From an uncultured euryarchaeote (GTDB lineage: Archaea > Thermoplasmatota > Poseidoniia > Poseidoniales > Poseidoniaceae), in the NCBI GenBank assembly GCA_937915175.1, contig CALDNA010000066.1, forward strand, positions 2,994-66,993: a DNA stretch of 64,000 nucleotides, in the 5' to 3' direction. The position numbers and the translations under genes are program-made. Below the pieces are notes generated by a model, which did not search any database, was not told the DNA's origin, and worked only from the letters and a program-made list of their open reading frames with translations. Positions 1 through 64,000 of the stretch are shown in pieces. Numbering within the stretch: position 1 is the stretch's first letter; each line of letters begins with the position of its first letter.

Positions 1-818
1 AGCGTTGCTGCGTTGTGGCAGAGGGTTGGCATTCGAACATGGAGGGTGCGCATACCGCGTTCCAGAAGATAGCAATTGTGCGGGTCTGGGCTGCCACCGA
101 AGTGAACCTTGCGGGGAAATATTTGAGCAATAAGTTCCTTTGAACCAACGACCGCCCCGCCGATGATATCAGAATGCCCACCGAGGTATTTTGTTGTCGA
201 GTGAATGACCAGATCAACGCCCATGTCCAAAGGCTGACAAGCCCACGGAGAGGCGAAGGTGTTGTCAATGATGCACAGCAGATTGTGTCGCTTTGCAACC
301 TCGACCATTGCAGGGATGTCGCACACCTTGAGCACAGGGTTGGTCAGCGTCTCGATGTAGAGGATCTTGGTGTTGGGTTGGATGGCTGCCTCGTATGAAG
401 CAGGGTCTCGCATGTCGGCCATGGTGGTTTCAATGCCAAACCGTGGCAGTTCTTCGGTCAACAAACCGTAGGTCCCACCGTAGACATCTGTGGAAGCGAC
501 GACGTGGTCGCCGGTGTTCAACAACGCCATGAGGGTGGTGGAGATTGCAGCCATTCCTGAAGCAAATGTTTCAGCGTCTTCACCGTTTTCCATAGCGGTT
601 AATTTCTGAGCGACCGCATCGGAATTGACCGAAGAAAGGCGGGCGTAGAGCAAGGTGTGTTGTGCGCCAGCGGCCCAGCCTGCGTAGCGTTCATCGGTCA
701 ACTTGTAGGTTGAGGATTGGAAAATGGGGGTGTTGACTGCGTCCCCAACATGGTTGGTTCCACTGTGGACAGCTTTGCTTCCAAAGCCCTTGAAGTCGTT
801 TGATTTTTCGTCAGCCAT
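1..818 (-). CDS. Cys/Met-metabolism PLP-dependent enzyme (O-acetylhomoserine sulfhydrylase / cystathionine gamma-synthase family); C-terminus cut by window edge
   Basis: Not in the ORF track because there is no stop in the window. My reverse-strand translation from the ATG at 816-818 reads MADEKSNDFKGFGSKAVHSGTNHVGDAVNTPIFQSSTY...IDNTFASPWACQPLDMGVDLVIHSTTKYLGGHSDIIGG. This contains the S-T-T-K-Y-x-G-G-H-S-D PLP-lysine block typical of the family. Confidence 0.8.
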   Translation of the reverse strand, partial: MADEKSNDFKGFGSKAVHSGTNHVGDAVNTPIFQSSTYKLTDERYAGWAAGAQHTLLYARLSSVNSDAVAQKLTAMENGEDAETFASGMAAISTTLMALLNTGDHVVASTDVYGGTYGLLTEELPRFGIETTMADMRDPASYEAAIQPNTKILYIETLTNPVLKVCDIPAMVEVAKRHNLLCIIDNTFASPWACQPLDMGVDLVIHSTTKYLGGHSDIIGGAVVGSKELIAQIFPRKVHFGGSPDPHNCYLLERGMRTLHVRMPTLCHNAAT

Positions 819-855
819 CGAATCCCTCATTTGTCAACGAGCCGGCGCTCATCAT

Positions 856-1830
856 TTACTCTTCCGAATCCTCATGTGTGAAGACTTCGACCACAATGTT
901 GCCCAAAAACAACGCCCCGCCGCCAACAAGGATCCACGGGCTCCATTCGACCAGGTCAAGGCCCAAGCCGTACATTGTGGCCCAGACGGGTTCGAACGCG
1001 TAGATGATCGCTGCCTGAATTGGGTGAAGGTAGCGCTGAAACATGTTGAGCACAAGAAGGCAGAACAACGAGCCGCCGATGCCCAAACAAAGCACTGGAA
1101 TGAACACGCCGTCGTCGAAAATGAAACTCCATTCATCCATCGTGCGTCCGCCGCCCAAGAGAAACGTGAGTGCGATGGCTCCGATTGTCACAACAGCGAA
1201 TGAAGTCTGGGTCACACCGACTGGTTCCATGACCTGCGTGATTTTTTGCGTGTAGATGATGTGAAGCGCGAAGAACACAGCGCAGACAACAGTCAGTGCT
1301 TCGCCAAAGCCCCATGTCAAGTGGGGGGGGCCTTGGATGAATCCAGCGCCGAACGTCGCCAGCACGACGCCGAACATCAGCGCCCGGGTAGGCCTGGATT
1401 TGGTCATGATGATGGTAATGATGGCAGTGAATACAACATAAAGCGAGGTGAGGAAGGCGGACACTGCGGGGTTGATTTCATCGAGCCCGATCATTTGGGT
1501 GACGAAGCCAATCAGCATCAGCCCGCCAAGCACAGCGCCGCCTTTCCACTGTTCGGGCTCGCTAAGTGCGGCTCGCGCTTTTGGGAAGAACACGAGCATG
1601 ACAATGGCCGCAATGGCGAACCTCGCCGCGACGAGGACGGCCACGACCCGATTGCTTCCGTAAGTTTCAATTTCAGGTTGAAGTTCATTCAGGGCTTGTT
1701 TCATCCAAATGAACGTCGCCCCCCAAACAGAAGTGACGACGAGCAGGGCGGCGATGGCGACCTTGCGCTGGCCGGGTTCGAGTGCATCAGCAAGGAACGC
1801 GTCAGCAGCAACAGGTTGCGTTTCCCCCAT
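856..1830 (-). CDS. EamA/DMT-superfamily transporter (about 10 TM helices)
   Basis: ORF 856..1905 trimmed to internal Met (MGETQPVAAD...). Highly hydrophobic with two repeated five-helix halves. VTSVWGATFIWMKQAL resembles the start of an EamA domain. Confidence 0.6.
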   Translation of the reverse strand: MGETQPVAADAFLADALEPGQRKVAIAALLVVTSVWGATFIWMKQALNELQPEIETYGSNRVVAVLVAARFAIAAIVMLVFFPKARAALSEPEQWKGGAVLGGLMLIGFVTQMIGLDEINPAVSAFLTSLYVVFTAIITIIMTKSRPTRALMFGVVLATFGAGFIQGPPHLTWGFGEALTVVCAVFFALHIIYTQKITQVMEPVGVTQTSFAVVTIGAIALTFLLGGGRTMDEWSFIFDDGVFIPVLCLGIGGSLFCLLVLNMFQRYLHPIQAAIIYAFEPVWATMYGLGLDLVEWSPWILVGGGALFLGNIVVEVFTHEDSEE

Positions 1831-1934
1831 GGGCTGGCCTCGGCCATACGCCGCATGAGGCTGACGGTAAAGAACACATGATTTCAACCGCATCAACGCG
1901 AACACTCAAGGGGTGAATCGGTCGTGTCATATCC

Positions 1935-3314
1935 ATGACAGGTACCGATGGTTCTGCTGCTCGCCTCTGGGAACATCCCATCGAAACAGGAGAAGCCCCC
2001 GAAAATGGCGCTACCTTCGACGCCGTTGTCGTCGGTGGAGGCCCTGGTGGATCATCCGCAGCAGGCTATTTGGCCATGGCTGGAAAGAAGGTTTTGTTAA
2101 TCGAAAAAGACGTCTGGCCACGCGACAAAGTGTGCGGTGACGCGGTTGGCGGAAAGTCACTCGGCCATGTTGCTGCGTTGGGCGTCAAGGCCGACCTTGA
2201 AGCGAGCCCGCACTTCCGTGTAACGGGCATTGTGTTCTCTTCCCCCAAGGGCAACAGGGTTCGCGTGCCGCTTCCTGAAGAAGCGGTCGAGCGCCTTGAA
2301 GCAGGTTATGCGCTCCCGCGCGCTCAATTCGACGCCTTGCTGTTTGATCGTTGCCAAGGCATGGTGCGTGAAGCTGGCGGCTCCATTCTACAGGGCGGCG
2401 ATGTTCGCTCCATCCTGTTCGATGACGGAAACGGCGGCGAAGATCCGGGCGAAGGCAGCGGTGATGCTCGCCACGCATCCGGCGTTGTCGTTCGAGTTGG
2501 CGGCCGAAAAGGCGAGGAATTCACCTTCTACACCAAGGAACTCGTTGGCGCTGCTGGCTACCGATGCCCTGTGGCAAAATCGGTGGTCGAATCCAGTTAC
2601 AATGAGCCAATGGTTGACCGAGACCACTACTGTGGCGGTTACCGAGAATACTGGCGCAATGTGAAAGATTGTGGCACCAACACCGGCGATATTGAAATTC
2701 ACTTTGTTGATTCTGTAATTCCTGGTTACTTCTGGCTGTTCCCCGTTTCTGAAGATGTGGTCAACGTTGGCATTGGCATGGTGATGAGCCTGATGGATAA
2801 GCAAAAGAAGAAACTCAAGGCGCTCCAAGCCGATGTAATCGCTAATCATCCTAAGTTCAAAGATCGATTTGTTGACGCAGAAATGATCCCTGGTTCGGCG
2901 AAAGGCTGGCAACTGCCCTTCGGTTCCCCGCGCAAGAAATCTTCCAAGCAGCCTCGTCGCTCAAGCATGAACGGTGTGCGCCTCGTCGGCGATGCGGCGT
3001 CGCTCGTTGATCCGTTCTCAGGCGAGGGCGTCGGAAACGCTCTTGTCACCGGTGAAATTGCAGCACGGCACATTGTGGAGCAGAAGACACCGCTCGACTA
3101 CCAAGATGAGGTGTGGTCGGTGCTCGGCCCAGAATTGATCAATTCCTACAGAATGCAAAAGCTCAGTCGCCGCTCATGGTTGCTGAACTGGTTCATGGGC
3201 AAGGCAGAGCGAAAGCCGGCGTTGCAGGAAATAATGACAGAAATGATCGCCAGCAAGGAAGCACAAGAGGACCTCCACTCCCCTTGGTTCATGATGAAAA
3301 CATTGTTCTTCTGA
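1935..3314 (+). CDS. Geranylgeranyl reductase family FAD-dependent oxidoreductase (archaeal lipid saturation type)
   Basis: FDAVVVGGGPGGSSAAGYLAMAGKKVLLIEK dinucleotide-binding motif followed by RDKVCGDAV. VRLVGDAASLVDPFSGEGVGNAL matches the GDAAG-x-P-x-x-GEG block. Contains an acidic Gly-rich insert (DDGNGGEDPGEGSGD). Confidence 0.8.
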   Translation: MTGTDGSAARLWEHPIETGEAPENGATFDAVVVGGGPGGSSAAGYLAMAGKKVLLIEKDVWPRDKVCGDAVGGKSLGHVAALGVKADLEASPHFRVTGIVFSSPKGNRVRVPLPEEAVERLEAGYALPRAQFDALLFDRCQGMVREAGGSILQGGDVRSILFDDGNGGEDPGEGSGDARHASGVVVRVGGRKGEEFTFYTKELVGAAGYRCPVAKSVVESSYNEPMVDRDHYCGGYREYWRNVKDCGTNTGDIEIHFVDSVIPGYFWLFPVSEDVVNVGIGMVMSLMDKQKKKLKALQADVIANHPKFKDRFVDAEMIPGSAKGWQLPFGSPRKKSSKQPRRSSMNGVRLVGDAASLVDPFSGEGVGNALVTGEIAARHIVEQKTPLDYQDEVWSVLGPELINSYRMQKLSRRSWLLNWFMGKAERKPALQEIMTEMIASKEAQEDLHSPWFMMKTLFF

Positions 3315-3323
3315 GGTGATTCA

Positions 3324-4112
3324 ATGGATGCAGGCCTCGAAGGAATCGAAGCAGTGTTCCTTGATTTGGACGGCACAATTTACCTCGGTGGAGCGTTGAT
3401 TCCTGGCGCTTTGGAGTTTCTCGACCGATGCGAAGAACAGGGTGTTGCTCGATACTTTTTATCCAACAATTCAAGCCGATCCGTCACACAATACTTGAAA
3501 AAATTGCAAGCGTTTGGCATTCCAGCAGCCGCAGAAGACGTGTTGCTTTCAACGCATGATTTGCTTTCATGGCTCGCCCAAGAAGGCATCACTGAAACAT
3601 GGACGATCGGTACGACTGGCATGAGGGATATGATGGAAGGGGCAGGGATTTCGACGCGTTCGAACACGCCCCAATACGTCGTTCTTGGCTATGATACCGA
3701 AATCGATTATGAAAAAATAGCGACAGGGAGCATACACTTGCATGCAGGCGTTCCGCTTGTCGCAAGCCACCCCGATATGGTCTGCCCGTCGCCTGACGGT
3801 GGCTTGCCTGATGTCGGCGCGTACCTGGCCATGCTGAAAGCCACAACAGGCGTCGACCCAGTTCACATCACGGGCAAGCCAAACGCAGGCATGATTCTGC
3901 ATAAGATCGAAGCGTTGGGGCTTGACCCCGCCAAATGCGCCATGGTTGGCGACCGACTTTACACCGACATCGCCATGGCCACAAGGGCTGGGTGCGTCGG
4001 CGTGCTGGTGCTCTCTGGTGAAGCGACGCGCCAAGATGTGGCGGCGCTTCGTGAAGGGGCTGAACAGCAACCAACGTTGATTGTTGAGAGCGTAGACGAA
4101 TTATTGCGGTGA
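3324..4112 (+). CDS. HAD-superfamily subfamily IIA phosphatase (NagD-like sugar phosphatase)
   Basis: HAD motif I FLDLDGTIYLGG, motif III GKPN, motif IV MVGDRLYTDI. Starts 10 nt after the upstream gene. Confidence 0.8.
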   Translation: MDAGLEGIEAVFLDLDGTIYLGGALIPGALEFLDRCEEQGVARYFLSNNSSRSVTQYLKKLQAFGIPAAAEDVLLSTHDLLSWLAQEGITETWTIGTTGMRDMMEGAGISTRSNTPQYVVLGYDTEIDYEKIATGSIHLHAGVPLVASHPDMVCPSPDGGLPDVGAYLAMLKATTGVDPVHITGKPNAGMILHKIEALGLDPAKCAMVGDRLYTDIAMATRAGCVGVLVLSGEATRQDVAALREGAEQQPTLIVESVDELLR

Positions 4113-5047
4113 TGTGGAACATGGCGTTGGGCATCCGATGGAAATGGTGGCGAGCGCGACGTTGTTCGTTCCCCCATGATGAAATTCATCGCGCTGGCGA
4201 TTTGGCGGAAACGCGCCTTGCCAAACTTTCCAGGGCTGCAGGCAAGGCTAACGGTTGGCGCATCTATGAATCGGTGCGCATTCCCGACCCCGAAGGGGGA
4301 CGAAGGGAAATCGACATGGTTCTCATCGCTGGCAATACAATGCTTGTTGTTGAACAGAAGCACTGGGCCGGATCGTTTGAAATCACAAAAGAACACCATT
4401 TTGTCCAAAACAGAAACAATGGCTCACAGCACAACCACGATGGAGTCGCCGACCGAATCGCGCGAAAAGCAGACCTCTTGTCCGCGCTGCACAACAAACG
4501 CCTTGGCCTCGAAGGCAAAGACAAACTGTCCTATCGCGTCATCGTGGCGATGACCCACCAGCGGTTGGAATGGCCTAAGATCCCTGATGATTTAAAGGCC
4601 GAAATGGTCAATGAAGCAGGATTCATCAAGCTGCTTGAAACAACCAAACCAGGAACGGTCAACCCTGAGTTGATTGAAACTCTTGAGGGTTTCAACACCT
4701 GGGATGAAGTTCATCTCAACGGGGGATTGTTGCTCAAAGGTGATGTTCATCGGCTCGGACTCGGCAAGGAGATGGATGACTGGTTCGCGGCGCGAGATGA
4801 AGATGTTACTGCGAGACTCACTCAGCAACGGTCAATCCTCTCCTTGTTTTCCAACAACCCAACCCGTGTTCACTTGAGCCGGGGGTCGAAGCACGTTGAA
4901 GCAAATATTCCGTTTGGTCTGTCGTTGAACATGCATGTGGTCGGTGAAAAACGCGGTCGAAGCGTCGACTGGGCGAACGTTGACCGCATTTTTGTTTCAA
5001 AACCACCAGCGAAATGGGCCAATCACAGAATCGCCGAAGAAGAATAA
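4109..5047 (+). CDS. NERD-domain protein (PD-(D/E)xK nuclease-related) with uncharacterised C-terminal half
   Basis: GDLAETRLAKLS...GWRIYESVRIP....EIDMVLIAGNTMLVVEQKHWAGSF matches the NERD pattern (E-x-D ... E-x-K). The GTG/ATG start overlaps the HAD gene stop (GTGATG at 4109-4114). Confidence 0.55.
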   Translation: MMWNMALGIRWKWWRARRCSFPHDEIHRAGDLAETRLAKLSRAAGKANGWRIYESVRIPDPEGGRREIDMVLIAGNTMLVVEQKHWAGSFEITKEHHFVQNRNNGSQHNHDGVADRIARKADLLSALHNKRLGLEGKDKLSYRVIVAMTHQRLEWPKIPDDLKAEMVNEAGFIKLLETTKPGTVNPELIETLEGFNTWDEVHLNGGLLLKGDVHRLGLGKEMDDWFAARDEDVTARLTQQRSILSLFSNNPTRVHLSRGSKHVEANIPFGLSLNMHVVGEKRGRSVDWANVDRIFVSKPPAKWANHRIAEEE

Positions 5048-5052
5048 CCCTC

Positions 5053-5358
5053 ATGAGGGTGCAGCATTCGCTTCGTGTTATGGCAAGCATGTGGATTGAG
5101 GCAATTGGTTTGCTCGCAGGCGTCATTGGCATCTTCGCATGGATTCCGCAGATCATCGAAGTCTGGATCCATAAGCGCCACGAGGGGTTGTCAATCACCT
5201 CTTTTTCTGTCGTTTCCGTTGCCTTGCTTCTGTGGCTTGTCTACGGAGTTTTGGTAGACTCGATTGCCATGATCGTGGCCAACATCATGACGCTCAGCGT
5301 GATCGGCGCCATCATCTTGGGGGCTTGGCGCGCTCGCCGAAGTGAAAGTATTGCTTGA
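5053..5358 (+). CDS. SemiSWEET / PQ-loop family small transporter (3 TM)
   Basis: GLLAGVIGIFAWIPQIIEVWIHKRHEGLSITSFSVVSVALLLWLVYGVL carries the PQ-loop signature, has three predicted helices and is about 100 aa. ORF 5014..5358 trimmed to the first ATG after the upstream stop. Confidence 0.6.
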   Translation: MRVQHSLRVMASMWIEAIGLLAGVIGIFAWIPQIIEVWIHKRHEGLSITSFSVVSVALLLWLVYGVLVDSIAMIVANIMTLSVIGAIILGAWRARRSESIA

Positions 5359-5402
5359 TGCATCGGGTAAAGGGTCAAGAATGAGCGTTACAAAACAGGG
5401 CC

Positions 5403-6428
5403 ATGAAGGATAACTTTTGGGACACCGTCGCAGATGCGCCGGAAAAGGAGCCATCTGCGCCAGCCATCGTGCCAACCGATTCAGCTGAGGTTTTCGCTCC
5501 CTCGACGCCGGCGTTTGAGCGCGCACGTTCGTCGGTCGAAACCGTGGACACGGGTCGAGTGTATACCGCCAGACTTTCTGATTTTGACGTGTCTGTTTGG
5601 GACAGTGAAAATGATGCCCAGGATATTGTCGACTGGTTCAATAAAGAATACGTGAAGCAAGGGGGCTCAGAAAAGAGCGTCGATTTCTTCAAAGATGCCA
5701 CGGACATTTACGATTTCAATTCAATGGCTGATGCTAAAACATTCCTTGCACTCGCATTGGGCATTCTCAACGGCAAGGTCGAGATTGATGAAAACGATAG
5801 GTTACAAGATTGGAACTCCGGCGAACACCCTCAATGGATGAAGCAGTATGAAGCGAAGGCAACGATGTGGGCCGGTATTGCTGCTGCGTTTGCATTTACC
5901 TTCATATTGGCCTTCGTTCTCATCACGGGGAGCATCCTCGCAATGAGTTTACTTGATGAAAAGGATGGAGAGGCTTGGCCGACGGGTGAAGCACAGATTG
6001 TCTATTTTGAGGAATGGGTTGAGACTTCATGTGGGGACGACGGGTGCAGCGATACTCAATACGCTGAAGCGAAATTTGAGTTGCATTGTATTGAAGACAG
6101 AATGGTCGACTCGTGGGTGTGCGGTGGCAACGCAACAGCAAACACAACAATGTTCGAACACGACTACCACTCTGGGTTTTTTGAACACGCGCCCGTGTGG
6201 TACATGATTGATCAATTGGATGGCGAAGAGACACACGCTATTTCTTACAATCCAATCGATCCAACTAAAGTCGATTTACGCCCAGGGTTTCAGATGAATT
6301 GGGAATGGCTGCTGCCAGTTATTATCCCGTTTGGAGCTCTTTTGGTGCTCGCTCGAAATCGACATTTCAACGTCAAAGAAGGATATGTAAGCTTCTGGGG
6401 CCTTCTGAAAGGCGACCTCGAAGTTTGA
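5403..6428 (+). CDS. Hypothetical membrane protein: acidic N-terminal region, TM, Cys-rich DUF3592-like domain, C-terminal TM
   Basis: 341-aa ORF with two hydrophobic helices (AGIAAAFAFTFILAFVLITGSILAM and WLLPVIIPFGALLVLA). They flank WPTGEAQIVYFEE...ISYNPIDPTKVDL, which resembles the DUF3592 pattern. Confidence 0.45.
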   Translation: MKDNFWDTVADAPEKEPSAPAIVPTDSAEVFAPSTPAFERARSSVETVDTGRVYTARLSDFDVSVWDSENDAQDIVDWFNKEYVKQGGSEKSVDFFKDATDIYDFNSMADAKTFLALALGILNGKVEIDENDRLQDWNSGEHPQWMKQYEAKATMWAGIAAAFAFTFILAFVLITGSILAMSLLDEKDGEAWPTGEAQIVYFEEWVETSCGDDGCSDTQYAEAKFELHCIEDRMVDSWVCGGNATANTTMFEHDYHSGFFEHAPVWYMIDQLDGEETHAISYNPIDPTKVDLRPGFQMNWEWLLPVIIPFGALLVLARNRHFNVKEGYVSFWGLLKGDLEV

Positions 6429-6451
6429 ACTTACTTTCCAATCAAGGTTCT

Positions 6452-7462
6452 TCAATACGCCGACTTTGTCGTTTCAATAATCACAGCACCGATTTTGTAC
6501 GGGTCGCCGTTTGAGGCTGGGCGGCGATCTTCGAGCCGCCCAATCCAGCCGTCTTCCCGAACCGTACTTGGGATTCGAATTGATGCGCCTCGGTCTGAAA
6601 CGCCGTAGGAGAATTGGTCGATGGATTGAGTTTCGTGCAGCCCTGTCAGTCGAAGTTCGTTGTGGGCACCGTAAACCGCCATATGCTTCTCGATGTTGCG
6701 TCCAAAGGCTTCGCAAATCTTAGTGAAGGTTTCTTCCATTCCGCTTTCCCTCATGGCTGTGTCTGAGAAGTTGGCGTGCATGCCTGAGCCGTTCCAATCG
6801 CCCTGAACCGGTTTTGGATGGTAGTCAATGTAGTAGCCGTAGTTCTCGGTCAATCGGTCGAGGAGGTAGCGGGCAACCCACAGTTCGTCGCCGGCGCGCT
6901 TTGCACCTTTGGCAAAGACTTGGAATTCCCACTGGCCGCAAGCGACTTCTTGGTTGATGCCTTCGAAATTGATGCCTGCTTCAAGGCAAAGATCTGCGTG
7001 CTCTTCGACAAATGCGCGCCCGTGGGTGTTCTTTCCACCAACCGAGCAGTAGTAGAGGCCTTGCGGGCCCGGGTAGCCGCCGACGGGGAAACCGACCGGC
7101 AATTGCGTGTCTGCATCCATGATGAAGTATTCTTGCTCGTATCCAAACCAGAAATCATCGTCGTCGTCGTCAATGGTAGAACGGGCATTGCTCGAATGGG
7201 GCGTGCCGTCTGCATTGAGCACTTCACACATCACGAGGTAGCCGTTGATTCGCTGTGGGTCTGGGAAAATAGCAACTGGTTCGAGCAGGCAGTCAGAGGC
7301 GCCGCCTTCGGCTTGGCGAGTCGAGGACCCATCAAACATCCATTGGGGGCAGTCTTCAAGCTCGCCTGAAAAATTGTTTCGGACCATGGTCTTGCTTCGC
7401 ATGTTTTGAGTTGGTTCATAGCCGTCAAGCCAGATGTATTCCAGTTTCGCTTTATCGATCAT
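6452..7462 (-). CDS. glnII: Glutamine synthetase, type II (eukaryote/GlnII-like, 336 aa)
   Basis: KLEYIWLDGYEPTQNMRSKT, FDGSSTRQAEG, FGYEQEYF, GQWEFQ, WNGSGMHANFS, DRGASIRIP and LEDRRPASNGDPY are colinear with the GSII architecture. The length matches GlnII (about 330-370 aa) rather than the roughly 450-aa GSI. Confidence 0.9.
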   Translation of the reverse strand: MIDKAKLEYIWLDGYEPTQNMRSKTMVRNNFSGELEDCPQWMFDGSSTRQAEGGASDCLLEPVAIFPDPQRINGYLVMCEVLNADGTPHSSNARSTIDDDDDDFWFGYEQEYFIMDADTQLPVGFPVGGYPGPQGLYYCSVGGKNTHGRAFVEEHADLCLEAGINFEGINQEVACGQWEFQVFAKGAKRAGDELWVARYLLDRLTENYGYYIDYHPKPVQGDWNGSGMHANFSDTAMRESGMEETFTKICEAFGRNIEKHMAVYGAHNELRLTGLHETQSIDQFSYGVSDRGASIRIPSTVREDGWIGRLEDRRPASNGDPYKIGAVIIETTKSAY

Positions 7463-7490
7463 AGGTAACAGTGGCTTCCTTGGCGAGACG

Positions 7491-7499
7491 GTATATCAA
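7491..7499 (-). promoter_or_regulatory. Candidate TATA box for glnII (TTGATATAC on the minus strand)
   Basis: A/T-rich element 29 nt upstream of the glnII ATG. The same 9-mer sits 24 nt upstream of tRNA-Leu at 54326-54334. Confidence 0.4.
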
Positions 7500-7728
7500 A
7501 CATACGCTCAGTAAAAAGGTATTTTATAGCCACTAATGATTAGTTATATCGTTTAATCATGCTCATTTGAACTCCTTAAGGGCGGCATGGTGCGTCAGAG
7601 ATTGCTCAAATGGTTCATGGATTGTCGCGGTTTTGTTCATTTGACCAACTTCTAAATTGATTGCTGATTCGGTGGGAAAAACCATCGCCGACCGGTGGAA
7701 TCATGGCTTCGTGCGGGTTGGACGAAGC

Positions 7729-8295
7729 ATGGAGATACCAAGCGGGGGCTTTCTGCGCCAGTGGCGTAAAACGCTTGGTTTGACGCAATCTCAACTCGCG
7801 GAAGAAAGCGGTTTGACGCAATCCGTGATTGCGAAAGTGGAGCGCGAAAGCGTCGATCCGCGCGCCTCGACCCTGCGCAAGATGGTCGCGGCGTTGTTGC
7901 GCTGCGAATCGCCGGACCAGGCGCATACGGTTGGCGACATCATGGTCGAGGAAGTCGCTGTTTTAGCACCCGAAGACACCGTTCAGTCTGCGATTGAGCG
8001 GATGGTTCGGGAAGGCATCAGTCAACTGCCTGTAATCTCGGCAAGCGGCGCCATCATTGGCTTGGTATCGGAGTCGAGTTTGCTCGGCGTGAATGTGATG
8101 CGGGAAGCGCCTGTTCAATCCGTGATGCAAATGAATTTCGAAGTTGTCAACGTGGGCGTCTCAATCGCAGAAGGCCGCCGCCTTCTTGTTGAGCGGGAAG
8201 TGCTGTTGATCACGGACGCAGGGGCATTGTGTGGACTGGTGAGCCGCATTGACATGGTCAGGGCGTTGAGCAAATCAGAAGGCGAACTTCACTGA
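7729..8295 (+). CDS. Transcriptional regulator: XRE-type HTH domain fused to a CBS pair
   Basis: LRQWRKTLGLTQSQLAEESGLTQSVIAKVERE is a Cro/C1 HTH. It is followed by two CBS-like repeats (VGDIMVEEVAVLAPEDTVQSAIERMVREGISQLPV and VQSVMQMNFEVVNVGVSIAEGRRLLVEREVLLITD). ORF 7657..8295 trimmed to the ATG at 7729; a TTG at 7657 is also possible. Confidence 0.7.
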   Translation: MEIPSGGFLRQWRKTLGLTQSQLAEESGLTQSVIAKVERESVDPRASTLRKMVAALLRCESPDQAHTVGDIMVEEVAVLAPEDTVQSAIERMVREGISQLPVISASGAIIGLVSESSLLGVNVMREAPVQSVMQMNFEVVNVGVSIAEGRRLLVEREVLLITDAGALCGLVSRIDMVRALSKSEGELH

Positions 8296-10088
8296 TTGTT
8301 GGCGGCATCAGCGCCTTGTGGCGTGATGAGAACGTTTGATCCGTCTCGAATAACATGGGGGAGCGAGAGTGTGCCGCCTTCAACCGTTACAGGGCAAAGT
8401 ATGCCGCAAGCAGGCGCCAGGTAGTCTTCACCAGTTTCAGTGAGGACAAGTCGAATGCCGTGTCCTGCAGGGAGCAAAGCGTCAATCGCTTGGAACTCCA
8501 TCAGCATGGTGAGGCTTTGTCCGGGAAGGACGGTTGTTGGATTGCTACCGCCTTGGTGGTAGCGGATGTCCATTGTTGCGTGACCGAGTCGAAGCCCAGT
8601 TTCTGAGTCTTGCATTTCTGCAAAGATTTGTCCGCCGTCCATCGATGCTTGGACGTCCAAGTGAAGCCGGGCAAGGCCTGAAATCAAAATGTCGTTCATG
8701 GAATCAAGAGCATCGCACTCGAAGGTGACTGAAGCGAGGGTTGCACCGCCACCGGAGATCCCTTGCACGCTGTTGCCGTTTTGGACGCACCCTTCGAGGG
8801 CCACGTTAGCAAATTGACGGTCTTCTGGCGGCCATGTTGGTTCAATGCGCCATTCGCCATCGTTGCGTTGAATCTGTGCGTGGAGGGCTGGTTTTTCACC
8901 CACGCCTTTGAGGTAATATTCGAACCATTCAAACAAATCTTGGCCCCAATCCCAGCGCGTCATGTTCTGGATAGCCTCGCCGCCATAGCCCGAATCTTGG
9001 GCGTTGTGCTTGCTCCACTGATCAGGATAGTTGTGTTCCCATTGACCGAGCATGCCTCGGACATCAAAACCCGCGTCAACGAATTGTTGGTACCACGGGA
9101 AAACTTGGTGTGGATCGACGTTCCAGTCTTGCATGCCCTGGACCCAGTAGACGCTTCCATTGTAATTGGTGAGCGCTTTCGATATGTGCTCGCGCTCATC
9201 GTAATAATTGGCCATGTAAGGGTCGAGTTCTCCGGCACCGTAGGTCACGGGGCCCGCGAAAAAGCCCTCGATGATGTCTGGACAAATGTTGTCGAAGTCG
9301 TCTTCGTTGTAATCAACGGTGCTGCTGAAGTAATTCATGTGCATCACCTGACTTCGGGCTTCTGCGCTGCCATTTTTGTAGAGCAAAGGGTGCAAACCAG
9401 TGGTGCCTGAGATCGGGACAATCGTTGCCAGGTGTTCGCTGCCATGGACTGCGGCTTCCCATTGAGTTGCGCCCTCGTAGGATTTTCCATACATGCCCAC
9501 TTTACCATTCGACCAATTTTGCTTACCGAGCCATTCAATGGCTTGGTGGATGCCCCAGCCTTCGCCTTCGCCCCGGTAATCAAAGCAGCCAGAGGATTCC
9601 TCGGTTCCAAACACGGAAACCTGGGCAAACGCATAGCCGTGTGGAATGTAATTGTCGTAAATGAACTCGCCACGCCCGCCACCAACTACGTAGGTAGCGC
9701 CGGATTCATCGCCGGGTTGCCCATACGAAAAATATGGACTAACGACTGCAATCACAGGGACTTGTTCACCCATTTCGGTGTTGCTGGGCAACCAGTAGGA
9801 AAGGTGAACATTTGATGTTGCAGGGCCCGTTTCCCAGACGCCAGAAGTGTCGACTTCGAAGGTGACTTCTTGCACTTCAAGAGCAGAATATGGGCCGGGT
9901 TCGAGAACATAGGAATAGCTGTCCGTCCAGTTCCAATCCAGTTCATATCGATCCCAAACTTCTGGATACATTGGCTCATCCATTTTGTCTTGGCCCGCAT
10001 CCGACGAGGCGCTCAAGCACCCTGAAAGGGGGCCGAGCAACACAAGAAGGGTCAGCAACCAAGCGGAGCGCATTGTTTCTCTCGACAC
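8289..10088 (-). CDS. Secreted CocE/NonD-family serine hydrolase (S15 X-Pro dipeptidyl-peptidase-like), lipobox signal
   Basis: GKVGMYGKSYEGATQW is the G-x-S-Y-x-G nucleophile block. About 600 aa with a C-terminal beta-sandwich region. N-terminus MRSAWLLTLLVLLGPLSGCLSAS. Confidence 0.8.
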   Translation of the reverse strand: MSRETMRSAWLLTLLVLLGPLSGCLSASSDAGQDKMDEPMYPEVWDRYELDWNWTDSYSYVLEPGPYSALEVQEVTFEVDTSGVWETGPATSNVHLSYWLPSNTEMGEQVPVIAVVSPYFSYGQPGDESGATYVVGGGRGEFIYDNYIPHGYAFAQVSVFGTEESSGCFDYRGEGEGWGIHQAIEWLGKQNWSNGKVGMYGKSYEGATQWEAAVHGSEHLATIVPISGTTGLHPLLYKNGSAEARSQVMHMNYFSSTVDYNEDDFDNICPDIIEGFFAGPVTYGAGELDPYMANYYDEREHISKALTNYNGSVYWVQGMQDWNVDPHQVFPWYQQFVDAGFDVRGMLGQWEHNYPDQWSKHNAQDSGYGGEAIQNMTRWDWGQDLFEWFEYYLKGVGEKPALHAQIQRNDGEWRIEPTWPPEDRQFANVALEGCVQNGNSVQGISGGGATLASVTFECDALDSMNDILISGLARLHLDVQASMDGGQIFAEMQDSETGLRLGHATMDIRYHQGGSNPTTVLPGQSLTMLMEFQAIDALLPAGHGIRLVLTETGEDYLAPACGILCPVTVEGGTLSLPHVIRDGSNVLITPQGADAANNQ

Positions 10089-10155
10089 AGTCGGCCGTCA
10101 TGAAGGTGATGATTGGTTGGTGCAACATCAAAAGGGGGGTCTGCCTCGGTCTAGC

Positions 10156-11154
10156 ATGGATGTACTCGTTACCGGCGGCGCAGGCTTCATTGGCTCGCAC
10201 ATCGTTGAGCGTTTGTTGGCTCAAGGTCATCGGGTTCGGGCCACTGCGAGGAGGGTTGAAACTGCCTCGTTCCTCGAATCCTTTCCAATCGGAAAAGGCG
10301 GTGCGCTCGAAATTGTCGAGATGGACCTGCTTAACCCCGAGGCCGTTCATGCAGCGGTTGCCGGTTGCAACACCGTAATTCACGCCGCTGCCGTTCTGAT
10401 GGTTGGCATCAGTGAGGTGCAGCGCGATTTGATTGATCCGTCGGTTGCCGGAACGGCAAACATGTGCCAAGCCATTGCAAAAAGTGGCACGGTCAACACG
10501 ATTATCCACACCTCTTCAGTAGCCGCAATTCGCAGCTCCACATACGAGAACGGACATGTCTATTCTGCAGAAGATTGGTGCGAGGATGCCTCGGCCAGCG
10601 TCAACCCATATGGGTTTGCAAAAGCCGAAGGTGAACGCACCATGCGAGCGTTTGTCAGCGACATTGACGAAGAACAACGGCCAAGACTGGTCACCATTCA
10701 CCCCTCAATTGTGTTCGGTCCAATCCATCACCGAAGGCACCTCAAAGGCTCGATGGCCTACCTCAACCACTTTGCTGGCAAGTTGCCGTTTGTACTCAAC
10801 GCCCACCTCAACTTTGTCGACGTGCGCGATGTGGCCGACGCCCACATTGCAGCGATGACTGTTGGCCCCGATGGTGGACGAATGATCCTCCACGCCGAGG
10901 GCATGTGGATGAGTGAAATAGGACACGAATTGAGACGCTTGAAGCCCGAGAAGTCCTTTCCCGTACGCCGATTGCCTACGTGGCTCACGGTCATCATGGC
11001 CGCATTCCATCCAAAACTATCCGTCAAATCAGTCCGTTCAAGCCTTGGACGGCACGTTGGGTACGATGTCGGGACAAGCTTCAGCGATCTGGGCCTAACG
11101 CAAACTCCGACTGATGTGACTTTTGTCGATGCGTTCGATTCGTTGCAGTCGTGA
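10156..11154 (+). CDS. NAD-dependent epimerase/dehydratase family (extended SDR, cinnamoyl-CoA/dihydroflavonol reductase-like)
   Basis: MDVLVTGGAGFIGSHIVERLL Rossmann motif; YGFAKAEGE is the Y-x-x-x-K catalytic block. ORF 9985..11154 trimmed because its N-terminus runs antisense into the peptidase gene. Confidence 0.8.
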   Translation: MDVLVTGGAGFIGSHIVERLLAQGHRVRATARRVETASFLESFPIGKGGALEIVEMDLLNPEAVHAAVAGCNTVIHAAAVLMVGISEVQRDLIDPSVAGTANMCQAIAKSGTVNTIIHTSSVAAIRSSTYENGHVYSAEDWCEDASASVNPYGFAKAEGERTMRAFVSDIDEEQRPRLVTIHPSIVFGPIHHRRHLKGSMAYLNHFAGKLPFVLNAHLNFVDVRDVADAHIAAMTVGPDGGRMILHAEGMWMSEIGHELRRLKPEKSFPVRRLPTWLTVIMAAFHPKLSVKSVRSSLGRHVGYDVGTSFSDLGLTQTPTDVTFVDAFDSLQS

Positions 11155-11449
11155 CTGGCTTTGGCCCTATTCTCTCGGAGTTTCACCAGTTGGGTCAACC
11201 TCGTGTGGTTCAACATTGAATGCCACACAGCGCGGCAAAAATACATCGAACGAGTGCCCGATTGCTTCAACGTGAACGGATCCTCTTCCTCCACTGTTTG
11301 CGTGCTTGTGTTTAGCCGCGGGCGCGTCTGTGGGCTGCCATCCAACGCTTGGCAAGAAGGCCGCAAGATATGAGGGGCGGGTCGCCCTCGGTTGAACCAT
11401 GCAGGCAGCGGAAGTTTGGGGTCAACGGTGGGCAGCGAATGATCTGCCA

Positions 11450-12193
11450 ATGGCCAGAACCTACATGGAAGTGGCATGCAGAAAGCAAAGCCTGGTCTGC
11501 CTTGCTGCTGACCGGTCCACAATGGCGGGCCTCAACGAATTGATTGAACAGGTTGGACCGCATATTGCTGCCTTGAAAACGCACGTCGACTTGGTGGATG
11601 ATTGGACGGCGCAGGCCTGGGAAGCGTTCTGTGCAAAGGCTCAGGCTGCGGATTTATTGATTTTTGAGGACCGGAAATTTGCCGACATCGGTGGCATCAG
11701 CCGCAAGCAAATGGCAGGCGTCTATGACATTCGTTCGTGGGCTGACCTCGTAACGGCTCATTTGATTTCAGGACCTGATATTGTCGATGGTTTGCAAGCA
11801 GGGTGGGGCGATGTCGGGCGCGAAGGTGGCGTTCTCTTGCTTGCCCAAATGTCGAGCAGAGGCAACCTGCTCGCACCCGATTATACCGCTCGAGTTGTTG
11901 CGAAAGGCAAGGCGCATGCTGGCGTCTTCGGATTTATTGGAAACGGCTCTCGCCCAGAAGAGCTTGCGCTGCTGCGCACAGCGGTTGGCGATGGCAAGTT
12001 AATTTGGACCCCTGGTGTGAATTTGGCCGTCGGAGACGGAGAAATGGGTCAGCGGTATGGCGATCCACGAGAAGCTGTTTTGGCCGGCTCTGATTGCATC
12101 ATTGTTGGATCGGGCATTCACAAAGCGGCGAAGCCCGCTGACCAAGCCCGAGCGTATGCTGAGGCATCGTGGCAAGCCCTTTGCGACCGTTGA
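11450..12193 (+). CDS. pyrF: Orotidine 5'-phosphate decarboxylase
   Basis: LVCLAADRST, GPHIAALKTHVDLVDDW and FEDRKFADIGG match the D-x-K-x-x-D region of OMP decarboxylases. ORF 11399..12193 trimmed to MARTYMEV. Confidence 0.85.
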   Translation: MARTYMEVACRKQSLVCLAADRSTMAGLNELIEQVGPHIAALKTHVDLVDDWTAQAWEAFCAKAQAADLLIFEDRKFADIGGISRKQMAGVYDIRSWADLVTAHLISGPDIVDGLQAGWGDVGREGGVLLLAQMSSRGNLLAPDYTARVVAKGKAHAGVFGFIGNGSRPEELALLRTAVGDGKLIWTPGVNLAVGDGEMGQRYGDPREAVLAGSDCIIVGSGIHKAAKPADQARAYAEASWQALCDR

Positions 12194-12495
12194 ATGGGCA
12201 TCTTCTTGTGCCAGAGGGGTGTCCTTTGGTTGTGATCGCCTTGATTGGTTGGATGCTCGCGTTGGGTGCAACGGTGGTTCCGGCTTACATGATCTGGGCT
12301 TATGCAAAGCGGGCGAGTGAACTCAATCGAAGAATTGCTGCTTGCGATCCGACATTACTCACCGATGATGGATTGAATGTTTCTCGACTGATGGCCGTTC
12401 CTGATGGCGCTCAGTACCTCGAGAACGCCGAAATCATAGCGGCCCCTGTCGCGCCAGTCTACACTCAAACCGGCATGCCGTATTCAGAAAGGTAG
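12169..12495 (+). CDS. Hypothetical small membrane protein (1 TM)
   Basis: ORF only. One hydrophobic helix (LVVIALIGWMLALGATVVPAYMIWAY). Overlaps the pyrF end and converges into the next gene. Confidence 0.3.
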   Translation: MASPLRPLNGHLLVPEGCPLVVIALIGWMLALGATVVPAYMIWAYAKRASELNRRIAACDPTLLTDDGLNVSRLMAVPDGAQYLENAEIIAAPVAPVYTQTGMPYSER

Positions 12496-13151
12496 TATCC
12501 GGCACCCACCAGCAAAAGCAGCAGAAGCACCCACTTGGTTTTGCCCTTTTTCTTTGGGGCGTCCTCTGCGACAATCGTTGGCGCTACAAGTTCGGGCGTG
12601 AGCGGTGGAAGCGCACCTTCGCCAACCGCTGACAAAACGGGCAATGCTGGCATACCGGGAAGCGGTGGAAGTGGCATAAGCCCCTCGTCTGGTTGTGGTT
12701 TGATCCTGTCTTCGGGGTAAAGGGCATCAAGGTCTTCAAGACCTGGTGCTTCTGGAATAGGGCCTAGAACGTCGGCCCAAACTTCTTCCAAAGCAGCCGA
12801 AGAAACCGGCTTTTCGAGCCAAGCAACTGCACCAGCTGAGTGAGTCGCGTCGCGCGCCAAGGTTGCAAGGCGGCGTGGCGTGACGAACACGATGCGCCCC
12901 TCACCGCCATGCTCTCGCATTTCGAGGGCTGCCAGATGGCCATCGAGTGAAGGAATGTCGAGGGCGATGACGACCAATTCTGGATCCAAGCGAATGTATT
13001 CGTCAACTGCTTTATCCCCGTCTTCACACACTTCGATGTGGAACTCTTTGATTCTGAACACTTCAGAAAGCCGACGGGTGGACATCGGGTTGTTGTCAAC
13101 AATGAGCACGGTCGGGGCTGAATCTTGGTCCGCCTCAGTAACATACGCCAT
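12465..13151 (-). CDS. Receiver (CheY-like REC) domain protein with Pro-rich linker and C-terminal TM anchor
   Basis: VLIVDNNPMSTRRL, phospho-acceptor context VVIALDIPSLDG, IVFVTP and LEKPV (K-P). Followed by PLPPLPGMPALP and KKKGKTKWVLLLLLLVGAGYYL. Confidence 0.7.
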   Translation of the reverse strand: MAYVTEADQDSAPTVLIVDNNPMSTRRLSEVFRIKEFHIEVCEDGDKAVDEYIRLDPELVVIALDIPSLDGHLAALEMREHGGEGRIVFVTPRRLATLARDATHSAGAVAWLEKPVSSAALEEVWADVLGPIPEAPGLEDLDALYPEDRIKPQPDEGLMPLPPLPGMPALPVLSAVGEGALPPLTPELVAPTIVAEDAPKKKGKTKWVLLLLLLVGAGYYLSEYGMPV

Positions 13152-13205
13152 GTGAATCAATCCCCTGAACGCGCCCTTCCACATCAATCATGCGTACACG
13201 AGCAT

Positions 13206-13583
13206 TCATTCCTCGCCGTCTTTTGAGGTCGAGAGGTCTTCCACAGGCCCCGATTGAGGGTTTGCGAACGTTTCTCGCACCGTTTCTGATTCGGCAAGGG
13301 TGTCTTCCATGACCCTTCTTCGATTGGGGGCTTTCAAAAATTGGAGTTGGAGTTCGCTGACAATGCCCCGGAACATGCGCTCTTCTTGCTCTGTAATGTT
13401 GCCCTTGGTTTTGTTCTGCAGCACTTGCAGCATGTCGATGCCTGCTTTTGCTTCTGCTAAGTTGTACAGGAGGTTGCCTTCGTTATCGGGAAGCATGCCC
13501 ATGTGAAGGAGGGCAGAGCGTTGGAACATGTGAACCAGTTGGAACAGTTGTTCCGTTTCTTCGTCCTTGAAGGTCTCCGACAT
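13206..13583 (-). CDS. DUF1844-like small acidic protein
   Basis: FQLVHMFQRSALLHMGMLPDNEGNLLYNLAEAKAGIDMLQVLQNKTKGNITEQEERMF follows the DUF1844 pattern as I recall it. Confidence 0.55.
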   Translation of the reverse strand: MSETFKDEETEQLFQLVHMFQRSALLHMGMLPDNEGNLLYNLAEAKAGIDMLQVLQNKTKGNITEQEERMFRGIVSELQLQFLKAPNRRRVMEDTLAESETVRETFANPQSGPVEDLSTSKDGEE

Positions 13584-13631
13584 GGTTCGATGGATGGGGG
13601 CGAAGCATATCGCTTCATCGCTGAAAAACCA

Positions 13632-15059
13632 TCACTCGAACATTTGCTCGAGCAACCAATCGGGGTCGAATTGCTTGAGATCATCGTAGCCTTGCCCGAT
13701 GCCTGCGAACACAATTGGTCGGCCTGTGGCAAAGGCGATTGAGAGGCCTGCACCGCCCTTTGCATCGGTATCGACCTTTGTGAGCACCGCTCCATCGAAC
13801 TTCATGATTTCTTGGAACATTCTTGCCTGTTCAACGGCGTCGTTGCCAGCCAGTGAGTCGCCAACAAACAGTGTAAGGTGGGGATTGGCAACGCGCCGCA
13901 CTTTGTTCAATTCGTTCATGAGGTTGACTTTGTTTTGCATCCGTCCAGCGGTGTCGACGAGAACAACGTCCACGCCCTTTGCGCGCGCTGAATCGATGGC
14001 ATCTCTGGCGATTGCGGCGGTGTCGCCGCCTCGCTGGCTTGAGACGCAACGGATGCCAAGCGTCTCGCAATGTGATTCCAGTTGTTGAATTGCCCCTGCT
14101 CGGAAGGTATCGCCTGCAGCTGCGATCACGGTGCGGCCATTTTGGAGCAACCTGTGAGCGATTTTAGCCGCAGTGGTGGTTTTTCCCGTGCCGTTCACGC
14201 CAACAAGCATGATGACAACTGGGGTGTCGCCTGCTTCGATGAATCCATTGACGGAGGCGTCAAAGTCCCAGTAACCTGCGGAAAGTAAGGAGCGAAGAGC
14301 GCGTTTGAGGGCTGCTTCGAGCACCTTCGCCAAATCCGCTCCTTTGCGGAGGCGAGAGCCGACAAGGCTGGTGCGCAAGGCGTTAGTGATTGCAGTCACC
14401 GCGTCGCTTGAGATGTCAGATTCAAGAAGCACCCATTCGAGTTCTTCCAAAAGAGCGTCGAGTGCACCACCGGCTTTGATGACGCGGCCACCTTCTTCCA
14501 CCACGCCGCCACCAAGTTCGACTTGGACCTTGATTCCAGCTTCAGTTTCAACTTCCGCTTTGAGCGCCGATCCCTTTGGTGCATCGGCAACACTGACAAG
14601 TTGTCGGCCGGTTGTTGTTCGCATCATTGAGAGGTCAACTTTGGAGCCTTTGGGTCGAGCGACTTCAACAGCCCCTCGCTTTTTCATCTCCTTTTTCTGC
14701 TGACGTTCACGCTTACCTTCGGCTTTTTTTACCTTCTCGATAAGTTTGCGTTCCCTTCTTGAGAGTTCGCGTGGGAGTTCTATGTCGTCTTCGTCGCCCA
14801 GGTCGTCCCATTCACCTGTTTGAACCGGTTCAACCGGATCGAGTGCGTCGAGGTCTTCCCATTCATCAGTTGGTGGTTCTTCGACTTCAACGGGAGCGGG
14901 TGGAGAGGGCGCGGGGGTTTGAACACTGGATGCATGGCGGTCGGCGGCTGCAATTGCGGCTTGCGCCTCGTCCGAGTTTGCTTCGGCGGAAAGTGCGTCT
15001 GCGTCAGTTTGTTCGGCGACTTCGTTGACGCGCTTCTTGAATCGATCGAACAAACCCAT
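13632..15059 (-). CDS. ftsY: Signal recognition particle receptor FtsY
   Basis: Acidic N-terminal region followed by an NG domain: LVGVNGTGKTTTAAKIA (G1), VLVDTAGRMQ (G3), TKVDTDAKGG (G4). Confidence 0.92.
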   Translation of the reverse strand: MGLFDRFKKRVNEVAEQTDADALSAEANSDEAQAAIAAADRHASSVQTPAPSPPAPVEVEEPPTDEWEDLDALDPVEPVQTGEWDDLGDEDDIELPRELSRRERKLIEKVKKAEGKRERQQKKEMKKRGAVEVARPKGSKVDLSMMRTTTGRQLVSVADAPKGSALKAEVETEAGIKVQVELGGGVVEEGGRVIKAGGALDALLEELEWVLLESDISSDAVTAITNALRTSLVGSRLRKGADLAKVLEAALKRALRSLLSAGYWDFDASVNGFIEAGDTPVVIMLVGVNGTGKTTTAAKIAHRLLQNGRTVIAAAGDTFRAGAIQQLESHCETLGIRCVSSQRGGDTAAIARDAIDSARAKGVDVVLVDTAGRMQNKVNLMNELNKVRRVANPHLTLFVGDSLAGNDAVEQARMFQEIMKFDGAVLTKVDTDAKGGAGLSIAFATGRPIVFAGIGQGYDDLKQFDPDWLLEQMFE

Positions 15060-15068
15060 TTCTTCACC

Positions 15069-15701
15069 TCAGTCGTCCAATGTGAGTTCCTTACCGCGGC
15101 GCGACGAGCGGCGCGGTGGACGGCGCTGTGATTCATCGGTTGTCGGTTCTTCAGCTGGCTCTGGCTCTTCGGATGGCGCAGGGGCTGAGTGAGGAGGAGG
15201 TTGTTGGGTTGCTGCAGTGAGGGTGCTTGCTGCTTCGTTGAATGCTTCAGCCAGCACGGTGATTTTTTCTTCGAGGTTGGTGGATTGTTCTTTCAATTCC
15301 TTTTGGAGCATTTCGATGCCGTCTAAACGCTCTCGAGTGATGGTTTCTGCCTCGTCCCATGGCCTTTCACCGAACACGCCGCTGCCAAGATCAATCAGGG
15401 CAGTTCCTTGTTCCTTTTCTTGATGGGTGTAACGCAGTGTGACGCCGGAACCAATGCTGAGCCGTGCGCTTGTAGCGCCCGACTTTACGCCTTTTTGCAG
15501 GTGCAATAGAATGCCTGCCGTAACGTTGTGCTCCTCGATGACTTTTGAGATGCGTTCGGTTTGGGTGTGGAGATCGTCAAGTTGTTTTCGATGGGCATCG
15601 ATGGTACGCGCCATTCTTTGTAATTCGGAACGATCAACCATTGCACTCACGCCTCGGACAACGGGGTCATTGATGAAACCGGCGGAGCCGGGGACGCTCA
15701 C
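15069..15701 (-). CDS. pfdA: Prefoldin alpha subunit-like coiled-coil protein with Pro/Glu- then Arg-rich C-terminal tail
   Basis: Two heptad helices flank a beta-hairpin region (IGSGVTLRYTHQEKEQGTALIDLGSGVFGERPWDEA). Sits in the conserved archaeal LX-pfdA-ftsY order. The GTG start overlaps the LX stop (GTGA). Confidence 0.6.
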   Translation of the reverse strand: MSVPGSAGFINDPVVRGVSAMVDRSELQRMARTIDAHRKQLDDLHTQTERISKVIEEHNVTAGILLHLQKGVKSGATSARLSIGSGVTLRYTHQEKEQGTALIDLGSGVFGERPWDEAETITRERLDGIEMLQKELKEQSTNLEEKITVLAEAFNEAASTLTAATQQPPPHSAPAPSEEPEPAEEPTTDESQRRPPRRSSRRGKELTLDD

Positions 15702-15970
15702 TCTTCTTCTGCCACTGTGGCGATTGAACCGCCGGCAGCAGCGATTTGTTCACGGAAGTGGTGGGTGACGCGGGGTTCCTTGGAGGTTCGAGGATCAATC
15801 TCGTTGACGGAGTTGATGTCGATTGAACGACGGTTTGCTTTGTGCCGGGACCCCATAATGGAGTAGGTTCGGTGCTCGGCATCTGCCGGGCTGTCCGCTG
15901 GAAGGTCGATTGAAAATTGTTGGCGCATGCTGCCGAAAGGAGCAATTCCTGTTACACGGTAAGCCTTCAT
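15698..15970 (-). CDS. rplX: Ribosomal protein LX (L18Ae/eL20 family)
   Basis: MKAYRVTGIAPFGSMRQQFSIDLPADSPADAEHRTYSIMGSRHKANRRSIDINSVNEI fits the archaeal LX pattern. Synteny with pfdA and ftsY supports the call. Confidence 0.7.
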   Translation of the reverse strand: MKAYRVTGIAPFGSMRQQFSIDLPADSPADAEHRTYSIMGSRHKANRRSIDINSVNEIDPRTSKEPRVTHHFREQIAAAGGSIATVAEEE

Positions 15971-16070
15971 CGAGATGGGCGACTCGCAAACCCAACTTAA
16001 ACGCGCTGGCGCGCCTTATCCACTCAATTCAAGCGCGAGATTGACAAAGTTTGAGGCTGTAACAGGTATT

Positions 16071-19000
16071 ATGCGGCGGGCTCTGGTGATGGTGATGCTG
16101 CTGTTTTTGCCAGCAGTGAGCGCCATTATCACACCAGGTTTTATCGAGGAACAAAGCCAAGATGTGCGCCCCAGTGAGATGGTTATTGAGCTCGACAATG
16201 GTGTTTGGACGCACCAACGCTGGGCTGAACTGGGTGCCGCAGGCGTCACGCCGCTTCGCGTTCTTTCCCCAACCCAACTTCTAGCGTGGGGTCTTGCTTC
16301 CGATGTGAGCGAGGGTTTCACGAACCACCCCGCGCCAGATGCGTCTTGGCGGGGAGGTTTGAACGGCATGGGGCCATTGACAGGCGAGAGCGTCAGGATC
16401 CTCATTGAGCCCCGGCTCCCTAGCGATGCATACCTCGATCTTCGTACCCACCTGTCGACGCTTGGCGTTGTGATCGGCGCTTCCTATGCGCCATCACCAC
16501 TCGCCCACGTGGAAGAAGTCGTTTGGCCCGATCAATTGAATCTTAATCACCTTCTCAGCATAGACGGCATTTTGTGGATTGAGCCGGTGCTGGAGACACA
16601 GGCAAGAAACATACAATCTGCCTCGTTAATGCAGCATGGATCGTTGACCAAGCACCCTGCTTGGCAATTGGGCATCAACGGGGCTGGCGTCGTGGTGGGT
16701 TTGGCTGACTCGGGCCTGGATGCCGACCACGCTTGCTTCCGCAACGCAACCGTTGCCGCAAGCGTTGGCAGCGAGGGCGAGAACGGAACGGATTTGGTTG
16801 GGACCCCAAGCCAAGATCATCGTAAAATCTTGATTTTGAACACCACAATTGATTCGGGAGACACTCAAGGTCATGCTGATTACAGGCACGGAACCCATGT
16901 TGCAGGCACGCTGTCATGCTTCAACGTCGACGATGAGCGCAACGGTCTCAAGCCATCGAATGGTTCAGCGCTCGCTCACGGCACCATGCTCGTGTTCCAA
17001 GACATTGTTTCCGAAGACGGTTGGGTGGCTCCGGATGTCGATGATCTGCTGGTTGAGGCAGGTTTGGGTGGTGCTGTGATCCATTCGAATTCATGGGGCG
17101 ACGACACCACTGCTTACACTGCAAGAACTTCTGACTTTGATGCATGGGCGCTGGCCATGCCTTGGTCGTTAGCCTTCATCGCCCCAGGCAACACGGGCTC
17201 GAGCCTGCTTGAGCCTGCGAACGGGCGAAACGTTGCTGCAATTGGAGCCTCAATGAAATCAGAAGATCTGCAACGCTGGTCCGCTTCTTCAATCGGGCCG
17301 ACAGAAGCAGAAACCAACGGAATCTTTGCTTTAGCAGTTGGCGCGTCGATTCAATCGGCAAAGGCTGACAATTTACCCCAGTCCTACAACAGCGCGTTGA
17401 GAACCTCGACCGGCACGAGCATGGCGACCCCGGGGGCGGCGGGCATTGCTGCTCTGATTCAGCAACTCGTAGAAGAGGGGTGGGTTTCCGGCCAAGAGCC
17501 TCGCATCAATGCTTCCATGGCCTCCCAAATCCCTGCATGGGACGAGGAAATCAATGCGAATTCCACTGTTTCTGTTGGCCAAGGGTTTACCCCCTCGGGC
17601 CCAATGCTACGGGCGTTGTTGGCCCTCTCAACCACTCAGCTCTCGCAAGCAGAACGCAATGGTGGCGATGGGGGCTATGATCTGCAGAACACCCATGACG
17701 GTTGGGGCCAGTTGAACCTCTCGGAGTTGATTGATTTTTCAGAAATCGCTGATGAGTTGGCACAAGGCCATGCTTCCCCAGCGGACAACATTTGGATTCA
17801 CGATGCCTATCGATTGGTGGATGAGACCCCCGATGAATGGCTGGCTGCACGACAAGGCGATGATGGCCCCCTTGAGAATTTGATGGCTGAGCCGTGGAAT
17901 GGGAGCGGCGCTGTTGGGCCGTTTCTGCAGACTGGGGAGACTTGGATTCAGCGATTCACGATCGAATCTGGAGCAGATTTGGATGCGCGCATGGCCCACC
18001 TCGCTTCACCGGAGCCAACGGCTGTCAATGATTTACAACTCGTCGCCCGACTTTCCGACGGGCGCATTGGCGTAAGTGGCGTTTCCAACAGCGACGGGAG
18101 TGCCACTTTGTTTTACAACAGCACTGACCTTGACAACACAACGGTGTTTACAGCGACCAATGAAACCACGCACGGGTTGCGCATTGATGCTGCATCTCTG
18201 GACGGGGTCGAGTGGGTTGAAATCGAAGTCCGGGCGCGGTTTGTAGCCCCAGGCAACATTGTTGGTGGCGTCGGTTTGGACGGCACTCGCACTGGGTTTG
18301 CTCTCGCTCTCAAAGGCGTAATTCGCGACGCTCAAGACTGGAGTGACGCCGATCGTGATGGGGTTGTAAACATCGAAGATGAATGTCCAAATCAAAACGC
18401 CGAAGGATGGGATGAAAACAACGATGGATGCTTAGATGATGACGATCAAGACGGCGTGACTAACAACCTCGATGAATGCCCGGACACCAACGCATCGCAG
18501 TACGACAGCGATTCAAACGGATGCATTGATGATACAGATGGCGATGGTGTTGATGATCTTCTGGATGTGTGTGTTACGGGCCAAATTGACGCACTTTGGC
18601 CAGTCAATAGCGTGGGATGTCGTCCGATTGATGTAAGTCCTGAAATTAGCGATGTTGTTGGCCCTCCGAACGCCTTTGAATGGGCTGGCGAACTCACCGT
18701 TCGCTGGTCTGCGATTGACGAAGATGGTGATGCCTTTGTCACCGGGGCCCAGGTGATGGTTCTCCCCTCTCAATCCAATTCAAGCGAATACAGCATAGCC
18801 ACTTGCGAACTCAACTCAACCTTGGGAGTGTTGTTTGAATGCACATGGAACGCCACATCGAGCCTTCCTCTGTGGAACATTGCAGAAAGTCAGCTTCGAA
18901 TAGACGTGTATGTTCAATCCTCGAACGCCTCACCTGAAGGGAATAACGATCGAATCCTAATACAAACAAGCAATCGATTTAGCGCCAAATACGATGACCC

Positions 19001-19229
19001 ACTTGAGGAAACTAAGCCACAACCTCCTGAAGATTCACAAGGCGCGGGTGCCCAAACAAGAGCGCTGTTCTGGGGCGTTATGGGTGTGGTGATGGTGGGG
19101 CTCATCCTCTACCGAATTGGAGCGCAGACCCTCCGCCCTGAAGAAGAGAAGACGATCCCACACCCCTCTGAATCAGATGATGGGGTGCGTTCATCCTCTC
19201 TCGTTGAAAACAAGGATTATCAGCGCTAA
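16071..19229 (+). CDS. Secreted subtilisin-family (S8) serine protease with TSP3-like calcium-binding repeats and C-terminal TM anchor
   Basis: Catalytic D/H/S blocks VVVGLADSGLDADH, HGTHVAGT and GTSMATPGAAGIAAL. Signal peptide MRRALVMVMLLFLPAVSA. C-terminal helix LFWGVMGVVMVGLILY. ORF 15975..19229 trimmed. Confidence 0.85.
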   Translation: MRRALVMVMLLFLPAVSAIITPGFIEEQSQDVRPSEMVIELDNGVWTHQRWAELGAAGVTPLRVLSPTQLLAWGLASDVSEGFTNHPAPDASWRGGLNGMGPLTGESVRILIEPRLPSDAYLDLRTHLSTLGVVIGASYAPSPLAHVEEVVWPDQLNLNHLLSIDGILWIEPVLETQARNIQSASLMQHGSLTKHPAWQLGINGAGVVVGLADSGLDADHACFRNATVAASVGSEGENGTDLVGTPSQDHRKILILNTTIDSGDTQGHADYRHGTHVAGTLSCFNVDDERNGLKPSNGSALAHGTMLVFQDIVSEDGWVAPDVDDLLVEAGLGGAVIHSNSWGDDTTAYTARTSDFDAWALAMPWSLAFIAPGNTGSSLLEPANGRNVAAIGASMKSEDLQRWSASSIGPTEAETNGIFALAVGASIQSAKADNLPQSYNSALRTSTGTSMATPGAAGIAALIQQLVEEGWVSGQEPRINASMASQIPAWDEEINANSTVSVGQGFTPSGPMLRALLALSTTQLSQAERNGGDGGYDLQNTHDGWGQLNLSELIDFSEIADELAQGHASPADNIWIHDAYRLVDETPDEWLAARQGDDGPLENLMAEPWNGSGAVGPFLQTGETWIQRFTIESGADLDARMAHLASPEPTAVNDLQLVARLSDGRIGVSGVSNSDGSATLFYNSTDLDNTTVFTATNETTHGLRIDAASLDGVEWVEIEVRARFVAPGNIVGGVGLDGTRTGFALALKGVIRDAQDWSDADRDGVVNIEDECPNQNAEGWDENNDGCLDDDDQDGVTNNLDECPDTNASQYDSDSNGCIDDTDGDGVDDLLDVCVTGQIDALWPVNSVGCRPIDVSPEISDVVGPPNAFEWAGELTVRWSAIDEDGDAFVTGAQVMVLPSQSNSSEYSIATCELNSTLGVLFECTWNATSSLPLWNIAESQLRIDVYVQSSNASPEGNNDRILIQTSNRFSAKYDDPLEETKPQPPEDSQGAGAQTRALFWGVMGVVMVGLILYRIGAQTLRPEEEKTIPHPSESDDGVRSSSLVENKDYQR
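18345..18580 (+). repeat. Three thrombospondin type 3-like D-x-D-x-D-G-x-x-D-x-x-D-x-C repeats inside the S8 protease
   Basis: DADRDGVVNIEDECPN, DDDQDGVTNNLDECPD and DTDGDGVDDLLDVC, interleaved with DENNDGCLD and DSDSNGCID. Confidence 0.65.
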
Positions 19230-19330
19230 GTGGCCCGAACGGGCTTGATGGGGCACCTGTATTGACAAGGTGAACCTTGAAGGGTGGTGGCACCCTCGCC
19301 AGCATGTCCGCAATGCGGACGGTGAATAAA

Positions 19331-20335
19331 ATGAGTGACCGCTTGTATGTTGGAATTGACCTAGGCACCTACCAATCGACTATCTCTTCGAGTGCTGGCG
19401 TAAGCCACACCATCGAAACCGTAGTTGGACGACCAAAAGACCCCGTCGCACGAAACTTCCTCGGCCGAGATGTGCTGTTTGGAAACGATGCGCTCAAGAA
19501 CAAACTCGCTTGCAACCTTTACCGGCCAATGGCCGCAGGTGTTGCTCAGGACGACGAAGCAAATTTGGCAGCTGCCAAGGCGTTCGTTTCCCACCTCCTT
19601 GAAACCGTTGACCCTGAAGAATTCGACGAAGTGTTCGGCGTCATCTGCTCGCCAAGCCACGTTTCATTCACGGACAAGAGCAACCTCGTTGCAACCCTCC
19701 GTGGCCAAGTGAACGCCATCATGGTCGTCACTGAACCCTTTGCAACCGCATACGGCATCGGTGAAATCGCAAGTTCAATTGTCGTCGACATCGGCGCAGG
19801 TACGACCGACATCGCACGCATCTACGGGACCTTCCCAACTGATGAAGACCAAGTCACCATCCAAGAGGCTGGCGACTGGCTCGACAACGAACTCATGAGC
19901 CTGATCCGCAAGAAGTTCACAGGCGCTCAAGTCACAAAGGACATGGTTCGCAAGTGGAAGGAAGAGGTTTCCTACGTTGGCGGCGAAGTTCGCGAAGCAA
20001 CTGTGGAGTTGTCCGTTGAAGGAAAGAAGCAAGTTGTCGACATCGGCGACTTGGTGGTTCAAGCCTGCGAAATGATTGTTCCAAAGATCGGAAACGCAAT
20101 CAAGCGAATCGTGGCTGGCGCTGACCCAGAATACCAACCTGTTCTCCGCAACAACATCATCCTCTCTGGTGGAGGCTCTCTTATCGACGGTATTGCAGCA
20201 CGCATGACCGATGAAATCTCCGATATTGGCGACGTTACCGTTTGGTGCGTTGAAGACCCAATTAACGCAGTGGCAAACGGTGCTTTGCAACTCGCTGGCG
20301 AAATGCCAGACGATATGTACACCGCCATCAACTGA
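19331..20335 (+). CDS. Actin-superfamily ATPase, MamK-like (MreB/MamK clade)
   Basis: Phosphate-1 YVGIDLGTYQS, VVGRPKDPVARNFLGRDVLFGNDAL, VVTEPFATAYG, phosphate-2 IVVDIGAGTTDIARI, EDQVTIQEAG, ADPEYQ, adenosine motif IILSGGGSLIDGIA and VEDPINAVANGAL. GGTGA lies 6 nt upstream of the ATG at 19331. Confidence 0.8.
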   Translation: MSDRLYVGIDLGTYQSTISSSAGVSHTIETVVGRPKDPVARNFLGRDVLFGNDALKNKLACNLYRPMAAGVAQDDEANLAAAKAFVSHLLETVDPEEFDEVFGVICSPSHVSFTDKSNLVATLRGQVNAIMVVTEPFATAYGIGEIASSIVVDIGAGTTDIARIYGTFPTDEDQVTIQEAGDWLDNELMSLIRKKFTGAQVTKDMVRKWKEEVSYVGGEVREATVELSVEGKKQVVDIGDLVVQACEMIVPKIGNAIKRIVAGADPEYQPVLRNNIILSGGGSLIDGIAARMTDEISDIGDVTVWCVEDPINAVANGALQLAGEMPDDMYTAIN

Positions 20336-20428
20336 GCACGGTCATCCTGAAAGGGTGCAGAACCACCCGTGGCGGCGCTGTTCTGACTGGCAAAGTTCAA
20401 GTGCAGTTGAGCGTGGATAGTCACCTGT

Positions 20429-21694
20429 ATGACAATCGACTCGTCTGGAACAAGCGGTATTCGCCGACTCGATGACACCAGTGGTGACGAACGAGCAGCC
20501 CTTGAGGGGATGCTGAAAGGATACCCTGTTGAACAACTCGTAGAAGAGGTACTCATCGCTTGGCAAGAGCTCGCTGCTCGCAATGAAGAGATGGTTTCCG
20601 TAAAGCAACGGTTGCGCGTTCTCGAATTGGATTTGGCGGAACGAGAAGACATGGTCGCACCCGAAGTCGCCCGCCTCAATCAAGCCGAAGCAAGTCTACA
20701 AGAAAGCGAAGCAAAAATCATCCACATTGAACGTCTATTGAGCGATGCTCGAGAAGAACTGGCAAGCCAGCAATCTTCAATTTCCCAAGAGGAACGAGAT
20801 GCGATGTCGGCAGAAAACTCACAGTTGCGAGATCTCTCCATTCAACAAGACGATGTTATCGCTGAACTGGAAGGCCGCATCGTCCAGATGGTCGACGCTT
20901 TAGAGCGGGCTGCAGAAGCCGGACTCACCTCGGTCACAGCGGAAGAAGTTCGCAGCCTCAAATCACAGCTCGATGCCGCCCTTATGCAGAACGAAGCCGA
21001 GCAAGCAGGAAACAAAGCGCTCGAAGAAGAACGTCAACGCCTCCGGGACATCGCAGATCGCCTCCGCGGGTTACTGGATGCCCGGGACGGTCGACTTGGT
21101 GAGCTTGAAGAACAACTTGAGCGGGTCATGCAAGGCCCTCGTTCCGTTTCCGCAGAACACGACTACCTCGTTGAACAAATTGAAGAATTGAAGCGACGTT
21201 TGCTCGAGCGAAACAGAGAGTATGAGTCACTACGACGCCGTGAACGACGCCTTCACAACGATGTGTTTGAGCGCGACGAGCGCGTGCAACAGATCACCCT
21301 CACCCTTACCGATATGGAGGCGGCATTGCAAGACCGCACCGCTGAACTGCGAGAACTGGAAGGTCAACGTGAATCCATGACCCATGAATTGGATTCCGTA
21401 CGCCGTGGAGAACGGACCCGAGAAGTCGTTGGACGGGTGTTTGCAGATTCGCTGTCGCTCGTTAGAACGCATGACGCTCGTGAGGCAAAACGAGAAGCAT
21501 ACAGCAACGAGCCCGACAAAACTCGAACCCTTTCAACACCCGACCCAAGCGACATGGCAGATCTTGCCGAAGGCGGTCGCGTCGAACTTTCCGTCAGTGA
21601 ACAAGAAATCACACCCGGCATGGACGTCGATGGTGTGCGCCCCCCATCTCCAGGTGGAACCGGCGACCCTGTGCTCTTTGAAGACGAGGACTGA
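20429..21694 (+). CDS. Acidic coiled-coil protein (421 aa), function unknown
   Basis: Roughly 300 aa of E/R/L/Q-rich heptad-like sequence (LRVLELDLAEREDM..., LEEERQRLRDIADRLRGLLD..., IEELKRRLLERNREYESLRRRERRL). Ends in a disordered acidic C-terminus (VLFEDED). Confidence 0.6.
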   Translation: MTIDSSGTSGIRRLDDTSGDERAALEGMLKGYPVEQLVEEVLIAWQELAARNEEMVSVKQRLRVLELDLAEREDMVAPEVARLNQAEASLQESEAKIIHIERLLSDAREELASQQSSISQEERDAMSAENSQLRDLSIQQDDVIAELEGRIVQMVDALERAAEAGLTSVTAEEVRSLKSQLDAALMQNEAEQAGNKALEEERQRLRDIADRLRGLLDARDGRLGELEEQLERVMQGPRSVSAEHDYLVEQIEELKRRLLERNREYESLRRRERRLHNDVFERDERVQQITLTLTDMEAALQDRTAELRELEGQRESMTHELDSVRRGERTREVVGRVFADSLSLVRTHDAREAKREAYSNEPDKTRTLSTPDPSDMADLAEGGRVELSVSEQEITPGMDVDGVRPPSPGGTGDPVLFEDED

Positions 21695-21703
21695 GGTGAC
21701 GCG

Positions 21704-22297
21704 TTGGAGCCAATCGGCGGCCTCGTTGCAATTTCACTGGGCCTCGGGCTTGCAGCTGCAAGTGGCTTTCGCGTGTTCCTCCCCCCTATGCTCCTAAGTG
21801 GAGCGATTAACATCGGAATGGTCAGCCCTGCTGGGCAATTGGCACTGCTTGATGGATGGGGGGCGTTTGGAGTCCTCTTTGTTGCTGTGATCTTAGAAAT
21901 CGGCTCTTACCTCATCCCTTGGTTGGACAACCTGCTGGATGTTGTTGCCACACCTGCTGCTATGTTGGCGGGCATTGGCATGATGGGTTCGGTTTTAGGC
22001 GCTGAAATGGAATTGGACCCGATTGTTCAATGGAGTATTGCTGCAGTTGGTGGTGGAGGTGTTGCCGGAACTGTTCAAGCAGGAACGGTTGCGACTCGCG
22101 CTGTTTCAACTGGAACGACAGGGGGTCTTGCGAATCCAATCGTTTCAGTGTTCGAAGCGATCATGGCGGTGATTGTTACGCTGCTTGCGCTATTGGCACC
22201 GCTGCTTGGCTTAGTGCTCGTCATCGTCGGGATGGCGTACGCTGGGAAGATGATAGCCAAGCGAAAGAGTAAAACTTCGATTCCCGGTTCAGTTTAG
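21704..22297 (+). CDS. DUF4126-like integral membrane protein
   Basis: GLGLAAASGFRVFLPPMLLSG, IPWLDNLLDVVATPAAMLAG and a Gly-rich loop (GGGGVAGTVQAGTV). About five helices. TTG start 10 nt after the upstream stop. Confidence 0.5.
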   Translation: MEPIGGLVAISLGLGLAAASGFRVFLPPMLLSGAINIGMVSPAGQLALLDGWGAFGVLFVAVILEIGSYLIPWLDNLLDVVATPAAMLAGIGMMGSVLGAEMELDPIVQWSIAAVGGGGVAGTVQAGTVATRAVSTGTTGGLANPIVSVFEAIMAVIVTLLALLAPLLGLVLVIVGMAYAGKMIAKRKSKTSIPGSV

Positions 22298-23173
22298 AGC
22301 GTTGACGACACCTGAGATTCGTGTTCGGAGTTCTTCCAAATCTGCGGCGTCTTCAGTGAGGGTTCCGGTGACGATCCAATCGGCGCCTGCTTGGGCTGCG
22401 CGCCGCGCTTGTTCTGGAGTACGAATGCCCCCTCCGACAACAAGGGTGAGCCCTTCGACGGTCCGGGCGCTTTCGATGAGTTTTGGATTGACTTGAGTCG
22501 AAGCTCCGCTGCCTGCTTCAAGGTAAAGCAACTTGAATCCGTACATTTGGGCGGTAAGGGCGTATGCGTGGACAAGATCATGATCTTCGGGTTGGATCAA
22601 TTCTGCAGCACCGACTTCACCGACGCGCCCGCCTGGTGCACAAACTACGTAGCCGGTAGGAAGGGCTTCGACGCCGAATTTCTTGAGGTATGGGGCACCA
22701 CGGATTTGCTCTCCAACGAGGAAGCGGCGCTCGGTTGAATTCATCAGCATCATGAATGTGATTGCGTCGGCTGCCGGAGAGAGTGCATGAGCACCACCTG
22801 GGAACAGCACAACTGGGATGTGCCACATCGTTTCATCGGCCTCGGGATCTTGGCTCGCTGCGAACGTTCTCAACTCAAACGCTTCCTGAATAGCAACGCA
22901 CGTAGCGTGAACAATCTCGTCTGGGGTGTCGGTTGAACCGCCAACAAAAATCATCGAGGAGCCTGCTTCAATTGCCACCATGGCCCGATTGGCCGCTGTG
23001 TTTGGGTCTTGCTTGGCCGGATCGATTAGGGTGACGTGGCGGGTTTGCCCGTTGCCGTTCGCCGTGTATTCGAGGGTGGTTTGTTCATTGCGACGCATGG
23101 GGTTCCCGCTTCTCGGTTTTGCCGCCACAGCATAGGCGTTGCGCAACATCGCCCCGCCGTGGGTTGAATCCAC
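22289..23173 (-). CDS. Geranylgeranylglyceryl phosphate synthase (PcrB/GGGPS family)
   Basis: HVTLIDPAKQ, MIFVGGSTD and LTLVVGGGIRTPEQARRAAQAGADWIVTGT. The true start may be the internal Met at 23098 (MRRNEQ). Confidence 0.8.
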   Translation of the reverse strand: MDSTHGGAMLRNAYAVAAKPRSGNPMRRNEQTTLEYTANGNGQTRHVTLIDPAKQDPNTAANRAMVAIEAGSSMIFVGGSTDTPDEIVHATCVAIQEAFELRTFAASQDPEADETMWHIPVVLFPGGAHALSPAADAITFMMLMNSTERRFLVGEQIRGAPYLKKFGVEALPTGYVVCAPGGRVGEVGAAELIQPEDHDLVHAYALTAQMYGFKLLYLEAGSGASTQVNPKLIESARTVEGLTLVVGGGIRTPEQARRAAQAGADWIVTGTLTEDAADLEELRTRISGVVNALN

Positions 23174-23206
23174 AGACTACTCAAACCCCGCCGTTGTCGC
23201 AGGCTC

Positions 23207-24979
23207 ATGGGTGAAGTGGGACCGTTTCGACGATTGCTCGGGCACATGGGGAATCATCGCGCCACAATTCGACTGGCTTCATTTTGTTCAGTGACCAACA
23301 AAATTTGGGACTTAGCCCCCCCCTTACTGATTGGCTTGGCCGTTGACGTGGTCGTTGAAAGAGAGGATTCGTTTCTTGCGTCCATGGGCATTCTTGATCC
23401 TTGGAACCAGTTAATCCTGCTTTCAGTTCTCACTTTTGCTATCTGGGGCTTGGAATCGCTTTTCGAATACTTTTACGGAATTCTATGGCGAAACCTCGCA
23501 CAGACTGTACAGCATGAACTGAGGATTGACACCTTCGCCCATGTTCAGCGACAAGGCATGGGCTGGTTCGATGAACGACAAAAAGGAGATATTCTCGCTA
23601 TTCTCAACGATGACATCAATCAGCTCGAACGTTTCTTGGATAAAGGAGCGAACGATTTGTTGCAAGTTTCAACAACCGTCGTGGTTGTTGGCGCCGTTTT
23701 CATTGCGATATCCTGGCAGGTCGCATTGTTTGCCGTCCTCCCTATTCCGCTGATTGTTTGGGGCTCATTCCGGTATCAACGAAGCCTAGAACCGCGCTAT
23801 GCCGAAGTGAGAAGGGCCGCAGGCGCAATGAACGCTCTCTTAGAAAACGATCTTTCTGGTATGTCAACCATCCAATCCTTCACCGCAGAAGATCGAGAAA
23901 TCAAGCGGGTAGAAGATCTGAGCAATGTGTACCGCGAATCAAACCGACAAGCGATTCGGCTGTCTGCTGCGTTTACTCCGCTCATCCGAATGGCCATTCT
24001 CACGGGGTTCACCGCAACACTGCTGCTCGGTGGATGGATGACGTTGGAAAACGAATTGGCCGTTGGGGCTTATTCTGTGCTGGTGTTCATGACGCAACGT
24101 TTGCTCTGGCCCTTAACACGACTTGGGGAAACATTCGACCTTTACCAGCGCGCAATGGCTTCTTCGACGCGCGTTCTTGACGTTCTCACCTCCCCCACTG
24201 AAGTGAAGGAAGGAAGCCATTTACCCGAACGGCCCGATGTTCAATCCTCTTCGATTGTGTTCAAAGATGTTGATTTTTCTTACCCTGGGCGAGACCCGGT
24301 GTTTCATCAATTGAACTTGGAGCTTCGATCCGGAGAGACCGTCGGTGTTGTAGGTTCCACGGGAGCGGGAAAGACCACGCTTATCCGGTTGCTTCTGCGG
24401 TTTGCTGAACCGACCAACGGCACGATTGAGTGGGCCGGCAAGCCCCTTCATCAATGGAACCTCAAGCGGTTGCGCTCGTCAATGGCGCTCGTCGCTCAGC
24501 ACATCACTTTGTTTCCAACAACAATTCTTGAAAACATCCGTTACGGCAACCCGCAGGCTGATGATGGCGCTGTTATGGAAGCGGCTCGCCTAGCAGAAGT
24601 TGCAGACTTTGTTGAAGCGCTGCCCGCTTCGTGGGCCACCCTTGTTGGTGAAGGAGGGCACCGCCTATCTGGTGGGCAAAGGCAACGGCTTGCAATCGCT
24701 CGAGCCGTTTTGAAGGACGCCCCTTTGCTCATCCTCGACGAAGCAACCTCTGCTGTGGATAATGAGACTGAAGCGGCCCTTCAGCGTTCGATCAACAAAA
24801 TTTCCAAAAATCGAACCGCGGTCATTATCGCACATCGGCTTTCGACGGTCCGTAATGCAGATCGAATTCTCGTGCTTGAACAAGGAGAAATTGCTGAAGA
24901 TGGCCCGCATGAGGCTTTAGTTGAACTTGGCGGCATCTACGCTCGAATGTGGGCCGTCCAAACCGGAGCGCGAACTTAG
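23207..24979 (+). CDS. ABC exporter, fused permease/ATPase (MsbA/multidrug type)
   Basis: Six-helix TMD followed by Walker A VGVVGSTGAGKTTLIRLL, signature LSGGQRQRLAIARAVL and Walker B LILDEATSAVD. Confidence 0.88.
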   Translation: MGEVGPFRRLLGHMGNHRATIRLASFCSVTNKIWDLAPPLLIGLAVDVVVEREDSFLASMGILDPWNQLILLSVLTFAIWGLESLFEYFYGILWRNLAQTVQHELRIDTFAHVQRQGMGWFDERQKGDILAILNDDINQLERFLDKGANDLLQVSTTVVVVGAVFIAISWQVALFAVLPIPLIVWGSFRYQRSLEPRYAEVRRAAGAMNALLENDLSGMSTIQSFTAEDREIKRVEDLSNVYRESNRQAIRLSAAFTPLIRMAILTGFTATLLLGGWMTLENELAVGAYSVLVFMTQRLLWPLTRLGETFDLYQRAMASSTRVLDVLTSPTEVKEGSHLPERPDVQSSSIVFKDVDFSYPGRDPVFHQLNLELRSGETVGVVGSTGAGKTTLIRLLLRFAEPTNGTIEWAGKPLHQWNLKRLRSSMALVAQHITLFPTTILENIRYGNPQADDGAVMEAARLAEVADFVEALPASWATLVGEGGHRLSGGQRQRLAIARAVLKDAPLLILDEATSAVDNETEAALQRSINKISKNRTAVIIAHRLSTVRNADRILVLEQGEIAEDGPHEALVELGGIYARMWAVQTGART

Positions 24980-25037
24980 CCCGGCGTTGACCAAACTGGC
25001 TGATAATTCTATTTTGGTGACTGGATTATTACACTCC

Positions 25038-25045
25038 TTTATATG
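25038..25045 (+). promoter_or_regulatory. Candidate TATA box (TTTATATG) for the rhodopsin gene
   Basis: Centred about 25 nt upstream of the ATG at 25066, which would give a leaderless or near-leaderless mRNA. Confidence 0.45.
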
Positions 25046-25065
25046 CACGTTTGCATGCCCCGCGA

Positions 25066-25950
25066 ATGAGTAACATGATTTCTGAAAAGTTTTCACGAAC
25101 AACGAGCCTGCTTTTAATTGCCACATTTGCCCTCGCTATGGCATCCACAGTTTCTGCTGCGGACATCGTACCGGGCGAAATGGGCGATAACGGACTACCC
25201 GCCTTCCTTTCGGACGGCGCAGATGATGGTCTGCAAACATTGACCTTCTTCCTCTTCTTTGTCGGATACATCGCCATGGGCGCTGCTTTCGTCTTCTTCA
25301 TGAGTGAGCGAAGCAACGTTGCACCTGAATACCGAACCACAATGACCATCTCGGCATTGATTGTTGGTATCGCTGCATTCCACTACTACTACATGCGTGG
25401 AGTCTACGCCGATTTCGGCGAAGTCTCTGTTGAGTACCGGTACATGGATTGGATCATTACGGTTCCATTGATGGCACTCAAGTTCCCTTCCCTCGTTGGC
25501 AAGGCCGCAATCACTGACAAGAAAGTTGCAGGACTCGGATTCACTGGAATCTGTTTCACTGGTGCTCTTATCATGATTGGATTCGGATACGCTGGTGAAG
25601 CTGGCTTGATGAACGGCATCGTCGCACTCCTCCTCGGTGGAATGGGATGGGCCATGATTATCGTTGCAACTGGAACCCCATGGTCTTCTGGACTTGGTGT
25701 TGACAACAGCAAGATTGCACCTGAACTCATGTGGAGCGCAAACGCACTCCGCTGGTTCATCGTCGTCGGCTGGATCATCTACCCTCTCGGCTACCTCTTC
25801 AGCCCTGAAGTCGCACTCATTGAGATGGACAACGGAGCAGAAATGATGGCAGTTGCTTACAACGTTGCAGACATCATCAACAAGATCGGTTTCGGTATTG
25901 TTGCATGGATGGGTGCTAAGAAAGCAACCGAAGCACTTGCTGCTGAGTGA
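25066..25950 (+). CDS. Proteorhodopsin-family microbial rhodopsin (D-T-K motif; Met at spectral tuning position)
   Basis: YRYMDWIITVPLMALKF aligns with proteorhodopsin FRYIDWLLTVPLLICEF. AAFHYYYMRG holds the conserved His. ADIINKIGFG holds the Schiff-base Lys (codon 25882-25884). N-terminal signal-like LLLIATFALAMASTVSA. Confidence 0.9.
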   Translation: MSNMISEKFSRTTSLLLIATFALAMASTVSAADIVPGEMGDNGLPAFLSDGADDGLQTLTFFLFFVGYIAMGAAFVFFMSERSNVAPEYRTTMTISALIVGIAAFHYYYMRGVYADFGEVSVEYRYMDWIITVPLMALKFPSLVGKAAITDKKVAGLGFTGICFTGALIMIGFGYAGEAGLMNGIVALLLGGMGWAMIIVATGTPWSSGLGVDNSKIAPELMWSANALRWFIVVGWIIYPLGYLFSPEVALIEMDNGAEMMAVAYNVADIINKIGFGIVAWMGAKKATEALAAE

Positions 25951-25953
25951 AGC

Positions 25954-26994
25954 CTAACGCTTCACAAGCCACGCTAAGGCGTGCTCAATGTCCCTGCGTG
26001 GGGCCAATCGGCCCCACGCATTGGCAATGGGTATCCACATTACCGTGTACATGACAATTACTGCCATTGAATGCCATACGCTGAATGAATATGATTCATC
26101 GAGGGCATGGAACAAGCCAATTGGAATGAAGTGAATCAGGTAAACGCTCAGAGAGCGCTTACTGAGGTGCTCAAGCCCACGAATGGTGATGTTCTGTACG
26201 ATCAACCAGATGAGCGCTACACCAGTGATCGCTGCGACCAAAAACGGAGCGTTCGCTGGAAAGAACGTAAGCATGGCATCCCCCGTAGGCGCCGCCCAAT
26301 CAAGTTCGTTATGGAAGGCATAGACAAGAGTGAATGCGCAGCAGGCTAGACCTCCAGATACCAATGCGAGTGAATGAGGGTTCTGCGGATAGCTTTTCTC
26401 ATGACCCCCTTGGATTCCAATCCAGGCACCAAGCATGGCAAACACAACCCATGGAACAACTGGATAAGTCCCTGTGAGCAAGGCGTGCTCAAACCACTGA
26501 CCTACCCCGTTTGTTGTGATCCTGCTGCTCCAATCACTTGGACCCATGAAGGTTGAACAAAAAGTCGCAAACAGAAGCATTGCGGCAAAAACCAACAAAA
26601 ATATCCGGTGGCTTTTTTCTTGATTGATTTGGAGTGGCTTCAACCATAGAGGTTGGAAAAGGATTAGCGCCCCAAACAGGGTGAGCACGCCCGGGGAAAA
26701 CGGGTCGAACAAATGCGGGGATGAGAGATTGATTGCTGTTTGAGCAACAAAAAAGAACGAGGCGCGGATCATCCTTTGCTTCGCAGTTGAAGTTCCTCGA
26801 ACGCACCCCCAGCCAAACACCGTCACGAACAATGGAGCAGCAAGGCCACCCATGCCGGACACAATGTAAACCAGCAACGAAGGCTGAGTGGTCGAAGGAG
26901 GCCCCCATGTTGCCGCAGCGTGAACCATCACCATCAGCAAGACGGCGATGGCCCGAATCGAATCGATGTGTTCGATTCGTTGGTTCACTGGCAC
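25954..26994 (-). CDS. Polytopic membrane protein, acyltransferase-3 / DUF1624 (heparan-alpha-glucosaminide N-acetyltransferase-like) family
   Basis: RIEHIDSIRAIAVLLMVMVHAA start pattern and about 10 TM helices. Confidence 0.5.
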   Translation of the reverse strand: MPVNQRIEHIDSIRAIAVLLMVMVHAAATWGPPSTTQPSLLVYIVSGMGGLAAPLFVTVFGWGCVRGTSTAKQRMIRASFFFVAQTAINLSSPHLFDPFSPGVLTLFGALILFQPLWLKPLQINQEKSHRIFLLVFAAMLLFATFCSTFMGPSDWSSRITTNGVGQWFEHALLTGTYPVVPWVVFAMLGAWIGIQGGHEKSYPQNPHSLALVSGGLACCAFTLVYAFHNELDWAAPTGDAMLTFFPANAPFLVAAITGVALIWLIVQNITIRGLEHLSKRSLSVYLIHFIPIGLFHALDESYSFSVWHSMAVIVMYTVMWIPIANAWGRLAPRRDIEHALAWLVKR

Positions 26995-26997
26995 CCC

Positions 26998-27849
26998 TCA
27001 GAGGTTGGCTTTAACGTACTCAACGGCGTTGCGGAACATCTGAAGGCCTTCGCCTTCCCATGCGCCCAGTGCATCGCTATGCTCAGGACCAGGGGCCGTG
27101 TTTCGAGTGTGGTCAGGATGAAGCCACTTTGCATAAACCGCCTCGGGGTGAGGCATGAGTCCAAACACGAGACCTGTTGCATCACAAACGCCGGCAATGT
27201 TGCGCATGCTGCCGTTTGGAGAAAGTGGGAACGGCAAAGGTTCGTCAGTCATACCTGCCCCGACTTCTGAGGTTGGGTCGACGTATCGCACGGTCAATTG
27301 ATGACCATCATGAAGGGCGTCAAAATCGGTAGTCGAAGGCATGACGAACTTACCTTCGCCGTGGCGAACTGGGCAGTCCATTCGAGTCATACCCTTTGTC
27401 CAGATGCACGGGCTCTCTGCATCGAATTCGAGGGTCACCCATCGATCTTCATAACGGCCTGAATCGTTGAGTGTGAGGCTGGCTCGTTGAACGAAATCTG
27501 GTAGCGGAGCGTTTGGCCCGGGGAGAAGGCCCGTCTTGACGAGGACTTGAAATCCGTTGCAAATGCCGATAATGGGTTTGCCCGCTGCAACAAAGGCATG
27601 AAGTTGGTCGCGCAACGCAAATCGCATTCTGTTACCCATTAAGCGGCCACTTCCCAAGTGGTCGCCGAAAGAAAAACCGCCTGGAACGGCCAGGATTTGA
27701 AATTCTTCCATAGAACGGTCGCCAGAAATGAAATGGTTGACGTGGACGCGTTCTGCGTCCCCACCTACAAGGTTGAACACTGCCGCAGTCTCGTGATCGC
27801 AGTTGATACCGAAACCAAACAACACCGCTACTTTTGGTACTGACATCAC
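26998..27849 (-). CDS. purQ: Phosphoribosylformylglycinamidine synthase I (glutaminase subunit)
   Basis: IIGICNGFQVLVKTGLLPG (nucleophile Cys) and MPHPE (His/Glu). 4-nt overlap with purL. Confidence 0.88.
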   Translation of the reverse strand: MMSVPKVAVLFGFGINCDHETAAVFNLVGGDAERVHVNHFISGDRSMEEFQILAVPGGFSFGDHLGSGRLMGNRMRFALRDQLHAFVAAGKPIIGICNGFQVLVKTGLLPGPNAPLPDFVQRASLTLNDSGRYEDRWVTLEFDAESPCIWTKGMTRMDCPVRHGEGKFVMPSTTDFDALHDGHQLTVRYVDPTSEVGAGMTDEPLPFPLSPNGSMRNIAGVCDATGLVFGLMPHPEAVYAKWLHPDHTRNTAPGPEHSDALGAWEGEGLQMFRNAVEYVKANL

Positions 27850-30800
27850 TCAACACCTCCCGTCATGTCGAGCGCCCCTTGCCATGAAGCGACCATGGCA
27901 TCAACCCGAGTCGAGACAATTTCCTCGAACCCGTCATTGATGGTGAGGGTGTTGTTATCGACTGCGTCACCAAGAAGGGTGAGGGGGTGGCCTGACATCC
28001 ATTGAACGAACTCGGTTTCTTTGGAAGGGTTCACCGCCACAACAAAGCGGCCAAGTGATTCGCCCCAGAGACGAGCCCACAGGCTCTCGTCGCCTGTGCC
28101 GTCTAGATCAATTGTAGCGCCAAGGCGCCCTCCGATGCACATTTCAGCAACAGCAACGCCAACGCCGCCCTCGGAACAATCGTGAGCCGTCTGAATCAAT
28201 CCGTTTTGAATCGCTTGGGAAAGGGCTCGGTAGATGTTGAGGTTGCGTTCTGGGTGGGCAAGTTGCGGGGGGGTCCCTCCGATGCCTTCCACAGTGCCGT
28301 TTTCCTTGAGCATGAACGCAATTTCAGATGCGCCAAGTTCCTCATGAGATCGCCCAACGAGGTAAAGACGGTCGCCTGCTTGCTTGAGATCGCTCGTAGC
28401 GGTAAATCGCACATCCGGCTGATCACCGAACAAAGAGAACAGAAGTGTGGGTGGGATTGAAATTTTCTTTTCTCCAGTCCCATAGTCGTTCTTCATCGAG
28501 TCTTTTCCACTCACGCAAGGCAATCGGTATGCGCGACAAACGCGTTCCAGTTCTCGATTGGCACGAACGAGTTGAGCAAGTTTGAACTTCCCATCAGGAG
28601 TTTTGACCGATTCAATCGAATCGGGCCAGCAGAAGTTGTCAAGTCCTGCAATCTTATCCACGTCAACACCAGCACACACTGCGTTTCGAACCGCTTCGTC
28701 TATCGATGCTGCTGCCATTGCTCCCGCATCAATGTCTGAGTAACGAGGGGCAATGCCGCAAGAGATGACGATGCCGTGAGGATCGCCGTGAATCGGAGCG
28801 ATAAGCCCTGCATCACCAGGACCGTCTCGCTTCACACCGACGAAGGGTTTGATTGCCGTTTGAGCAATGACTTCGTGGTCGTACTGACGGACCCATGTTT
28901 CCTTGCTGGCGATGTTCGGGCGAGCAAGCATGTCGATCAAGAGGGTGGAGTGATCTGCGGCCTCAGGAGCGATGAAGTCGACGACTTGAGGAGGAATCCA
29001 TTCGGATTCGAGCTGCAGTTGGGGTACGCCGTCATGGAGGAACTCAATCGGTAGGTAGGCGACCGTTGCCGCTTCGTACTTGACGTGAAACACACCGGAA
29101 TCGGTGAACGTTGCCACCGGGGTTGCCTCGACTTCATGCAATGCAGCAAGGGCGTCAAAAGCGGCACAATCTTCAGCCTTGACAGCCACAGTCATACGTT
29201 CTTGGCTTTCTGAAACCAAAATTTCCCACGCCGATAGGCCTGCCTGCTTGAGGGGTACCTTAGCCAGATCGATTTCACACCCATTGGTGTATGAGGCCAT
29301 TTCTCCAATCGAAGAGGACAGCCCGCCTGCGCCGTTGTCGGTGATGCATGTGATCAAGCAGGTGTCGCGCGCTTCAAGGATCATATCAATCATTTTTTTC
29401 TGTGTGATGGGGTCGCCAATTTGAACGGCACTGGACGGGGATTCCTCGGTCAGTTCAAGCGAAGAGAACGTAGCCCCGTGTATGCCATCATAGCCAACTT
29501 TGCCCCCAACCATGTAGACGATGTCGCCAGCTACAGGGGTCTTGATGTGGCTTTCCCGGCCATCGGGCAGACGCCGGGGCATGATGCCCACCGTGCCGCA
29601 GTAAACGAGGGGTTTTCCGATGTAACGGTCGTCAAACACGATCGCCCCGTTCACAGTAGGGATGCCTGATTCATTGCCACCCACGCGGACGCCTGCGTGG
29701 ACGCCGCGCAGAACGCGGGATGGATGGAACAGGTTGTCTGGAAGATTGCCTTCCCAGTCTGGTGGTCCAAAGCAAAACACATCTGTGTTTGCAATTGGGC
29801 GCGCACCGAGGCCCGTGCCGAGGATGTCGCGATTAACGCCGACGATGCCCGTCATGGCCCCACCATAGGGGTCGAGTGCAGATGGAGAATTGTGAGTCTC
29901 GGCTTTCATACAGATGCTCCATTCGTCATCCCATGCAATGACGCCGGAGTTGTCATGGAACACTGAGAGCAACCAATCTACTTCTTTTTGCATGTCATGG
30001 GTTGGTTTCATGATGTGCGTCTTGAAAATCGAATCAATAACGGCTTCTTCGCCCGTCACGGTGTCGATGTGATGAATTTTCGAAGCGAAAATCTTGTGTT
30101 TGCAGTGTTCGCTCCACGTTTGCGCTAAGCATTCGAGTTCAACATCGGTTGGGGCATCGGGGACAATGCCGACAGCTGTGCGGGCAGCTCGCACCTCTGC
30201 ATCTCGATAGTGCCCTTGGATGGTTTGCATTTCTTCGAGGTTGAGAGCCAGAAGGCCTGTTTCTGAGAGATTGATGAGTGCCTCGTCGGGGATTTCCATG
30301 TCAACGTGAAGTGGGGCCTCGAATTCCTGGGCTGGTTTTTCGGTGTACTCGATTGCTGGCCATTCTGAGGCAGCGCAGGCTGCGCGATCTGCGGTAAGCG
30401 CTCGTTCAATCAAGTTATTGTGCAGAGTTTTGGCAAGCCAATGGGCATCCACTTCCTCTGATAGACCGAAGAAAGCGTAAGTGATGTAGGTGGATATTGA
30501 AGCGATGCCGGCGTTTGGAAAAATTGTTCGGAAGCCATCGAGTGCTGCGGTTCCTGGGTTGTCTGTTACGCCCGCTTTGAACCCGACCGTCACAACGGTG
30601 GAAGGAGCGGTAGGAAACCGCTCTTTGTTGGTAAGAAGTAGGGTGTTGGTTGCAGCGTCTTCGATGATTGGATCGGCGAAGAGGTCGTCAACGCGAGTCG
30701 CAATAGCCTCACCATCGATGTCCGACTTAATCAAAAAGCCAACAATGCTTCGAATTTCGGAGACGGAAATGTTGTGATCTGCAGCCAGTTGTCTACGAAC

Positions 30801-30878
30801 AACATCGCCACGAACATCGCGCATACCAGGTCCTTGTTTTGGCGTCACTTCGACACGGGTTATGGCCATGGGGTTCAC
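27846..30878 (-). CDS. purL: Phosphoribosylformylglycinamidine synthase II with about 200-aa N-terminal extension (possible PurS-like fusion)
   Basis: ETHNSPSALDPYGGAMTGIVGVNRDILG, the duplicated AIR-synthase-like fold and adjacency to purQ. At 1010 aa it is longer than stand-alone PurL (about 700-750 aa, from memory). Confidence 0.9.
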   Translation of the reverse strand: MNPMAITRVEVTPKQGPGMRDVRGDVVRRQLAADHNISVSEIRSIVGFLIKSDIDGEAIATRVDDLFADPIIEDAATNTLLLTNKERFPTAPSTVVTVGFKAGVTDNPGTAALDGFRTIFPNAGIASISTYITYAFFGLSEEVDAHWLAKTLHNNLIERALTADRAACAASEWPAIEYTEKPAQEFEAPLHVDMEIPDEALINLSETGLLALNLEEMQTIQGHYRDAEVRAARTAVGIVPDAPTDVELECLAQTWSEHCKHKIFASKIHHIDTVTGEEAVIDSIFKTHIMKPTHDMQKEVDWLLSVFHDNSGVIAWDDEWSICMKAETHNSPSALDPYGGAMTGIVGVNRDILGTGLGARPIANTDVFCFGPPDWEGNLPDNLFHPSRVLRGVHAGVRVGGNESGIPTVNGAIVFDDRYIGKPLVYCGTVGIMPRRLPDGRESHIKTPVAGDIVYMVGGKVGYDGIHGATFSSLELTEESPSSAVQIGDPITQKKMIDMILEARDTCLITCITDNGAGGLSSSIGEMASYTNGCEIDLAKVPLKQAGLSAWEILVSESQERMTVAVKAEDCAAFDALAALHEVEATPVATFTDSGVFHVKYEAATVAYLPIEFLHDGVPQLQLESEWIPPQVVDFIAPEAADHSTLLIDMLARPNIASKETWVRQYDHEVIAQTAIKPFVGVKRDGPGDAGLIAPIHGDPHGIVISCGIAPRYSDIDAGAMAAASIDEAVRNAVCAGVDVDKIAGLDNFCWPDSIESVKTPDGKFKLAQLVRANRELERVCRAYRLPCVSGKDSMKNDYGTGEKKISIPPTLLFSLFGDQPDVRFTATSDLKQAGDRLYLVGRSHEELGASEIAFMLKENGTVEGIGGTPPQLAHPERNLNIYRALSQAIQNGLIQTAHDCSEGGVGVAVAEMCIGGRLGATIDLDGTGDESLWARLWGESLGRFVVAVNPSKETEFVQWMSGHPLTLLGDAVDNNTLTINDGFEEIVSTRVDAMVASWQGALDMTGGVE

Positions 30879-30939
30879 CGCCCCCTACGGGGGCGCACTG
30901 ACTGCCGTTGCCTGCGACCTTTGAACAATACGGAAGCAT

Positions 30940-33879
30940 TCAAGGAAGCATTTTTGCCAAAAATTGGCCTGTAAAACTTTCTTCACAGGCTGCAATGTCT
31001 TCTGGTGTGCCTTCTACCAAGATCATTCCGCCTCGTTCTCCGCCTTCTGGGCCAAGGTCAATCACCCAGTCCGCCGACTTCACCACATCGAGGTGATGTT
31101 CGATGACAATAACGGTGTGACCTTTGGTTCTGAGTTCAAGCAAGACCTCGATGAGCAGTTGAACATCCGAGAAGGAAAGCCCGGTTGTTGGCTCGTCGAG
31201 AATGTACACCGTGTGCTTCGTTGGAGGCCTTCTTAATTCGCTTGCCAGTTTCACTCGTTGCGCCTCTCCACCGGACAGGGTGGTCGCTGGTTGACCAAGC
31301 CTCACGTAGGAAAGTCCGACCAAACGGAGGGTGTCGAGGGTGCGGAATATTTTCCGATGATTGGAAAAGAATTCGACAGCTTCGCCGATTGGCATTTGGA
31401 GAATTTCGTGGATGTTCTTGCCTTTCCATGTGACCTCGAGGCACTCCCGAGTGTAGCGTTTCCCGTTGCAAATGTCGCAAGTGATCCAAACGTCAGGAAG
31501 GAAGTTCATTTCGAGTTTAATGGAGCCTGCGCCCTTGCATGACTCACACCGGCCGCCCTTGACGTTGAAGCTGAAGGTTCCCGGTGTGTAGCCTCGTTCC
31601 TTAGCGAGCGTTGTTTTCGAAAACAAACTGCGAATTTCGTCGAAGACTTTGGTGTAGGTTGCGGGGTTTGAACGAGGCGTCCTTCCAATTGGGGACTGGT
31701 CGATGATGATGGCTTTGTCCGTGTATTCTAGCCCCTTCAGTTCTCGGTGCTTGCCTGGAACCGTGTCTGCATTGTGGAGGTGGCGCTGCAGCACTGGGGC
31801 GAGGATGCCTGACACGAGTGAGGATTTGCCTGAGCCCGAAACACCTGTAACAGCAGTCATGCAACCGATTGGGAACGAAGCCGTGATGTTTTGCAGGTTG
31901 TTATGTGAAGCACCTTTGACAACCAGTCGCTTGCGACCGGCTTTGGTTCGCTTTTCTGGAATTGGGATGCTTCGCCTTCCGCTGAGGTATGCGCCTGTGA
32001 CGGATTCTTCCGCAGCCATGGCCACTTCTGGAGGGCCGTTTGCAACAATGGTCCCGCCTTCAAGCCCGGCCCCGGGCCCAAGGTCACACAACCAATCTGC
32101 TTGACGCAGGGTGTCTTCGTCGTGTTCGACGACGATCAGGGTGTTGCCGAGGTCGCTGAGTTCGCGAAGGGTTGCGAGCAGGCGTTCATTGTCCCGTTGG
32201 TGCAAGCCAATTGATGGCTCATCAAGGACATACATCACGCCGGTTAGGCGGCTTCCAATTTGTGTTGCAAGGCGTATGCGCTGGCTTTCGCCCCCAGACA
32301 AGGTGTTTGCTTTTCGGTCAAGTGTGAGGTAGTCAAGTCCAACGCTATCGAGGAAACCAAGCCTGTTTTCAATCTCCTTGAGAATTTCTGTTCCAATGAA
32401 CATGCTTCGCTCGTCGAGTGGTTCGAGTGAATCCGCGAAGTATTCAGGGGCGCCGGGTCCATCTGGCGACCATGCCTTCACCACGGAGAGTGCGTCGTGA
32501 ACTGAGCAGTGGCTGACTTCAGGTAAACGGATGCCACCCACAGAAACGTAGCGGGCAGCGGCGTTGAGTTTTTCCCCGTGGCATTCACTGCAATCGAGAT
32601 CGGTCATGCAGGAAATCAAGCGGGAGCGTGTGCGTTCAGAAGTGGTCTCCGTGTAGGTGCGCTGCAGACGAGCGATGATGCCTTCCCACGGCCTGTTCAT
32701 TTTGTAGACTGAACCGTTATCTGACTCGAAATGGAAGTTGATGACCGTGGAACCTGAGCCGTTGAGGAGGATGTCTTTGTCATCGTCTTCAAGCATCTCA
32801 AAGGGGGTGTTTTTCGGAATCCTGTAGTGCTCGCACACTTGTTCCATCAGCCTTCTGTACCACGATGGTGACATGGATTGACGCCATGGGCGAACGCATC
32901 CATTGCTAATCGTTAGGGTCCCATCGATGATGAGTTCAGTGTTAAATTGACGTTGAACGCCCAAGCCTTGGCACGCTCCACACGCCCCAAGTGGAGAGTT
33001 GAACGAAAAGACACGGGGGGAGAGTTCGGGCATGAACGCCCCGTGTTCAGGGCAAGCAAAATCCTCTGACCAGGCCACGGTTTCACCAACTTGGGTGATC
33101 CATGCTTTGGTGCCTTCTGAGAGTTCAGCGTCTTCTGCTGGGCCCTCTAGGCTCTCAATTGCGGTCGCCCCCCCGCCGAGGCGAAGGGAACTTTCCACCG
33201 CTTCCGTCAACCGTTGCCGGCGGTCCCTTGTGCAACGCAGACGGTCGATCCTCACGTCGATGTCATGGCGGAAATTCTTGTCGAGTTCCGGTGGTGACTC
33301 GAATCCAACTTCGTGGCCGTTGACCTTGCCATGTAGGAAACCTTGCTCAACAAGCTGGCGAAATAAATCCGCGTGGGTCCCCTTGCGCGCACGAACGGCT
33401 GGGGCCCAAATGGCGATTGCGTGGCCTTCCATGTGCCACAGCACATCGTCGACGATTTCTTGTACCGTTCTTCGAGCCACTTCTCTGCCACAGGTTGGGC
33501 AGTGTGGTTTGCCAATTCGAGCCCAAAGTAAGCGCAAATAGTCTTGGATTTCTGTGACCGTTGCCACGGTAGAGCGGGGGTTATGCGACCCTTGTTTTTG
33601 ATCGATAGAAATGGCGGGTGAAAGGCCTTCAATACCGTCGCAGTCTGCTTTTTTCATCTGCCCGATAAATTGCCTTGCGTAGGAAGAAAGGCTTTCCACA
33701 TACCTGCGCTGTCCTTCAGCGTAAAGGGTGTCGAAAGCGAGGCTTGATTTGCCCGATCCTGAAACTCCAGAAATAACGACGAATTGGCCGCGTGGCAACT
33801 TGACATTGATGTCCTGAAGGTTGTGTGTTCGGGCGCCCCGAACTTCAATCCAACCATGATCACCCGCATCGCCGCTCAT
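30940..33879 (-). CDS. uvrA: Excinuclease ABC subunit A
   Basis: VISGVSGSGKSSLAFDTLYAEGQRRYVESLS, a second Walker A VTGVSGSGKSSLV, two LSGGE signatures and zinc-module cysteines. Confidence 0.95.
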   Translation of the reverse strand: MSGDAGDHGWIEVRGARTHNLQDINVKLPRGQFVVISGVSGSGKSSLAFDTLYAEGQRRYVESLSSYARQFIGQMKKADCDGIEGLSPAISIDQKQGSHNPRSTVATVTEIQDYLRLLWARIGKPHCPTCGREVARRTVQEIVDDVLWHMEGHAIAIWAPAVRARKGTHADLFRQLVEQGFLHGKVNGHEVGFESPPELDKNFRHDIDVRIDRLRCTRDRRQRLTEAVESSLRLGGGATAIESLEGPAEDAELSEGTKAWITQVGETVAWSEDFACPEHGAFMPELSPRVFSFNSPLGACGACQGLGVQRQFNTELIIDGTLTISNGCVRPWRQSMSPSWYRRLMEQVCEHYRIPKNTPFEMLEDDDKDILLNGSGSTVINFHFESDNGSVYKMNRPWEGIIARLQRTYTETTSERTRSRLISCMTDLDCSECHGEKLNAAARYVSVGGIRLPEVSHCSVHDALSVVKAWSPDGPGAPEYFADSLEPLDERSMFIGTEILKEIENRLGFLDSVGLDYLTLDRKANTLSGGESQRIRLATQIGSRLTGVMYVLDEPSIGLHQRDNERLLATLRELSDLGNTLIVVEHDEDTLRQADWLCDLGPGAGLEGGTIVANGPPEVAMAAEESVTGAYLSGRRSIPIPEKRTKAGRKRLVVKGASHNNLQNITASFPIGCMTAVTGVSGSGKSSLVSGILAPVLQRHLHNADTVPGKHRELKGLEYTDKAIIIDQSPIGRTPRSNPATYTKVFDEIRSLFSKTTLAKERGYTPGTFSFNVKGGRCESCKGAGSIKLEMNFLPDVWITCDICNGKRYTRECLEVTWKGKNIHEILQMPIGEAVEFFSNHRKIFRTLDTLRLVGLSYVRLGQPATTLSGGEAQRVKLASELRRPPTKHTVYILDEPTTGLSFSDVQLLIEVLLELRTKGHTVIVIEHHLDVVKSADWVIDLGPEGGERGGMILVEGTPEDIAACEESFTGQFLAKMLP

Positions 33880-33941
33880 GCTATCGATTCAATGGGCGCG
33901 CCAACAGTTCAAGAAGGCACGCATTCGGAGGCGCTTTTCCC

Positions 33942-34823
33942 TCAATTTGGCATGAAGGGGATTTCCGCTTCAAATCGGACTGGGTCGTCGTTTTCGGGGT
34001 GGAGGAATTCAAGAGCGGTTGCATGCAGTGCGATTCTACTCAGTGGATTTGTTTCTGATCCGTGGAGTTTGTCACCGACCACGGGGCAGTCCAGGGCCTT
34101 CATGGCCATGCGGATTTGATGTCGGCGGCCCGTTTCGATTGTAATGTGAATCAGCGCCACCTCTTCATCGGCGTCTTCGACGGTCCAGTGTGTGATCGCT
34201 TCTTTAGCCCCTTGAAATGAACGTTTGACTTTCTTCACGCGAAGGTTGCGATCTTCAACCAACCACGCTCGTTCTGTACCGTGGTTTAATTCTGGGCGGC
34301 CTTCAACAAGGGCGTGGTAGGTTCGATGGACTTCACGTTGTGCAAATTGATCTTGGAGGTGACTCTTGTACCGTTCATGTCGAGCGAACACCATCACGCC
34401 TGAGGTTTCGCGATCAAGACGATGGACGATGTGGATCCAAGCGCGCTCGTCTTCCAATCGAACATAATTGAGGCACCGGGCGTGAAGGGTGTCGATTTCG
34501 AGTTTATTTGTCGCCACTGAAAGAAGGCCTGCTGGTTTGTTGACAACAAGAATCGCTTTGTCTTCATACAGGATGGTGAGGCGGTGCAACTTCTTTGTTG
34601 AAACCGGGGGTGGAGCTGCTTCTTTTCCTTTGGCTCGATCGGTAACCGCGACAGTTTGCCCAACTTCGAGAGGATGTTTGGCCTTGTGTTGCACCTCGCC
34701 GTCGACTAAGACTCGGCCCTCAGTCAACATTCTACGGATTTTAGCGCGGGTTGTTTCAGAATAGAGCGCTGCGACCGCTTCGAGCAATGTAGTGGCTTTT
34801 GTGACGGTGGTTTCCATGTTCAA
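33942..34823 (-). CDS. RluA-family pseudouridine synthase with N-terminal S4 domain
   Basis: VHRLDRETSGVMVFA catalytic Asp block and HQIRMAM motif. Confidence 0.85.
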   Translation of the reverse strand: MNMETTVTKATTLLEAVAALYSETTRAKIRRMLTEGRVLVDGEVQHKAKHPLEVGQTVAVTDRAKGKEAAPPPVSTKKLHRLTILYEDKAILVVNKPAGLLSVATNKLEIDTLHARCLNYVRLEDERAWIHIVHRLDRETSGVMVFARHERYKSHLQDQFAQREVHRTYHALVEGRPELNHGTERAWLVEDRNLRVKKVKRSFQGAKEAITHWTVEDADEEVALIHITIETGRRHQIRMAMKALDCPVVGDKLHGSETNPLSRIALHATALEFLHPENDDPVRFEAEIPFMPN

Positions 34824-34826
34824 TCC

Positions 34827-36080
34827 TCACAGCAGCATTGCATTGCACCAGTCGCCCTTGTTTGAGGCTTGCCCGGGTGAAAGAAGAGTCAGTGCATCGG
34901 CTTGAGCGATGCTGTTGAGGTTGCCCGAGCCCTGGGGGCCGGTGGAATAGGCGAGGGGGATTTCGCCGCTCAAGTCAACCTTGATTCGCCTTAATGCCAG
35001 ACACTTCACATCTCCTTTCAGGTCGTCTGCAAGTTGAACGCGAAGATGGTGTTCCTTTGGACCGCCTCCTGCCATACAGGAGCGGAGGTAAGGCGCCACG
35101 AGGATGCGGAAAACGACGTGGCTGCTTGCGGGGTTGCCCGGTAGGCCAAACAGTGGCGTTCCATTCCATGTCCCAAACAGTGGTGGGGAGCCAGGGCGTA
35201 TTTTGACGCGCCAAAAGTGGACATCCCCTTCTTCTTCCATGATCTTTCGAACATAATCCCATTCGCCCATCGAAACGCCACCAGACGTCAGCACGAGATC
35301 GCATTCACTTGTTGCTTTGTCAAGCGCCTGACGAAGGGTGTCCATGGAGTCCGCTACCGATTGATATCGAACAGCTTCATGGCCCATCCATTCAACAAGG
35401 CCGGCAAGTCCGAACGAGTTGGACTCGTAGATTTGGTGCGCCTCGAGGTCTTCTCCAGGGAACTTTAGTTCATCGCCGGTCGAGATAATTCCAATCTTGG
35501 CTCGTTTAAACACGGGCACTTCTGGCCAGCCCATCGTTGCGCAGAGCCCGATTTTTGCTGGTGTAAGGTTGCTTCCTCGGACAAGGGCTATGGTGCCCCT
35601 TTCGAGGTTTTCGCCCCTCTTTCGAATGAAATGAGGGCGGCCCGGTTCAAGCAGCGTCACCGTTGTGTTCGCCTCGTTCACATCACATCGCTCGATTGGC
35701 AGAATAGAAGTGGCTCCTGGTGGCATCGGTGCGCCAGTCATGATCCTGGTCGCTTGACCACGCTGAAGTGCTTGGGTGGTGCTGCTCTCGCCTGCTTGAA
35801 TGGTTTGGATAATTTGGAGTGTTTTTGGTGGTGTAAGGCTGTCTTCGTGAATGAAGGCAAAGCCGTCCATAGCTGAATTGTCGAACGGCGGGTCGTCGAC
35901 CTTCGAAGTCAGGTCTTCAGACAGCACCCTGCCGTGCGCTTGGTCGATTGAGACGCGCTCACTACCAAGGCGCAATGGTGTAGCAATTGCAATTTCAATT
36001 GCTTTGTTGTGGCTGATGAAATACGGTACCTCGGCCACATCTTCACGACGGGTTGCTTGGGTTTGAGGTTCACGGTTCAA
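34827..36080 (-). CDS. moeA: Molybdopterin molybdotransferase MoeA
   Basis: IISTGDEL, LTSGGVSMGEWDYV and GLPGNPASS. Confidence 0.85.
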   Translation of the reverse strand: MNREPQTQATRREDVAEVPYFISHNKAIEIAIATPLRLGSERVSIDQAHGRVLSEDLTSKVDDPPFDNSAMDGFAFIHEDSLTPPKTLQIIQTIQAGESSTTQALQRGQATRIMTGAPMPPGATSILPIERCDVNEANTTVTLLEPGRPHFIRKRGENLERGTIALVRGSNLTPAKIGLCATMGWPEVPVFKRAKIGIISTGDELKFPGEDLEAHQIYESNSFGLAGLVEWMGHEAVRYQSVADSMDTLRQALDKATSECDLVLTSGGVSMGEWDYVRKIMEEEGDVHFWRVKIRPGSPPLFGTWNGTPLFGLPGNPASSHVVFRILVAPYLRSCMAGGGPKEHHLRVQLADDLKGDVKCLALRRIKVDLSGEIPLAYSTGPQGSGNLNSIAQADALTLLSPGQASNKGDWCNAMLL

Positions 36081-36083
36081 AAA

Positions 36084-36848
36084 TCAGAGAATAACATCGA
36101 ATGCTCGCTTCGTCGTTGCCAGCAAAAGCACCCCGATCAACAACCAACGAATCGTGCCTTGGGGTGCTTTTTCTGCACCAAATTTAGAGCCAACAAAACC
36201 ACCACACCCAACCGCTAGTGCAAACGATGCAAGGGGTGAAAACGAAAGTTCGAGTTGACCTGAAAGTTGGGCACCAAGCAAACCAGCAGCAGAATTGACC
36301 CAGATGAACAGGGCTGCTGTTGCGGCTGCAGCCTTCGGTGTAGCCCAACGCTTCAAAACGAGGATAGGGGATAGGAAAATTCCACCACCCACCCCGATCA
36401 TTCCGCTTAGAACGCCAATGGAAGCGCCGATTGGTACGGTGGTTTGTAAACCGGGCAGGGGGGTTAGTTCTGTTTCCTCGGTCGTTTTATTTGTTCGCGC
36501 TAACCGGTACGCTGCGAACAGCAAAGCGAAGGAAAGTAAGGCATCATACACGTTGCCATCAACGTCGAGCGTTCCTCCAAAAAAGGCTGCTGGGAGGCTT
36601 GCCACGATGAAAATAAACGATAACTTAGGTCGATGGAACCCCGCTTTTTGAAAGTGGTAAAACGCAAGTCCTGCGACGACGAGGTTCAACACCCAAGCGT
36701 GCTGTTTGAGCCAAGAACTGTTCATTGAAGCAAAACTCGATAGGGAAAGGAGAGCGAGGTAGCCGGAAGCTCCGCCGTGGCCAACCGATGCATAAAGCGC
36801 TGCAATGAAGAAGAGTGCACCGCACAAGAACAGTGCATCTGCATCCAT
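36084..36848 (-). CDS. TauE/SafE-family anion exporter membrane protein
   Basis: About eight helices. GHGGASGYLALL and GVGGGIFLSPIL are the duplicated motif typical of the family. Confidence 0.7.
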   Translation of the reverse strand: MDADALFLCGALFFIAALYASVGHGGASGYLALLSLSSFASMNSSWLKQHAWVLNLVVAGLAFYHFQKAGFHRPKLSFIFIVASLPAAFFGGTLDVDGNVYDALLSFALLFAAYRLARTNKTTEETELTPLPGLQTTVPIGASIGVLSGMIGVGGGIFLSPILVLKRWATPKAAAATAALFIWVNSAAGLLGAQLSGQLELSFSPLASFALAVGCGGFVGSKFGAEKAPQGTIRWLLIGVLLLATTKRAFDVIL

Positions 36849-36867
36849 AACGAACCGACCCAGAGGT

Positions 36868-37164
36868 TCATTCGAACTTCATTTGGTTGCCGCATTCCGG
36901 GTAGGAACAGGTAACGGTGTAGCGAGCCTTTTTCGGTTTAGGGATTTTGAGCATTGAGCCGCATGAATCGCACTGAACGCGAAGGGTTTCGGGGGCTTTT
37001 GTAGCCGGGGCGTCGCCAATGGTTCGACCAACTTCAGTTGACCAACCAAGGTTATCCTTGTATGAGTCGCCTGTGGTGACGATCTTTTTTTGTTTCAAAG
37101 AAAGGCGCATCTTGCGCTTTCGCTTTTTGGGTTTCTTACCCCCTGCCGGTGCCTTTGCCGCCAT
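36868..37164 (-). CDS. Small basic zinc-ribbon protein
   Basis: MAAKAPAGGKKPKKRKRKMRLSLKQKK N-terminus. C-x-x-C ... C-x-x-x-x-C ribbon (VQCDSCGSMLKIP...TCSYPECGNQMKF). ORF 36868..37242 trimmed to avoid overlap with the upstream gene. Confidence 0.45.
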   Translation of the reverse strand: MAAKAPAGGKKPKKRKRKMRLSLKQKKIVTTGDSYKDNLGWSTEVGRTIGDAPATKAPETLRVQCDSCGSMLKIPKPKKARYTVTCSYPECGNQMKFE

Positions 37165-37195
37165 GTGAATCGTCCTTCGCTTGGCGTCGTTGTAT

Positions 37196-38530
37196 TCAAT
37201 GACTTCGGCTAAAATCTTCACCAAGGTATTCAGAGATACCATTCACTGGGTTGTGAACGATGTGCCCGTTCTTCTCTAGCGCAGCCGCAAGTGGAGGGCG
37301 AGCGTGAACTGGATCTGTGTGGTAGACGATGACTTCTTCCGCTTCGCAGGCGGCGGCGAAATCAACGATTTCTTTGTGGCCGGCGTGGGTTGAGAATGAA
37401 TATGTGTCCCATTCAAGAGGGATTTCGGTATCTTTGCCGAAGATTTTCAATGTCCCTTCGTTTTGAAGTTGCCTTCCCCCTGTTCGACTCGCTTGGTACC
37501 CTGTGAACAAGATTGCATTCTTTGGATCGTGGCGCAAACGGTTGAGGTACCAAATGGAGGGACCGCCTTGCAGCATGCCCGAGGTTGAAACGATGACGTC
37601 GGCTTCGAGGGCTCGCTTGCGATCGGACTTGCTTGAAACGCGTCGACACCACGACCAAGCAGCGCGAAGAGCTGCAGGATCTCGAAGGGTGTCTGGGTGG
37701 TTCATTTGCATTTTAGCGATGCGTTTACCCATACCGTCAACATGAACGTTGAGGTGTGGGAGGTATTTGTGAAGCCGCATGACAACATCTTGGGTTCGGC
37801 CATTTGCAAAGGCGGGAATAAGAACTGTACCACCACGATCGACAACCCGCTGAACATGCTCAATGAACCGTTGAATTTCTTCGTCGAGGTTTGGATGTTC
37901 GCGTCCGCCGTATGTACCCTCAACAAACAGGGTATCGACCTTACGTGGTTTCGCTCCTTTTGTCAGAGGTGAATCACGTGTGTCGAAGTCTCCTGAAATC
38001 AATACTTTACGCTGAGGTGTTTCTAAATCAAGCATTGCCGCTCCAGGAATATGACCGGCTTTTCGAAGGGTTAGTTTCCAATCGTCATGATCCCAGGTTT
38101 CACCAAAATCATGAATTCGCCATGCATCAAGTGCTGTATCAATATCGCGCTTATCCCACGCAAGAGGATAGTTTTCAATCGAACTCACCTTATGGCAGTC
38201 ATACCACATCATTTCAGAAATTTGGGCAGTAAGGGCCGTTCCATGAAGAAGCGTCCGATGATTGGAACAGAGCCATGGCGCCATACCGAGGTGATCAACG
38301 TGGGAATGTGTGATGACTGCATCGCTGACTTTTGGTGCTTCAGATGGATAACGTGGTGGATTGGTTGGAGCAAGTCCGTAATCCAAAAGAAGGCGTGTCT
38401 GTTGCTCATTTTCAAAGACGATCCCGACATTTCCAACTTCATCACCGCCGCCAAGGCAGTGGTAACGAAGTCCCTTCTTTGGTGCATCCTCAGGGTAGGA
38501 AGAAGTTCGGCCAGGGGAGTAGAGAACCAT
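37196..38530 (-). CDS. Metallo-beta-lactamase / beta-CASP ribonuclease (aCPSF2-like, no KH domains)
   Basis: VITHSHVDHLGMAP (H-x-H-x-D-H), GHIPGAAML and STHAGH. ORF 37196..38578 trimmed to MVLYSPG. Confidence 0.75.
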   Translation of the reverse strand: MVLYSPGRTSSYPEDAPKKGLRYHCLGGGDEVGNVGIVFENEQQTRLLLDYGLAPTNPPRYPSEAPKVSDAVITHSHVDHLGMAPWLCSNHRTLLHGTALTAQISEMMWYDCHKVSSIENYPLAWDKRDIDTALDAWRIHDFGETWDHDDWKLTLRKAGHIPGAAMLDLETPQRKVLISGDFDTRDSPLTKGAKPRKVDTLFVEGTYGGREHPNLDEEIQRFIEHVQRVVDRGGTVLIPAFANGRTQDVVMRLHKYLPHLNVHVDGMGKRIAKMQMNHPDTLRDPAALRAAWSWCRRVSSKSDRKRALEADVIVSTSGMLQGGPSIWYLNRLRHDPKNAILFTGYQASRTGGRQLQNEGTLKIFGKDTEIPLEWDTYSFSTHAGHKEIVDFAAACEAEEVIVYHTDPVHARPPLAAALEKNGHIVHNPVNGISEYLGEDFSRSH

Positions 38531-38755
38531 GCTGCTCACCGTTTGGTTGGTGCGACACATGATGAAGATGTGCCTCAAATGGGAGGGAGACCCCTTGGTT
38601 TCCTATGGAGGATATCAGAGGGGGTTTGTGTTTATTTTTGATTGGTTTTTATGTGGTAGTATTATGTGCTTGTCGCGACCATATTCTACGGGGCATACTC
38701 TCGTTTCTCTCAATCCCTTTCTACGTCATACTCATGGCTGATCATGAATATACCG

Positions 38756-38830
38756 TCCAGTGGAAATGAGGGGGTGTCGGTACTGTATTCGATTCTTACC
38801 TATTTATTCACAAATATCGTTTCCATTGGA
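38756..38830. promoter_or_regulatory. Pair of TCCA-N-TGGA palindromes in a 400-bp AT-rich divergent spacer
   Basis: TCCAGTGGA at 38756-38764 and TCCATTGGA at 38822-38830, plus a related GGAGTGGAA near 38892. attcgattc also occurs twice in this stretch. Confidence 0.25.
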
Positions 38831-38979
38831 TTCGATTCCTCCTCAAATAATTCATCCTTTTCCGATTTTTGTATTGAATAGAATTGAGTTGGAGTGGAAT
38901 TTTGACAAAGGTTGCGTTTCGATAGGAAAGAATGTCCACTCTGCGAAGGAAACTTGAACCATTAGCGTCTGGTTGAACC

Positions 38980-39192
38980 ATGGGCCGACAACTGAACCAT
39001 GCGTTCATTGTTGACGGAGATCGTTGTTTTGGTTGCGCAGCTTGCATAGCGTTGTGCCCAATTAACGTTCTAACACTCATCGACAGGCTCGCAGTCGTCG
39101 ATGAAGATGCATGCACTCACTGTGAGCTATGCATTCCCTCGTGCCCTGTTTTCGCACTCGATATTCTTCCAAATCCAGAGGTGGCGGCGTGA
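38980..39192 (+). CDS. 2x[4Fe-4S] ferredoxin
   Basis: CFGCAACIALCP and CTHCELCIPSCP cluster motifs in 70 aa. Confidence 0.85.
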   Translation: MGRQLNHAFIVDGDRCFGCAACIALCPINVLTLIDRLAVVDEDACTHCELCIPSCPVFALDILPNPEVAA

Positions 39193-39908
39193 AAAAGTAC
39201 CTCTGCATTGGGAGTTCAATCTCGAACCTCATCGCAAGCTCCCAACTCGCTCAGCATTCCGAGGTGCACCTGATCGAGATTCACGCCGAGGTTGGTATGC
39301 CAACAAGCCAGCCAGGATTTGTCAATGACATGGAACTTCTTTCACCTTACCTAGACGAGGAACAACTCAAATTTCTTCGGCCGCACGCAAACGAACCAGG
39401 TTGGGGACTTCGAAGTGAATGGTTAACCAAGCATCTTGCTATGAACGCTGCACAGCAGGGCGTTATCATTCACACCAAAACGAGAATCACTTCAATTCTA
39501 CCCAAAGGTGACCAATTTGTTGTGGAATTTCAAGGAGGCGGTCCAACGCCCCGCAGCAACCTCACATTCGACCACATCATCGATGCCTCGATGTGTGTAC
39601 CCGAGGCACCCGGAAACCTTCACCATACCATCGATCCCAAACTTGAAATTTACACCGCTCTCAAAGATTCAACCCTCTGGTTTGGTGGGACGGCACTCAC
39701 CACTGATTGCGCAGAATTAGGAACTGACGTCTGGACGTTCAATCGGGCAGAAGGCCTTGCTGAAGTTTGGTTTGAAGGCGAGCCAACATGGGAGCCAAAG
39801 CATGGTTGGATTGAACAGGTGCGTTCGAACCTTTCTTCAAATCCTACTCAACGTACAATCGACGCACAGGTCCTCATAGGCCTCCAGATTTCCGAGGCTT
39901 TTGCATGA
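39189..39908 (+). CDS. Hypothetical protein, degenerate FixC/geranylgeranyl-reductase-like Rossmann fold
   Basis: KKYLCIGSSISNLIASSQLAQHSEVHLIE has beta-alpha-beta spacing but lacks G-x-G-x-x-G. FDHIIDAS is similar to the second FAD contact. The GTG start overlaps the ferredoxin stop (GTGA). Confidence 0.35.
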   Translation: MKKYLCIGSSISNLIASSQLAQHSEVHLIEIHAEVGMPTSQPGFVNDMELLSPYLDEEQLKFLRPHANEPGWGLRSEWLTKHLAMNAAQQGVIIHTKTRITSILPKGDQFVVEFQGGGPTPRSNLTFDHIIDASMCVPEAPGNLHHTIDPKLEIYTALKDSTLWFGGTALTTDCAELGTDVWTFNRAEGLAEVWFEGEPTWEPKHGWIEQVRSNLSSNPTQRTIDAQVLIGLQISEAFA

Positions 39909-40672
39909 CGGAAAAACTCTACCTGCGGAGCATTAATGCAGGTTATTATCAGAAATTTAACGCTTGTGTCACAGCCATTGATGCAGATCACGTTGTTCTT
40001 GATCAGACGCTCTTCTATCCCCTTGGAGGTGGGCAAAACTGGGACACAGGAATCATCGAAGGACCGAATGGTCCGCTTGAAGTTACGGAAGTCCGTGGTC
40101 GTGAAGATGTCAAACATACAGTAGGTGAGGACCACCAACTTGCAGTCGGTGATGAAATCAAAGGCACGATTGACTGGGACCGCCGGCACGCTCACATGCG
40201 AATGCATACAGCGCAACACCTCGTTTCTGGCCTTGTCTATGAGATGTTTGATGGCGCTCGAACCGTTGGCAATCAAATTCACAGCGATCGCTCAAGAATC
40301 GATTTCAACCCGATAGCGTTTGATGAAGTAATGCTGGCAACCATCACCGAGCGGACCAACGAAATTATCGAGCAAAACCTTGAGGTCACAGACACGGTGA
40401 TGACTCGAGAAGAAGTCAACGCAATCATGCCCCCTGAACGGACAAATATGGATCTTCTTCCGTCAAGTGTACGGGAGTTACGGGTTGTAAAAATCGATGA
40501 TGGTTTCGACCTTTGCCCGTGTGCAGGAACCCATGTAGAACGGTTAGGTGAGATTGGCCCGATCAACATTCTTGGTAAGAAATCCAAAGGGAAAGGGACT
40601 CAACGGGTGACGTACGATCTTCTTGAACCCACAATCAAAAAAACACCAATACCTGGTTTATTCATAGAATGA
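39905..40672 (+). CDS. alaX: Alanyl-tRNA editing protein AlaX (AlaX-M type)
   Basis: MHTAQHLVSGL (H-x-x-x-H) and CPCAGTHV (C-x-x-x-H) zinc motifs. ATGA overlap with the upstream gene. Confidence 0.85.
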   Translation: MTEKLYLRSINAGYYQKFNACVTAIDADHVVLDQTLFYPLGGGQNWDTGIIEGPNGPLEVTEVRGREDVKHTVGEDHQLAVGDEIKGTIDWDRRHAHMRMHTAQHLVSGLVYEMFDGARTVGNQIHSDRSRIDFNPIAFDEVMLATITERTNEIIEQNLEVTDTVMTREEVNAIMPPERTNMDLLPSSVRELRVVKIDDGFDLCPCAGTHVERLGEIGPINILGKKSKGKGTQRVTYDLLEPTIKKTPIPGLFIE

Positions 40673-40730
40673 ACCTTGTAATTCCTTACACCGGGGCCAC
40701 ACTTTTACACATCATAGAATTCAATCACCC

Positions 40731-41150
40731 ATGAACGAGGTGGAGCAGGGGGGGCACGCGCCTCCAACTGGGCGTTTTGGTGCAATGATTTTTGGGCTAT
40801 TTTTACTGGCTTTTGGCACGCCATTTACTCTTGTTCCCGTGCTCATTTTTGGCGATGCATCCATCGATGTTTTTTCTCTAATGGGCCTCTTCGTCGGGCT
40901 TTTCTGCACACCATTCGTCCTTGCAGGATTGGGCATTCAAATCGCCGGGATTTCGATGATCAGATTAGCCATTAATCCGAATGACGAGAACGCTATGAAA
41001 GGGATTGACCGAATTTTTGGCGATTCTTCAAAAGAGTTGCCAGAGCACCACCTTTCAACTCCTTTTCTAGAAAACACTTCCGAATTTGAAGAAATTATCA
41101 CCGTCGAGGCTGAAAATTTCTGGGATTCCGTCGACACCGATTCAAAATAG
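40731..41150 (+). CDS. Hypothetical membrane protein (3 TM, acidic tail)
   Basis: ORF only, with hydrophobic helices (FGAMIFGLFLLAFGTPFTLVPVLIF and others). Confidence 0.4.
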   Translation: MNEVEQGGHAPPTGRFGAMIFGLFLLAFGTPFTLVPVLIFGDASIDVFSLMGLFVGLFCTPFVLAGLGIQIAGISMIRLAINPNDENAMKGIDRIFGDSSKELPEHHLSTPFLENTSEFEEIITVEAENFWDSVDTDSK

Positions 41151-41237
41151 TGCAGGGTTTACACAATCGGTTTTCATTCAGTTCTTATCTAAAAGAGATT
41201 TATTAGAAACGTTATCTGAAAAACATTTCAAAATAAA

Positions 41238-41906
41238 TCACAAATCAAAGTCATCATCAAGCAATTCTTTGACATCCGAAAGGGTCTCCTTCCACACCTG
41301 GCGATTTTTCTGCCGCTCCTCAAACACCTTCTCTTCAACCACTTCTGCTTGTTCTTCAGGCGCTGATTGCGCCTTTGTGGCAGCTTCTAACCGATCGGTT
41401 AGTTCGGTATCTTCTCCAATACGGTCGCGCCGATCGACTTGCTCAATCGCTCGACTTGGAACCGTACGGGATCCGTACTGTTCCAATTGCTCCTGATCGA
41501 TGTACATTGCAGCGTTCATGTTTTCCACGGCAGGATTTGTCTTTTTATCAACATCAACCAGTTCTTTTCCAACTCGCTGGCGTTCAAACACCTCAACTAT
41601 TTCTTCACTGCTTGGCAGTGGCTTTTGATCTGTGAGTGAGGCTGCGAGCCGTTGTTGGCGGATGAGCGCATCAGCATGAACATCATCGTGATCGTATCGA
41701 TGTGGAGCGGCCGCCATCATCAAAATCTCTTTTGCAAATTGGTACAGTGAATCATCCGCTGGGGCCTTTGCCAACAGATCTCGAACGCCCCGGTGATGGT
41801 TGATGCACGTCTTGCATCGATTGGCAGCGTCTTTGTCAGGCGCATCACACAACAAACAACAGGCCTGAAAACCCATTTCCTTCATTGCGCGGCGTGGCAT
41901 CGACAT
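41238..41906 (-). CDS. Hypothetical acidic protein with N-terminal C-x-x-C ... C-x-x-C zinc ribbon
   Basis: ACCLLCDAPDKDAANRCKTCINHH followed by about 180 charged residues. No TM helix. Confidence 0.45.
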   Translation of the reverse strand: MSMPRRAMKEMGFQACCLLCDAPDKDAANRCKTCINHHRGVRDLLAKAPADDSLYQFAKEILMMAAAPHRYDHDDVHADALIRQQRLAASLTDQKPLPSSEEIVEVFERQRVGKELVDVDKKTNPAVENMNAAMYIDQEQLEQYGSRTVPSRAIEQVDRRDRIGEDTELTDRLEAATKAQSAPEEQAEVVEEKVFEERQKNRQVWKETLSDVKELLDDDFDL

Positions 41907-42174
41907 TGGGATTCGATTCTGTGTAAGGCCTAAACCGCATCAACCTTGGGACGCGAGGCTTCAAAGCGTACCCAGCCGAACCTGCTTCATGGCAGGGCGA
42001 GACCCACGGGCGGACATCGTTGACGATGATCCATTCCAACAGCGCCCACGGGTGCACAAAGTACACGCTCGTCAAGCCAACGATGGAACCCTTCATTTCG
42101 AAATGAAAGGCAACAAGGGCATCAACCCACTGCTTGCCCAATTCATGGGGCTTCAACCGAACCAGTCAGCGAAA

Positions 42175-42933
42175 ATGCACACCGGCGGCATATGGCATTT
42201 CAGTGAAGAAGAAAAGAAACACCTTCGCCTTGCAACCGCAGCCTTCACCCTCGCTCTGGGATTCATGTGGGTCGGTGGCCTTGGAAGCCTGCTCGGTTCA
42301 AACCCATCATCATGGGTCATCCAACTCCTTCTGTCAATGCCTGTGATGCTTCTTGCCGTAGGCCCAGCGTTCCTCTTTCACGAGATTGGCCACAAAATTG
42401 TCGCTAAGAAACACGGTTGTTGGGCTGAGTTCAGAGCCGATCCGGGTGGCCTTCGTTTTGGAATTCTGCTTGCCTTTTTCCTTGGTTTTTTGTTCATGGC
42501 GCCGGGCGCCGTGATGGTTGCTGGCGTTGTCACACGTCGTCAAAACGGCCAGATTGCTGTTGCTGGACCGCTTGTCAATTTCGCCCTGTTCCTCGTTGGC
42601 ATCCCGTTCTGGGGACTGCTTCTTGGCTTGACAGGAGCCTTTGATGCCAGCTTGCCAAACTCTGAACTAGGCTATCTTGTCGGCGGGTCTTTGATCTGGC
42701 AACAAATGCTGATTGATGCGGGCGTGTTTTGGCTCGGGGCGAACTTGGTTCTCGGTTTGTTCAACATGATACCATGGGGTCCGCTTGACGGTGCTAAGGT
42801 AAAGGATTGGAATGAAAATGTGTTCTGGGGCGTCGTTAGTGTGTTTGGTATTCTCGTGTTCTCATGGGTGCTGACTGGCGGCTCGGTATGGAGTCCAAAG
42901 GGATTGCTTGAGATGATAGCAGGCTTCATTTAA
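42175..42933 (+). CDS. Site-2 protease family (M50) intramembrane metalloprotease
   Basis: FLFHEIGHKIVAKKHG (H-E-x-x-H) and NMIPWGPLDGAKV (second metal-ligand Asp motif). Multiple TM helices. ORF 41989..42933 trimmed to MHTGGIW. Confidence 0.75.
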   Translation: MHTGGIWHFSEEEKKHLRLATAAFTLALGFMWVGGLGSLLGSNPSSWVIQLLLSMPVMLLAVGPAFLFHEIGHKIVAKKHGCWAEFRADPGGLRFGILLAFFLGFLFMAPGAVMVAGVVTRRQNGQIAVAGPLVNFALFLVGIPFWGLLLGLTGAFDASLPNSELGYLVGGSLIWQQMLIDAGVFWLGANLVLGLFNMIPWGPLDGAKVKDWNENVFWGVVSVFGILVFSWVLTGGSVWSPKGLLEMIAGFI

Positions 42934-43023
42934 CCAAACTAAGTACAGGTTTCCATGCACACGAGCACAACTCCATCGCGTTCTAGAAGGAACATACGAT
43001 GACCTTTGTGGAAACAACTTTGC

Positions 43024-44751
43024 TCACAAGTAAGCGTTGACGACCGGCTTCTCATCCAAGTGGAAGAAGGAGTAAGCAGCCCACCAAGTGATAATGTCAA
43101 GGCTGTCTACAAGGTTGGAAACACCGGAATGCTCCTCACCGTACCCCTTGCCAGTGGTGTCCATCCAAATTTCCATTTCCTCAAGTGTATCGCAGGTTTG
43201 GTGGTAACACCAATACCCATCAACAAGTCCACCGAAACCAATGGTTACAGTTCCGAGGTTATCTTGGAAACTTGCGTGGTCTGAGCGAGCTGTCACGTCT
43301 TCGTAAACAATAATTTCCGGCTTACCCTTGTCCAACCAATCGTCAACCTTCCACGTATCATCAGCAAATCCTTCACCAATCAACACGCTTTGTTGTTGTT
43401 CGACACCAATGGCATCAGCACCGATCCAGAGCGTCAAACCAACCATCTCAGGCTGGTTGATGACATCGTGATCAAGCGATGGACCAAGGTAAACTCGCAT
43501 TGGCCAAACTTCCTCATCCTTTGGATATCCATCTGGATCAACCGTTGTTGCGGGGTCGCCGTGCGGGGCTCCTCCGCCACCAGGCCAGTTCACGCCAGCC
43601 ATATCGAGGTTGATGTAATTGGTAACGGTAACATCTGGATTGTCTTCTTTGACGTAATAATCGGTCCAGTAATCACTGCCCCGCTTTCCACCTTCTTCTC
43701 CAGACCAGAAACAGAATACCATTGTTCGACGGGTTTCGAATGCGGACATGGCCTCGGCGACGGTGAGCACCATGCTTGTACCTGCGGAATTATCGTAGGC
43801 TCCAACACCAGTTCCATAGGTTCTCGTGCCGGTGATGTGCGGGTCAAGGAGCAAAGCGTTTGCAGGGGGGGCGACGTCGAAGTGAGCACCAAAAACCATC
43901 CATTCATCTGGAACTTCACTGCCGTATCTGAAACCACAGATGTTGTATGATTCTGGGTTTTGGTTTCCAAACACATCTGTGAATTCATAGCGCTGAGTGA
44001 TGACTTCCAGGCCAAACGCTTCCAATTCATTGATCAGGTAGACAGCAGCGTCTTCATAGGCAGCATTTGCTTGACCAGCCCATCGATTTAGATAACCAAC
44101 AGCCCCGTCTGCCAAATCCAAAGGATCTAGGGTTTCATCAGTGAGGTGATGGAGGTAATTGTAGGTCGAGCGACCAGCAACAAGACCGGTTGAATGACGA
44201 CTACCTTCATCAGAAGAATAAGCGGGGGCGACGGGCCTGACAAATGTCAACGGGTAAGCAGCAGCAGGGCCGCCTGTGTCTTGGCTTGCGTTCAACGTGA
44301 CGTTTTCTTGTCCCATTCGAACGATAGCTCCCCCGTCAGCGGATTTATGACCGCCTTCAGAATACCACGTTGCCCATGACTCGTTTGCATCCCGAATCGG
44401 CCAGTTTTCCCGACCATAATCACCCAGAAGAATCAACCCCATATCGGCTCGTGGTGGGGCGAGCATTGACAGTTGTACTTGCTCACCTGCGCGCAAATCG
44501 ACAACGGTCGAGTTGACGACATAATTTGTTTCCTCATCGATGATAAGGTAGGGGATAAAGGCAGAGAGGTCCTGCTCAGCAACGATTGTAACGCCTTGAA
44601 AAACCCCTGCAGTCATGACTTGAGGCGTAACCATTGCATCATCAACAGTCACCACTGCATTCCCGTCATTTTCACCAAAACAACCTGCGAGTGGAGCCAT
44701 GAACATGATCAGAACCAACGCCATTGCATGAAGCCCGCGAGTGCCCGCCAT
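43024..44751 (-). CDS. Secreted M28-family aminopeptidase, lipobox signal (paralog 1)
   Basis: FGAHFDVAPP, GAYDNSAGTSMVL, FCFWSGEEGGKRGS, NLDMAG and ARSDHASF. N-terminus ALVLIMFMAPLAGCFG. Confidence 0.85.
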   Translation of the reverse strand: MAGTRGLHAMALVLIMFMAPLAGCFGENDGNAVVTVDDAMVTPQVMTAGVFQGVTIVAEQDLSAFIPYLIIDEETNYVVNSTVVDLRAGEQVQLSMLAPPRADMGLILLGDYGRENWPIRDANESWATWYSEGGHKSADGGAIVRMGQENVTLNASQDTGGPAAAYPLTFVRPVAPAYSSDEGSRHSTGLVAGRSTYNYLHHLTDETLDPLDLADGAVGYLNRWAGQANAAYEDAAVYLINELEAFGLEVITQRYEFTDVFGNQNPESYNICGFRYGSEVPDEWMVFGAHFDVAPPANALLLDPHITGTRTYGTGVGAYDNSAGTSMVLTVAEAMSAFETRRTMVFCFWSGEEGGKRGSDYWTDYYVKEDNPDVTVTNYINLDMAGVNWPGGGGAPHGDPATTVDPDGYPKDEEVWPMRVYLGPSLDHDVINQPEMVGLTLWIGADAIGVEQQQSVLIGEGFADDTWKVDDWLDKGKPEIIVYEDVTARSDHASFQDNLGTVTIGFGGLVDGYWCYHQTCDTLEEMEIWMDTTGKGYGEEHSGVSNLVDSLDIITWWAAYSFFHLDEKPVVNAYL

Positions 44752-45101
44752 GTTGCCGCCTCACGCCCGTACTTTCTCAAATCTGCGGCTCCTTGATGTA
44801 AAAAAACAAAAACCACATTTCCCTTTTTACGGCTTTAAACCAACCCCCACGGCTTTCAAATTACTTTTTATGGATTTTTATTTCTGTAATGCGGAAGAAT
44901 ATTACAAAAAACCATCAATTATAGCCAATGGTTTGATTAAGGTTCATGTTGAACGCTGATGTGATACAATGGAACGCAAACCGGATACAATCCACGTGCT
45001 CTTGACCGTAAAACGAAAACCGAAACGAACCCGTTACCTTTGGGCCAATGCGATTATCATCGACGATCAAGATTCTCGCTGCCCTCTTATCGAAGGTTGA
45101 A

Positions 45102-45788
45102 TCACTCTTCTTCGCGAACGGCCGCAGAATCTTCTTCATCAGAAGCTTGAATCTTCTTGTCCCTCGAGATGCTGAACGCAAGCCCGAGCGCCCCGATCGC
45201 AGCAACCACCATAACGCCGATCAAAACCTCTTGTTGTGTGATATTTTCACTTGTAGCCTCTACGGTTTGTTCTTCACAACCAATGCCAAAACAATCACCC
45301 GTGCCCGGCACACCTGCTTCTTCATGGACGTCCTTCCATAATGTCATCGAATGGTTTTGAGATGAAACCACGCTGCCGTTGACCGCTCGTTCGAACATGT
45401 AACTGTAGTTCCCCGGGGCAGCGTTCAAATCGAAAATATAGGTGTGTGAAACGGCGCATGATTCATCAGCAAGCGTTCCATTTTCAGTGAGTTCACACGA
45501 TTCAACAAGCCAAACTGAGATGTTGTCGGTTGCGTTGTCGTATGCGCTATCACCATTGAGGTCGATGCTGATTCGAATAGAGGCGTTTTCAGATGTGTCT
45601 TTCATCCGGAACACCACGGCGTTTCCTTGAACAAAATCACTGTCGGTGATGTTTGCAGGCATCGGCCCTTCGGCGACCACAACCACATTGTAGGTTTCTT
45701 GTTCGTGAGCCGCTGTTTGGCCCACACAAACAAGTCCAACGAACATCACCATCGCGAAGACGGCACCCTTGCGAACCCGACCGGACAT
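45102..45788 (-). CDS. Hypothetical secreted protein with C-terminal TM anchor
   Basis: Signal peptide MSGRVRKGAVFAMVMFVGLVCVGQTAA, many N-x-S/T sequons and C-terminal helix VLIGVMVVAAIGALGLAF. ORF 45102..45965 trimmed. Confidence 0.5.
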   Translation of the reverse strand: MSGRVRKGAVFAMVMFVGLVCVGQTAAHEQETYNVVVVAEGPMPANITDSDFVQGNAVVFRMKDTSENASIRISIDLNGDSAYDNATDNISVWLVESCELTENGTLADESCAVSHTYIFDLNAAPGNYSYMFERAVNGSVVSSQNHSMTLWKDVHEEAGVPGTGDCFGIGCEEQTVEATSENITQQEVLIGVMVVAAIGALGLAFSISRDKKIQASDEEDSAAVREEE

Positions 45789-45846
45789 GCTTTCTCCTTC
45801 ACAGCATAACATAAAGACAAAACGGAAGAGCAGACCCGACCAACTC

Positions 45847-47637
45847 ATGGGCGCTAAGGAAACCGGTCTCGGTATTTTCATTGTGGTGTTGCTTTCCTGT
45901 GCGACACTCATTGTCAAAGGGCCTGCTACGGTCGATGAACCCGCTGAAACGAGCGCGTTTGACACCTCGGATCCACTGTACCAGTACGAGGGGCACGATC
46001 ACTCGAATGCCTCTCAACACGTAGCGGGTACCGACAACATGGCTCTTGTTGATTTCAACCCCCTCACGACCCCGGGGAATGCAGAAGTTCAGGTGGCGAC
46101 AACCCCTGATGGCGAAAGAACCTACGCCTATCTTGCAGGGTGGAATGACATGCACATTGTTGATGTCACCGATCCAGACAACACCTCTGTTGTCGGCGTG
46201 TATAACGATCCAAACACACAGGTTTTGGATGTCAAGTACCTCGAGTATAACGGCCGAGAATATATTCTACAGCAAAACCAACTTGTTGATCCCGGAAATT
46301 CAGACCCGAACATTGGCGAATGGGGCGACCCGATTCAAGTGAGCGTCACCCTCATTGATGTAACAACAAAGTCCAACCCCGTTTTTGTTGACAATTGGTA
46401 TGATGTCGACCATCCAACAGGCCCCCACAACCTCTACACCCACATGATTGATGGAGAATGGTACGTTTTTGTTGCTAATCCCGAATACGAACAATGCAAC
46501 GATGCTATCGGCGAAGCATGCGGTGGCGTTACGATTGCGCATCTCAACCTCGATGGCTCAGCCTCACGAAACCTGCAAGGGGTGCCCGCCTCGGGACTTG
46601 GCCACACCATCATCAAGGTCGGAGAATACGAAGTCGCCTGGGAAACAACCCGTGGCGGCTGGATTTACATTCACGACATGACCGTGCAGTTGTGGCCTGG
46701 TGAAGACCCAAACGACCCACGATTCGGTCACACCTTCATCTACGGCAGTTACTGGGAAGCAGGACTGAGGATTGGCGACGTCACCGACGTCCCACACCCT
46801 GTGAATTCACCCGAAGAGTACGTGCTTCATGCGACCTTGTGTAAAACAGGCCAAGGCAACCCCCTCCAATGCCGCTGGCGAGCTGAAGAAGTCGGACTTT
46901 GGATGGACTTCCTCGATATGGACGAAGACGGTCAACCCGACAGCGGAACCACGGGGAATGAAAACGGCGGTCGAGTGTCTTACATTCACTATGCAGAACC
47001 CTTCCCAACCATGGTCGATCTTTCTCACGTTGGTTACTCGGATGAACCAGTCCACATGGTAACGGCAGCCGTTGAAGTGCTTTCCACCAACGTCGGCACC
47101 GGCATCATCTATCTGATTGACACCACTGAGTACAGCATGGAAGACGGACAGTTCAAATTCAAACCGAAGTTGATTCGAGATTGGGAAATCCCATACGGCG
47201 AGGACCACTGCTACGGCGAAGATTGCGAAGCGTTCCCGGACAGCGAAGAATGGCTGTTGTTCTCCCCTCACAACCTCGACAGCGCCTACTTCGAAACGGA
47301 TGAAACAACCGATCAAAGCCACGGCGGCGGTTGGGATGGGCGGCTGTACATCTCTCACTACCACGCGGGACTGTGGGTTATCGACGTGGAAACACTGGTC
47401 GCTCCGACCAACCCCGATGATCGGCGAGCCACCAACTTTGAAGCCACAGTTGGATGGTACCTTCCTCACGGTGAAGATGGAGTTGCCCTGCAATCGAGCT
47501 TCTATGATTTCGGCTGGGTGCCTTTCCTTTGGGCGGTTGAACATCATAACGGCCTGACCTATGCTTCGTGCATTTCCACAGGTTTGTATATCGTGCAACT
47601 CGAGGCAGACCTACCGTACCTAGGTACATCCGTTTGA
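45847..47637 (+). CDS. Secreted LVIVD-repeat beta-propeller protein
   Basis: MHIVDVTDPDNTSVVGVY, GLWVIDVETL and GLYIVQLE are LVIVD-type blades. Signal/lipobox-like GIFIVVLLSCAT. ORF 45769..47637 trimmed. Confidence 0.6.
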   Translation: MGAKETGLGIFIVVLLSCATLIVKGPATVDEPAETSAFDTSDPLYQYEGHDHSNASQHVAGTDNMALVDFNPLTTPGNAEVQVATTPDGERTYAYLAGWNDMHIVDVTDPDNTSVVGVYNDPNTQVLDVKYLEYNGREYILQQNQLVDPGNSDPNIGEWGDPIQVSVTLIDVTTKSNPVFVDNWYDVDHPTGPHNLYTHMIDGEWYVFVANPEYEQCNDAIGEACGGVTIAHLNLDGSASRNLQGVPASGLGHTIIKVGEYEVAWETTRGGWIYIHDMTVQLWPGEDPNDPRFGHTFIYGSYWEAGLRIGDVTDVPHPVNSPEEYVLHATLCKTGQGNPLQCRWRAEEVGLWMDFLDMDEDGQPDSGTTGNENGGRVSYIHYAEPFPTMVDLSHVGYSDEPVHMVTAAVEVLSTNVGTGIIYLIDTTEYSMEDGQFKFKPKLIRDWEIPYGEDHCYGEDCEAFPDSEEWLLFSPHNLDSAYFETDETTDQSHGGGWDGRLYISHYHAGLWVIDVETLVAPTNPDDRRATNFEATVGWYLPHGEDGVALQSSFYDFGWVPFLWAVEHHNGLTYASCISTGLYIVQLEADLPYLGTSV

Positions 47638-47646
47638 GGTGATTTA

Positions 47647-48393
47647 TTGCGCAATATCCTTACAGCATGCTTGTTTACTGTCTCATTGCTTCTTTCAGGG
47701 TGTTTCGCCCCAGAGTCCTTTGTCGAAGAATCCCCTTACCATGGCGAGGCCATTGATCCAGTTGTAGCGGTCGACGACTTTACACTCAACAACGCCACAG
47801 GCGATGTATGGAATTTTGCTGAGCAAACAGAAGGCAAAGTTGTCGTCATCGCCTTCTTGTTCACAAACTGCATTGATATCTGCCCTATTGTCACTGAGAA
47901 CCTCCGTTGGATGTCAAGCCAATTATCCGAAGAAGAACACAACGCAACTGAATTCATCACCGTCACCGTCGACCCGTGGCGAGACGATCCTGCAACAATG
48001 CTCGACTGGAAGGAAGGCAGGGGTACAAATTGGAGCCACCTCTCAATCAACGACGTCGACAATGAATCTCAAATGAAAGCCATTACTGATTTGTGGGTGA
48101 ACTTTGGAGTCGGCCTTTGGATTGAAGAAGCACCTTCTGACCTCGCCGATGAAGAATCCAGCAACGAGTCCAGCAACGAATCCGAGGGCAACTCGAGTGA
48201 AAATACGAGCGATCAATCGAACACATCAACAAGCGCCCGACACCACCCAGACGCATACAGCGTCAACCACAGCACTGGAACAGTTCTCGTCGACCACCGA
48301 GGGCTTCAACAGGTGTGGTGGGGCGATAATGACTGGTTCCCCGACCTCGTTCTCGAAGACGTCCAAGCTCTAATCAACGCTAGAAACGAATGA
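47647..48393 (+). CDS. SCO1/SenC-family thioredoxin-fold copper chaperone, lipobox signal, with Ser/Asn/Glu-rich insert
   Basis: VVVIAFLFTNCIDICP (C-x-x-x-C-P) and a downstream conserved His (SVNHSTGTVLVD). N-terminus LFTVSLLLSGCFA. TTG start 10 nt after the propeller gene. Confidence 0.75.
   Translation: MRNILTACLFTVSLLLSGCFAPESFVEESPYHGEAIDPVVAVDDFTLNNATGDVWNFAEQTEGKVVVIAFLFTNCIDICPIVTENLRWMSSQLSEEEHNATEFITVTVDPWRDDPATMLDWKEGRGTNWSHLSINDVDNESQMKAITDLWVNFGVGLWIEEAPSDLADEESSNESSNESEGNSSENTSDQSNTSTSARHHPDAYSVNHSTGTVLVDHRGLQQVWWGDNDWFPDLVLEDVQALINARNE
48157..48192 (+). repeat. 12-nt tandem repeat (TCCAGCAACGAR, 2 copies plus a degenerate third) encoding SSNE units
   Basis: tccagcaacgag tccagcaacgaa tccgagggcaac read directly. 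It lies within EESSNESSNESEGNSSENTSDQSNTSTS. Confidence 0.6.
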
Positions 48394-48398
48394 TTCGT

Positions 48399-49997
48399 TC
48401 ACAGTTCGTTAGGTACAGGGGCTTGGTCCATGTGCAGGAACGCATAGACTGCCCACCATGTGACAATGTCCCACGAGTGGACTAAGTTTGCTTCACCGGT
48501 CGCATTATCGGTAGCCATGTATTCCTCCATTACAGGTAATTTGTCGCACGTTTTATGATAACAAGGATACCCATCGACCACCCCGTTCCAGCCAAGCGTG
48601 GCTACGCCAATTTGTTGGAATGAATCGTGATCGCTTCGGGCGGTTGGACTCTCATAGATGGCAACCATGTCTTGGTAGTTGTTTTCCCACAACGGACTTT
48701 CGCCACCAGCTGCCCATTCAGCCCGGCCACGCTCAATTTGGTATGACAAATCAAACGCATCAGCGCCGATCCATTCTGCTAAGTGATACATTCCAGTTTG
48801 GTCAATGACGTCACCTGTGCCGTCAGGGCCAAGGTAAACCGAGAGGGCAAAATCCCCAGGGTAGTTGATGCCCGCCATATCGAGGTTGAGGTAATTGCTT
48901 ACCGTAACGCCGTCGGGAAGATCTCCCGCAAAGGCACTGGAGCCCCACAGGCCTTCTTCTTCAGATGACCACAAGCAGAACACCATGGTTCTTCGAGCAT
49001 CGAAATCAGCTAAGACGCTAGCAGTGGTGAGCACCATCGATGTGCCGGCAGCGTTGTCGTAAGCACCGGTTCGAGTGCCATACCCTTGCTGTTCGGTGCC
49101 TGGAATGATAGCAGTCGGTGGCGTAGCGTAGGGGGCGATGTCGAAATGAGCTCCAAAGACCAGCCATTCATCAGGGTAAACTGTCCCTTCTTTGTAGCCG
49201 CAAATATTGACAGCCCACAAGGTGCCTGACTGGAACCGATGAACTTGGACATCCAGTCCATAACCAACCATGACGCCTTCGAAGTAAGTTATTGCATCTT
49301 CATAAGCAGGGTTTCCATTGCCAATCCAACGGTCGAGGTAGCCAACTGCTCCATCATAAGGGTCGGTCGGGTCTGGTGTTTCATCGGTGATGAAATCCAC
49401 CCATTCGTACACGTCACGGCCGTTGAGCCAGCCTCCGCTTGCGTTGACACCGTTTTCCTCCGTTAGGTCGGAACGCTGTTCTCGCTCGGTGGTCATTTGC
49501 TTGACAACAACATCGCCACCTGTGGTCTCTGCTGGAATCACCCATCGCCACTCGCCATTTTCATCTTCATTTGGCGCGACCATGACGGCGGACCCACTGG
49601 AGCGGTCCATGGTCCAATCCATCCACGATTCATCAGCTGCTCGAATCGGCCAATTGGTTCGACCGTAGTCCCCAAGAAGCATCACAACGTCACTGTTGCG
49701 TGGTGGAAACAAGACACTGACGCTCACCGATTCGCCTTCCATGAGGTCGAACACGGTGCTGTTTTGAGCGCGGAGGGAACCTGGGTCTTGGATGAAGTAA
49801 GGGAGGAAGACACTCATGTCTCGCGCCGCTTTGAGGTCAATCGTTGTCCATTCCCCTCCTGGAATTAGATCGGGCCGCACGCTGAGGTCTTCAGAATCTG
49901 GTAAACCGGTCGCTGCAGTTTCCCCAAAGCACCCCGCAAACGGGGCTGAGAACATCAGTAAGACGAGCAAAACAGCACGTGCATGTAGAGAGCGCAT
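48399..49997 (-). CDS. Secreted M28-family aminopeptidase, lipobox signal (paralog 2)
   Basis: FGAHFDIAPY, GAYDNAAGTSMVL, FCLWSSEEEGLWGS, NLDMAG and ARSDHDSF. Colinear with the 43024..44751 product. N-terminus LLVLLMFSAPFAGCFG. ORF 48399..50060 trimmed. Confidence 0.85.
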   Translation of the reverse strand: MRSLHARAVLLVLLMFSAPFAGCFGETAATGLPDSEDLSVRPDLIPGGEWTTIDLKAARDMSVFLPYFIQDPGSLRAQNSTVFDLMEGESVSVSVLFPPRNSDVVMLLGDYGRTNWPIRAADESWMDWTMDRSSGSAVMVAPNEDENGEWRWVIPAETTGGDVVVKQMTTEREQRSDLTEENGVNASGGWLNGRDVYEWVDFITDETPDPTDPYDGAVGYLDRWIGNGNPAYEDAITYFEGVMVGYGLDVQVHRFQSGTLWAVNICGYKEGTVYPDEWLVFGAHFDIAPYATPPTAIIPGTEQQGYGTRTGAYDNAAGTSMVLTTASVLADFDARRTMVFCLWSSEEEGLWGSSAFAGDLPDGVTVSNYLNLDMAGINYPGDFALSVYLGPDGTGDVIDQTGMYHLAEWIGADAFDLSYQIERGRAEWAAGGESPLWENNYQDMVAIYESPTARSDHDSFQQIGVATLGWNGVVDGYPCYHKTCDKLPVMEEYMATDNATGEANLVHSWDIVTWWAVYAFLHMDQAPVPNEL

Positions 49998-50146
49998 AGC
50001 AGGCCGTGGTCGCTTTCGTTGTTGAACCCAACGGCCTAAACTATCATTATATCCGAACATGAAAATAAAACCGGAGTTCCGTTCACCGGAAACAGGATTC
50101 CAAGAAAGGGCGAACGGTTAAGGGGGGGCAGTTGTCCGGTTTGAAC

Positions 50147-50956
50147 ATGGCAACGGTTCGTGTGGACCAAAAAGGCCGGGCACTGACCCGAGCGATACCT
50201 GCCTCATTTGACCAAGCAATAGCCAAATTCTTCGGCTCTGGTCCTACCGATATCGAACTTGCAAAGGCCCAACATTTGGCCTATCGTGAGGCACTCCTAG
50301 CAGCAGGCGTCGAAGTCACAGTCCTGCCGTCTGATGACGATTTGCCCGACTCAATTTTTGTTGAAGACCAAGCCGTTGTGATCGACGGACACGTTCTGCT
50401 TCCCGTTCCTGGCCACCCCGCCCGTGTTGCTGAACAACCACCAATTGCAGAGTTCGTAACCCGTCAACTTTCAGGCACGCAAGTCTGTCGAATGCACGGT
50501 GAAGCTCGCATGGATGGAGGTGACATTATTCGCTTGGGTGATTTGTTCTTTGTTGGCCGATCTTCAAGGACAAATGACGCAGGCATCGCTGAGTTGCGAG
50601 ACCTTCTCGCACACCTTGGTCACGAACTTCGCACCGTCGAAATCCCAGGCCATGCATTGCATCTTACAAGCATCACATCAACTCCAACAGATTCAGTCAT
50701 CTTGGTTCCAGAAGGTTACCTTCCAGCCGATGCGTTTGGGATCCTTCCAGACGGGTGTGAAATCAAGTGGATGCCAAAGGAAGAAGCGTATGGTTGCAAC
50801 ACCATCGGCTTATCCAACGGCCAAGTCTTGGTCGCTGAGGGGTACCCAACCATTCTCGCCACAATCAAATCCATGGGGCTTGAACCCGTCGTGCTTGACA
50901 TGAGTCAAATCCGTGCTGCTGATGGTTCACTCACCTGCTGTTCGCTGTTCTATTGA
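50147..50956 (+). CDS. Amidinotransferase-fold enzyme, dimethylarginine dimethylaminohydrolase (DDAH)-like
   Basis: PDSIFVEDQAVV, the MDGGDIIRLGD block, HLTS and a C-terminal catalytic Cys context (AADGSLTCCSLFY). Confidence 0.7.
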   Translation: MATVRVDQKGRALTRAIPASFDQAIAKFFGSGPTDIELAKAQHLAYREALLAAGVEVTVLPSDDDLPDSIFVEDQAVVIDGHVLLPVPGHPARVAEQPPIAEFVTRQLSGTQVCRMHGEARMDGGDIIRLGDLFFVGRSSRTNDAGIAELRDLLAHLGHELRTVEIPGHALHLTSITSTPTDSVILVPEGYLPADAFGILPDGCEIKWMPKEEAYGCNTIGLSNGQVLVAEGYPTILATIKSMGLEPVVLDMSQIRAADGSLTCCSLFY

Positions 50957-50959
50957 GCA

Positions 50960-51433
50960 TCAAACAAAGCGCTGCTTTTCATCATAGACCGTAGCGTGCC
51001 AGTGCACCAACTGAGCGGTTGCGTCTTCTTCATTTTTAACGCGATGGATGTTGTTTTCAAACGCCCCCGAGGCGTGCACATCGGCGAAGACCACACCTTG
51101 CTCCGAGGAGATCAACTCCAACGTCTTGGTGTGGTCGAGGTAAACACCGATTTCAAAAACGACAAAGGGTGGCCGGTTGGAAGTGAGGTGTTGAAACATA
51201 GGTGAGAAGAGAAAACTTGCTAAATCTTCCGTTGTTTGAAAGGAACACAACATCGACAGGGTTTGTAACAATCCTTCGTCTTGGGGCTCGAGCGGAGGTT
51301 TAGGCTCGTCGATGGTGCGAGATTTGACCACCGTTAACAGAGGCTTGCCTTCGTGCATGTCATGGCGTAGATGGGCCCTTGCATAATGGTATTCAAGAAA
51401 AAACCCACGGTCACCAAGGCAAATGTTCACCAT
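50960..51433 (-). CDS. Hypothetical protein
   Basis: ORF only; I recognise no motif. Confidence 0.35.
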   Translation of the reverse strand: MVNICLGDRGFFLEYHYARAHLRHDMHEGKPLLTVVKSRTIDEPKPPLEPQDEGLLQTLSMLCSFQTTEDLASFLFSPMFQHLTSNRPPFVVFEIGVYLDHTKTLELISSEQGVVFADVHASGAFENNIHRVKNEEDATAQLVHWHATVYDEKQRFV

Positions 51434-52088
51434 CGTATTGAATGAATTTACCGCTGTCGTTCAAGGTCAAAGCCTCGACAACTGCCCGCATCCCTTCGAC
51501 GCTTTCTGGCATTTCAACAGGCGCTCTGTCGCCACCCATGCTCGTTTTGACCCAGCCAGGGTGTAAGATGACGAAACTGATGTTGTCCTCAATTGCTTCT
51601 TTCTTCATGGCGACCGTGAACATGTTGAGGGCGGTTTTACTGGCTCGGTAAGCGTAGGATCGACCCATTTCACAATCATCGATTGATGCCATCAAACTGC
51701 TCGTCATTGCAACCTTTGTTAATTGGTCGTGGTTCATTTTCCCATAGAGGGCCTGAACGACGCGAACGGGCCCAAGAGCGTTAATATCCATGACTTCAAG
51801 CGCCCAAGCATCATCAATTTCGGAGAGGTTCCGCCACCGCCCATCGGCTACACCTGCGTTATTGACGAGCAAATCGATTTGTGAGGGTGCGGCTTCGGCA
51901 AACGCTTTGACGGAATCATTGCTTTGGACATCGAGCTGATGAATGCTCAACTTTTCACAGGCAAGCGAATCCAGGCGGCCCATATCACTTCGATATCCAG
52001 CATACACACTCCAGCCTTCCTCAAGCAATTGCGCAACCCATTCTGCGCCAAGTCCACGGTTCGCTCCAGTCACAACTGCAATGCCCAT
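51411..52088 (-). CDS. Short-chain dehydrogenase/reductase (classical SDR)
   Basis: IAVVTGANRGLGAEW (T-G-x-x-x-G-x-G), NNAG and YRASKTALN (Y-x-x-x-K). ORF 51411..52349 trimmed to MGIAVV. Confidence 0.8.
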   Translation of the reverse strand: MGIAVVTGANRGLGAEWVAQLLEEGWSVYAGYRSDMGRLDSLACEKLSIHQLDVQSNDSVKAFAEAAPSQIDLLVNNAGVADGRWRNLSEIDDAWALEVMDINALGPVRVVQALYGKMNHDQLTKVAMTSSLMASIDDCEMGRSYAYRASKTALNMFTVAMKKEAIEDNISFVILHPGWVKTSMGGDRAPVEMPESVEGMRAVVEALTLNDSGKFIQYDGEHLPW

Positions 52089-52259
52089 GATGCGGTTCAA
52101 TTGAGGCTGATTGAAGAACCTTTCAACCCGGTTTGGACCAAAGGCAGCAAAGACAAAACGACAGGTTTTGAAGTTCTTGTTTATGGCACGGCTGTAAAGT
52201 ACTGAATGATGGCCTCTTTGAAGGACAAACCATAGGTGGAGTTCTTGAGGGGTTAGCCC

Positions 52260-52877
52260 GTGCATGGAGTCGGTACTATGGCAGAGTCTTCTGAAAACAG
52301 TTCGATGTTCCGAAAGTGGGCCATGCGCCAATACTGGCGAATGCAACAAAGTCAGGCGGTAGTTGGTTTACTGCTTTGGGGCACCACCATCACCCTCCTT
52401 GTTTGGCCGTACGTCTCATGGCGGTTTTCAGATCAGTGCTCAGATGGGGTTTGTTTCTCGTCTTCCCTGTTAGGGATTCCATCGACGTACCTCGGTCTCG
52501 CCTTTATTTTCTTTTCAGTGATGTTTGCAGTGCTTCTTATCGGATTTCTCTACGACCAAGTGTTTTCGCTTTGGACCGAATGGCGCAGCGTCGACATGGA
52601 ACGCAATCCCTACGTGACCTACGCCCTTTCTCCAAACTGGGTCATGATGATTGCTCTTCAGGCTGAAACACTGAAGCGCACGGCGAACGAAGATCCGGCC
52701 ATGATGGCCCAAGCAGATTGGTACCTCAAATGGTGTGAAACATACACAGAGGGCGAAATGTTCGCTCGCTCCGTTCAGCGGTGGGACAAAGACATGGGCG
52801 AGACGCCGACGTTTTGGTTCACCAGCGACGAGGCCATGCAAAGAGCACGAGAATCAGTTTTCGAAGACGAAGCATGA
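52260..52877 (+). CDS. Hypothetical membrane protein (2-3 TM)
   Basis: ORF with helices VVGLLLWGTTITLLVWPYV and LGLAFIFFSVMFAVLLIGFLY. Confidence 0.4.
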   Translation: MHGVGTMAESSENSSMFRKWAMRQYWRMQQSQAVVGLLLWGTTITLLVWPYVSWRFSDQCSDGVCFSSSLLGIPSTYLGLAFIFFSVMFAVLLIGFLYDQVFSLWTEWRSVDMERNPYVTYALSPNWVMMIALQAETLKRTANEDPAMMAQADWYLKWCETYTEGEMFARSVQRWDKDMGETPTFWFTSDEAMQRARESVFEDEA

Positions 52878-53186
52878 TCAAGACTTCTTGCCAGTCAATG
52901 CCGAAAACCAACGCTTCAACATGTCGAACAAGGTCTCTCTTCGGAAGTACTCACCTGTGCTCGGGTCGTACCATGTTCCATCTCCTTGTTTGATGGGTTT
53001 ATTGTGCTGGTATTGCTGCTGGTTTCGATGATGACGAGGATGGCGAAACTGGTTGTATTGTGAACCACGGCCACTGGGCCTGTACCTGCGGTTTTGTCGT
53101 GTGCTGCCGCCTCTCGAAGAAGAGCGACCTCCGCCTGCACCCCGAGGCTTGTATGTGCGCCGGCTGCCAGAGGAACCCATATCCAT
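52878..53186 (-). CDS. Small basic Arg/Gly/Gln-rich (RGG-like) protein
   Basis: GSSGSRRTYKPRGAGGGRSSSRGGSTRQNRRYRPSGRGSQYNQFRHPRHHRNQQQYQHNK followed by a short structured tail. ORF only. Confidence 0.35.
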   Translation of the reverse strand: MDMGSSGSRRTYKPRGAGGGRSSSRGGSTRQNRRYRPSGRGSQYNQFRHPRHHRNQQQYQHNKPIKQGDGTWYDPSTGEYFRRETLFDMLKRWFSALTGKKS

Positions 53187-53245
53187 CCCTATCGGCTTTT
53201 TGATTTAAGTACCCTGCTGTCTCAATCGAAACGCTTCTGTTTTGG

Positions 53246-54100
53246 TCAAAGAGAACTGTAAAACACTTCGATTTCTACCAAAAGGCCAGCTTCATGAGCG
53301 TATTGATTGGAGGGCACCTCAATCATGGTGGCGCCCGGGATCCGTTTGACAATGCTCTTCACATCATCCAATCCGTGCAACTTGTCCGATTCAGCAGAAA
53401 TAACGGCGCAAGGCACTTTGATGTTCGAAAGGTCTTGTGGGAGGGAAAAATGGGTTAAAGATCGAGCGGAAGACCGCATTCTCTCAGCATTTTGGGCCAA
53501 CAAAGTACGGCGGTAACGAACCCTCTGACCGTCTTCTTTGACCTTTCGTTCAATGGTCCAAACTGCAAATTTAACCATCCAACTCAATGTGAAATTAGGC
53601 AGCGGCATTCTCAGCAACATACGTTGCGCAAATGGCATTTTAAATGCCTGATTTGGGGCCACGAATATTGAACTCCGCGCTTCAATTAAGTCTCGTTGCA
53701 TAGCGTCGATAAGAACGGTTGATCCGAGGGATGAAGAGAAAAAGTCGACGTTAGGTCCAAGCTTGTAAAATTTGATGACGTCTATGAGGTCCTGTGTGAA
53801 TTTCTCAACGGTGAAATCCTTTGTTGAACTTCTTCGGCTTTCAAAAACAGCGCTTGCCTTTTCTCTGCTTTCAATGTAAACGACCGGTCTTTGGGCAACC
53901 CATGCTGCCATCAATGGCTTCCATCCTTCGAACACCGAGCCCCACCCAGGAACAAAAACCACAGGATCGAGGGTTTTTGCAACTTCATCGGTCGGCGTCC
54001 AGGTTAGCACTCGAAGCGAAACGCCGCCGCTAACAGCAACCAATTCTTCCAAACAAGTTGAACCCGGAAGTTCAGGCGCGCCCCCCCAATGCTCTTCCAT
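53246..54100 (-). CDS. Alpha/beta-fold hydrolase
   Basis: VVFVPGWGSVFEGW, nucleophile-elbow-like FFSSSLGSTV and a late His (SNQYAHE). Confidence 0.6.
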   Translation of the reverse strand: MEEHWGGAPELPGSTCLEELVAVSGGVSLRVLTWTPTDEVAKTLDPVVFVPGWGSVFEGWKPLMAAWVAQRPVVYIESREKASAVFESRRSSTKDFTVEKFTQDLIDVIKFYKLGPNVDFFSSSLGSTVLIDAMQRDLIEARSSIFVAPNQAFKMPFAQRMLLRMPLPNFTLSWMVKFAVWTIERKVKEDGQRVRYRRTLLAQNAERMRSSARSLTHFSLPQDLSNIKVPCAVISAESDKLHGLDDVKSIVKRIPGATMIEVPSNQYAHEAGLLVEIEVFYSSL

Positions 54101-54218
54101 TCGTTTTGGAAGGTACGCCTATTGGGAATAAGCGTTTAGCCGTCTATTGAACCACAACCACCACTTGGCGATGGTTGTCGACGCGTCACACTCACAACCC
54201 TTTGTGTCGTTATCGGAG

Positions 54219-54302
54219 TGCAGAGGGCAGGATTCGAACCTGCGAACTCATAGAGACTGGGACCTCATCCCAGCGCCGTTGACCAAGCTTGGCAACCCCT
54301 GC
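54219..54302 (-). tRNA. tRNA-Leu (anticodon GAG), class II with long variable arm; CCA not encoded
   Basis: Folded by hand from the reverse complement GCAGGGGTTGCCAAGCTTGGTCAACGGCGCTGGGATGAGGTCCCAGTCTCTATGAGTTCGCAGGTTCGAATCCTGCCCTCTGCA. The 7-bp acceptor stem has one G-U pair. Anticodon stem CTGGG/CCCAG with loop AT-GAG-GT. T arm GCAGG-TTCGAAT-CCTGC. Confidence 0.85.
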
Positions 54303-54325
54303 TTCAGCCGTCCCTTATGCCGCGC

Positions 54326-54334
54326 GTATATCAA
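54326..54334 (-). promoter_or_regulatory. Candidate TATA box for tRNA-Leu (TTGATATAC on the minus strand)
   Basis: 24 nt upstream of the tRNA 5' end. Identical 9-mer to the element upstream of glnII. Confidence 0.4.
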
Positions 54335-54370
54335 TGACGCGACAGGACGCCTTTGCTGGCCAAAAAGGAC

Positions 54371-55042
54371 TCACTCTTCCATGAAAATGGAGATTTCTTC
54401 CAATGGTTTTCGATGAATGTCTGGGACCTTGGCACCCGGTGCTGGATAGCCAACGGGCATAACGAGCATGGCCTCCTCGTGGGGGGGCCGATCGAGTAAA
54501 TCGCCGAGGAACTTCATTGGCGAGGGGGTATGCGTCAACGTGACAAGCCCCATGCGGTGCACGGCGTTGATGAACAAGCCCGCAGCAATACCGCATGATT
54601 CGGTAGCATAGTATGTTGGGCCCCACTCGCCGTTGTCTCGAAGTCGTTTTTTCTGCTTAAACAAAACCACAACCCAAGGTGCATCTGTGAGGTGTTCTTT
54701 TACTGCGTCCGTGCCGAGCGGAGAAAGCACTTCAGCCCACGCTTCCGGCATGCGATGATCGTAGGTGCGCCGTTCTTCTTCTTCCGCAGCACTTCTGATT
54801 TTTTTCTTCAATTCAGCGTTGGAAACAGCGACCCACGTCCATGGTTGTAAGTGAGCGCCGTTTGGGGCGGTACCGCCCGATTGAATGGCCAATTCAATCA
54901 GTTTTCGATCAACCGACTGAGTTGAGAAGTGCCGAGTCGTGCGACGGGTGTTATTTTCTTGATAGGCCAGATTCGCTTGCTCAAGCATGACCTCTTCAGA
55001 TTGCTGTGCCCAATCAAGCGGTATGAAACCGACTTCACCCAT
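54371..55042 (-). CDS. Nitroreductase-superfamily flavoprotein, iodotyrosine deiodinase (IYD)-like
   Basis: RRTTRHFS, GTAPNGAHLQPWTWVAV, AAEEEERRTYDHRM, AVKEHLTDAPWVVVLFKQ, GLVTLTHTP and LLDRPPHEEAMLVMPVGYPAPGAKVPDIHRKPLEEI. These are colinear with my recollection of animal IYD. Confidence 0.75.
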   Translation of the reverse strand: MGEVGFIPLDWAQQSEEVMLEQANLAYQENNTRRTTRHFSTQSVDRKLIELAIQSGGTAPNGAHLQPWTWVAVSNAELKKKIRSAAEEEERRTYDHRMPEAWAEVLSPLGTDAVKEHLTDAPWVVVLFKQKKRLRDNGEWGPTYYATESCGIAAGLFINAVHRMGLVTLTHTPSPMKFLGDLLDRPPHEEAMLVMPVGYPAPGAKVPDIHRKPLEEISIFMEE

Positions 55043-55087
55043 AGCCCTCGGAAGGGTGGCTGGCCTATCAGTTCTTTTCGAACATGG

Positions 55088-57535
55088 TCACTGTGTTGGC
55101 ATTTTCCCACGCATTCGTAACCATGACTCGCTGCCAAACATCAGCGCATACATCGCTGCAAGCCACAACGTAGGACGGCCCCAATCTTCTGCAGTCATCG
55201 TCTCCGGCATCACGCCTTGGCCAAACGCAAGCAGAACACAAAGCCAAACCAACGTCACCCCGTGAAGCCCCCAACGAACGGTGGACATAATCTGGGAAGA
55301 GTTTGCCTTCATTTCAGTGATTTCAACCTCGGTCAAAACAGCCGTGACACCCTTCAGTTTGTCAAGTGCCGTGCCCCCATTCCACCGAATCTGGCCCAAG
55401 CGGAAGCGACTGAGAATTTCGATGCCAGTGAACATGGTCACCCACACCACCACCACTTCGAGGAAGGGTTCAGCCCCCCTCAAATTGAGCGAGCCTTGGC
55501 CAGACCAAAGGAGAAGCCCCCAAAGCCATGAAACCAACACCAGTTGGAACGTTCGAGCGAATTTTGTAATGCGGTGCAGCAGTTCAGCGTCGTGTGAAAG
55601 CAACATTTCCAGAGCGATAATCAACGCTGTCGTACCGGACAAACCGACGCTGATCAACAACCACCACCAGTCTAGATCTCCATCCCTCCATGCAAACATC
55701 AACGCCACCATGGTCCAGGCAAGCGCCACTACCGATGCCAGATTGGCGGCAGCTTGCATTGTGTAGAGCGGATCTCGTCCGTCTCTGAGGACAGCAAAAC
55801 CACCCATCAACCGGGTTTCAAAAGCAGAATCATCGACAAGCCCGTGTGCAGCGGCAGTCATGCCACCAACGGCCTTGATTCGAGCGTTACCAACAATCGA
55901 CTGCGCCTCGCCCTGTGCCCATTGTTCATCCAAACCGTTCGTGTTCCATGAGGAACCACGGCTGGCAGCATGAGCCGCTCCTGCCCCACGGCTTTTGGTG
56001 TTCCCAGCAGAACGCGTTTTCGCCCACGCACGGATATCATCAGAGATGATGTCTTCGACTTGATCTTCGTTCAATGGGGCTCCGTGGTCGGTGTAGAGCC
56101 ATCGGCATTGAATCGGCACAGGGGCGGGATCAACGTCCGGCGCCACCATTTGGAATTGACCCGGTCCAAGCGTTGGCAACTGGGCCACTAAGTCTTGATC
56201 GCCACCACTTTCCTTCAACAAGTGACGAACCTTTTCGACGTCTTGCGGTTGGGTGAACCGTCCAATGAATGTGGTGTTGGCTTGGGCGAGAATTTTGTAA
56301 TCGACATCGCTCACGTTTTGCGTTGCCAGAACGCAAGCAACACCGTACTTCCTCGCCTGCTTGAAGATGAGTTTAATCAAATCCTTGGCGGGGGGATTTC
56401 TTGGGTGCGGCGGCAGGTAAGGCGCCACTTCATCCATGAAAAAGAGCAATTTTAATTCGCCTTCAGCAGGTTGCTGCGTGAGCATCCAATCGTACAACTC
56501 CCGAGACAATTCTTGAACAAAATATTGCTTCTGTGCTTCATCCTGAATGGTGTTAAGGTAGACGATGTTGAGGGGGATTTTTCCTGGGATTGCAGGCTCA
56601 ACAAAGGAATCGATATCGATGGGGACGCCGTTTGAAAACAACAACTGATTGACGCCCGAAGAATAAGCAGAAAGACGCCTTGCCAACTCATTTCGAGTTG
56701 TTTTTGGCAAGCGCTCTTCAAAGTCAGTGAGTCGATGTTCAGCCATCACTTCATCCCAAGGTGGAACCGCAAGTTTTTCTTCCCCCTCCTCAATATCAAG
56801 GAAGCATTCAGGGTAGAGTTTTCGCGTGAATTCTTGGTTTGGCTCTCGCACCACTCGCGCCAACGCTTGGAAATCACTGACGTCCAATCCATGCTTTGTA
56901 CCTTCGACCAGCACTTCATAGAGGAAGGGTTTGACGATCTTCCCTTGCGCTTTTTCAACATCATAGCCGGCTAAACTGGTGAACCCTGCGGCCACCATGT
57001 CCCATGCGGTAATCGCTTCTTCAGCATCGAGGTTTGAAGGCGGTGTTCGAAATGGATCAATGCACAAAGGCAAACCCTTCGAGCGAAGCGGGGTCCAAAT
57101 GCGAACCTCACACATGTCCATGAGTTTCTTTGCCCTCGCCACATCACCACCTTCTGCTTCCAGATCAGCAGGGGCGATACCAAGGGCGAGGCGCGCCAAA
57201 TCGCCCTGTGGATCGATGATTAGCGATGGAATCTTTGCTAACGCCGCTTCTTCGATCAACGCCTTGGCCATGACGGTTTTTCCAGAACCAGTTGAACCAA
57301 GCATGGCGGCGTGGCGTGCAAGGACCATCGGTTTGATGTCAATGGGCTCGCCAGTGTCACGCCTGTTTCCAAGGTACATCCCTTTCGGCTTGTACCTTTT
57401 TTGCTTCGTTTGCTTTTCCACAACAGCCGGGGAAGTTTGTTCATCAGGGGTGAGGATATCATCGACAAGGTCCGCTAAACTCGGCTCATCCGCCGTAGGC
57501 ATCTCCGCGGAGAAAGCCTCGTCGTCCGATACCAT
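55088..57535 (-). CDS. HerA/DUF853-like P-loop ATPase fused to a C-terminal six-helix membrane domain
   Basis: Walker A MLGSTGSGKTVMAKALIEE followed by IIDPQGDLARL. Walker B LLFFMDEVAPYLP. ATQNVSDVDYKILAQANTTFIGRF. The C-terminal 240 aa (nt 55088-55810) hold six hydrophobic helices. The ORF starts at a TTG at 57580; the first ATG is at 57535. Confidence 0.7.
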   Translation of the reverse strand: MVSDDEAFSAEMPTADEPSLADLVDDILTPDEQTSPAVVEKQTKQKRYKPKGMYLGNRRDTGEPIDIKPMVLARHAAMLGSTGSGKTVMAKALIEEAALAKIPSLIIDPQGDLARLALGIAPADLEAEGGDVARAKKLMDMCEVRIWTPLRSKGLPLCIDPFRTPPSNLDAEEAITAWDMVAAGFTSLAGYDVEKAQGKIVKPFLYEVLVEGTKHGLDVSDFQALARVVREPNQEFTRKLYPECFLDIEEGEEKLAVPPWDEVMAEHRLTDFEERLPKTTRNELARRLSAYSSGVNQLLFSNGVPIDIDSFVEPAIPGKIPLNIVYLNTIQDEAQKQYFVQELSRELYDWMLTQQPAEGELKLLFFMDEVAPYLPPHPRNPPAKDLIKLIFKQARKYGVACVLATQNVSDVDYKILAQANTTFIGRFTQPQDVEKVRHLLKESGGDQDLVAQLPTLGPGQFQMVAPDVDPAPVPIQCRWLYTDHGAPLNEDQVEDIISDDIRAWAKTRSAGNTKSRGAGAAHAASRGSSWNTNGLDEQWAQGEAQSIVGNARIKAVGGMTAAAHGLVDDSAFETRLMGGFAVLRDGRDPLYTMQAAANLASVVALAWTMVALMFAWRDGDLDWWWLLISVGLSGTTALIIALEMLLSHDAELLHRITKFARTFQLVLVSWLWGLLLWSGQGSLNLRGAEPFLEVVVVWVTMFTGIEILSRFRLGQIRWNGGTALDKLKGVTAVLTEVEITEMKANSSQIMSTVRWGLHGVTLVWLCVLLAFGQGVMPETMTAEDWGRPTLWLAAMYALMFGSESWLRMRGKMPTQ

Positions 57536-57626
57536 ACCGTGGGGAGGGAAGCAGGGGGTCTTGAAGACCGCGACCGCCAACGGTGTTGAGAAGCAGACTC
57601 AAGGGGGTCGGGCAATTCGCCGTTGT

Positions 57627-58733
57627 ATGGAGCGCATTCCGACCGGTCGCCCATCATGGGATGAAGAAATGCGCAGTGCGGCAATGGCCGTTTTGGATTC
57701 TAAGCGCTGGGTCAAAGGCGCTCAAGGCCGTGCCTTCGGCGAAGCCTTTGCCGCCCATTGTGGTGCGTTGAGTGCTACGCCTTGTCAAAACGGTTCATCT
57801 GCACTGTGGGCGGCCCTCCGGATTGCTAATATTGGGCCTGGCGATGAGGTGGTTGTCCCATCCTACACCTTCATCTCGACCGCCACATGCATTCTTTTGG
57901 TCGGTGCTACGCCGGTGTTCGTGGATGTTGAACCCGATTATTTCTGCCTCGATGTGAACGCAGTTCAAGACGCCATCACACCCGCTACTAAGGCCGTGAT
58001 TGGAGTCCACCTCTTCGGCCAGCCATACGATCCAAGACTTCTGACGCTGTGCGCCACACACAACATCGCGTTGATCGAGGATGCGGCCCAAGCGCACGGG
58101 GCAACACAACAACTTCTTGACGGCTCAAGACGAACAGCAGGGTCGATGGGTGACATCGGATGTTTCTCCTTTTTCCCATCCAAAAACATGGCCGTAGGTG
58201 GCGAGGGCGGTATGCTCACGACCACCCTGCCGGCCTACACTGCTAAGATCTCAGGCATCACAAATCACGGACGAAGCCCAGACTTGGAGGCGATGGAATT
58301 AGGCAGCAATTTACGCATGTCGGAAGTTTCGGCAGCCATTGGGCTGGAACAACTGAAGCAACTTGATCGGTGGGTAGAGCGACGTCGCACAATTGCTGCC
58401 CGTTACACAGAAGCGATCGGGGAAAATCCACTTCTTCAGCCACCGAAGGTCCGCCCAGGGGCAGAACACGCTTGGCACCAGTTCTGCGTTCATACAACCG
58501 AACCTGAAACGCTCGTGGCGCATTTTGACCGCCTTGGCATCGATGCGCGCAGGTATTACACGGTGCCCATTCACCAACAAGCGGTTTTCGCACACCACCC
58601 ACAGCACGCTACGGCCTTAGCCGTAACAAGCACCCTTGGTGCCGCCCTTGTCGCAATCCCTGTCATGCATGAACTGACAGAAGGTGAAATCCTCAGGGTT
58701 GTTCAGGCCTTGAAGGCGTTCAAGCTTGCTTGA
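57627..58733 (+). CDS. DegT/DnrJ/EryC1/StrS-family PLP-dependent sugar aminotransferase
   Basis: FEAFAAHCGALSATPCQNGSSALWAAL, IEDAAQAHGA and the PLP-Lys context CFSFFPSKNMAVGGEGG. ORF 56979..58733 trimmed because its first 216 codons are antisense to the ATPase gene. Confidence 0.85.
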   Translation: MERIPTGRPSWDEEMRSAAMAVLDSKRWVKGAQGRAFGEAFAAHCGALSATPCQNGSSALWAALRIANIGPGDEVVVPSYTFISTATCILLVGATPVFVDVEPDYFCLDVNAVQDAITPATKAVIGVHLFGQPYDPRLLTLCATHNIALIEDAAQAHGATQQLLDGSRRTAGSMGDIGCFSFFPSKNMAVGGEGGMLTTTLPAYTAKISGITNHGRSPDLEAMELGSNLRMSEVSAAIGLEQLKQLDRWVERRRTIAARYTEAIGENPLLQPPKVRPGAEHAWHQFCVHTTEPETLVAHFDRLGIDARRYYTVPIHQQAVFAHHPQHATALAVTSTLGAALVAIPVMHELTEGEILRVVQALKAFKLA

Positions 58734-59313
58734 CCGGGCGTCCAACATGAGCTAACTGGGCGTTCGACCAACTGCGGTCTCCAGTGATCTCAAGCCCAAG
58801 CCAAAGGGGCAATTCCACAGGGTGGTTCTCATCAGGCAGTTCAACCTCGGCAAGAATTAATCCAGCAAGTTCACCTTCAAACTCATCGACTTCCCAAAGC
58901 AACCCGTCAGCACCACGCCATTCATGCCTGCGTTTCGTTACAGAAGGGTAAGCGCCAGTTGCTCCAATTTGGTGCCCAATATTCAACGGCAATCCCCATT
59001 CGAGTTCATGCGCGCTGGCGTTGGTGCGGCGGCCCTTGAGGGTGAATACTGCTCGGTCATTAACAAGGCGCAGCCTTGCGATCCAATCGGATTCGGAACG
59101 GAAGAGTTCCAACTCAGAATCTTCCAATTTTTGGAAGCGACTCACACCCATGTACGACAACCACCCCTCGCTCTCAGTAACCTCGTTCGAACGGAGGTAG
59201 AATTGGGAAATTTGGCTGGCCCCCTCACCATCTCGCCAAGGTTGTGCCCCTTCATGGTCGACAAAAAAACGCCGTTCTATCTCGACGTGGCTCTTGCTTG
59301 CGTCGAGCCCCAT
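58720..59313 (-). CDS. CYTH-domain protein (CyaB/ThTPase triphosphate tunnel metalloenzyme family)
   Basis: N-terminal EIERRFFV (E-x-E-x-K/R signature) and a later acidic strand pattern (LILAEVELPDE). Confidence 0.65.
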   Translation of the reverse strand: MGLDASKSHVEIERRFFVDHEGAQPWRDGEGASQISQFYLRSNEVTESEGWLSYMGVSRFQKLEDSELELFRSESDWIARLRLVNDRAVFTLKGRRTNASAHELEWGLPLNIGHQIGATGAYPSVTKRRHEWRGADGLLWEVDEFEGELAGLILAEVELPDENHPVELPLWLGLEITGDRSWSNAQLAHVGRPVKQA

Positions 59314-59466
59314 AACCCGTCTGATGCAGCGATGGTTTATCATTGTCAAGCCAAATGAAACGAACTATGTTTTCACGATCCTCCCAAGAGTTTAGGCCCA
59401 CTGTTGAACAAGGCTGTAAAATCAATATACCAACTCATTGATACCAAGTACGCCCCTAGTGGTGCT

Positions 59467-61785
59467 ATGAAGGCAGAGAAAGTTGTCGCAATTGGCGTTC
59501 TTACATTGATGCTGATGTCCGGATGTTTGGGCGCGGTGGATCCTGCGATTGAAATGCCAACCGTTGAACTTCCTGAAGATTGGAACACAACCGTTGCTCG
59601 TACGACTTCGAGCCCCCAACTGAATCAATTTTCTGATTGCGACGAACTGGAAACAACCCTCAAACTCTCAATCGAGGAAGAGGCTCGAATCCAAATCCTG
59701 CAAGCTATTGAAGAGCAGTATTCCTATGGTGGTTTTTGGATGGAAGACGACATGGCCGTGGCAGAATCGGCGGATGGCGGGTCCGCCCCCACGGCAACAC
59801 CAAGACGGGTCGAAGGCACGGACTTTTCTGGAACCAACAACCAAGAACAAGGGGTCGATGAAGCAGATTTCGTCAAAACAGACGGCTACAATATTTACTT
59901 CCTCAACGGCAAAAACCTCGTTATATTCGGTGTTCCTGAATTTGGCGAACTGACCCTTCTTTCCACCACAGCCATCCAAGGGAATCCGACGGCTATGATG
60001 CTCGACGGCGATCGCTTGGTTGTCATTTCCTCTGTTTCGACCTGGTCGATCAACAACAACGACCCACTTGCTGCCGAACTTGGCTGGGACGACGCGCAGA
60101 ACACATACCGAACCTCATCATTAACCAAATTCTCAGTCCTTGATGTGACAAACCGTTCAGCCCCAACAATGGCCAAAGAACTCTTCTTAGAAGGCAGTTA
60201 CATGACCGCTCGTGAAGTCAACGGCACCGTTCGCACCGTGACCCACGCTTGGATGAACATCCCCGGCCTCCAAACTTGGCTTGACCTCCCAACGGGCTAT
60301 TGGAACCTCGATTACGACGACCCGTTGCGCCTCGAACTTCGTGAGAAAGTTGGCTACCAAACCATCCTTGAGAATCAATTGACGTTGTCAAAACTCGCTC
60401 TTGTTGATATCTTACCAAAGGTGTACGAGCGGGTTGACGGAGCGCTCACAATCCACACCATGGACGAAGATGCATGCGCAGATTTCGCTGCACCAGGAGA
60501 CGGCTTGAACAGAGGCTTCAACAGCATCTTTACCTTTGATTTGAACGACGAGAACTTCGCCTTCCAAGCCGATCACATCGTCGGAAATTACCCCATGGTT
60601 TACGCCTCTGAAGACGTGCTCGTGCTAACGGAGAATGCATGGGACTGGTGGTGGTTCTGGGGCAATGATGACATGGATGAAGCCACAAACATTCACACCT
60701 TTGACATCTCAAACCCAGGCGATACTGTCTATACGGGCTCCGGTCGAGTCAATGGAACAATCCTCAACCAATTTTCAATTTCAGAACATTTGGGCGTTCT
60801 GCGCATCGCAGCGACTTCGGGCCAATGGGCACGGTGGTGGATGGAAAACCCCGAGCCAATGAGCTCGAGCGTTATCGCACTCGAGAGAGGTGTTGATCTA
60901 GAAACCGAACAACAGGTGTTGGTCGAAGTGGGGCGCGTCGACAACATCGCCCCCGAAGAACGAATTTGGAGCGCCCGATTCGATGGCGACCGCTGCTACC
61001 TCGTCACGTTCCGGCAAATCGATCCGCTATGGGTCATCGATATGTCCGATGAAACCAACCCAACCATTCTCGGCGAACTCGAAATTCCAGGCGTCTCGAC
61101 CTACATTCACCCACTCTCTCGCGATCACCTGCTGACCATTGGCATGGGGCCTGGTGAAGACGGACTCGGACTTGATTGGTCAAACACCCGACTTTCGTTG
61201 TTCAACATCAGCGATCCATCCACTCCTGCGGTTGACGATGTCCTTTCGCTTACCCCTGTTGCGGATTCAAACAATTCAGGATGGACGTGGTCCTACTCTG
61301 AGGCATCATATGAGCACAAGGCCTTCCAATACTGGGCGCCTAAGGGGTTGCTTGCCGTGCCTCTTTCAACGTACAAGTATGACAGTTGGTACGACGGAAA
61401 TGGGAGGTACTCTTATTCCTACCAATACGTCAGCAAACTCATGATTGTCAATGTTTCAGAAGAGACTGGAACAATGTCGGTGCACGGGGAAGTCAACCAC
61501 TCAATGTTCTACAATGGCAACGACCGGACATCCTACTATGGAAACTACGACATCCGCCGGTCAATTTTCATGGGCGATTTCATCTATGCTATTTCCGCTC
61601 AGGGCGTGACGGCCACCAACCTCACAACGATGGAATCCACGGCTTCAATCGAACTGACATACGAGGAACAGTGCTACTACTGCGACGAGGAAATTTCGAG
61701 TGACGCCGAAGGCGAAGACCGGCCTTCTTCCGATTCAGATAAACCAGCAGAGAGTGAAACTTCTGAGTCCCCCGATCGGGGTTGA
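59467..61785 (+). CDS. Secreted beta-propeller-domain protein (Beta_propel/PF09826-like), lipobox signal, acidic C-terminal tail
   Basis: GVDEADFVKTDGYNIYFLNG, IHTFDIS, RFDGDRCYLVTFRQIDPLWVIDMSD and GVSTYIHPL. N-terminus VAIGVLTLMLMSGCLGA. ORF 59404..61785 trimmed to an ATG. Confidence 0.7.
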   Translation: MKAEKVVAIGVLTLMLMSGCLGAVDPAIEMPTVELPEDWNTTVARTTSSPQLNQFSDCDELETTLKLSIEEEARIQILQAIEEQYSYGGFWMEDDMAVAESADGGSAPTATPRRVEGTDFSGTNNQEQGVDEADFVKTDGYNIYFLNGKNLVIFGVPEFGELTLLSTTAIQGNPTAMMLDGDRLVVISSVSTWSINNNDPLAAELGWDDAQNTYRTSSLTKFSVLDVTNRSAPTMAKELFLEGSYMTAREVNGTVRTVTHAWMNIPGLQTWLDLPTGYWNLDYDDPLRLELREKVGYQTILENQLTLSKLALVDILPKVYERVDGALTIHTMDEDACADFAAPGDGLNRGFNSIFTFDLNDENFAFQADHIVGNYPMVYASEDVLVLTENAWDWWWFWGNDDMDEATNIHTFDISNPGDTVYTGSGRVNGTILNQFSISEHLGVLRIAATSGQWARWWMENPEPMSSSVIALERGVDLETEQQVLVEVGRVDNIAPEERIWSARFDGDRCYLVTFRQIDPLWVIDMSDETNPTILGELEIPGVSTYIHPLSRDHLLTIGMGPGEDGLGLDWSNTRLSLFNISDPSTPAVDDVLSLTPVADSNNSGWTWSYSEASYEHKAFQYWAPKGLLAVPLSTYKYDSWYDGNGRYSYSYQYVSKLMIVNVSEETGTMSVHGEVNHSMFYNGNDRTSYYGNYDIRRSIFMGDFIYAISAQGVTATNLTTMESTASIELTYEEQCYYCDEEISSDAEGEDRPSSDSDKPAESETSESPDRG

Positions 61786-61797
61786 AGGCGGGCGTGC

Positions 61798-62742
61798 ATG
61801 TCTCGTACCGTTGGTGTTGTTGGCTGCGGCCGCTGGGGTTCAGTTCACATCAAAACCTTGCTTGAAATGAGAAGGCAAGGCCACGTGAAACGAGTGGTGG
61901 TTGCCGACACAGGTGCTGAAAATCGCTCGAAAAACACCGCCGTGGATGCAGTATACGTCAATCTTGACCAGATGTGCCAAGCGGAATCTTTGGATTTGGT
62001 CATTGTTGCAACGCCGAACGCAACACACGAACTCCTCGGCATGGCGAGTTTAGGCTACGGCATTCGGACCCTCATCGAAAAGCCAATTGCATCTTCGCCC
62101 GAAGGACTTGAGCGGCTGATTCAACAAGCCACCGAAAACGACTGCTTTCTGACTTCAGGCTACCTCCTCCGCCATCATGGAGGGATAAAGCACCTCAAAC
62201 AAGAGGCTGAGGCACAAGCCTTTGGCACCCTCCAACACATCACCTACAGGAGGCAGACCACCCGCCCGAAACCTGCCAACACAACCATCCTCGAAGGCCT
62301 CGCCTCTCACGGGCTCAACACGCTTGATTTCTTCCTGCCCGATCAAACAGGGTTTTCGTCTTCAAGTGTGGAATATACATCCGCAGACGCCACCCCATGT
62401 AGCCTTGAAAAGGCCACACACGCAACTCTTTCATTCACCTCAAGCGCTGATGTTTCTGGGGAAGAAATAGGAAGAATCGAAGTTGGATGGGGCGCAGAAA
62501 AGGAAGTTCGTGAACTGCATGTGCGTGGTACAAGTGGTTCTGTTTCAATCGATTTCGGACAACTTCAATTCTACACCTTAAACGGTGTAAAAACGCCAAT
62601 CAAAGAGGCACATAATCCGCTTATGGAACAAATTCTTACTGCCATCAATTGTTCTAAATTAACCGATGAATCACGCCGGGAGTTGAGGCGCACTTCCAAT
62701 TTGTTGGATGAACTTACGACCAAGTCGTTCGAACAAAACTGA
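61798..62742 (+). CDS. Gfo/Idh/MocA-family NAD(P)-dependent oxidoreductase
   Basis: VGVVGCGRWGSVH Rossmann start, VIVATPNATH and IEKPIA. Confidence 0.8.
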   Translation: MSRTVGVVGCGRWGSVHIKTLLEMRRQGHVKRVVVADTGAENRSKNTAVDAVYVNLDQMCQAESLDLVIVATPNATHELLGMASLGYGIRTLIEKPIASSPEGLERLIQQATENDCFLTSGYLLRHHGGIKHLKQEAEAQAFGTLQHITYRRQTTRPKPANTTILEGLASHGLNTLDFFLPDQTGFSSSSVEYTSADATPCSLEKATHATLSFTSSADVSGEEIGRIEVGWGAEKEVRELHVRGTSGSVSIDFGQLQFYTLNGVKTPIKEAHNPLMEQILTAINCSKLTDESRRELRRTSNLLDELTTKSFEQN

Positions 62743-62790
62743 TGCTTTGGTTTGCGAGTATTCAAGAATTGGATGCGTTTGGCATGAGGC

Positions 62791-63144
62791 ATGGGCCTCT
62801 CCTACACCACCGTGCAACGCTTGTTTGTTGGCAGCTTCATCGCCTCTGCAATCACATGGTTTACCCAAGACAATTACACCGACGCAGCCCTTGTGCTGAT
62901 CGCTCTTTCCGCCCTCATCGGCATTGCATGGGGCCTTTCTGAGCGGCAGATGACCTTTGAGCACCTTGGAATGAATCAAGCAGGCGTTCTCACAACGCTC
63001 GCCTTTTTGGCTTCAATCGCCCTCTTTGCAGAAGTTGGCATTCGTGTATGGGGCTTTCCAACCACCGGCTCTTACGTCCTCTCCCTGTTCTTTGTGGGAT
63101 CGTTTTGGTGGACAAGCGCCCTCATTCAGCCAAAGAACAACTGA
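62791..63144 (+). CDS. Hypothetical small membrane protein (4 TM)
   Basis: ORF only, with four hydrophobic segments. Confidence 0.4.
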   Translation: MGLSYTTVQRLFVGSFIASAITWFTQDNYTDAALVLIALSALIGIAWGLSERQMTFEHLGMNQAGVLTTLAFLASIALFAEVGIRVWGFPTTGSYVLSLFFVGSFWWTSALIQPKNN

Positions 63145-63222
63145 GGCTCGAAACGAACCCTCCCTTGGGATTGAACAGGGCGAAGGGTGAATAACCACAG
63201 CCCTAAACCCGAATTGATTGAT

Positions 63223-64000
63223 ATGGCAAAGTACGGCGACCACCCCGACCTTCCTCAACGGCTCGAAGCCTTGCTTATGGATGATGTTCATACCGTTTTC
63301 ATCAAGGCAGATTGTCCGCCAAGGGTCAAGCGAGGGTCGATTGGCCAACTGAAACTCGTCGAAGTCGAAGACGCAGATGACGGCAAGTGGGACACGCTGC
63401 GGATGGAATCCCTTCAGGAAGAACTCGTTGGGCTCATCGATGAACACCGACATCGAAGCGACTGCTTTCTCGAAATCGATCGCAAAGGTTGCCAGGTCCT
63501 CCAGCTTGGCGATTTGAGAATTTCATGCGCATGGCCCCCCTTCGCCGACGCCCGAGAAATCACCATTGTCCGTCCTGTAGCAAAACTTTCCCTTGACGAG
63601 TATGAATTGGATCAGCGCTTGATTGACCGCCTTGCAGATCATCACCGTGGCGTGTTCATTTGTGGCCGCCCGGGTTCAGGAAAAACCACCCTTGCGCAAG
63701 CCATTGCGGAATACCTCGACACCGACGTTGGTGCGATGGTTAAGACAATGGAAGCGCCCCGCGATTTACAATTGGCTGACCGAATCACCCAATACGCTCC
63801 ATTGGAAGGCGACTTGGAAAAGACTGCCGAGATTATCTTCCTCGTACGACCTGATTTCGTCATCTTCGATGAAGTTCGCCGAGCCAGAGATTTCGAAATT
63901 TTTGCCGATGTTCGACTCGCTGGTGTTGGGCTTTTGGGCGTTACGCACGCCAACTCGGCGCTCGAAGCCATTCAGCGTTTGATTGGAAAGGTCGAACTTG
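63223..64000 (+). CDS. PilT-family ATPase (archaeal COG1855-like); C-terminus cut by window edge
   Basis: Not in the ORF track because there is no stop in the window. My translation from the ATG at 63223 gives MAKYGDHPDLPQRLEALLMDD...RGVFICGRPGSGKTTLAQAIAEYL (Walker A) and PDFVIFDEVRRARDFEIFADVRLAGVGLLGVTHA (Walker B). A GTG at 63187 is an alternative start. Confidence 0.7.
   Translation, partial: MAKYGDHPDLPQRLEALLMDDVHTVFIKADCPPRVKRGSIGQLKLVEVEDADDGKWDTLRMESLQEELVGLIDEHRHRSDCFLEIDRKGCQVLQLGDLRISCAWPPFADAREITIVRPVAKLSLDEYELDQRLIDRLADHHRGVFICGRPGSGKTTLAQAIAEYLDTDVGAMVKTMEAPRDLQLADRITQYAPLEGDLEKTAEIIFLVRPDFVIFDEVRRARDFEIFADVRLAGVGLLGVTHANSALEAIQRLIGKVEL

Follow-up and report, generated by a model that had tools for sequence, protein, structure and literature searches.

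What does an actin-like gene do in a coccoid archaeon, and are the genes that directly follow it its functional partners? These questions are raised by a locus in a 64,000-nucleotide stretch of DNA (the window) from an uncultured member of the Poseidoniaceae (Marine Group II), in which a gene for an actin-like protein is followed by genes for a coiled-coil protein and a membrane protein. In the surface ocean, Marine Group II organisms rank among the most abundant archaea, but to our knowledge no member has been cultured and their cell biology is almost wholly undescribed. A preliminary description of the window had proposed that the three genes form a conserved cassette for a membrane-tethered, MamK-like filament system. 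We examined this view by profile and structure searches, phylogeny and comparison with related loci.

The locus and its genomic setting

The three open reading frames were borne out at their positions on the same strand, with intergenic gaps of 93 nt between genes 1 and 2 and of 9 nt between genes 2 and 3 (Table 1). The archaeal character of the surroundings was also upheld. Indeed, the neighbours in the window include a PcrB/GGGP synthase, an SRP54-type GTPase and a rhodopsin, the actin gene is also flanked by genes for an S8 protease and an ABC exporter, and the closest genomes are Candidatus Poseidoniaceae MAGs with 99% identity. The genes for L18Ae, the S8 protease, the actin, the coiled-coil protein, PcrB, the ABC exporter and the rhodopsin were collinear in every locus examined, and this syntenic neighbourhood extends over ~15 kb. 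No viral or plasmid relatives of the locus were found, and its GC content equals that of its surroundings. The locus is therefore chromosomal rather than mobile.

Table 1. Positions of the genes and putative regulatory elements in the window.
Feature	Position	Strand	Description
Motif AAGGTGAACCTTGAAG	19267-19282	+	Conserved, non-coding; 49-64 nt before the start codon of gene 1; BRE/TATA-like candidate promoter, or regulator site
Putative 5'-leader hairpin and Shine-Dalgarno-like motif	19307-19325	+	TCCGC-AAT-GCGGA (19307-19319), then GGTGA (19321-19325)
Gene 1	19331-20335	+	MamK-like actin-fold ATPase (predicted), 334 aa, ATG start
Motif GGCAAAGTTCAAGTGCAGTTGA	20389-20410	+	Conserved, intergenic; 19-40 nt before the start codon of gene 2; candidate gene 2 promoter
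Gene 2	20429-21694	+	Orphan coiled-coil protein, 421 aa
Gene 3	21704-22297	+	DUF4126 polytopic membrane protein, 197 aa, TTG start; hydrophobic stretches

Gene 1 could alternatively start at a TTG codon at position 19277. The ATG codon is the better-supported start because it is preceded by the conserved Shine-Dalgarno-like GGTGA. The stretch between the two codons behaves as non-coding DNA, with indels and conserved nucleotide motifs.

Gene 1 is predicted to encode an actin-fold ATPase closest to MamK

The actin-fold motifs that had been listed for gene 1 were all found. VVGRPKD, VVTEPF, VVDIGAGTTDI, EDQVT, PEYQ, GGGS and VEDP each align with a counterpart in MamK, and the phosphate-1, phosphate-2 and adenosine motifs are intact, as is the catalytic glutamate of VVxEPF. 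In profile searches, MamK was the best-matching actin family end to end (NCBIfam NF040964, 336.5 bits, E-value of 1.5e-100, profile positions 1-330 of 335). The next best model, BeeR (NF053558), scored 208.9 bits against a cut-off of 530, and scores for salactin (NF053533, 32.3 bits, cut-off 400) and ParM (NF010498, 22.3 bits, cut-off 417) were likewise below their cut-offs. The Pfam Salactin model reached 27.0 bits with a cut-off of 27.1, and for volactin there was only a faint precomputed match. The same ranking was obtained with phmmer against the PDB, where MamK scored 217 bits over residues 3-330, BeeR 132 bits and MreB 52 bits. The AF2 model of gene 1 (pLDDT 90.3) was best matched by Foldseek to the filament form of MamK (5ljv_A; TM-scores 0.93/0.96, rmsd 1.5 Å, E-value of 1e-37), with matches to MreB and actin near an E-value of 1e-24. 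The predicted fold is thus of the MamK type.

Homologs of gene 1 are named 'rod shape-determining protein MreB' by JGI and NCBI, and the Pfam MreB_Mbl model is matched with 88.4 bits, well above its gathering cut-off of 27. Both observations would favour a canonical MreB rod-shape determinant, but MreB_Mbl also covers MamK-like proteins. Moreover, the NCBIfam MreB models were matched with only 84.2 bits (NF010539, cut-off 293) and 72.4 bits (TIGR00904, cut-off 365.75), far below both these cut-offs and the MamK score, and the fold match to MreB is weaker than that to MamK by ~13 orders of magnitude in E-value. Neither mreC nor mreD, the usual associates of mreB, was found among the flanking genes scanned. 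The host is an archaeon, and we know of no archaea with the peptidoglycan machinery that MreB guides. The cells of Marine Group II are coccoid, with a size of ~0.7 µm (PMC6864105). Identity with MreB is therefore effectively refuted by the profile, PDB and fold scores together with the absence of mreC and mreD from the flanking genes scanned, and we consider it very improbable. The 'MreB' label is misleading for proteins whose hosts are cocci without peptidoglycan.

The opposite reading, in which gene 1 is a genuine MamK with a role in organising magnetosomes or some comparable mineral organelle, could draw on MamK ranking first both among the scored families and among the structural matches. 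However, the score of gene 1 stays below the curated cut-off of 400 bits of NF040964, as does that of the Poseidoniales representative P0241 (329.8 bits), whereas true MamKs score 472-539 bits and bacterial MamK-like proteins 371-420 bits. In a neighbour-joining tree (100 bootstraps), the MamK of strain AMB-1 clustered with P0313 and P0287 (bootstrap 73-99) to the exclusion of gene 1, which shared its branch with P0241 (bootstrap 100); all deeper nodes of this tree, built by a distance method only, had bootstrap values below 30. The neighbours of gene 1 are the S8 protease, PcrB, ABC exporter and rhodopsin genes, and no CDF transporter or other magnetosome gene was detected among the ORFs scanned in the window, as the preliminary description had stated, nor among those scanned with Pfam in the related loci and the 17-kb flanks, whereas the real magnetosome-type cluster around P0272 does contain a CDF transporter or other magnetosome gene. 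Relatives of gene 1 are also common in lineages that are not magnetotactic. The sub-cut-off score, the tree position and the absence of magnetosome genes from the ORFs scanned largely refute a magnetosome MamK, which we regard as extremely improbable.

The earlier assignment to MamK rather than to MreB, ParM or crenactin thus held with respect to sequence, profile and predicted fold, but not in the sense of a bona fide MamK. Judged from sequence and model, gene 1 encodes an actin-fold ATPase that is nearest to MamK and is not MreB, and it is 'MamK-like' in the broad sense only.

All Poseidoniales copies of the actin fell into one 50%-identity cluster. Pairwise identity among them is 83-99% over at least 295 species-level genomes and over loci with GC contents from 40 to 59%; the nearest outsiders, long bacterial KSB1-type proteins, are only 44-47% identical. 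The gene 1 family is a single, isolated, Poseidoniales-specific subfamily. The persistence of this level of identity, despite nearly saturated synonymous sites and the wide range of GC contents, implies an important role.

Gene 2 encodes a conserved orphan coiled-coil protein

The preliminary description had presented gene 2 as a strongly acidic, mostly heptad coiled coil with a disordered tail, loosely reminiscent of MamJ-type adaptors. Its length, acidity (net charge -40, pI 4.58), helicity and C-terminal disorder were confirmed. The AF2 model is ~80% helical, with helices at residues 34-116, 120-163, 171-235 and 242-358 and disordered ends at residues 1-16 and 398-421. A 3.5-residue hydrophobic periodicity runs in a single unbroken register over residues ~197-336 (z 3.2-7.3 over 197-350) and is weaker at residues 57-112 (z 2.6-4.8 over 57-126). 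The protein thus combines the long helices and the heptad pattern expected of a coiled coil, but the heptad signal spans roughly half of it rather than most. Nor is its acidity unusual: it carries -9.5 charges per 100 aa compared to a window median of -3.6, several other window proteins are equally acidic, and this is ordinary for the host proteome. The likeness to MamJ, for which acidity was the only ground, is therefore not supported. Neither homology to MamJ-type proteins nor an acidic repeat architecture was seen, a judgement drawn from Pfam, NCBIfam and the PDB rather than from a direct comparison with MamJ. Indeed, gene 2 gave no match in these three databases beyond weak SMC/coiled-coil noise, and no homologs of it were detected beside MamK-like actins outside the Poseidoniales.

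As a coding sequence, gene 2 is well conserved in relatives. Near-invariant blocks lie at about residues 21-80, 197-280 and 321-346, two arginine-rich stretches (RRRERRLH and RRGERTREVVGR) are invariant, and the C-terminal tail is conserved as RPPSPGG(S/T)GDPVLF(D/E)(D/E)ED. Four-fold-degenerate sites are near saturation (identity 0.24-0.57), whereas in the same comparison amino-acid identity amounts to 74-95% for gene 2 and 87-97% for the actin. Gene 2 is under strong purifying selection.

The actin gene and gene 2 are paired and preceded by similar motifs

The order of the actin and coiled-coil genes was expected to be kept in relatives, and in each of the 89 related loci with sequence extending to gene 2, this gene indeed lies downstream of the actin gene in the same orientation, at a distance of 93-105 nt. 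It should be noted that adjacency alone is no proof of a functional link, because the whole neighbourhood is collinear, and no loci in which both genes had moved jointly to a new context were found among those examined.

Additional evidence came from the non-coding DNA. Across 82 distinct upstream sequences, the motif that precedes the actin gene is at least 90% conserved, in contrast to the unconserved intergenic DNA around it. In front of gene 2, the motif has a core with at least 90% conservation, and its other positions are 60-90% conserved, in 81 distinct intergenic sequences of 97-108 nt. The two motifs resemble each other, with the common pattern G.GAA.(N)TT[GC]AAG.GTGGT, and a scan of the ~45 other window genes did not reveal the first motif in front of any of them. 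Similar motifs precede no other window gene; there are two copies in total and no iteron array. The presence of similar promoter-like motifs before both genes suggests that each has its own candidate promoter and that they are co-regulated. In addition, the leader of gene 1 may form a hairpin, which together with GGTGA is conserved in most loci but is missing from the most divergent ones (L081-L087). Its stem shows a GC to CG swap at one pair in 4 of 18 sequences, and 78.9% of cells are paired, compared to 32-57% when the partner is slid. This covariation lends weak to moderate support to the putative hairpin.

These observations bear on two other interpretations. The first holds that the adjacency merely reflects family-wide collinearity, and that the actin acts alone or with unlinked partners while gene 2 has a separate function, such as that of an SMC-like protein or scaffold. 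The synteny of the entire 15-kb neighbourhood, the weakness of the similarity of gene 2 to SMC and coiled-coil proteins and the apparently separate promoter-like motif before each gene would fit this interpretation. On the other hand, the upstream motifs are alike and occur nowhere else in the window, the actin-gene 2 spacing is held at 93-105 nt while the adjoining downstream slot is highly variable, and coiled-coil partners recur beside MamK-like actins of unrelated lineages. We therefore view mere collinearity as a possibility to be kept in mind, if a rather unlikely one.

The second interpretation is DNA segregation of the ParM, AlfA or salactin type, in which chromosomes would be pushed or pulled by the actin, with gene 2 as a DNA-binding adaptor on centromere-like upstream motifs. 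The order of actin and adaptor and the DNA motifs upstream do resemble parMRC and alfAB, gene 2 contains the arginine-rich invariant stretches, and salactin, a neighbour of MamK in phylogenetic trees, influences the partitioning of DNA in Halobacterium (PMC10746226). However, two motif copies do not make an iteron array, gene 2 is a long coiled coil without a recognisable DNA-binding fold, the ParM and salactin scores of gene 1 are very low, and the locus is carried by neither a plasmid nor a virus. Segregation of this type thus appears unlikely.

The slot downstream of gene 2 is variable

Gene 3 was correctly identified as a DUF4126 membrane protein (PF13548, 135.7 bits, cut-off 27.5, profile positions 1-168 of 175). 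Its involvement in tethering actin/coiled-coil filaments to the membrane would be consistent with the window and 17 related loci, in which a DUF4126 gene begins roughly 1-30 nt after the end of gene 2 in the same orientation, and with the ribosome-binding motif GAGGTGA (21693-21699) that precedes the TTG start in the window. However, a DUF4126 gene is present in only 18 of the 74 informative loci, i.e. those holding both gene 2 and PcrB, whereas gene 2 directly abuts PcrB (gap below 100 nt) in 39 of them. Elsewhere the slot is occupied by an opposite-strand peroxiredoxin-like gene, a DCC/DUF393-like gene or large unrelated ORFs, and the DUF4126 gene is patchy even where the actins are 93-99% identical to that of the window. 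The slot is an insertion hot spot, and DUF4126 is a lineage-specific, occasional passenger. A conserved cassette of three genes is therefore not supported and, since DUF4126 is not a conserved member, a membrane tether has no general basis; we judge it improbable.

A probable two-gene actin and coiled-coil module

The explanation that we favour, with somewhat more confidence than doubt, is a conserved two-gene chromosomal module of the Poseidoniaceae that consists of an actin and a coiled-coil adaptor. The product of gene 1, an actin-fold ATPase of the broad MamK/BeeR radiation, would most likely bind ATP and is predicted to polymerise into MamK-type filaments. Gene 2 would provide a lineage-specific, rod-shaped coiled coil, most likely a filament adaptor, cross-linker or regulator; this partnership is proposed by analogy with other actin systems. 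Contact is probably made through the near-invariant central arginine-rich coiled-coil block, through the acidic-hydrophobic C-terminal tail (GDPVLF-DED), or through both, and the tail may dock in a hydrophobic groove of the actin, in the manner of the ParR and arcadin-2 C-terminal peptides. Rather than rod-shape maintenance, the cellular task is more likely to be cargo positioning, segregation or internal organisation in a small coccus. The preliminary description had named no such system characterised in planktonic Euryarchaeota, and in the literature searched we likewise found nothing describing one. Probably, then, the module is a two-part filament system that has so far gone undescribed. 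The two proteins are small and look soluble, which makes filament and interaction tests feasible in heterologous hosts, without culture of the archaeon.

A bolder version of this proposal, which we consider fairly unlikely, is that this archaeal cytoskeletal system was acquired long ago from MamK-like bacteria, and that gene 2 docks through a peptide of the DPxLxF-DED type that also occurs in the adaptors with which unrelated bacteria and archaea equip their MamK-like actins. Some of these actins would be wired to components of chemotaxis or of the archaellum, in view of the che operon around L092 and the ArlD/E domain of the ANME-2 partner. If true, the use of MamK-like filaments as positioning tracks would be general and extend far beyond magnetosomes, including to very abundant surface-ocean archaea.

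Comparison with known systems

The MamK of Magnetospirillum (PDB 5ljv and 5jyg) is the closest characterised protein in sequence, profile and fold, with 35% identity between gene 1 and the AMB-1 protein over 329 residues, one gap and the same nucleotide-binding motifs throughout. The single one-residue gap falls in the cross-strand loop region, a MamK loop noted in the BeeR paper, which gene 1 otherwise keeps. In contrast to gene 1, which is archaeal, below the MamK cut-off and outside the true-MamK clade, MamK is encoded in magnetosome clusters, and gene 2 appears unrelated to MamJ, MamY, McaA/B and the Mad proteins. BeeR of Verrucomicrobiota, which forms three-stranded tubular filaments (PDB 8r2n), is likewise MamK-related and found in non-magnetotactic hosts, and was the second-best PDB match in sequence and a strong match in fold (Foldseek E-value of 8e-34). 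However, its hallmark is a disordered N-terminal extension of 30-50 residues, whereas the actin core of gene 1 starts at residue 3-5, and BeeR lacks the MamK loop.

The nearest relatives of gene 1 (288-325 bits) are the long KSB1-type proteins (523-1232 aa; e.g. MBN1348044.1). These are bacterial and carry a long N-terminal coiled-coil and acidic disordered extension that is fused to the actin domain and has no homology to gene 2; their genes are followed by those for a second actin, Roadblock/LC7 proteins and a Ras-like GTPase.

Among archaea, crenactin and the arcadins (the arcade cluster of Thermoproteales) also combine an actin with adjoining accessory genes. Arcadin-4, an SMC-like coiled coil, is associated with crenactin, and C-terminal peptides mediate the binding of arcadin-2 and of ParR to their respective actins (PMC5173319; PMC10869688). 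However, crenactin belongs to a eukaryote-like family linked to rod shape, and its accessory proteins are not homologous to gene 2. Salactin and volactin of Halobacteria are archaeal actin homologs of subfamilies separate from gene 1; the former, beside MamK in trees, shows dynamic instability and has a role in DNA partitioning, and the latter acts in shape transitions.

Coiled-coil neighbours were seen repeatedly in this comparison. The MamK-like actin of ANME-2/Methanosarcinales (the P0261 cluster), which is 37% identical to gene 1 and also annotated as 'rod shape-determining protein', is directly followed by a coiled-coil gene as gene 1 is, although the partner is a repetitive coiled coil of 1940 aa with an N-terminal Arch_fla_DE (ArlD/E) domain that is not homologous to gene 2. 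In Gemmatimonadota, a MamK-like actin gene precedes one for a 178-aa coiled-coil protein, and two of the eight contexts examined outside the Poseidoniales (Acidobacteriota and L098) were without a coiled-coil partner. At L092, the gene downstream of a MamK-like actin encodes a protein with the C-terminal sequence MDPSLIFDEDGEE, similar to the tail of gene 2. This resemblance was noticed post hoc and is limited to two lineages, and a scan of 14 sequences (the window and 13 loci) revealed no further ORF with a tail of this kind. The L092 locus is situated in a che operon. In Desulfovibrio magneticus RS-1, coiled-coil Mad proteins work with MamK and Mad28 (PMC12748827). Together with BeeR and salactin, the present locus adds to the growing evidence that MamK is one specialised offshoot within an extensive radiation of actin-like proteins, most of them uncharacterised, that are recurrently paired with coiled-coil adaptors.

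The actin gene and gene 2 form a conserved pair

The window is a stretch of ordinary chromosome of the Poseidoniaceae (Marine Group II, MGII), in which the genes of interest have among their neighbours genes for an S8 subtilase, PcrB/GGGP synthase, an ABC exporter, a rhodopsin, an SRP54-type GTPase, FGAM synthase and UvrA. The GC content is flat over the region. An origin from a mobile element was rejected, since viral contigs contained no relatives and plasmids gave weak MreB matches only. The preliminary description had placed three co-oriented open reading frames at this locus, and their positions were confirmed, with gaps of 93 nt and 9 nt (Table). An alternative TTG start codon at 19277 would extend the actin-like protein encoded by gene 1 to 352 aa. 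On sequence grounds the ATG at 19331 is preferred, because a conserved GGTGA is located 5-6 nt 5' of this ATG, because the DNA between the TTG and the ATG contains conserved nucleotide motifs, and because this stretch varies in length in the most divergent relatives, in the style of non-coding DNA.

Coordinates of features at the actin locus (window positions; L-numbers denote related loci)
Feature	Position	Strand	Remarks
S8 subtilase gene	15975-19229	+	upstream of actin gene
Conserved motif AAGGTGAACCTTGAAG	19267-19282		upstream of actin gene
Leader hairpin TCCGC-AAT-GCGGA, then GGTGA	within 19267-19325		upstream of actin gene
Gene 1, MamK-like actin	19331-20335	+	334 aa, ATG start
Conserved motif GGCAAAGTTCAAGTGCAGTTGA, includes AAAGTTCAAG	20389-20410		upstream of gene 2
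Gene 2, coiled-coil protein	20429-21694	+	421 aa
Insertion slot between gene 2 and convergent PcrB	21695-22288		also in L003, L033, L036, L041, L044, L059, L061, L063
Gene 3, DUF4126	21704-22297	+	197 aa

Relatives of the window actin at 84-99% identity were found in more than 120 clusters (90% identity clustering), where annotation pipelines label them MreB or hypothetical. The closest genome locus belongs to a Candidatus Poseidoniaceae MAG (99% actin identity), and the MG-II assembly CM001443 of 2012 encodes an actin that is 97% identical. When each GTDB species was represented by one genome, 295 of the genomes scanned encoded a relative of the window actin. The best 80 of these 295 (actin identity 87-99%; labelled Poseidoniaceae, Poseidoniales or generically) were compared, together with nine additional loci from contig look-ups (83-85%). 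In every locus whose sequence extends far enough, the actin gene has a co-oriented ortholog of gene 2 downstream of it, after a gap of 93-105 nt. These orthologs encode proteins of 421-426 aa that are 71-99% identical to the gene 2 protein. The GC content of the loci ranges from 40 to 59% and four-fold-degenerate third positions are near random (identity 0.24-0.57), despite which the actins retain an amino acid identity of 87-97% and the gene 2 proteins one of 74-95%. By this sequence criterion, genes 1 and 2 are real genes under strong purifying selection, and the coding conservation of gene 2, on which the preliminary description had made its proposal depend, is indeed present.

Some loci deserve separate mention. 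L041 (DLTU01000102.1), a 4.1-kb contig in a MAG labelled as the bacterium 'Candidatus Microthrix sp. UBA7828', carries gene 2 and a Poseidoniales actin gene (89% identity), and almost certainly represents archaeal sequence that was assigned to the wrong bin. The MAGs UBA433 and ARS60 each contain the gene pair on two contigs (L002 and L006, with 99% and 98% identity to the window actin, and L014 and L015, with 95% on both). These paired copies more likely reflect strain mixtures in the bins rather than true paralogs.

The actin is an isolated member of the MamK/BeeR radiation

Every actin motif listed in the preliminary description was found in gene 1 and aligned to the same motif of MamK. The description of gene 1 as 'MamK-like' was borne out by family models, PDB sequences and fold comparison, but does not extend to membership of the curated MamK family. 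Against NCBIfam models, the protein scored 336.5 bits with MamK (full length), 209 with BeeR, 84 with MreB, 32 with salactin and 22 with ParM, the cut-off of the MamK model being 400 bits. On the same model, MamK of Magnetospirillum strain AMB-1 and two close representatives reached 472-539 bits, a set of other MamK-like proteins 371-420 bits, and the Poseidoniales proteins 330-336 bits. Among PDB sequences, three MamK entries were placed on top (217 bits, residues 3-330), followed by BeeR (8r2n; 132 bits) and MreB (52 bits). BLASTP aligned the protein to AMB-1 MamK over 329 columns with a single gap, at 35% identity. An AlphaFold2 model based on 25 sequences (mean pLDDT 90.3) matched best the MamK filament form 5ljv in Foldseek (TM 0.93/0.96, rmsd 1.5 A, E 1e-37), with BeeR second (8e-34) and MreB and eukaryotic actins at about 1e-24. 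A classification of gene 1 as MreB is effectively ruled out by its 84 bits versus 336.5 bits for MamK and by the weaker PDB and fold matches.

When 1.84 billion representatives (50% identity clustering) were searched exhaustively, the Poseidoniales actins formed one single cluster, and its representative P0241 shares 83% identity with the window protein. A second layer of relatives, with 44-47% identity, comprises proteins of 523-1232 aa with a C-terminal actin domain, one of them from candidate division KSB1. A third layer consists of stand-alone proteins with 37-42% identity from ANME-2/Methanosarcinales, Gemmatimonadota, Nitrospira, Verrucomicrobiota and Acidobacteriota. Neighbour-joining analysis of 76 sequences placed the window protein together with P0241 on a long branch of their own (bootstrap 100), and AMB-1 MamK with the representatives P0313 and P0287 (bootstrap 73-99). 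Support for deeper nodes never exceeded 30, and the nominal sister of the Poseidoniales branch was BeeR with a bootstrap of 13. Gene 1 thus represents an isolated, lineage-specific subfamily inside a broad MamK/BeeR radiation, and probably goes back to an ancient acquisition from bacteria. That it encodes a magnetosome MamK is largely ruled out by the score below the 400-bit cut-off and by its branch apart from the AMB-1 MamK group. An apparently genuine magnetosome-type cluster was found around the representative P0272 (locus L099, 1971-7246), where a CDF cation-efflux gene and several small open reading frames accompany two adjacent actin genes and an FtsA-like gene; this cluster bears no resemblance to the Poseidoniales actin locus.

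Gene 2 encodes an orphan protein with predicted long helices

The gene 2 protein had no match in Pfam, NCBIfam, PDB sequences or known folds above coiled-coil noise. Pfam hits at E≤1 were limited to sub-threshold noise of this kind (Crescentin rod, SAB, DUF724), a gene 2 profile found no match among PDB sequences, and Foldseek returned meaningless matches only (E>1). In both database searches for orthologs, the matches listed were all from close Poseidoniales with at least 71% identity. An HMM built from 78 orthologs detected nothing significant in the 150 representative actins, the N-terminal extensions of which were covered as well, or in the open reading frames of L090-L093, among them the neighbours of the KSB1, che-operon and ANME-2 actin genes; this search did not extend to L098, L099 and the loci from Gemmatimonadota and Acidobacteriota.

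The AlphaFold2 model of the gene 2 protein, which was computed from a shallow alignment of 10 sequences, has a pLDDT of 74 and predicts long helices at residues 34-116, 120-163, 171-235 and 242-358, with both ends disordered. The helix breaks coincide with the conserved motifs AGLTSVTA and QGPRSVSAEHD. A hydrophobic periodicity of 3.5 residues is highly significant and runs in a single unbroken register over residues ~197-336, and is weaker over residues 57-112. Near-invariant residues in 78 distinct orthologs are concentrated at positions 21-80, 197-280 and 321-346, and the peptide RPPSPGG(S/T)GDPVLF(D/E)(D/E)ED is conserved at the end of the disordered tail. The net charge is -9.5 per 100 residues. 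The preliminary description had seen in this acidity a loose likeness to MamJ, but the comparison is not meaningful, because several other proteins of the window are just as acidic.

Linkage of gene 2 to the actin gene

The whole neighbourhood, from ribosomal L18Ae through S8 protease, actin, gene 2, PcrB and ABC exporter to rhodopsin, is collinear in all loci. Therefore, adjacency by itself is weak evidence that the actin and the gene 2 protein act together. The link is strengthened by four observations, namely the fixed spacing of the two genes, whereas the next downstream slot is an insertion hot spot; the similar motifs upstream of both genes, which occur at no other window gene; a conservation of gene 2 far above that expected of a generic coiled coil; and the recurrence of coiled-coil partners beside MamK-like actins of other lineages.

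The motifs upstream of genes 1 and 2 resemble each other and represent phylogenetic footprints in non-coding DNA. No such motif was present upstream of the other ~45 genes of the window, and a general promoter consensus was rejected for this reason. As far as the sequence allows a judgement, genes 1 and 2 may have in this motif a promoter or regulator site dedicated to them, through which the two genes would likely be co-regulated.

The gap between gene 2 and PcrB was analysed in all loci with both genes, 74 in total (73 related loci plus the window). Gene 2 abuts PcrB with a gap of less than 100 nt in 39 of them, a DUF4126 gene is found in 18, and the remaining 17 contain something else, such as a peroxiredoxin-like gene on the opposite (minus) strand, a DCC/DUF393-like gene or unrelated open reading frames of ~220-570 aa. 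This gap is an insertion hot spot. The presence of DUF4126 is patchy even in lineages with actins that are 93-99% identical to that of the window. Where present, the DUF4126 gene starts ~1-30 nt from gene 2, and in the window it is preceded by its own GAGGTGA; in view of this tight coupling it is probably co-transcribed with gene 2 in the lineages that possess it. The three-gene cassette with a conserved DUF4126 protein that had been proposed does not hold, as the gene occurs in only 18/74 loci. Likewise, a role for DUF4126 as the general membrane tether of the system was rejected on account of this frequency and its patchiness among close lineages.

MamK-like actins of other lineages

In ANME-2 (L093, 6001-12925), a gene for a MamK-like actin with 37% identity to the window actin lies 25 nt ahead of a gene for a 1940-aa, E/K-rich repetitive coiled-coil protein, the N-terminus of which matches the archaellum ArlD/E domain (Arch_fla_DE; 38.8 bits, cut-off 21). 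This protein also contains two copies of the motif DDLVPVxEGYENFDELxSFF. In marine Gemmatimonadota, a 178-aa coiled-coil protein is encoded after the MamK-like actin. In KSB1 (L090, 8001-14791), a coiled-coil and acidic disordered N-terminal extension is fused to the MamK-like domain in a 707-aa protein, the gene of which is followed by genes for a second, stand-alone MamK-like actin, three Roadblock/LC7 proteins, a Ras/Arf-like small GTPase and a 147-aa protein without assignment. The composition of this set is suggestive of a module for polarity or the cytoskeleton. The actin contexts of Acidobacteriota and L098 contained no such coiled-coil partner.

In locus L092, the gene for the MamK-like actin P0257 is located inside a CheA-CheC-CheD...CheC operon and is followed by a gene for a 291-aa unknown protein (3000-3875), which ends in MDPSLIFDEDGEE and resembles in this respect the gene 2 tail GDPVLFEDED (window 21620-21694). 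Such a tail occurs in no other open reading frame of the 14 sequences scanned. It may be a shared actin-docking peptide, a similarity spotted post hoc in two lineages.

A large S8 peptidase gene adjoins the MamK-like actin gene in Poseidoniales (window 15975-20335), where it lies upstream on the same strand, and in marine Gemmatimonadota (L094, 606-6697), where it lies on the opposite strand. This adjacency in both groups may be a coincidence or the leftover of a shared block. The window subtilase has 1084 aa, carries acidic repeats similar to thrombospondin type 3 as well as a hydrophobic anchor at its C-terminus, and evolves much faster than its neighbours, with 32-89% identity across loci where the actin shows 87-99%.

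Possible function and relation to known systems

A system of an actin-like filament and an adaptor is, as a kind, well known. What appears to be new is the MamK-like Poseidoniales subfamily with its orphan partner gene 2, their near-universal presence in the sampled MGII genomes, and the mis-annotation. The searchable full-text literature, covered by titles and abstracts and exclusive of subscription-only articles, contained no work on an MGII or Poseidoniales actin, and term searches within the articles consulted on salactin, volactin, BeeR and MGII of the North Sea gave no mention of one.

The fold, the intact catalytic motifs and an extreme conservation that is typical of polymer-forming actins suggest that the gene 1 protein would bind ATP and polymerise into MamK-type filaments. 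Its role cannot be an MreB-style guidance of wall synthesis, because the hosts are archaea and because MGII cells are ~0.7-um cocci (PMC6864105). The most economical guess is the positioning or segregation of some cargo. A live rival is DNA segregation of the ParM/salactin type (PMC10746226). The gene 2 protein would form an elongated coiled-coil rod, probably a dimer, and would serve the filament as adaptor, as cross-linker or as regulator. Contact could be made via the invariant block at its centre, via its C-terminal peptide, or via both.

Mechanistic analogies for this proposal are available. In Desulfovibrio magneticus RS-1, Mad proteins with coiled coils function together with MamK and Mad28 (PMC12748827), and crenactin has the SMC-like arcadin-4 as an associate (PMC10869688). 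Furthermore, the C-terminal peptides of arcadin-2 and ParR bind a hydrophobic groove of crenactin and ParM, respectively (PMC5173319).

Follow-up and report, generated by a model that had tools for sequence, protein, structure and literature searches.

What process is served, in the cells of marine archaea, by a single polypeptide that joins a HerA-like ATPase to a membrane domain of six helices? The question is raised by a gene in the analyzed window, a stretch of 64,000 nucleotides from an uncultured member of the Poseidoniaceae (contig CALDNA010000066.1, assembly GCA_937915175.1). Marine Group II (MGII), which counts among the most abundant archaeal groups of the surface ocean, remains uncultured, and the cell biology of its members is known from genomes alone. 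A preliminary description of this DNA regarded the gene as an orphan with a possible role as a translocase, in membrane remodelling or in defence.

The open reading frame (55088-57580, minus strand) encodes 830 amino acids when counted from a TTG codon. The ATG at 57535, which gives a product of 815 amino acids, was preferred to this start, because the orthologues start with MVS[DE] and the region 5' of this ATG is conserved only at the nucleotide level in the orthologue comparison; judging from these sequences, the ATG is the conserved start. The product consists of four parts, in order a disordered acidic N-terminus, a HerA-clade P-loop ATPase, a Gly/Ala/Ser linker of approximately 65 amino acids and a six-helix membrane domain. 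The features of the locus are as follows:

55088-57535, minus strand: whole gene, HerA-like ATPase plus six-helix membrane domain, 815 amino acids (stop codon TGA at 55088-55090)
57386-57535, minus strand: acidic disordered N-terminus, residues 1-50 (pLDDT <50)
56006-57385, minus strand: RecA-like ATPase core of the HerA clade, helical insert present, HAS barrel absent, residues 51-510 (profiles, AlphaFold, Foldseek)
57275-57298, minus strand: Walker A GSTGSGKT, residues 80-87 (invariant G80, G83, G85, K86, T87)
56429-56452, minus strand: Walker B KLLFFMDE, residues 362-369 (invariant D368, E369)
56315-56353, minus strand: RKYGVACVLATQN (RKYG...ATQN), residues 395-407 (invariant R395, K396, G398, A404, Q406)
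55811-56005, minus strand: Gly/Ala/Ser-rich linker, residues 511-575 (AlphaFold low confidence)
55091-55810, minus strand: new six-helix membrane domain, residues 576-815 (hydropathy, alignment, AlphaFold, positive-inside rule)
57536-57626, no strand: divergent spacer shared with DegT, 91 bp (cross-genus conservation)
57557-57569: palindrome GGTCTTGAAGACC in the DegT spacer (conserved across genera)
57593-57610: GCAGACTCAAGGGGGTCG in the DegT spacer (conserved across genera)

The N-terminal region (residues 1-50) contains a single short conserved helix, LADLVDDIL (residues 20-27), and is missing from the versions found in MGIIb. The linker differs in length among lineages (from ~45 to ~130 amino acids) and is itself under purifying selection.

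A fusion of this kind could result from an assembly error or a frameshift that joins two genes. This is extremely improbable here, as the same uninterrupted frame is present in well over 100 independent assemblies, complete single-contig genomes among them, and the linker is selectively constrained; the orthologues are full-length across assemblies and nothing in support of an artefact was found. Apparently split genes of genus g141 (open frames of ~300 amino acids) turned out to be contig-end truncations. Full-length orthologues were identified in 39 of the 41 sampled Poseidoniaceae genomes, and the membrane domain in 162 genomes of this family. MGIII and three genera of MGIIb carry the same fusion. 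Synteny is kept across genera. The dN/dS ratios, calculated for a single pair with unsaturated dS, were 0.019 for the ATPase and 0.039 for the membrane domain; the ATPase is therefore the more strongly constrained part, and the membrane domain is under purifying selection of its own. Within the Poseidoniaceae the gene belongs to the core genome, is present in single copy and has been inherited vertically. Metatranscriptome contigs match parts of it at ~99% identity, a thin RNA support which may reflect contaminating DNA.

The Walker A, IIDPQGD (residues 106-112), Walker B and ATQN motifs are all at the positions claimed for them in the preliminary description, and among 19 homologues, with identity down to 32%, the nucleotide-binding motifs are all invariant. 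The invariance of Walker A, LLFFMDE and RKYG...ATQ and a fold that matches both HerA and VirB4 place the protein in the FtsK-HerA superfamily. The profiles previously proposed for searching (DUF87, DUF853, HerA, VirB4 and FtsK_SpoIIIE) gave graded results. Pfam DUF87/HerA central (PF01935) was passed (46.7 bits vs the cut-off of 23.2, residues 64-345), and so was HerA_C (DUF853; 28.1 vs 22 bits), although only over profile positions 7-105 of 502. TrwB_AAD_bind also exceeded its cut-off, yet with only positions 11-55 of 387 aligned. FtsK_SpoIIIE (20.1 vs 24 bits) and AAA_10 (25 vs 27.5 bits) remained under their cut-offs, while the curated models, i.e. NCBIfam helicase_HerA (30.9 vs 970 bits), HerA_Thermprot (30.2 vs 800 bits) and VirB4_CagE (28.7 vs 643 bits), were missed by far. 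The AlphaFold model of the ATPase core has a pLDDT of 80-90. In the Foldseek search it came closest to hexameric DNA translocases of the HerA type (9x1m, HerA-NurA with dsDNA, 7.5e-14; 4d2i, 3e-12), with VirB4 following at 1e-8. A profile search against PDB sequences likewise retrieved HerA proteins (6e-20 to 4e-12), with the RKYGVACVLATQN block as the best match to solved HerA structures. On the evidence of its complete motifs, the ATPase is predicted to be a catalytically intact P-loop ATPase of the HerA clade.

Canonical HerA (Sulfolobus 4d2i; Thermococcus HerA-NurA 9x1m) thus shares the ATPase clade with the analyzed protein (DUF87 above the cut-off, the best sequence and fold matches), as well as the conserved Walker A/B, RKxG block and sensor Gln. 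The architectures differ, however: canonical HerA has an N-terminal HAS barrel, which the analyzed protein lacks (no HAS-barrel family matched at E<=1 in the Pfam scan, Walker A is already at residue 80, and residues 1-50 are disordered), and the latter has a C-terminal six-helix membrane anchor instead. Moreover, the partner of canonical HerA is NurA, usually encoded in an operon with Mre11-Rad50, whereas NurA (PF09376) was found in 0 of the 21 Poseidoniales genomes searched (the control genomes responded) and the neighbours of the gene are unrelated; Poseidoniales have neither NurA nor Mre11 or Rad50 as a partner of this protein. YjgR/DUF853 (HerA_C) proteins also lack the HAS barrel and have Walker A near the N-terminus. 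They are soluble and have no membrane domain, in contrast to the membrane-anchored protein described here, and the solved YjgR chain 11kk was matched over the P-loop region only in the PDB sequence search.

HerA-like ATPases also function in antiviral defence, and the protein could be imagined as an abortive-infection system in which a HerA-like sensor or scaffold ring is triggered by foreign DNA and the membrane domain then damages the membrane. The strongest profiles outside Pfam are indeed those of defence proteins (PADLOC HerA 2.8e-21, PADLOC mad8 7.9e-19, NCBIfam anti-phage HerA 3.3e-11), structures of SIR2-HerA and DUF4297-HerA rank high among the fold matches, and the swappable C-terminal modules of the relatives recall the modularity of defence proteins. 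The similarity to SIR2-HerA, DUF4297-HerA and MADS Mad8 lies in the core. Defence HerA proteins have an effector partner and a patchy, island-like distribution, whereas no effector is adjacent here and the gene is a syntenic single-copy core gene (39/41 Poseidoniaceae) with a dN/dS of ~0.02-0.04. All curated cut-offs for defence HerA were missed widely (42.6 vs 850 bits), no defence genes adjoin the gene, and one would not expect an effector that forms pores to last as an unregulated stand-alone gene. No phage matches were obtained, and plasmids gave only remote matches to the ATPase part, by which a mobile-element or viral origin was ruled out. A defence role is unlikely. The initial list of translocase, remodelling and defence functions was thereby narrowed only, with defence disfavoured for a core, syntenic, single-copy gene under purifying selection and without phage relatives.

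The genomic neighbourhood comprises nitroreductase, tRNA, DegT, CYTH, beta-propeller protein and GFO/Idh/MocA oxidoreductase genes, and these identities bear out the earlier remark that NurA, Mre11/Rad50, pilin, VirB and conjugation genes are absent nearby; neither were type IV secretion genes found there. This gene order, a housekeeping synteny, is conserved across Poseidoniaceae genera. The label "orphan" proved apt, as MGIIa, MGIIb and MGIII have no conserved partner gene in common: the position of DegT is occupied by a bPH_2 membrane protein in MGIIb and by an unrelated protein of 840 amino acids in MGIII. A functional link to DegT and GFO/Idh/MocA (the idea of glycan export) was ruled out, since the pairing is confined to the Poseidoniaceae. 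The 91-bp divergent spacer to DegT is as previously described. Its two conserved elements, GGTCTTGAAGACC and GCAGACTCAAGGGGGTCG, are each located ~22-34 nt upstream of their own start codon and are likely to be promoter words, a putative assignment.

The six hydrophobic helices that had been recognized in the C-terminal ~240 amino acids are backed by hydropathy, AlphaFold and the positive-inside rule. The segments are TM1 594-617, TM2 624-646, TM3 663-680, TM4 691-709, TM5 756-775 and TM6 790-806, and the corresponding AlphaFold helices span residues 589-617, 623-645, 650-679, 689-713, 746-770 and 782-809 (domain modelled alone: pLDDT 82, pTM 0.77). Four segments exceed the Kyte-Doolittle threshold; TM3 and TM6 are hydrophobic but weaker. 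Ahead of TM1, a pre-helix LMGG..L.D..DPL is conserved. In 15 homologues, K+R averaged 14.7 in the three segments predicted to be cytoplasmic (those that follow TM2, TM4 and TM6) vs 1.2 in the three outside loops, so the predicted topology is N-in/C-in; because six helices with such a strong positive-inside signal put the N-terminus inside, the ATPase would be cytoplasmic. Motifs, helices and orthologues all support the architecture proposed at the outset, an ATPase followed by a Gly/Ser/Ala linker and membrane helices, as real.

The membrane domain resembles no known family. Pfam and NCBIfam scans of 15 members matched no family in more than 2 of the 15 (best E 0.012), and Foldseek with residues 566-815 gave a best E of 0.49 against PDB and 0.31 against the viral folds of BFVD, with TM-scores <=0.37. 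The check for CedA homologues, advised in the preliminary description, came out negative (no CedA-like match in Pfam/NCBIfam for the 15 members), and membership in a CedA/VirB6-like or other known membrane family was ruled out by the lack of a consistent Pfam/NCBIfam match and of any significant PDB or BFVD hit. The weak top PDB rows were ABC-exporter membrane domains (probability <=0.14), which were not relied on. Among 1.84 billion proteins, 56 representatives of the domain were found, all apparently from Poseidoniia; it is a new protein family, restricted to this lineage. Within it, D588, N598, W670, L674 and S746 are invariant and E643, F702 and R710 nearly so. The conserved polar residues (D588, N598, E643, R710, S746) group near the cytoplasmic face and not in the middle of the membrane; such a predicted cluster would suit a channel, but equally a site of docking or of enzymatic activity.

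Stand-alone membrane domains (257-449 amino acids) occur in genomes of g146, g13 and g12, MGIIb genera that lack the ATPase, and P0129 and P0167 are further examples; the domain therefore serves a function independent of the ATPase. It is conceivable, if somewhat doubtful, that this domain is the primary element, a Poseidoniia-specific channel, membrane enzyme or scaffold, and that the fused ATPase is an accessory regulator or energiser that threads nothing. Besides the ATPase-free forms, the conserved polar residues near the cytoplasmic face and the purifying selection on the domain itself speak for this, as does the portability of the ATPase, a module whose relatives in other Thermoplasmatota bear quite different C-terminal modules. 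Against it, the ATPase is present in most of the full-length proteins that represent the membrane domain, every catalytic residue of the ATPase is kept in what is the more constrained part of the protein, and all of the closest solved structures are rings that thread a polymer. This explanation is also partly compatible with a translocase and does not exclude one.

Here, it is tentatively proposed, with a confidence that falls a little short of even, that the product is a hexameric translocase tethered to the membrane, an analogue of FtsK/SpoIIIE/TraB whose topology is reversed. By analogy with hexameric HerA translocases, the nearest structural relatives, the ATPase would assemble into a ring through which a polymer, most likely double-stranded DNA, is threaded at the expense of ATP, and the membrane domain would hold this ring at the cell membrane and perform its own function there. 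The overall logic would be that of FtsK/SpoIIIE/TraB, in which a membrane module with an independent role is connected to a ring motor by a linker that is long and flexible. FtsK/SpoIIIE and Streptomyces TraB belong to the same superfamily and likewise combine these three elements, the membrane module being polytopic, in one polypeptide. However, their membrane module is N-terminal and has four helices, whereas here the motor comes first and the C-terminal membrane domain has six helices of unrelated sequence. FtsK/SpoIIIE also possess a gamma/wHTH domain; no such DNA-recognition domain was detected in this protein by the Pfam scan, and its FtsK_SpoIIIE score is below the cut-off. The membrane module of FtsK acts independently of its motor, which parallels the stand-alone membrane domain of Poseidoniia.

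Another relevant comparison is with CedB/CedD, HerA/VirB4-like ATPases that have their own transmembrane helices and function in DNA transport (PMC11868833). The Ced ATPase begins with its transmembrane part and continues with a VirB4-like N-terminal domain, and its partners are a separate channel protein, CedA/CedE, and Ups pili (PMC11868833). The analyzed protein is thus similar in being a HerA/VirB4-like ATPase with transmembrane helices and differs in carrying them at the C-terminus; its scores were far under the NCBIfam equivalog cut-offs (CedB, 26.6 vs 700 bits; CedD, 33.2 vs 600 bits).

The candidate tasks of such a translocase would be the clearing or segregation of chromosomal DNA at division, or DNA transport through the membrane. 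Apart from this gene, neither FtsK nor the canonical HerA-NurA pair is detectable in these archaea: the gene is the only DUF87 match in its genome and the sole FtsK/HerA-superfamily gene detected there, and in eight genomes of the genus an FtsK_SpoIIIE signal, itself below the cut-off, came only from this gene, no true FtsK being found. Most MGIIb genomes are devoid of the ATPase; the sister family can thus do without it, which speaks against a role in segregation that is essential everywhere.

EccC-type relatives transport proteins. The product might accordingly be a membrane-bound protein translocase or extractor, like EccC/EssC of type VII secretion, and not a DNA pump; this appears quite unlikely. 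The superfamily does include protein-moving members, a weak match to EccC5 (0.0013) was obtained in the PDB sequence search, and no accessory DNA-binding domain was detected with Pfam, but the nearest relatives by sequence and fold are DNA-acting HerA proteins, not EccC, and no conserved substrate or secretion genes adjoin the gene in any lineage. As regards the substrate of the proposed translocase, the present data would fit DNA, protein or another polymer alike.

A stricter form of the translocase proposal, in which six copies would bring together 36 membrane helices that form or gate a conduit under the HerA ring, giving a one-gene DNA or polymer translocon, seems rather unlikely. A flexible linker of variable length argues against a rigid motor-on-channel translocon; together with the ATPase-free membrane domains, it modifies the picture of a compact one. 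Were the conduit real, it would be an archaeal invention functionally equivalent to FtsK/SpoIIIE/TraB, and would concern chromosome clearance at division or cell-to-cell DNA transfer in abundant surface-ocean archaea.

Public annotations of the protein read only "ATP-binding protein", "DUF853 family protein" or "hypothetical protein", and full-text literature searches yielded no account of such a protein, in agreement with the initial impression that it is undescribed. The objections raised beforehand, namely a C-terminus without transmembrane helices, an artefactual join and a family that already has a defined function, were not borne out. The gene is real, strongly conserved and uncharacterised in the Marine Group II/III archaea of the ocean, and its product would, most likely, act as a pump that is tethered to the membrane and moves DNA or some other polymer. 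Its lineage-specific membrane domain, found without the motor in some lineages, is a new structural and functional target in its own right. If DNA is moved at the membrane, the protein would show how chromosomes are cleared or exchanged without FtsK or HerA-NurA, and would represent a third, independently evolved membrane tether for such a motor, with a reversed topology and a new domain.

The gene HerA-TM (window 55088-57535, minus strand) encodes a HerA-like ATPase joined to a six-helix membrane domain. The minus-strand reading frame 55088-57580 is open from a TTG for 830 aa, and the 815-aa protein of the preliminary description is the product from the ATG at 57535. This ATG was assigned as the start because every orthologue begins with MVS[DE] and the region 5' of it is conserved at the nucleotide level only. 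The protein is composed of:

Residues 1-50: acidic, disordered N-terminus with one short conserved helix (pLDDT <50)
Residues ~51-510: P-loop ATPase
Residues 511-575: Gly/Ala/Ser-rich linker, modelled with low confidence (~45 to ~130 aa depending on lineage)
Residues 576-815: membrane domain

The fusion is real and maintained. Many independent assemblies labelled Poseidoniales or Poseidoniaceae contain close homologues of full length (810-835 aa, 75-96% identity), and among 301 Thermoplasmatota genomes the full-length gene was found in 39 of the 41 belonging to the window's family (Poseidoniaceae, MGIIa), which excludes an artefact. In the only pair whose synonymous changes were not saturated, dN/dS was 0.019 for the ATPase, 0.046 for the linker and 0.039 for the membrane domain. 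Short metatranscriptome contigs ~99% identical to parts of HerA-TM are weak evidence that the gene is transcribed.

The ATPase is a member of a known clade, and its earlier placement as HerA-type holds: Pfam DUF87/HerA central was passed (46.7 bits, cut-off 23.2), and HerA_C/DUF853 and TrwB_AAD_bind scored above cut-off over the P-loop region only. Scores for FtsK_SpoIIIE and AAA_10 were under the Pfam cut-offs, and for the NCBIfam curated equivalogs HerA, anti-phage HerA, CedB, CedD, VirB4 and TraD the bit scores were all more than tenfold too low. PADLOC matched HerA (2.8e-21) and mad8 (7.9e-19); Mad7/Mad8 has been described as an ATPase-nuclease module within MADS (PMC13662399). HerA proteins of solved structure matched a profile built from 19 homologues (6e-20 to 4e-12), most strongly in the RKYG...ATQ...DY region. 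For the AlphaFold model (core pLDDT 80-90), Foldseek ranked two hexameric DNA translocases highest, the dsDNA-bound HerA-NurA of Thermococcus (9x1m, 7.5e-14) and the HerA of Sulfolobus (4d2i, 3e-12), followed by defence HerAs and VirB4. The HAS barrel is absent from HerA-TM, in which Walker A (residue 80) immediately follows the disordered tail. Homologues as distant as 32% identity keep Walker A (G80-T87), D108/G111/D112, Walker B (D368-E369), R395-K396-G398, Q406 and D412-Y413 unchanged, so the ATPase should be active.

The six C-terminal helices claimed previously were recovered as six long helices in both the full-length and the domain-only AlphaFold models (the latter with pLDDT 82.2 and pTM 0.77), and hydropathy gives four strong and two weaker hydrophobic segments. 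The three predicted cytoplasmic segments, which follow TM2, TM4 and TM6, contain a mean of 14.7 Lys+Arg over 15 homologues, versus 1.2 in the three outer loops, which fits an N-in/C-in topology with a cytoplasmic ATPase. Residues D588, N598, E643, W670, L674, F702, R710 and S746 are invariant or nearly so, and those that are polar map to the cytoplasmic face or close to it. When 1.84 billion representative proteins were scanned exhaustively with HMMER, only 56 relatives of this domain emerged, many of them fragments; the full-length representatives measure 672-868 aa, and most of them have the same ATPase. Neither Pfam nor NCBIfam has a family that matched the domain consistently, and Foldseek found nothing significant (best E 0.49 in PDB and 0.31 in BFVD). 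Neither the domain nor the architecture is described in the libraries and literature searched.

By homology to HerA, the ATPase would most likely form a hexameric ring threading a polymer, probably dsDNA, and, judging from the topology and the linker, a flexible tether would hold this ring at the inner membrane face. Such a membrane-tethered ring, most closely analogous to FtsK/SpoIIIE or Streptomyces TraB, is our tentative reading and would have close to an even chance of being correct; a role as a protein translocase is improbable. FtsK comprises a membrane module that has a role of its own, a long flexible linker and then the motor, whereas in HerA-TM the order of parts is opposite. A second analogy is offered by the Ced ATPases CedB/CedD, which have N-terminal transmembrane helices and need a separate channel, CedA/CedE (PMC11868833).

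The 2.04-Mb genome has no DUF87 match other than HerA-TM. NurA was missing in all 21 Poseidoniales genomes searched (control genomes responded), and within the genus FtsK_SpoIIIE gave no signal except from HerA-TM itself, under the cut-off. The surrounding genes are of housekeeping type and include:

54219-54302, minus strand: tRNA gene, 84 nt (Rfam, 44.3 bits)
54371-55042, minus strand: nitroreductase-family gene, 45 bp downstream of HerA-TM on the same strand (Pfam, 3.4e-18)
59404-61785, plus strand: secreted beta-propeller protein, 793 aa (Pfam Beta_propel, 1.3e-116)

One metatranscriptome contig matches the window up to 54302 and continues with 153 nt unlike it, and is probably the same tRNA in another genomic context. 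The nitroreductase gene adjoins HerA-TM in some Poseidoniaceae genomes and is separated from it by kilobases in others, which makes an operon unlikely. Upstream, the order GFO/Idh/MocA, beta-propeller, CYTH and the divergent DegT is kept across the Poseidoniaceae genera examined, the first three being parts of a block syntenic across the family; in one genus DegT is lacking and CYTH adjoins HerA-TM. No partner gene is conserved outside Poseidoniaceae: the MGIIb (sister family) version is preceded by a bPH_2 membrane protein and that of MGIII (second order of Poseidoniia) by an unrelated 840-aa protein. HerA-TM had no phage matches, and its plasmid matches were remote and confined to the ATPase. 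A role in defence is improbable, as the gene is core, syntenic and strongly constrained.

Two words in the 91-bp HerA-TM/DegT spacer (57536-57626) are conserved across Poseidoniaceae genera:

57557-57569: palindrome GGTCTTGAAGACC, 22-34 nt 5' of the HerA-TM ATG
57593-57610: word GCAGACTCAAGGGGGTCG; its part ACTCAAGG is 24-31 nt 5' of the DegT ATG

Similar YTCAAR words with a G/C run behind them precede several other genes of the window, and TCAAG occurs in 5 of its 42 upstream regions against a 4.3% background. This type of word is probably a local promoter word, which would explain why the preliminary description saw no TATA-like element here.

Outside the family, the fusion is present in MGIII and in MGIIb genera g16, g147 and g14 (690-744 aa); the membrane-domain profile detected the domain in 162 genomes of the window's family, 9 of MGIIb and 2 of MGIII. 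The ATPases of the MGIII orthologues (G333:C5:54359-55723, a copy with one in-frame TAA, and G342:C31:4916-6277) are 64-65% identical to that of the window, and those of MGIIb 37-58%, which suggests MGIII-MGIIa transfer or faster evolution in MGIIb. Most MGIIb genomes lack such an ATPase, which counts against an essential role in chromosome segregation. In the MGIIb genera g146 (four genomes), g13 and g12, the membrane domain is a stand-alone protein of 257-449 aa, in some cases with a poly-acidic N-terminus, and no trace of the HerA-like ATPase was found anywhere in these genomes. Examples are:

L035 6376-7149, minus strand: 257 aa
L022 5469-6818, plus strand: 449 aa, of which ~180 form a poly-acidic N-terminus

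The domain therefore has some role without the motor. The main alternative, in which the leading part falls to the membrane domain, with the ATPase merely regulating or energising it, is less probable and partly compatible with the tethered ring.

The closest ATPase relatives outside Poseidoniia belong to other Thermoplasmatota (40-48% identity), lack membrane segments and differ in their C-terminal modules:

L018 8003-10486, minus strand
L015 7271-9412, plus strand

One of the two bears three zinc ribbons as well as an N-terminal extension of ~280 aa; in the other the module is an unknown soluble domain of ~190 aa, and the gene directly follows one for a MoxR-type AAA ATPase. Because these relatives carry other C-terminal modules, the ATPase is a portable module and its fusion to the membrane domain an innovation of Poseidoniia.
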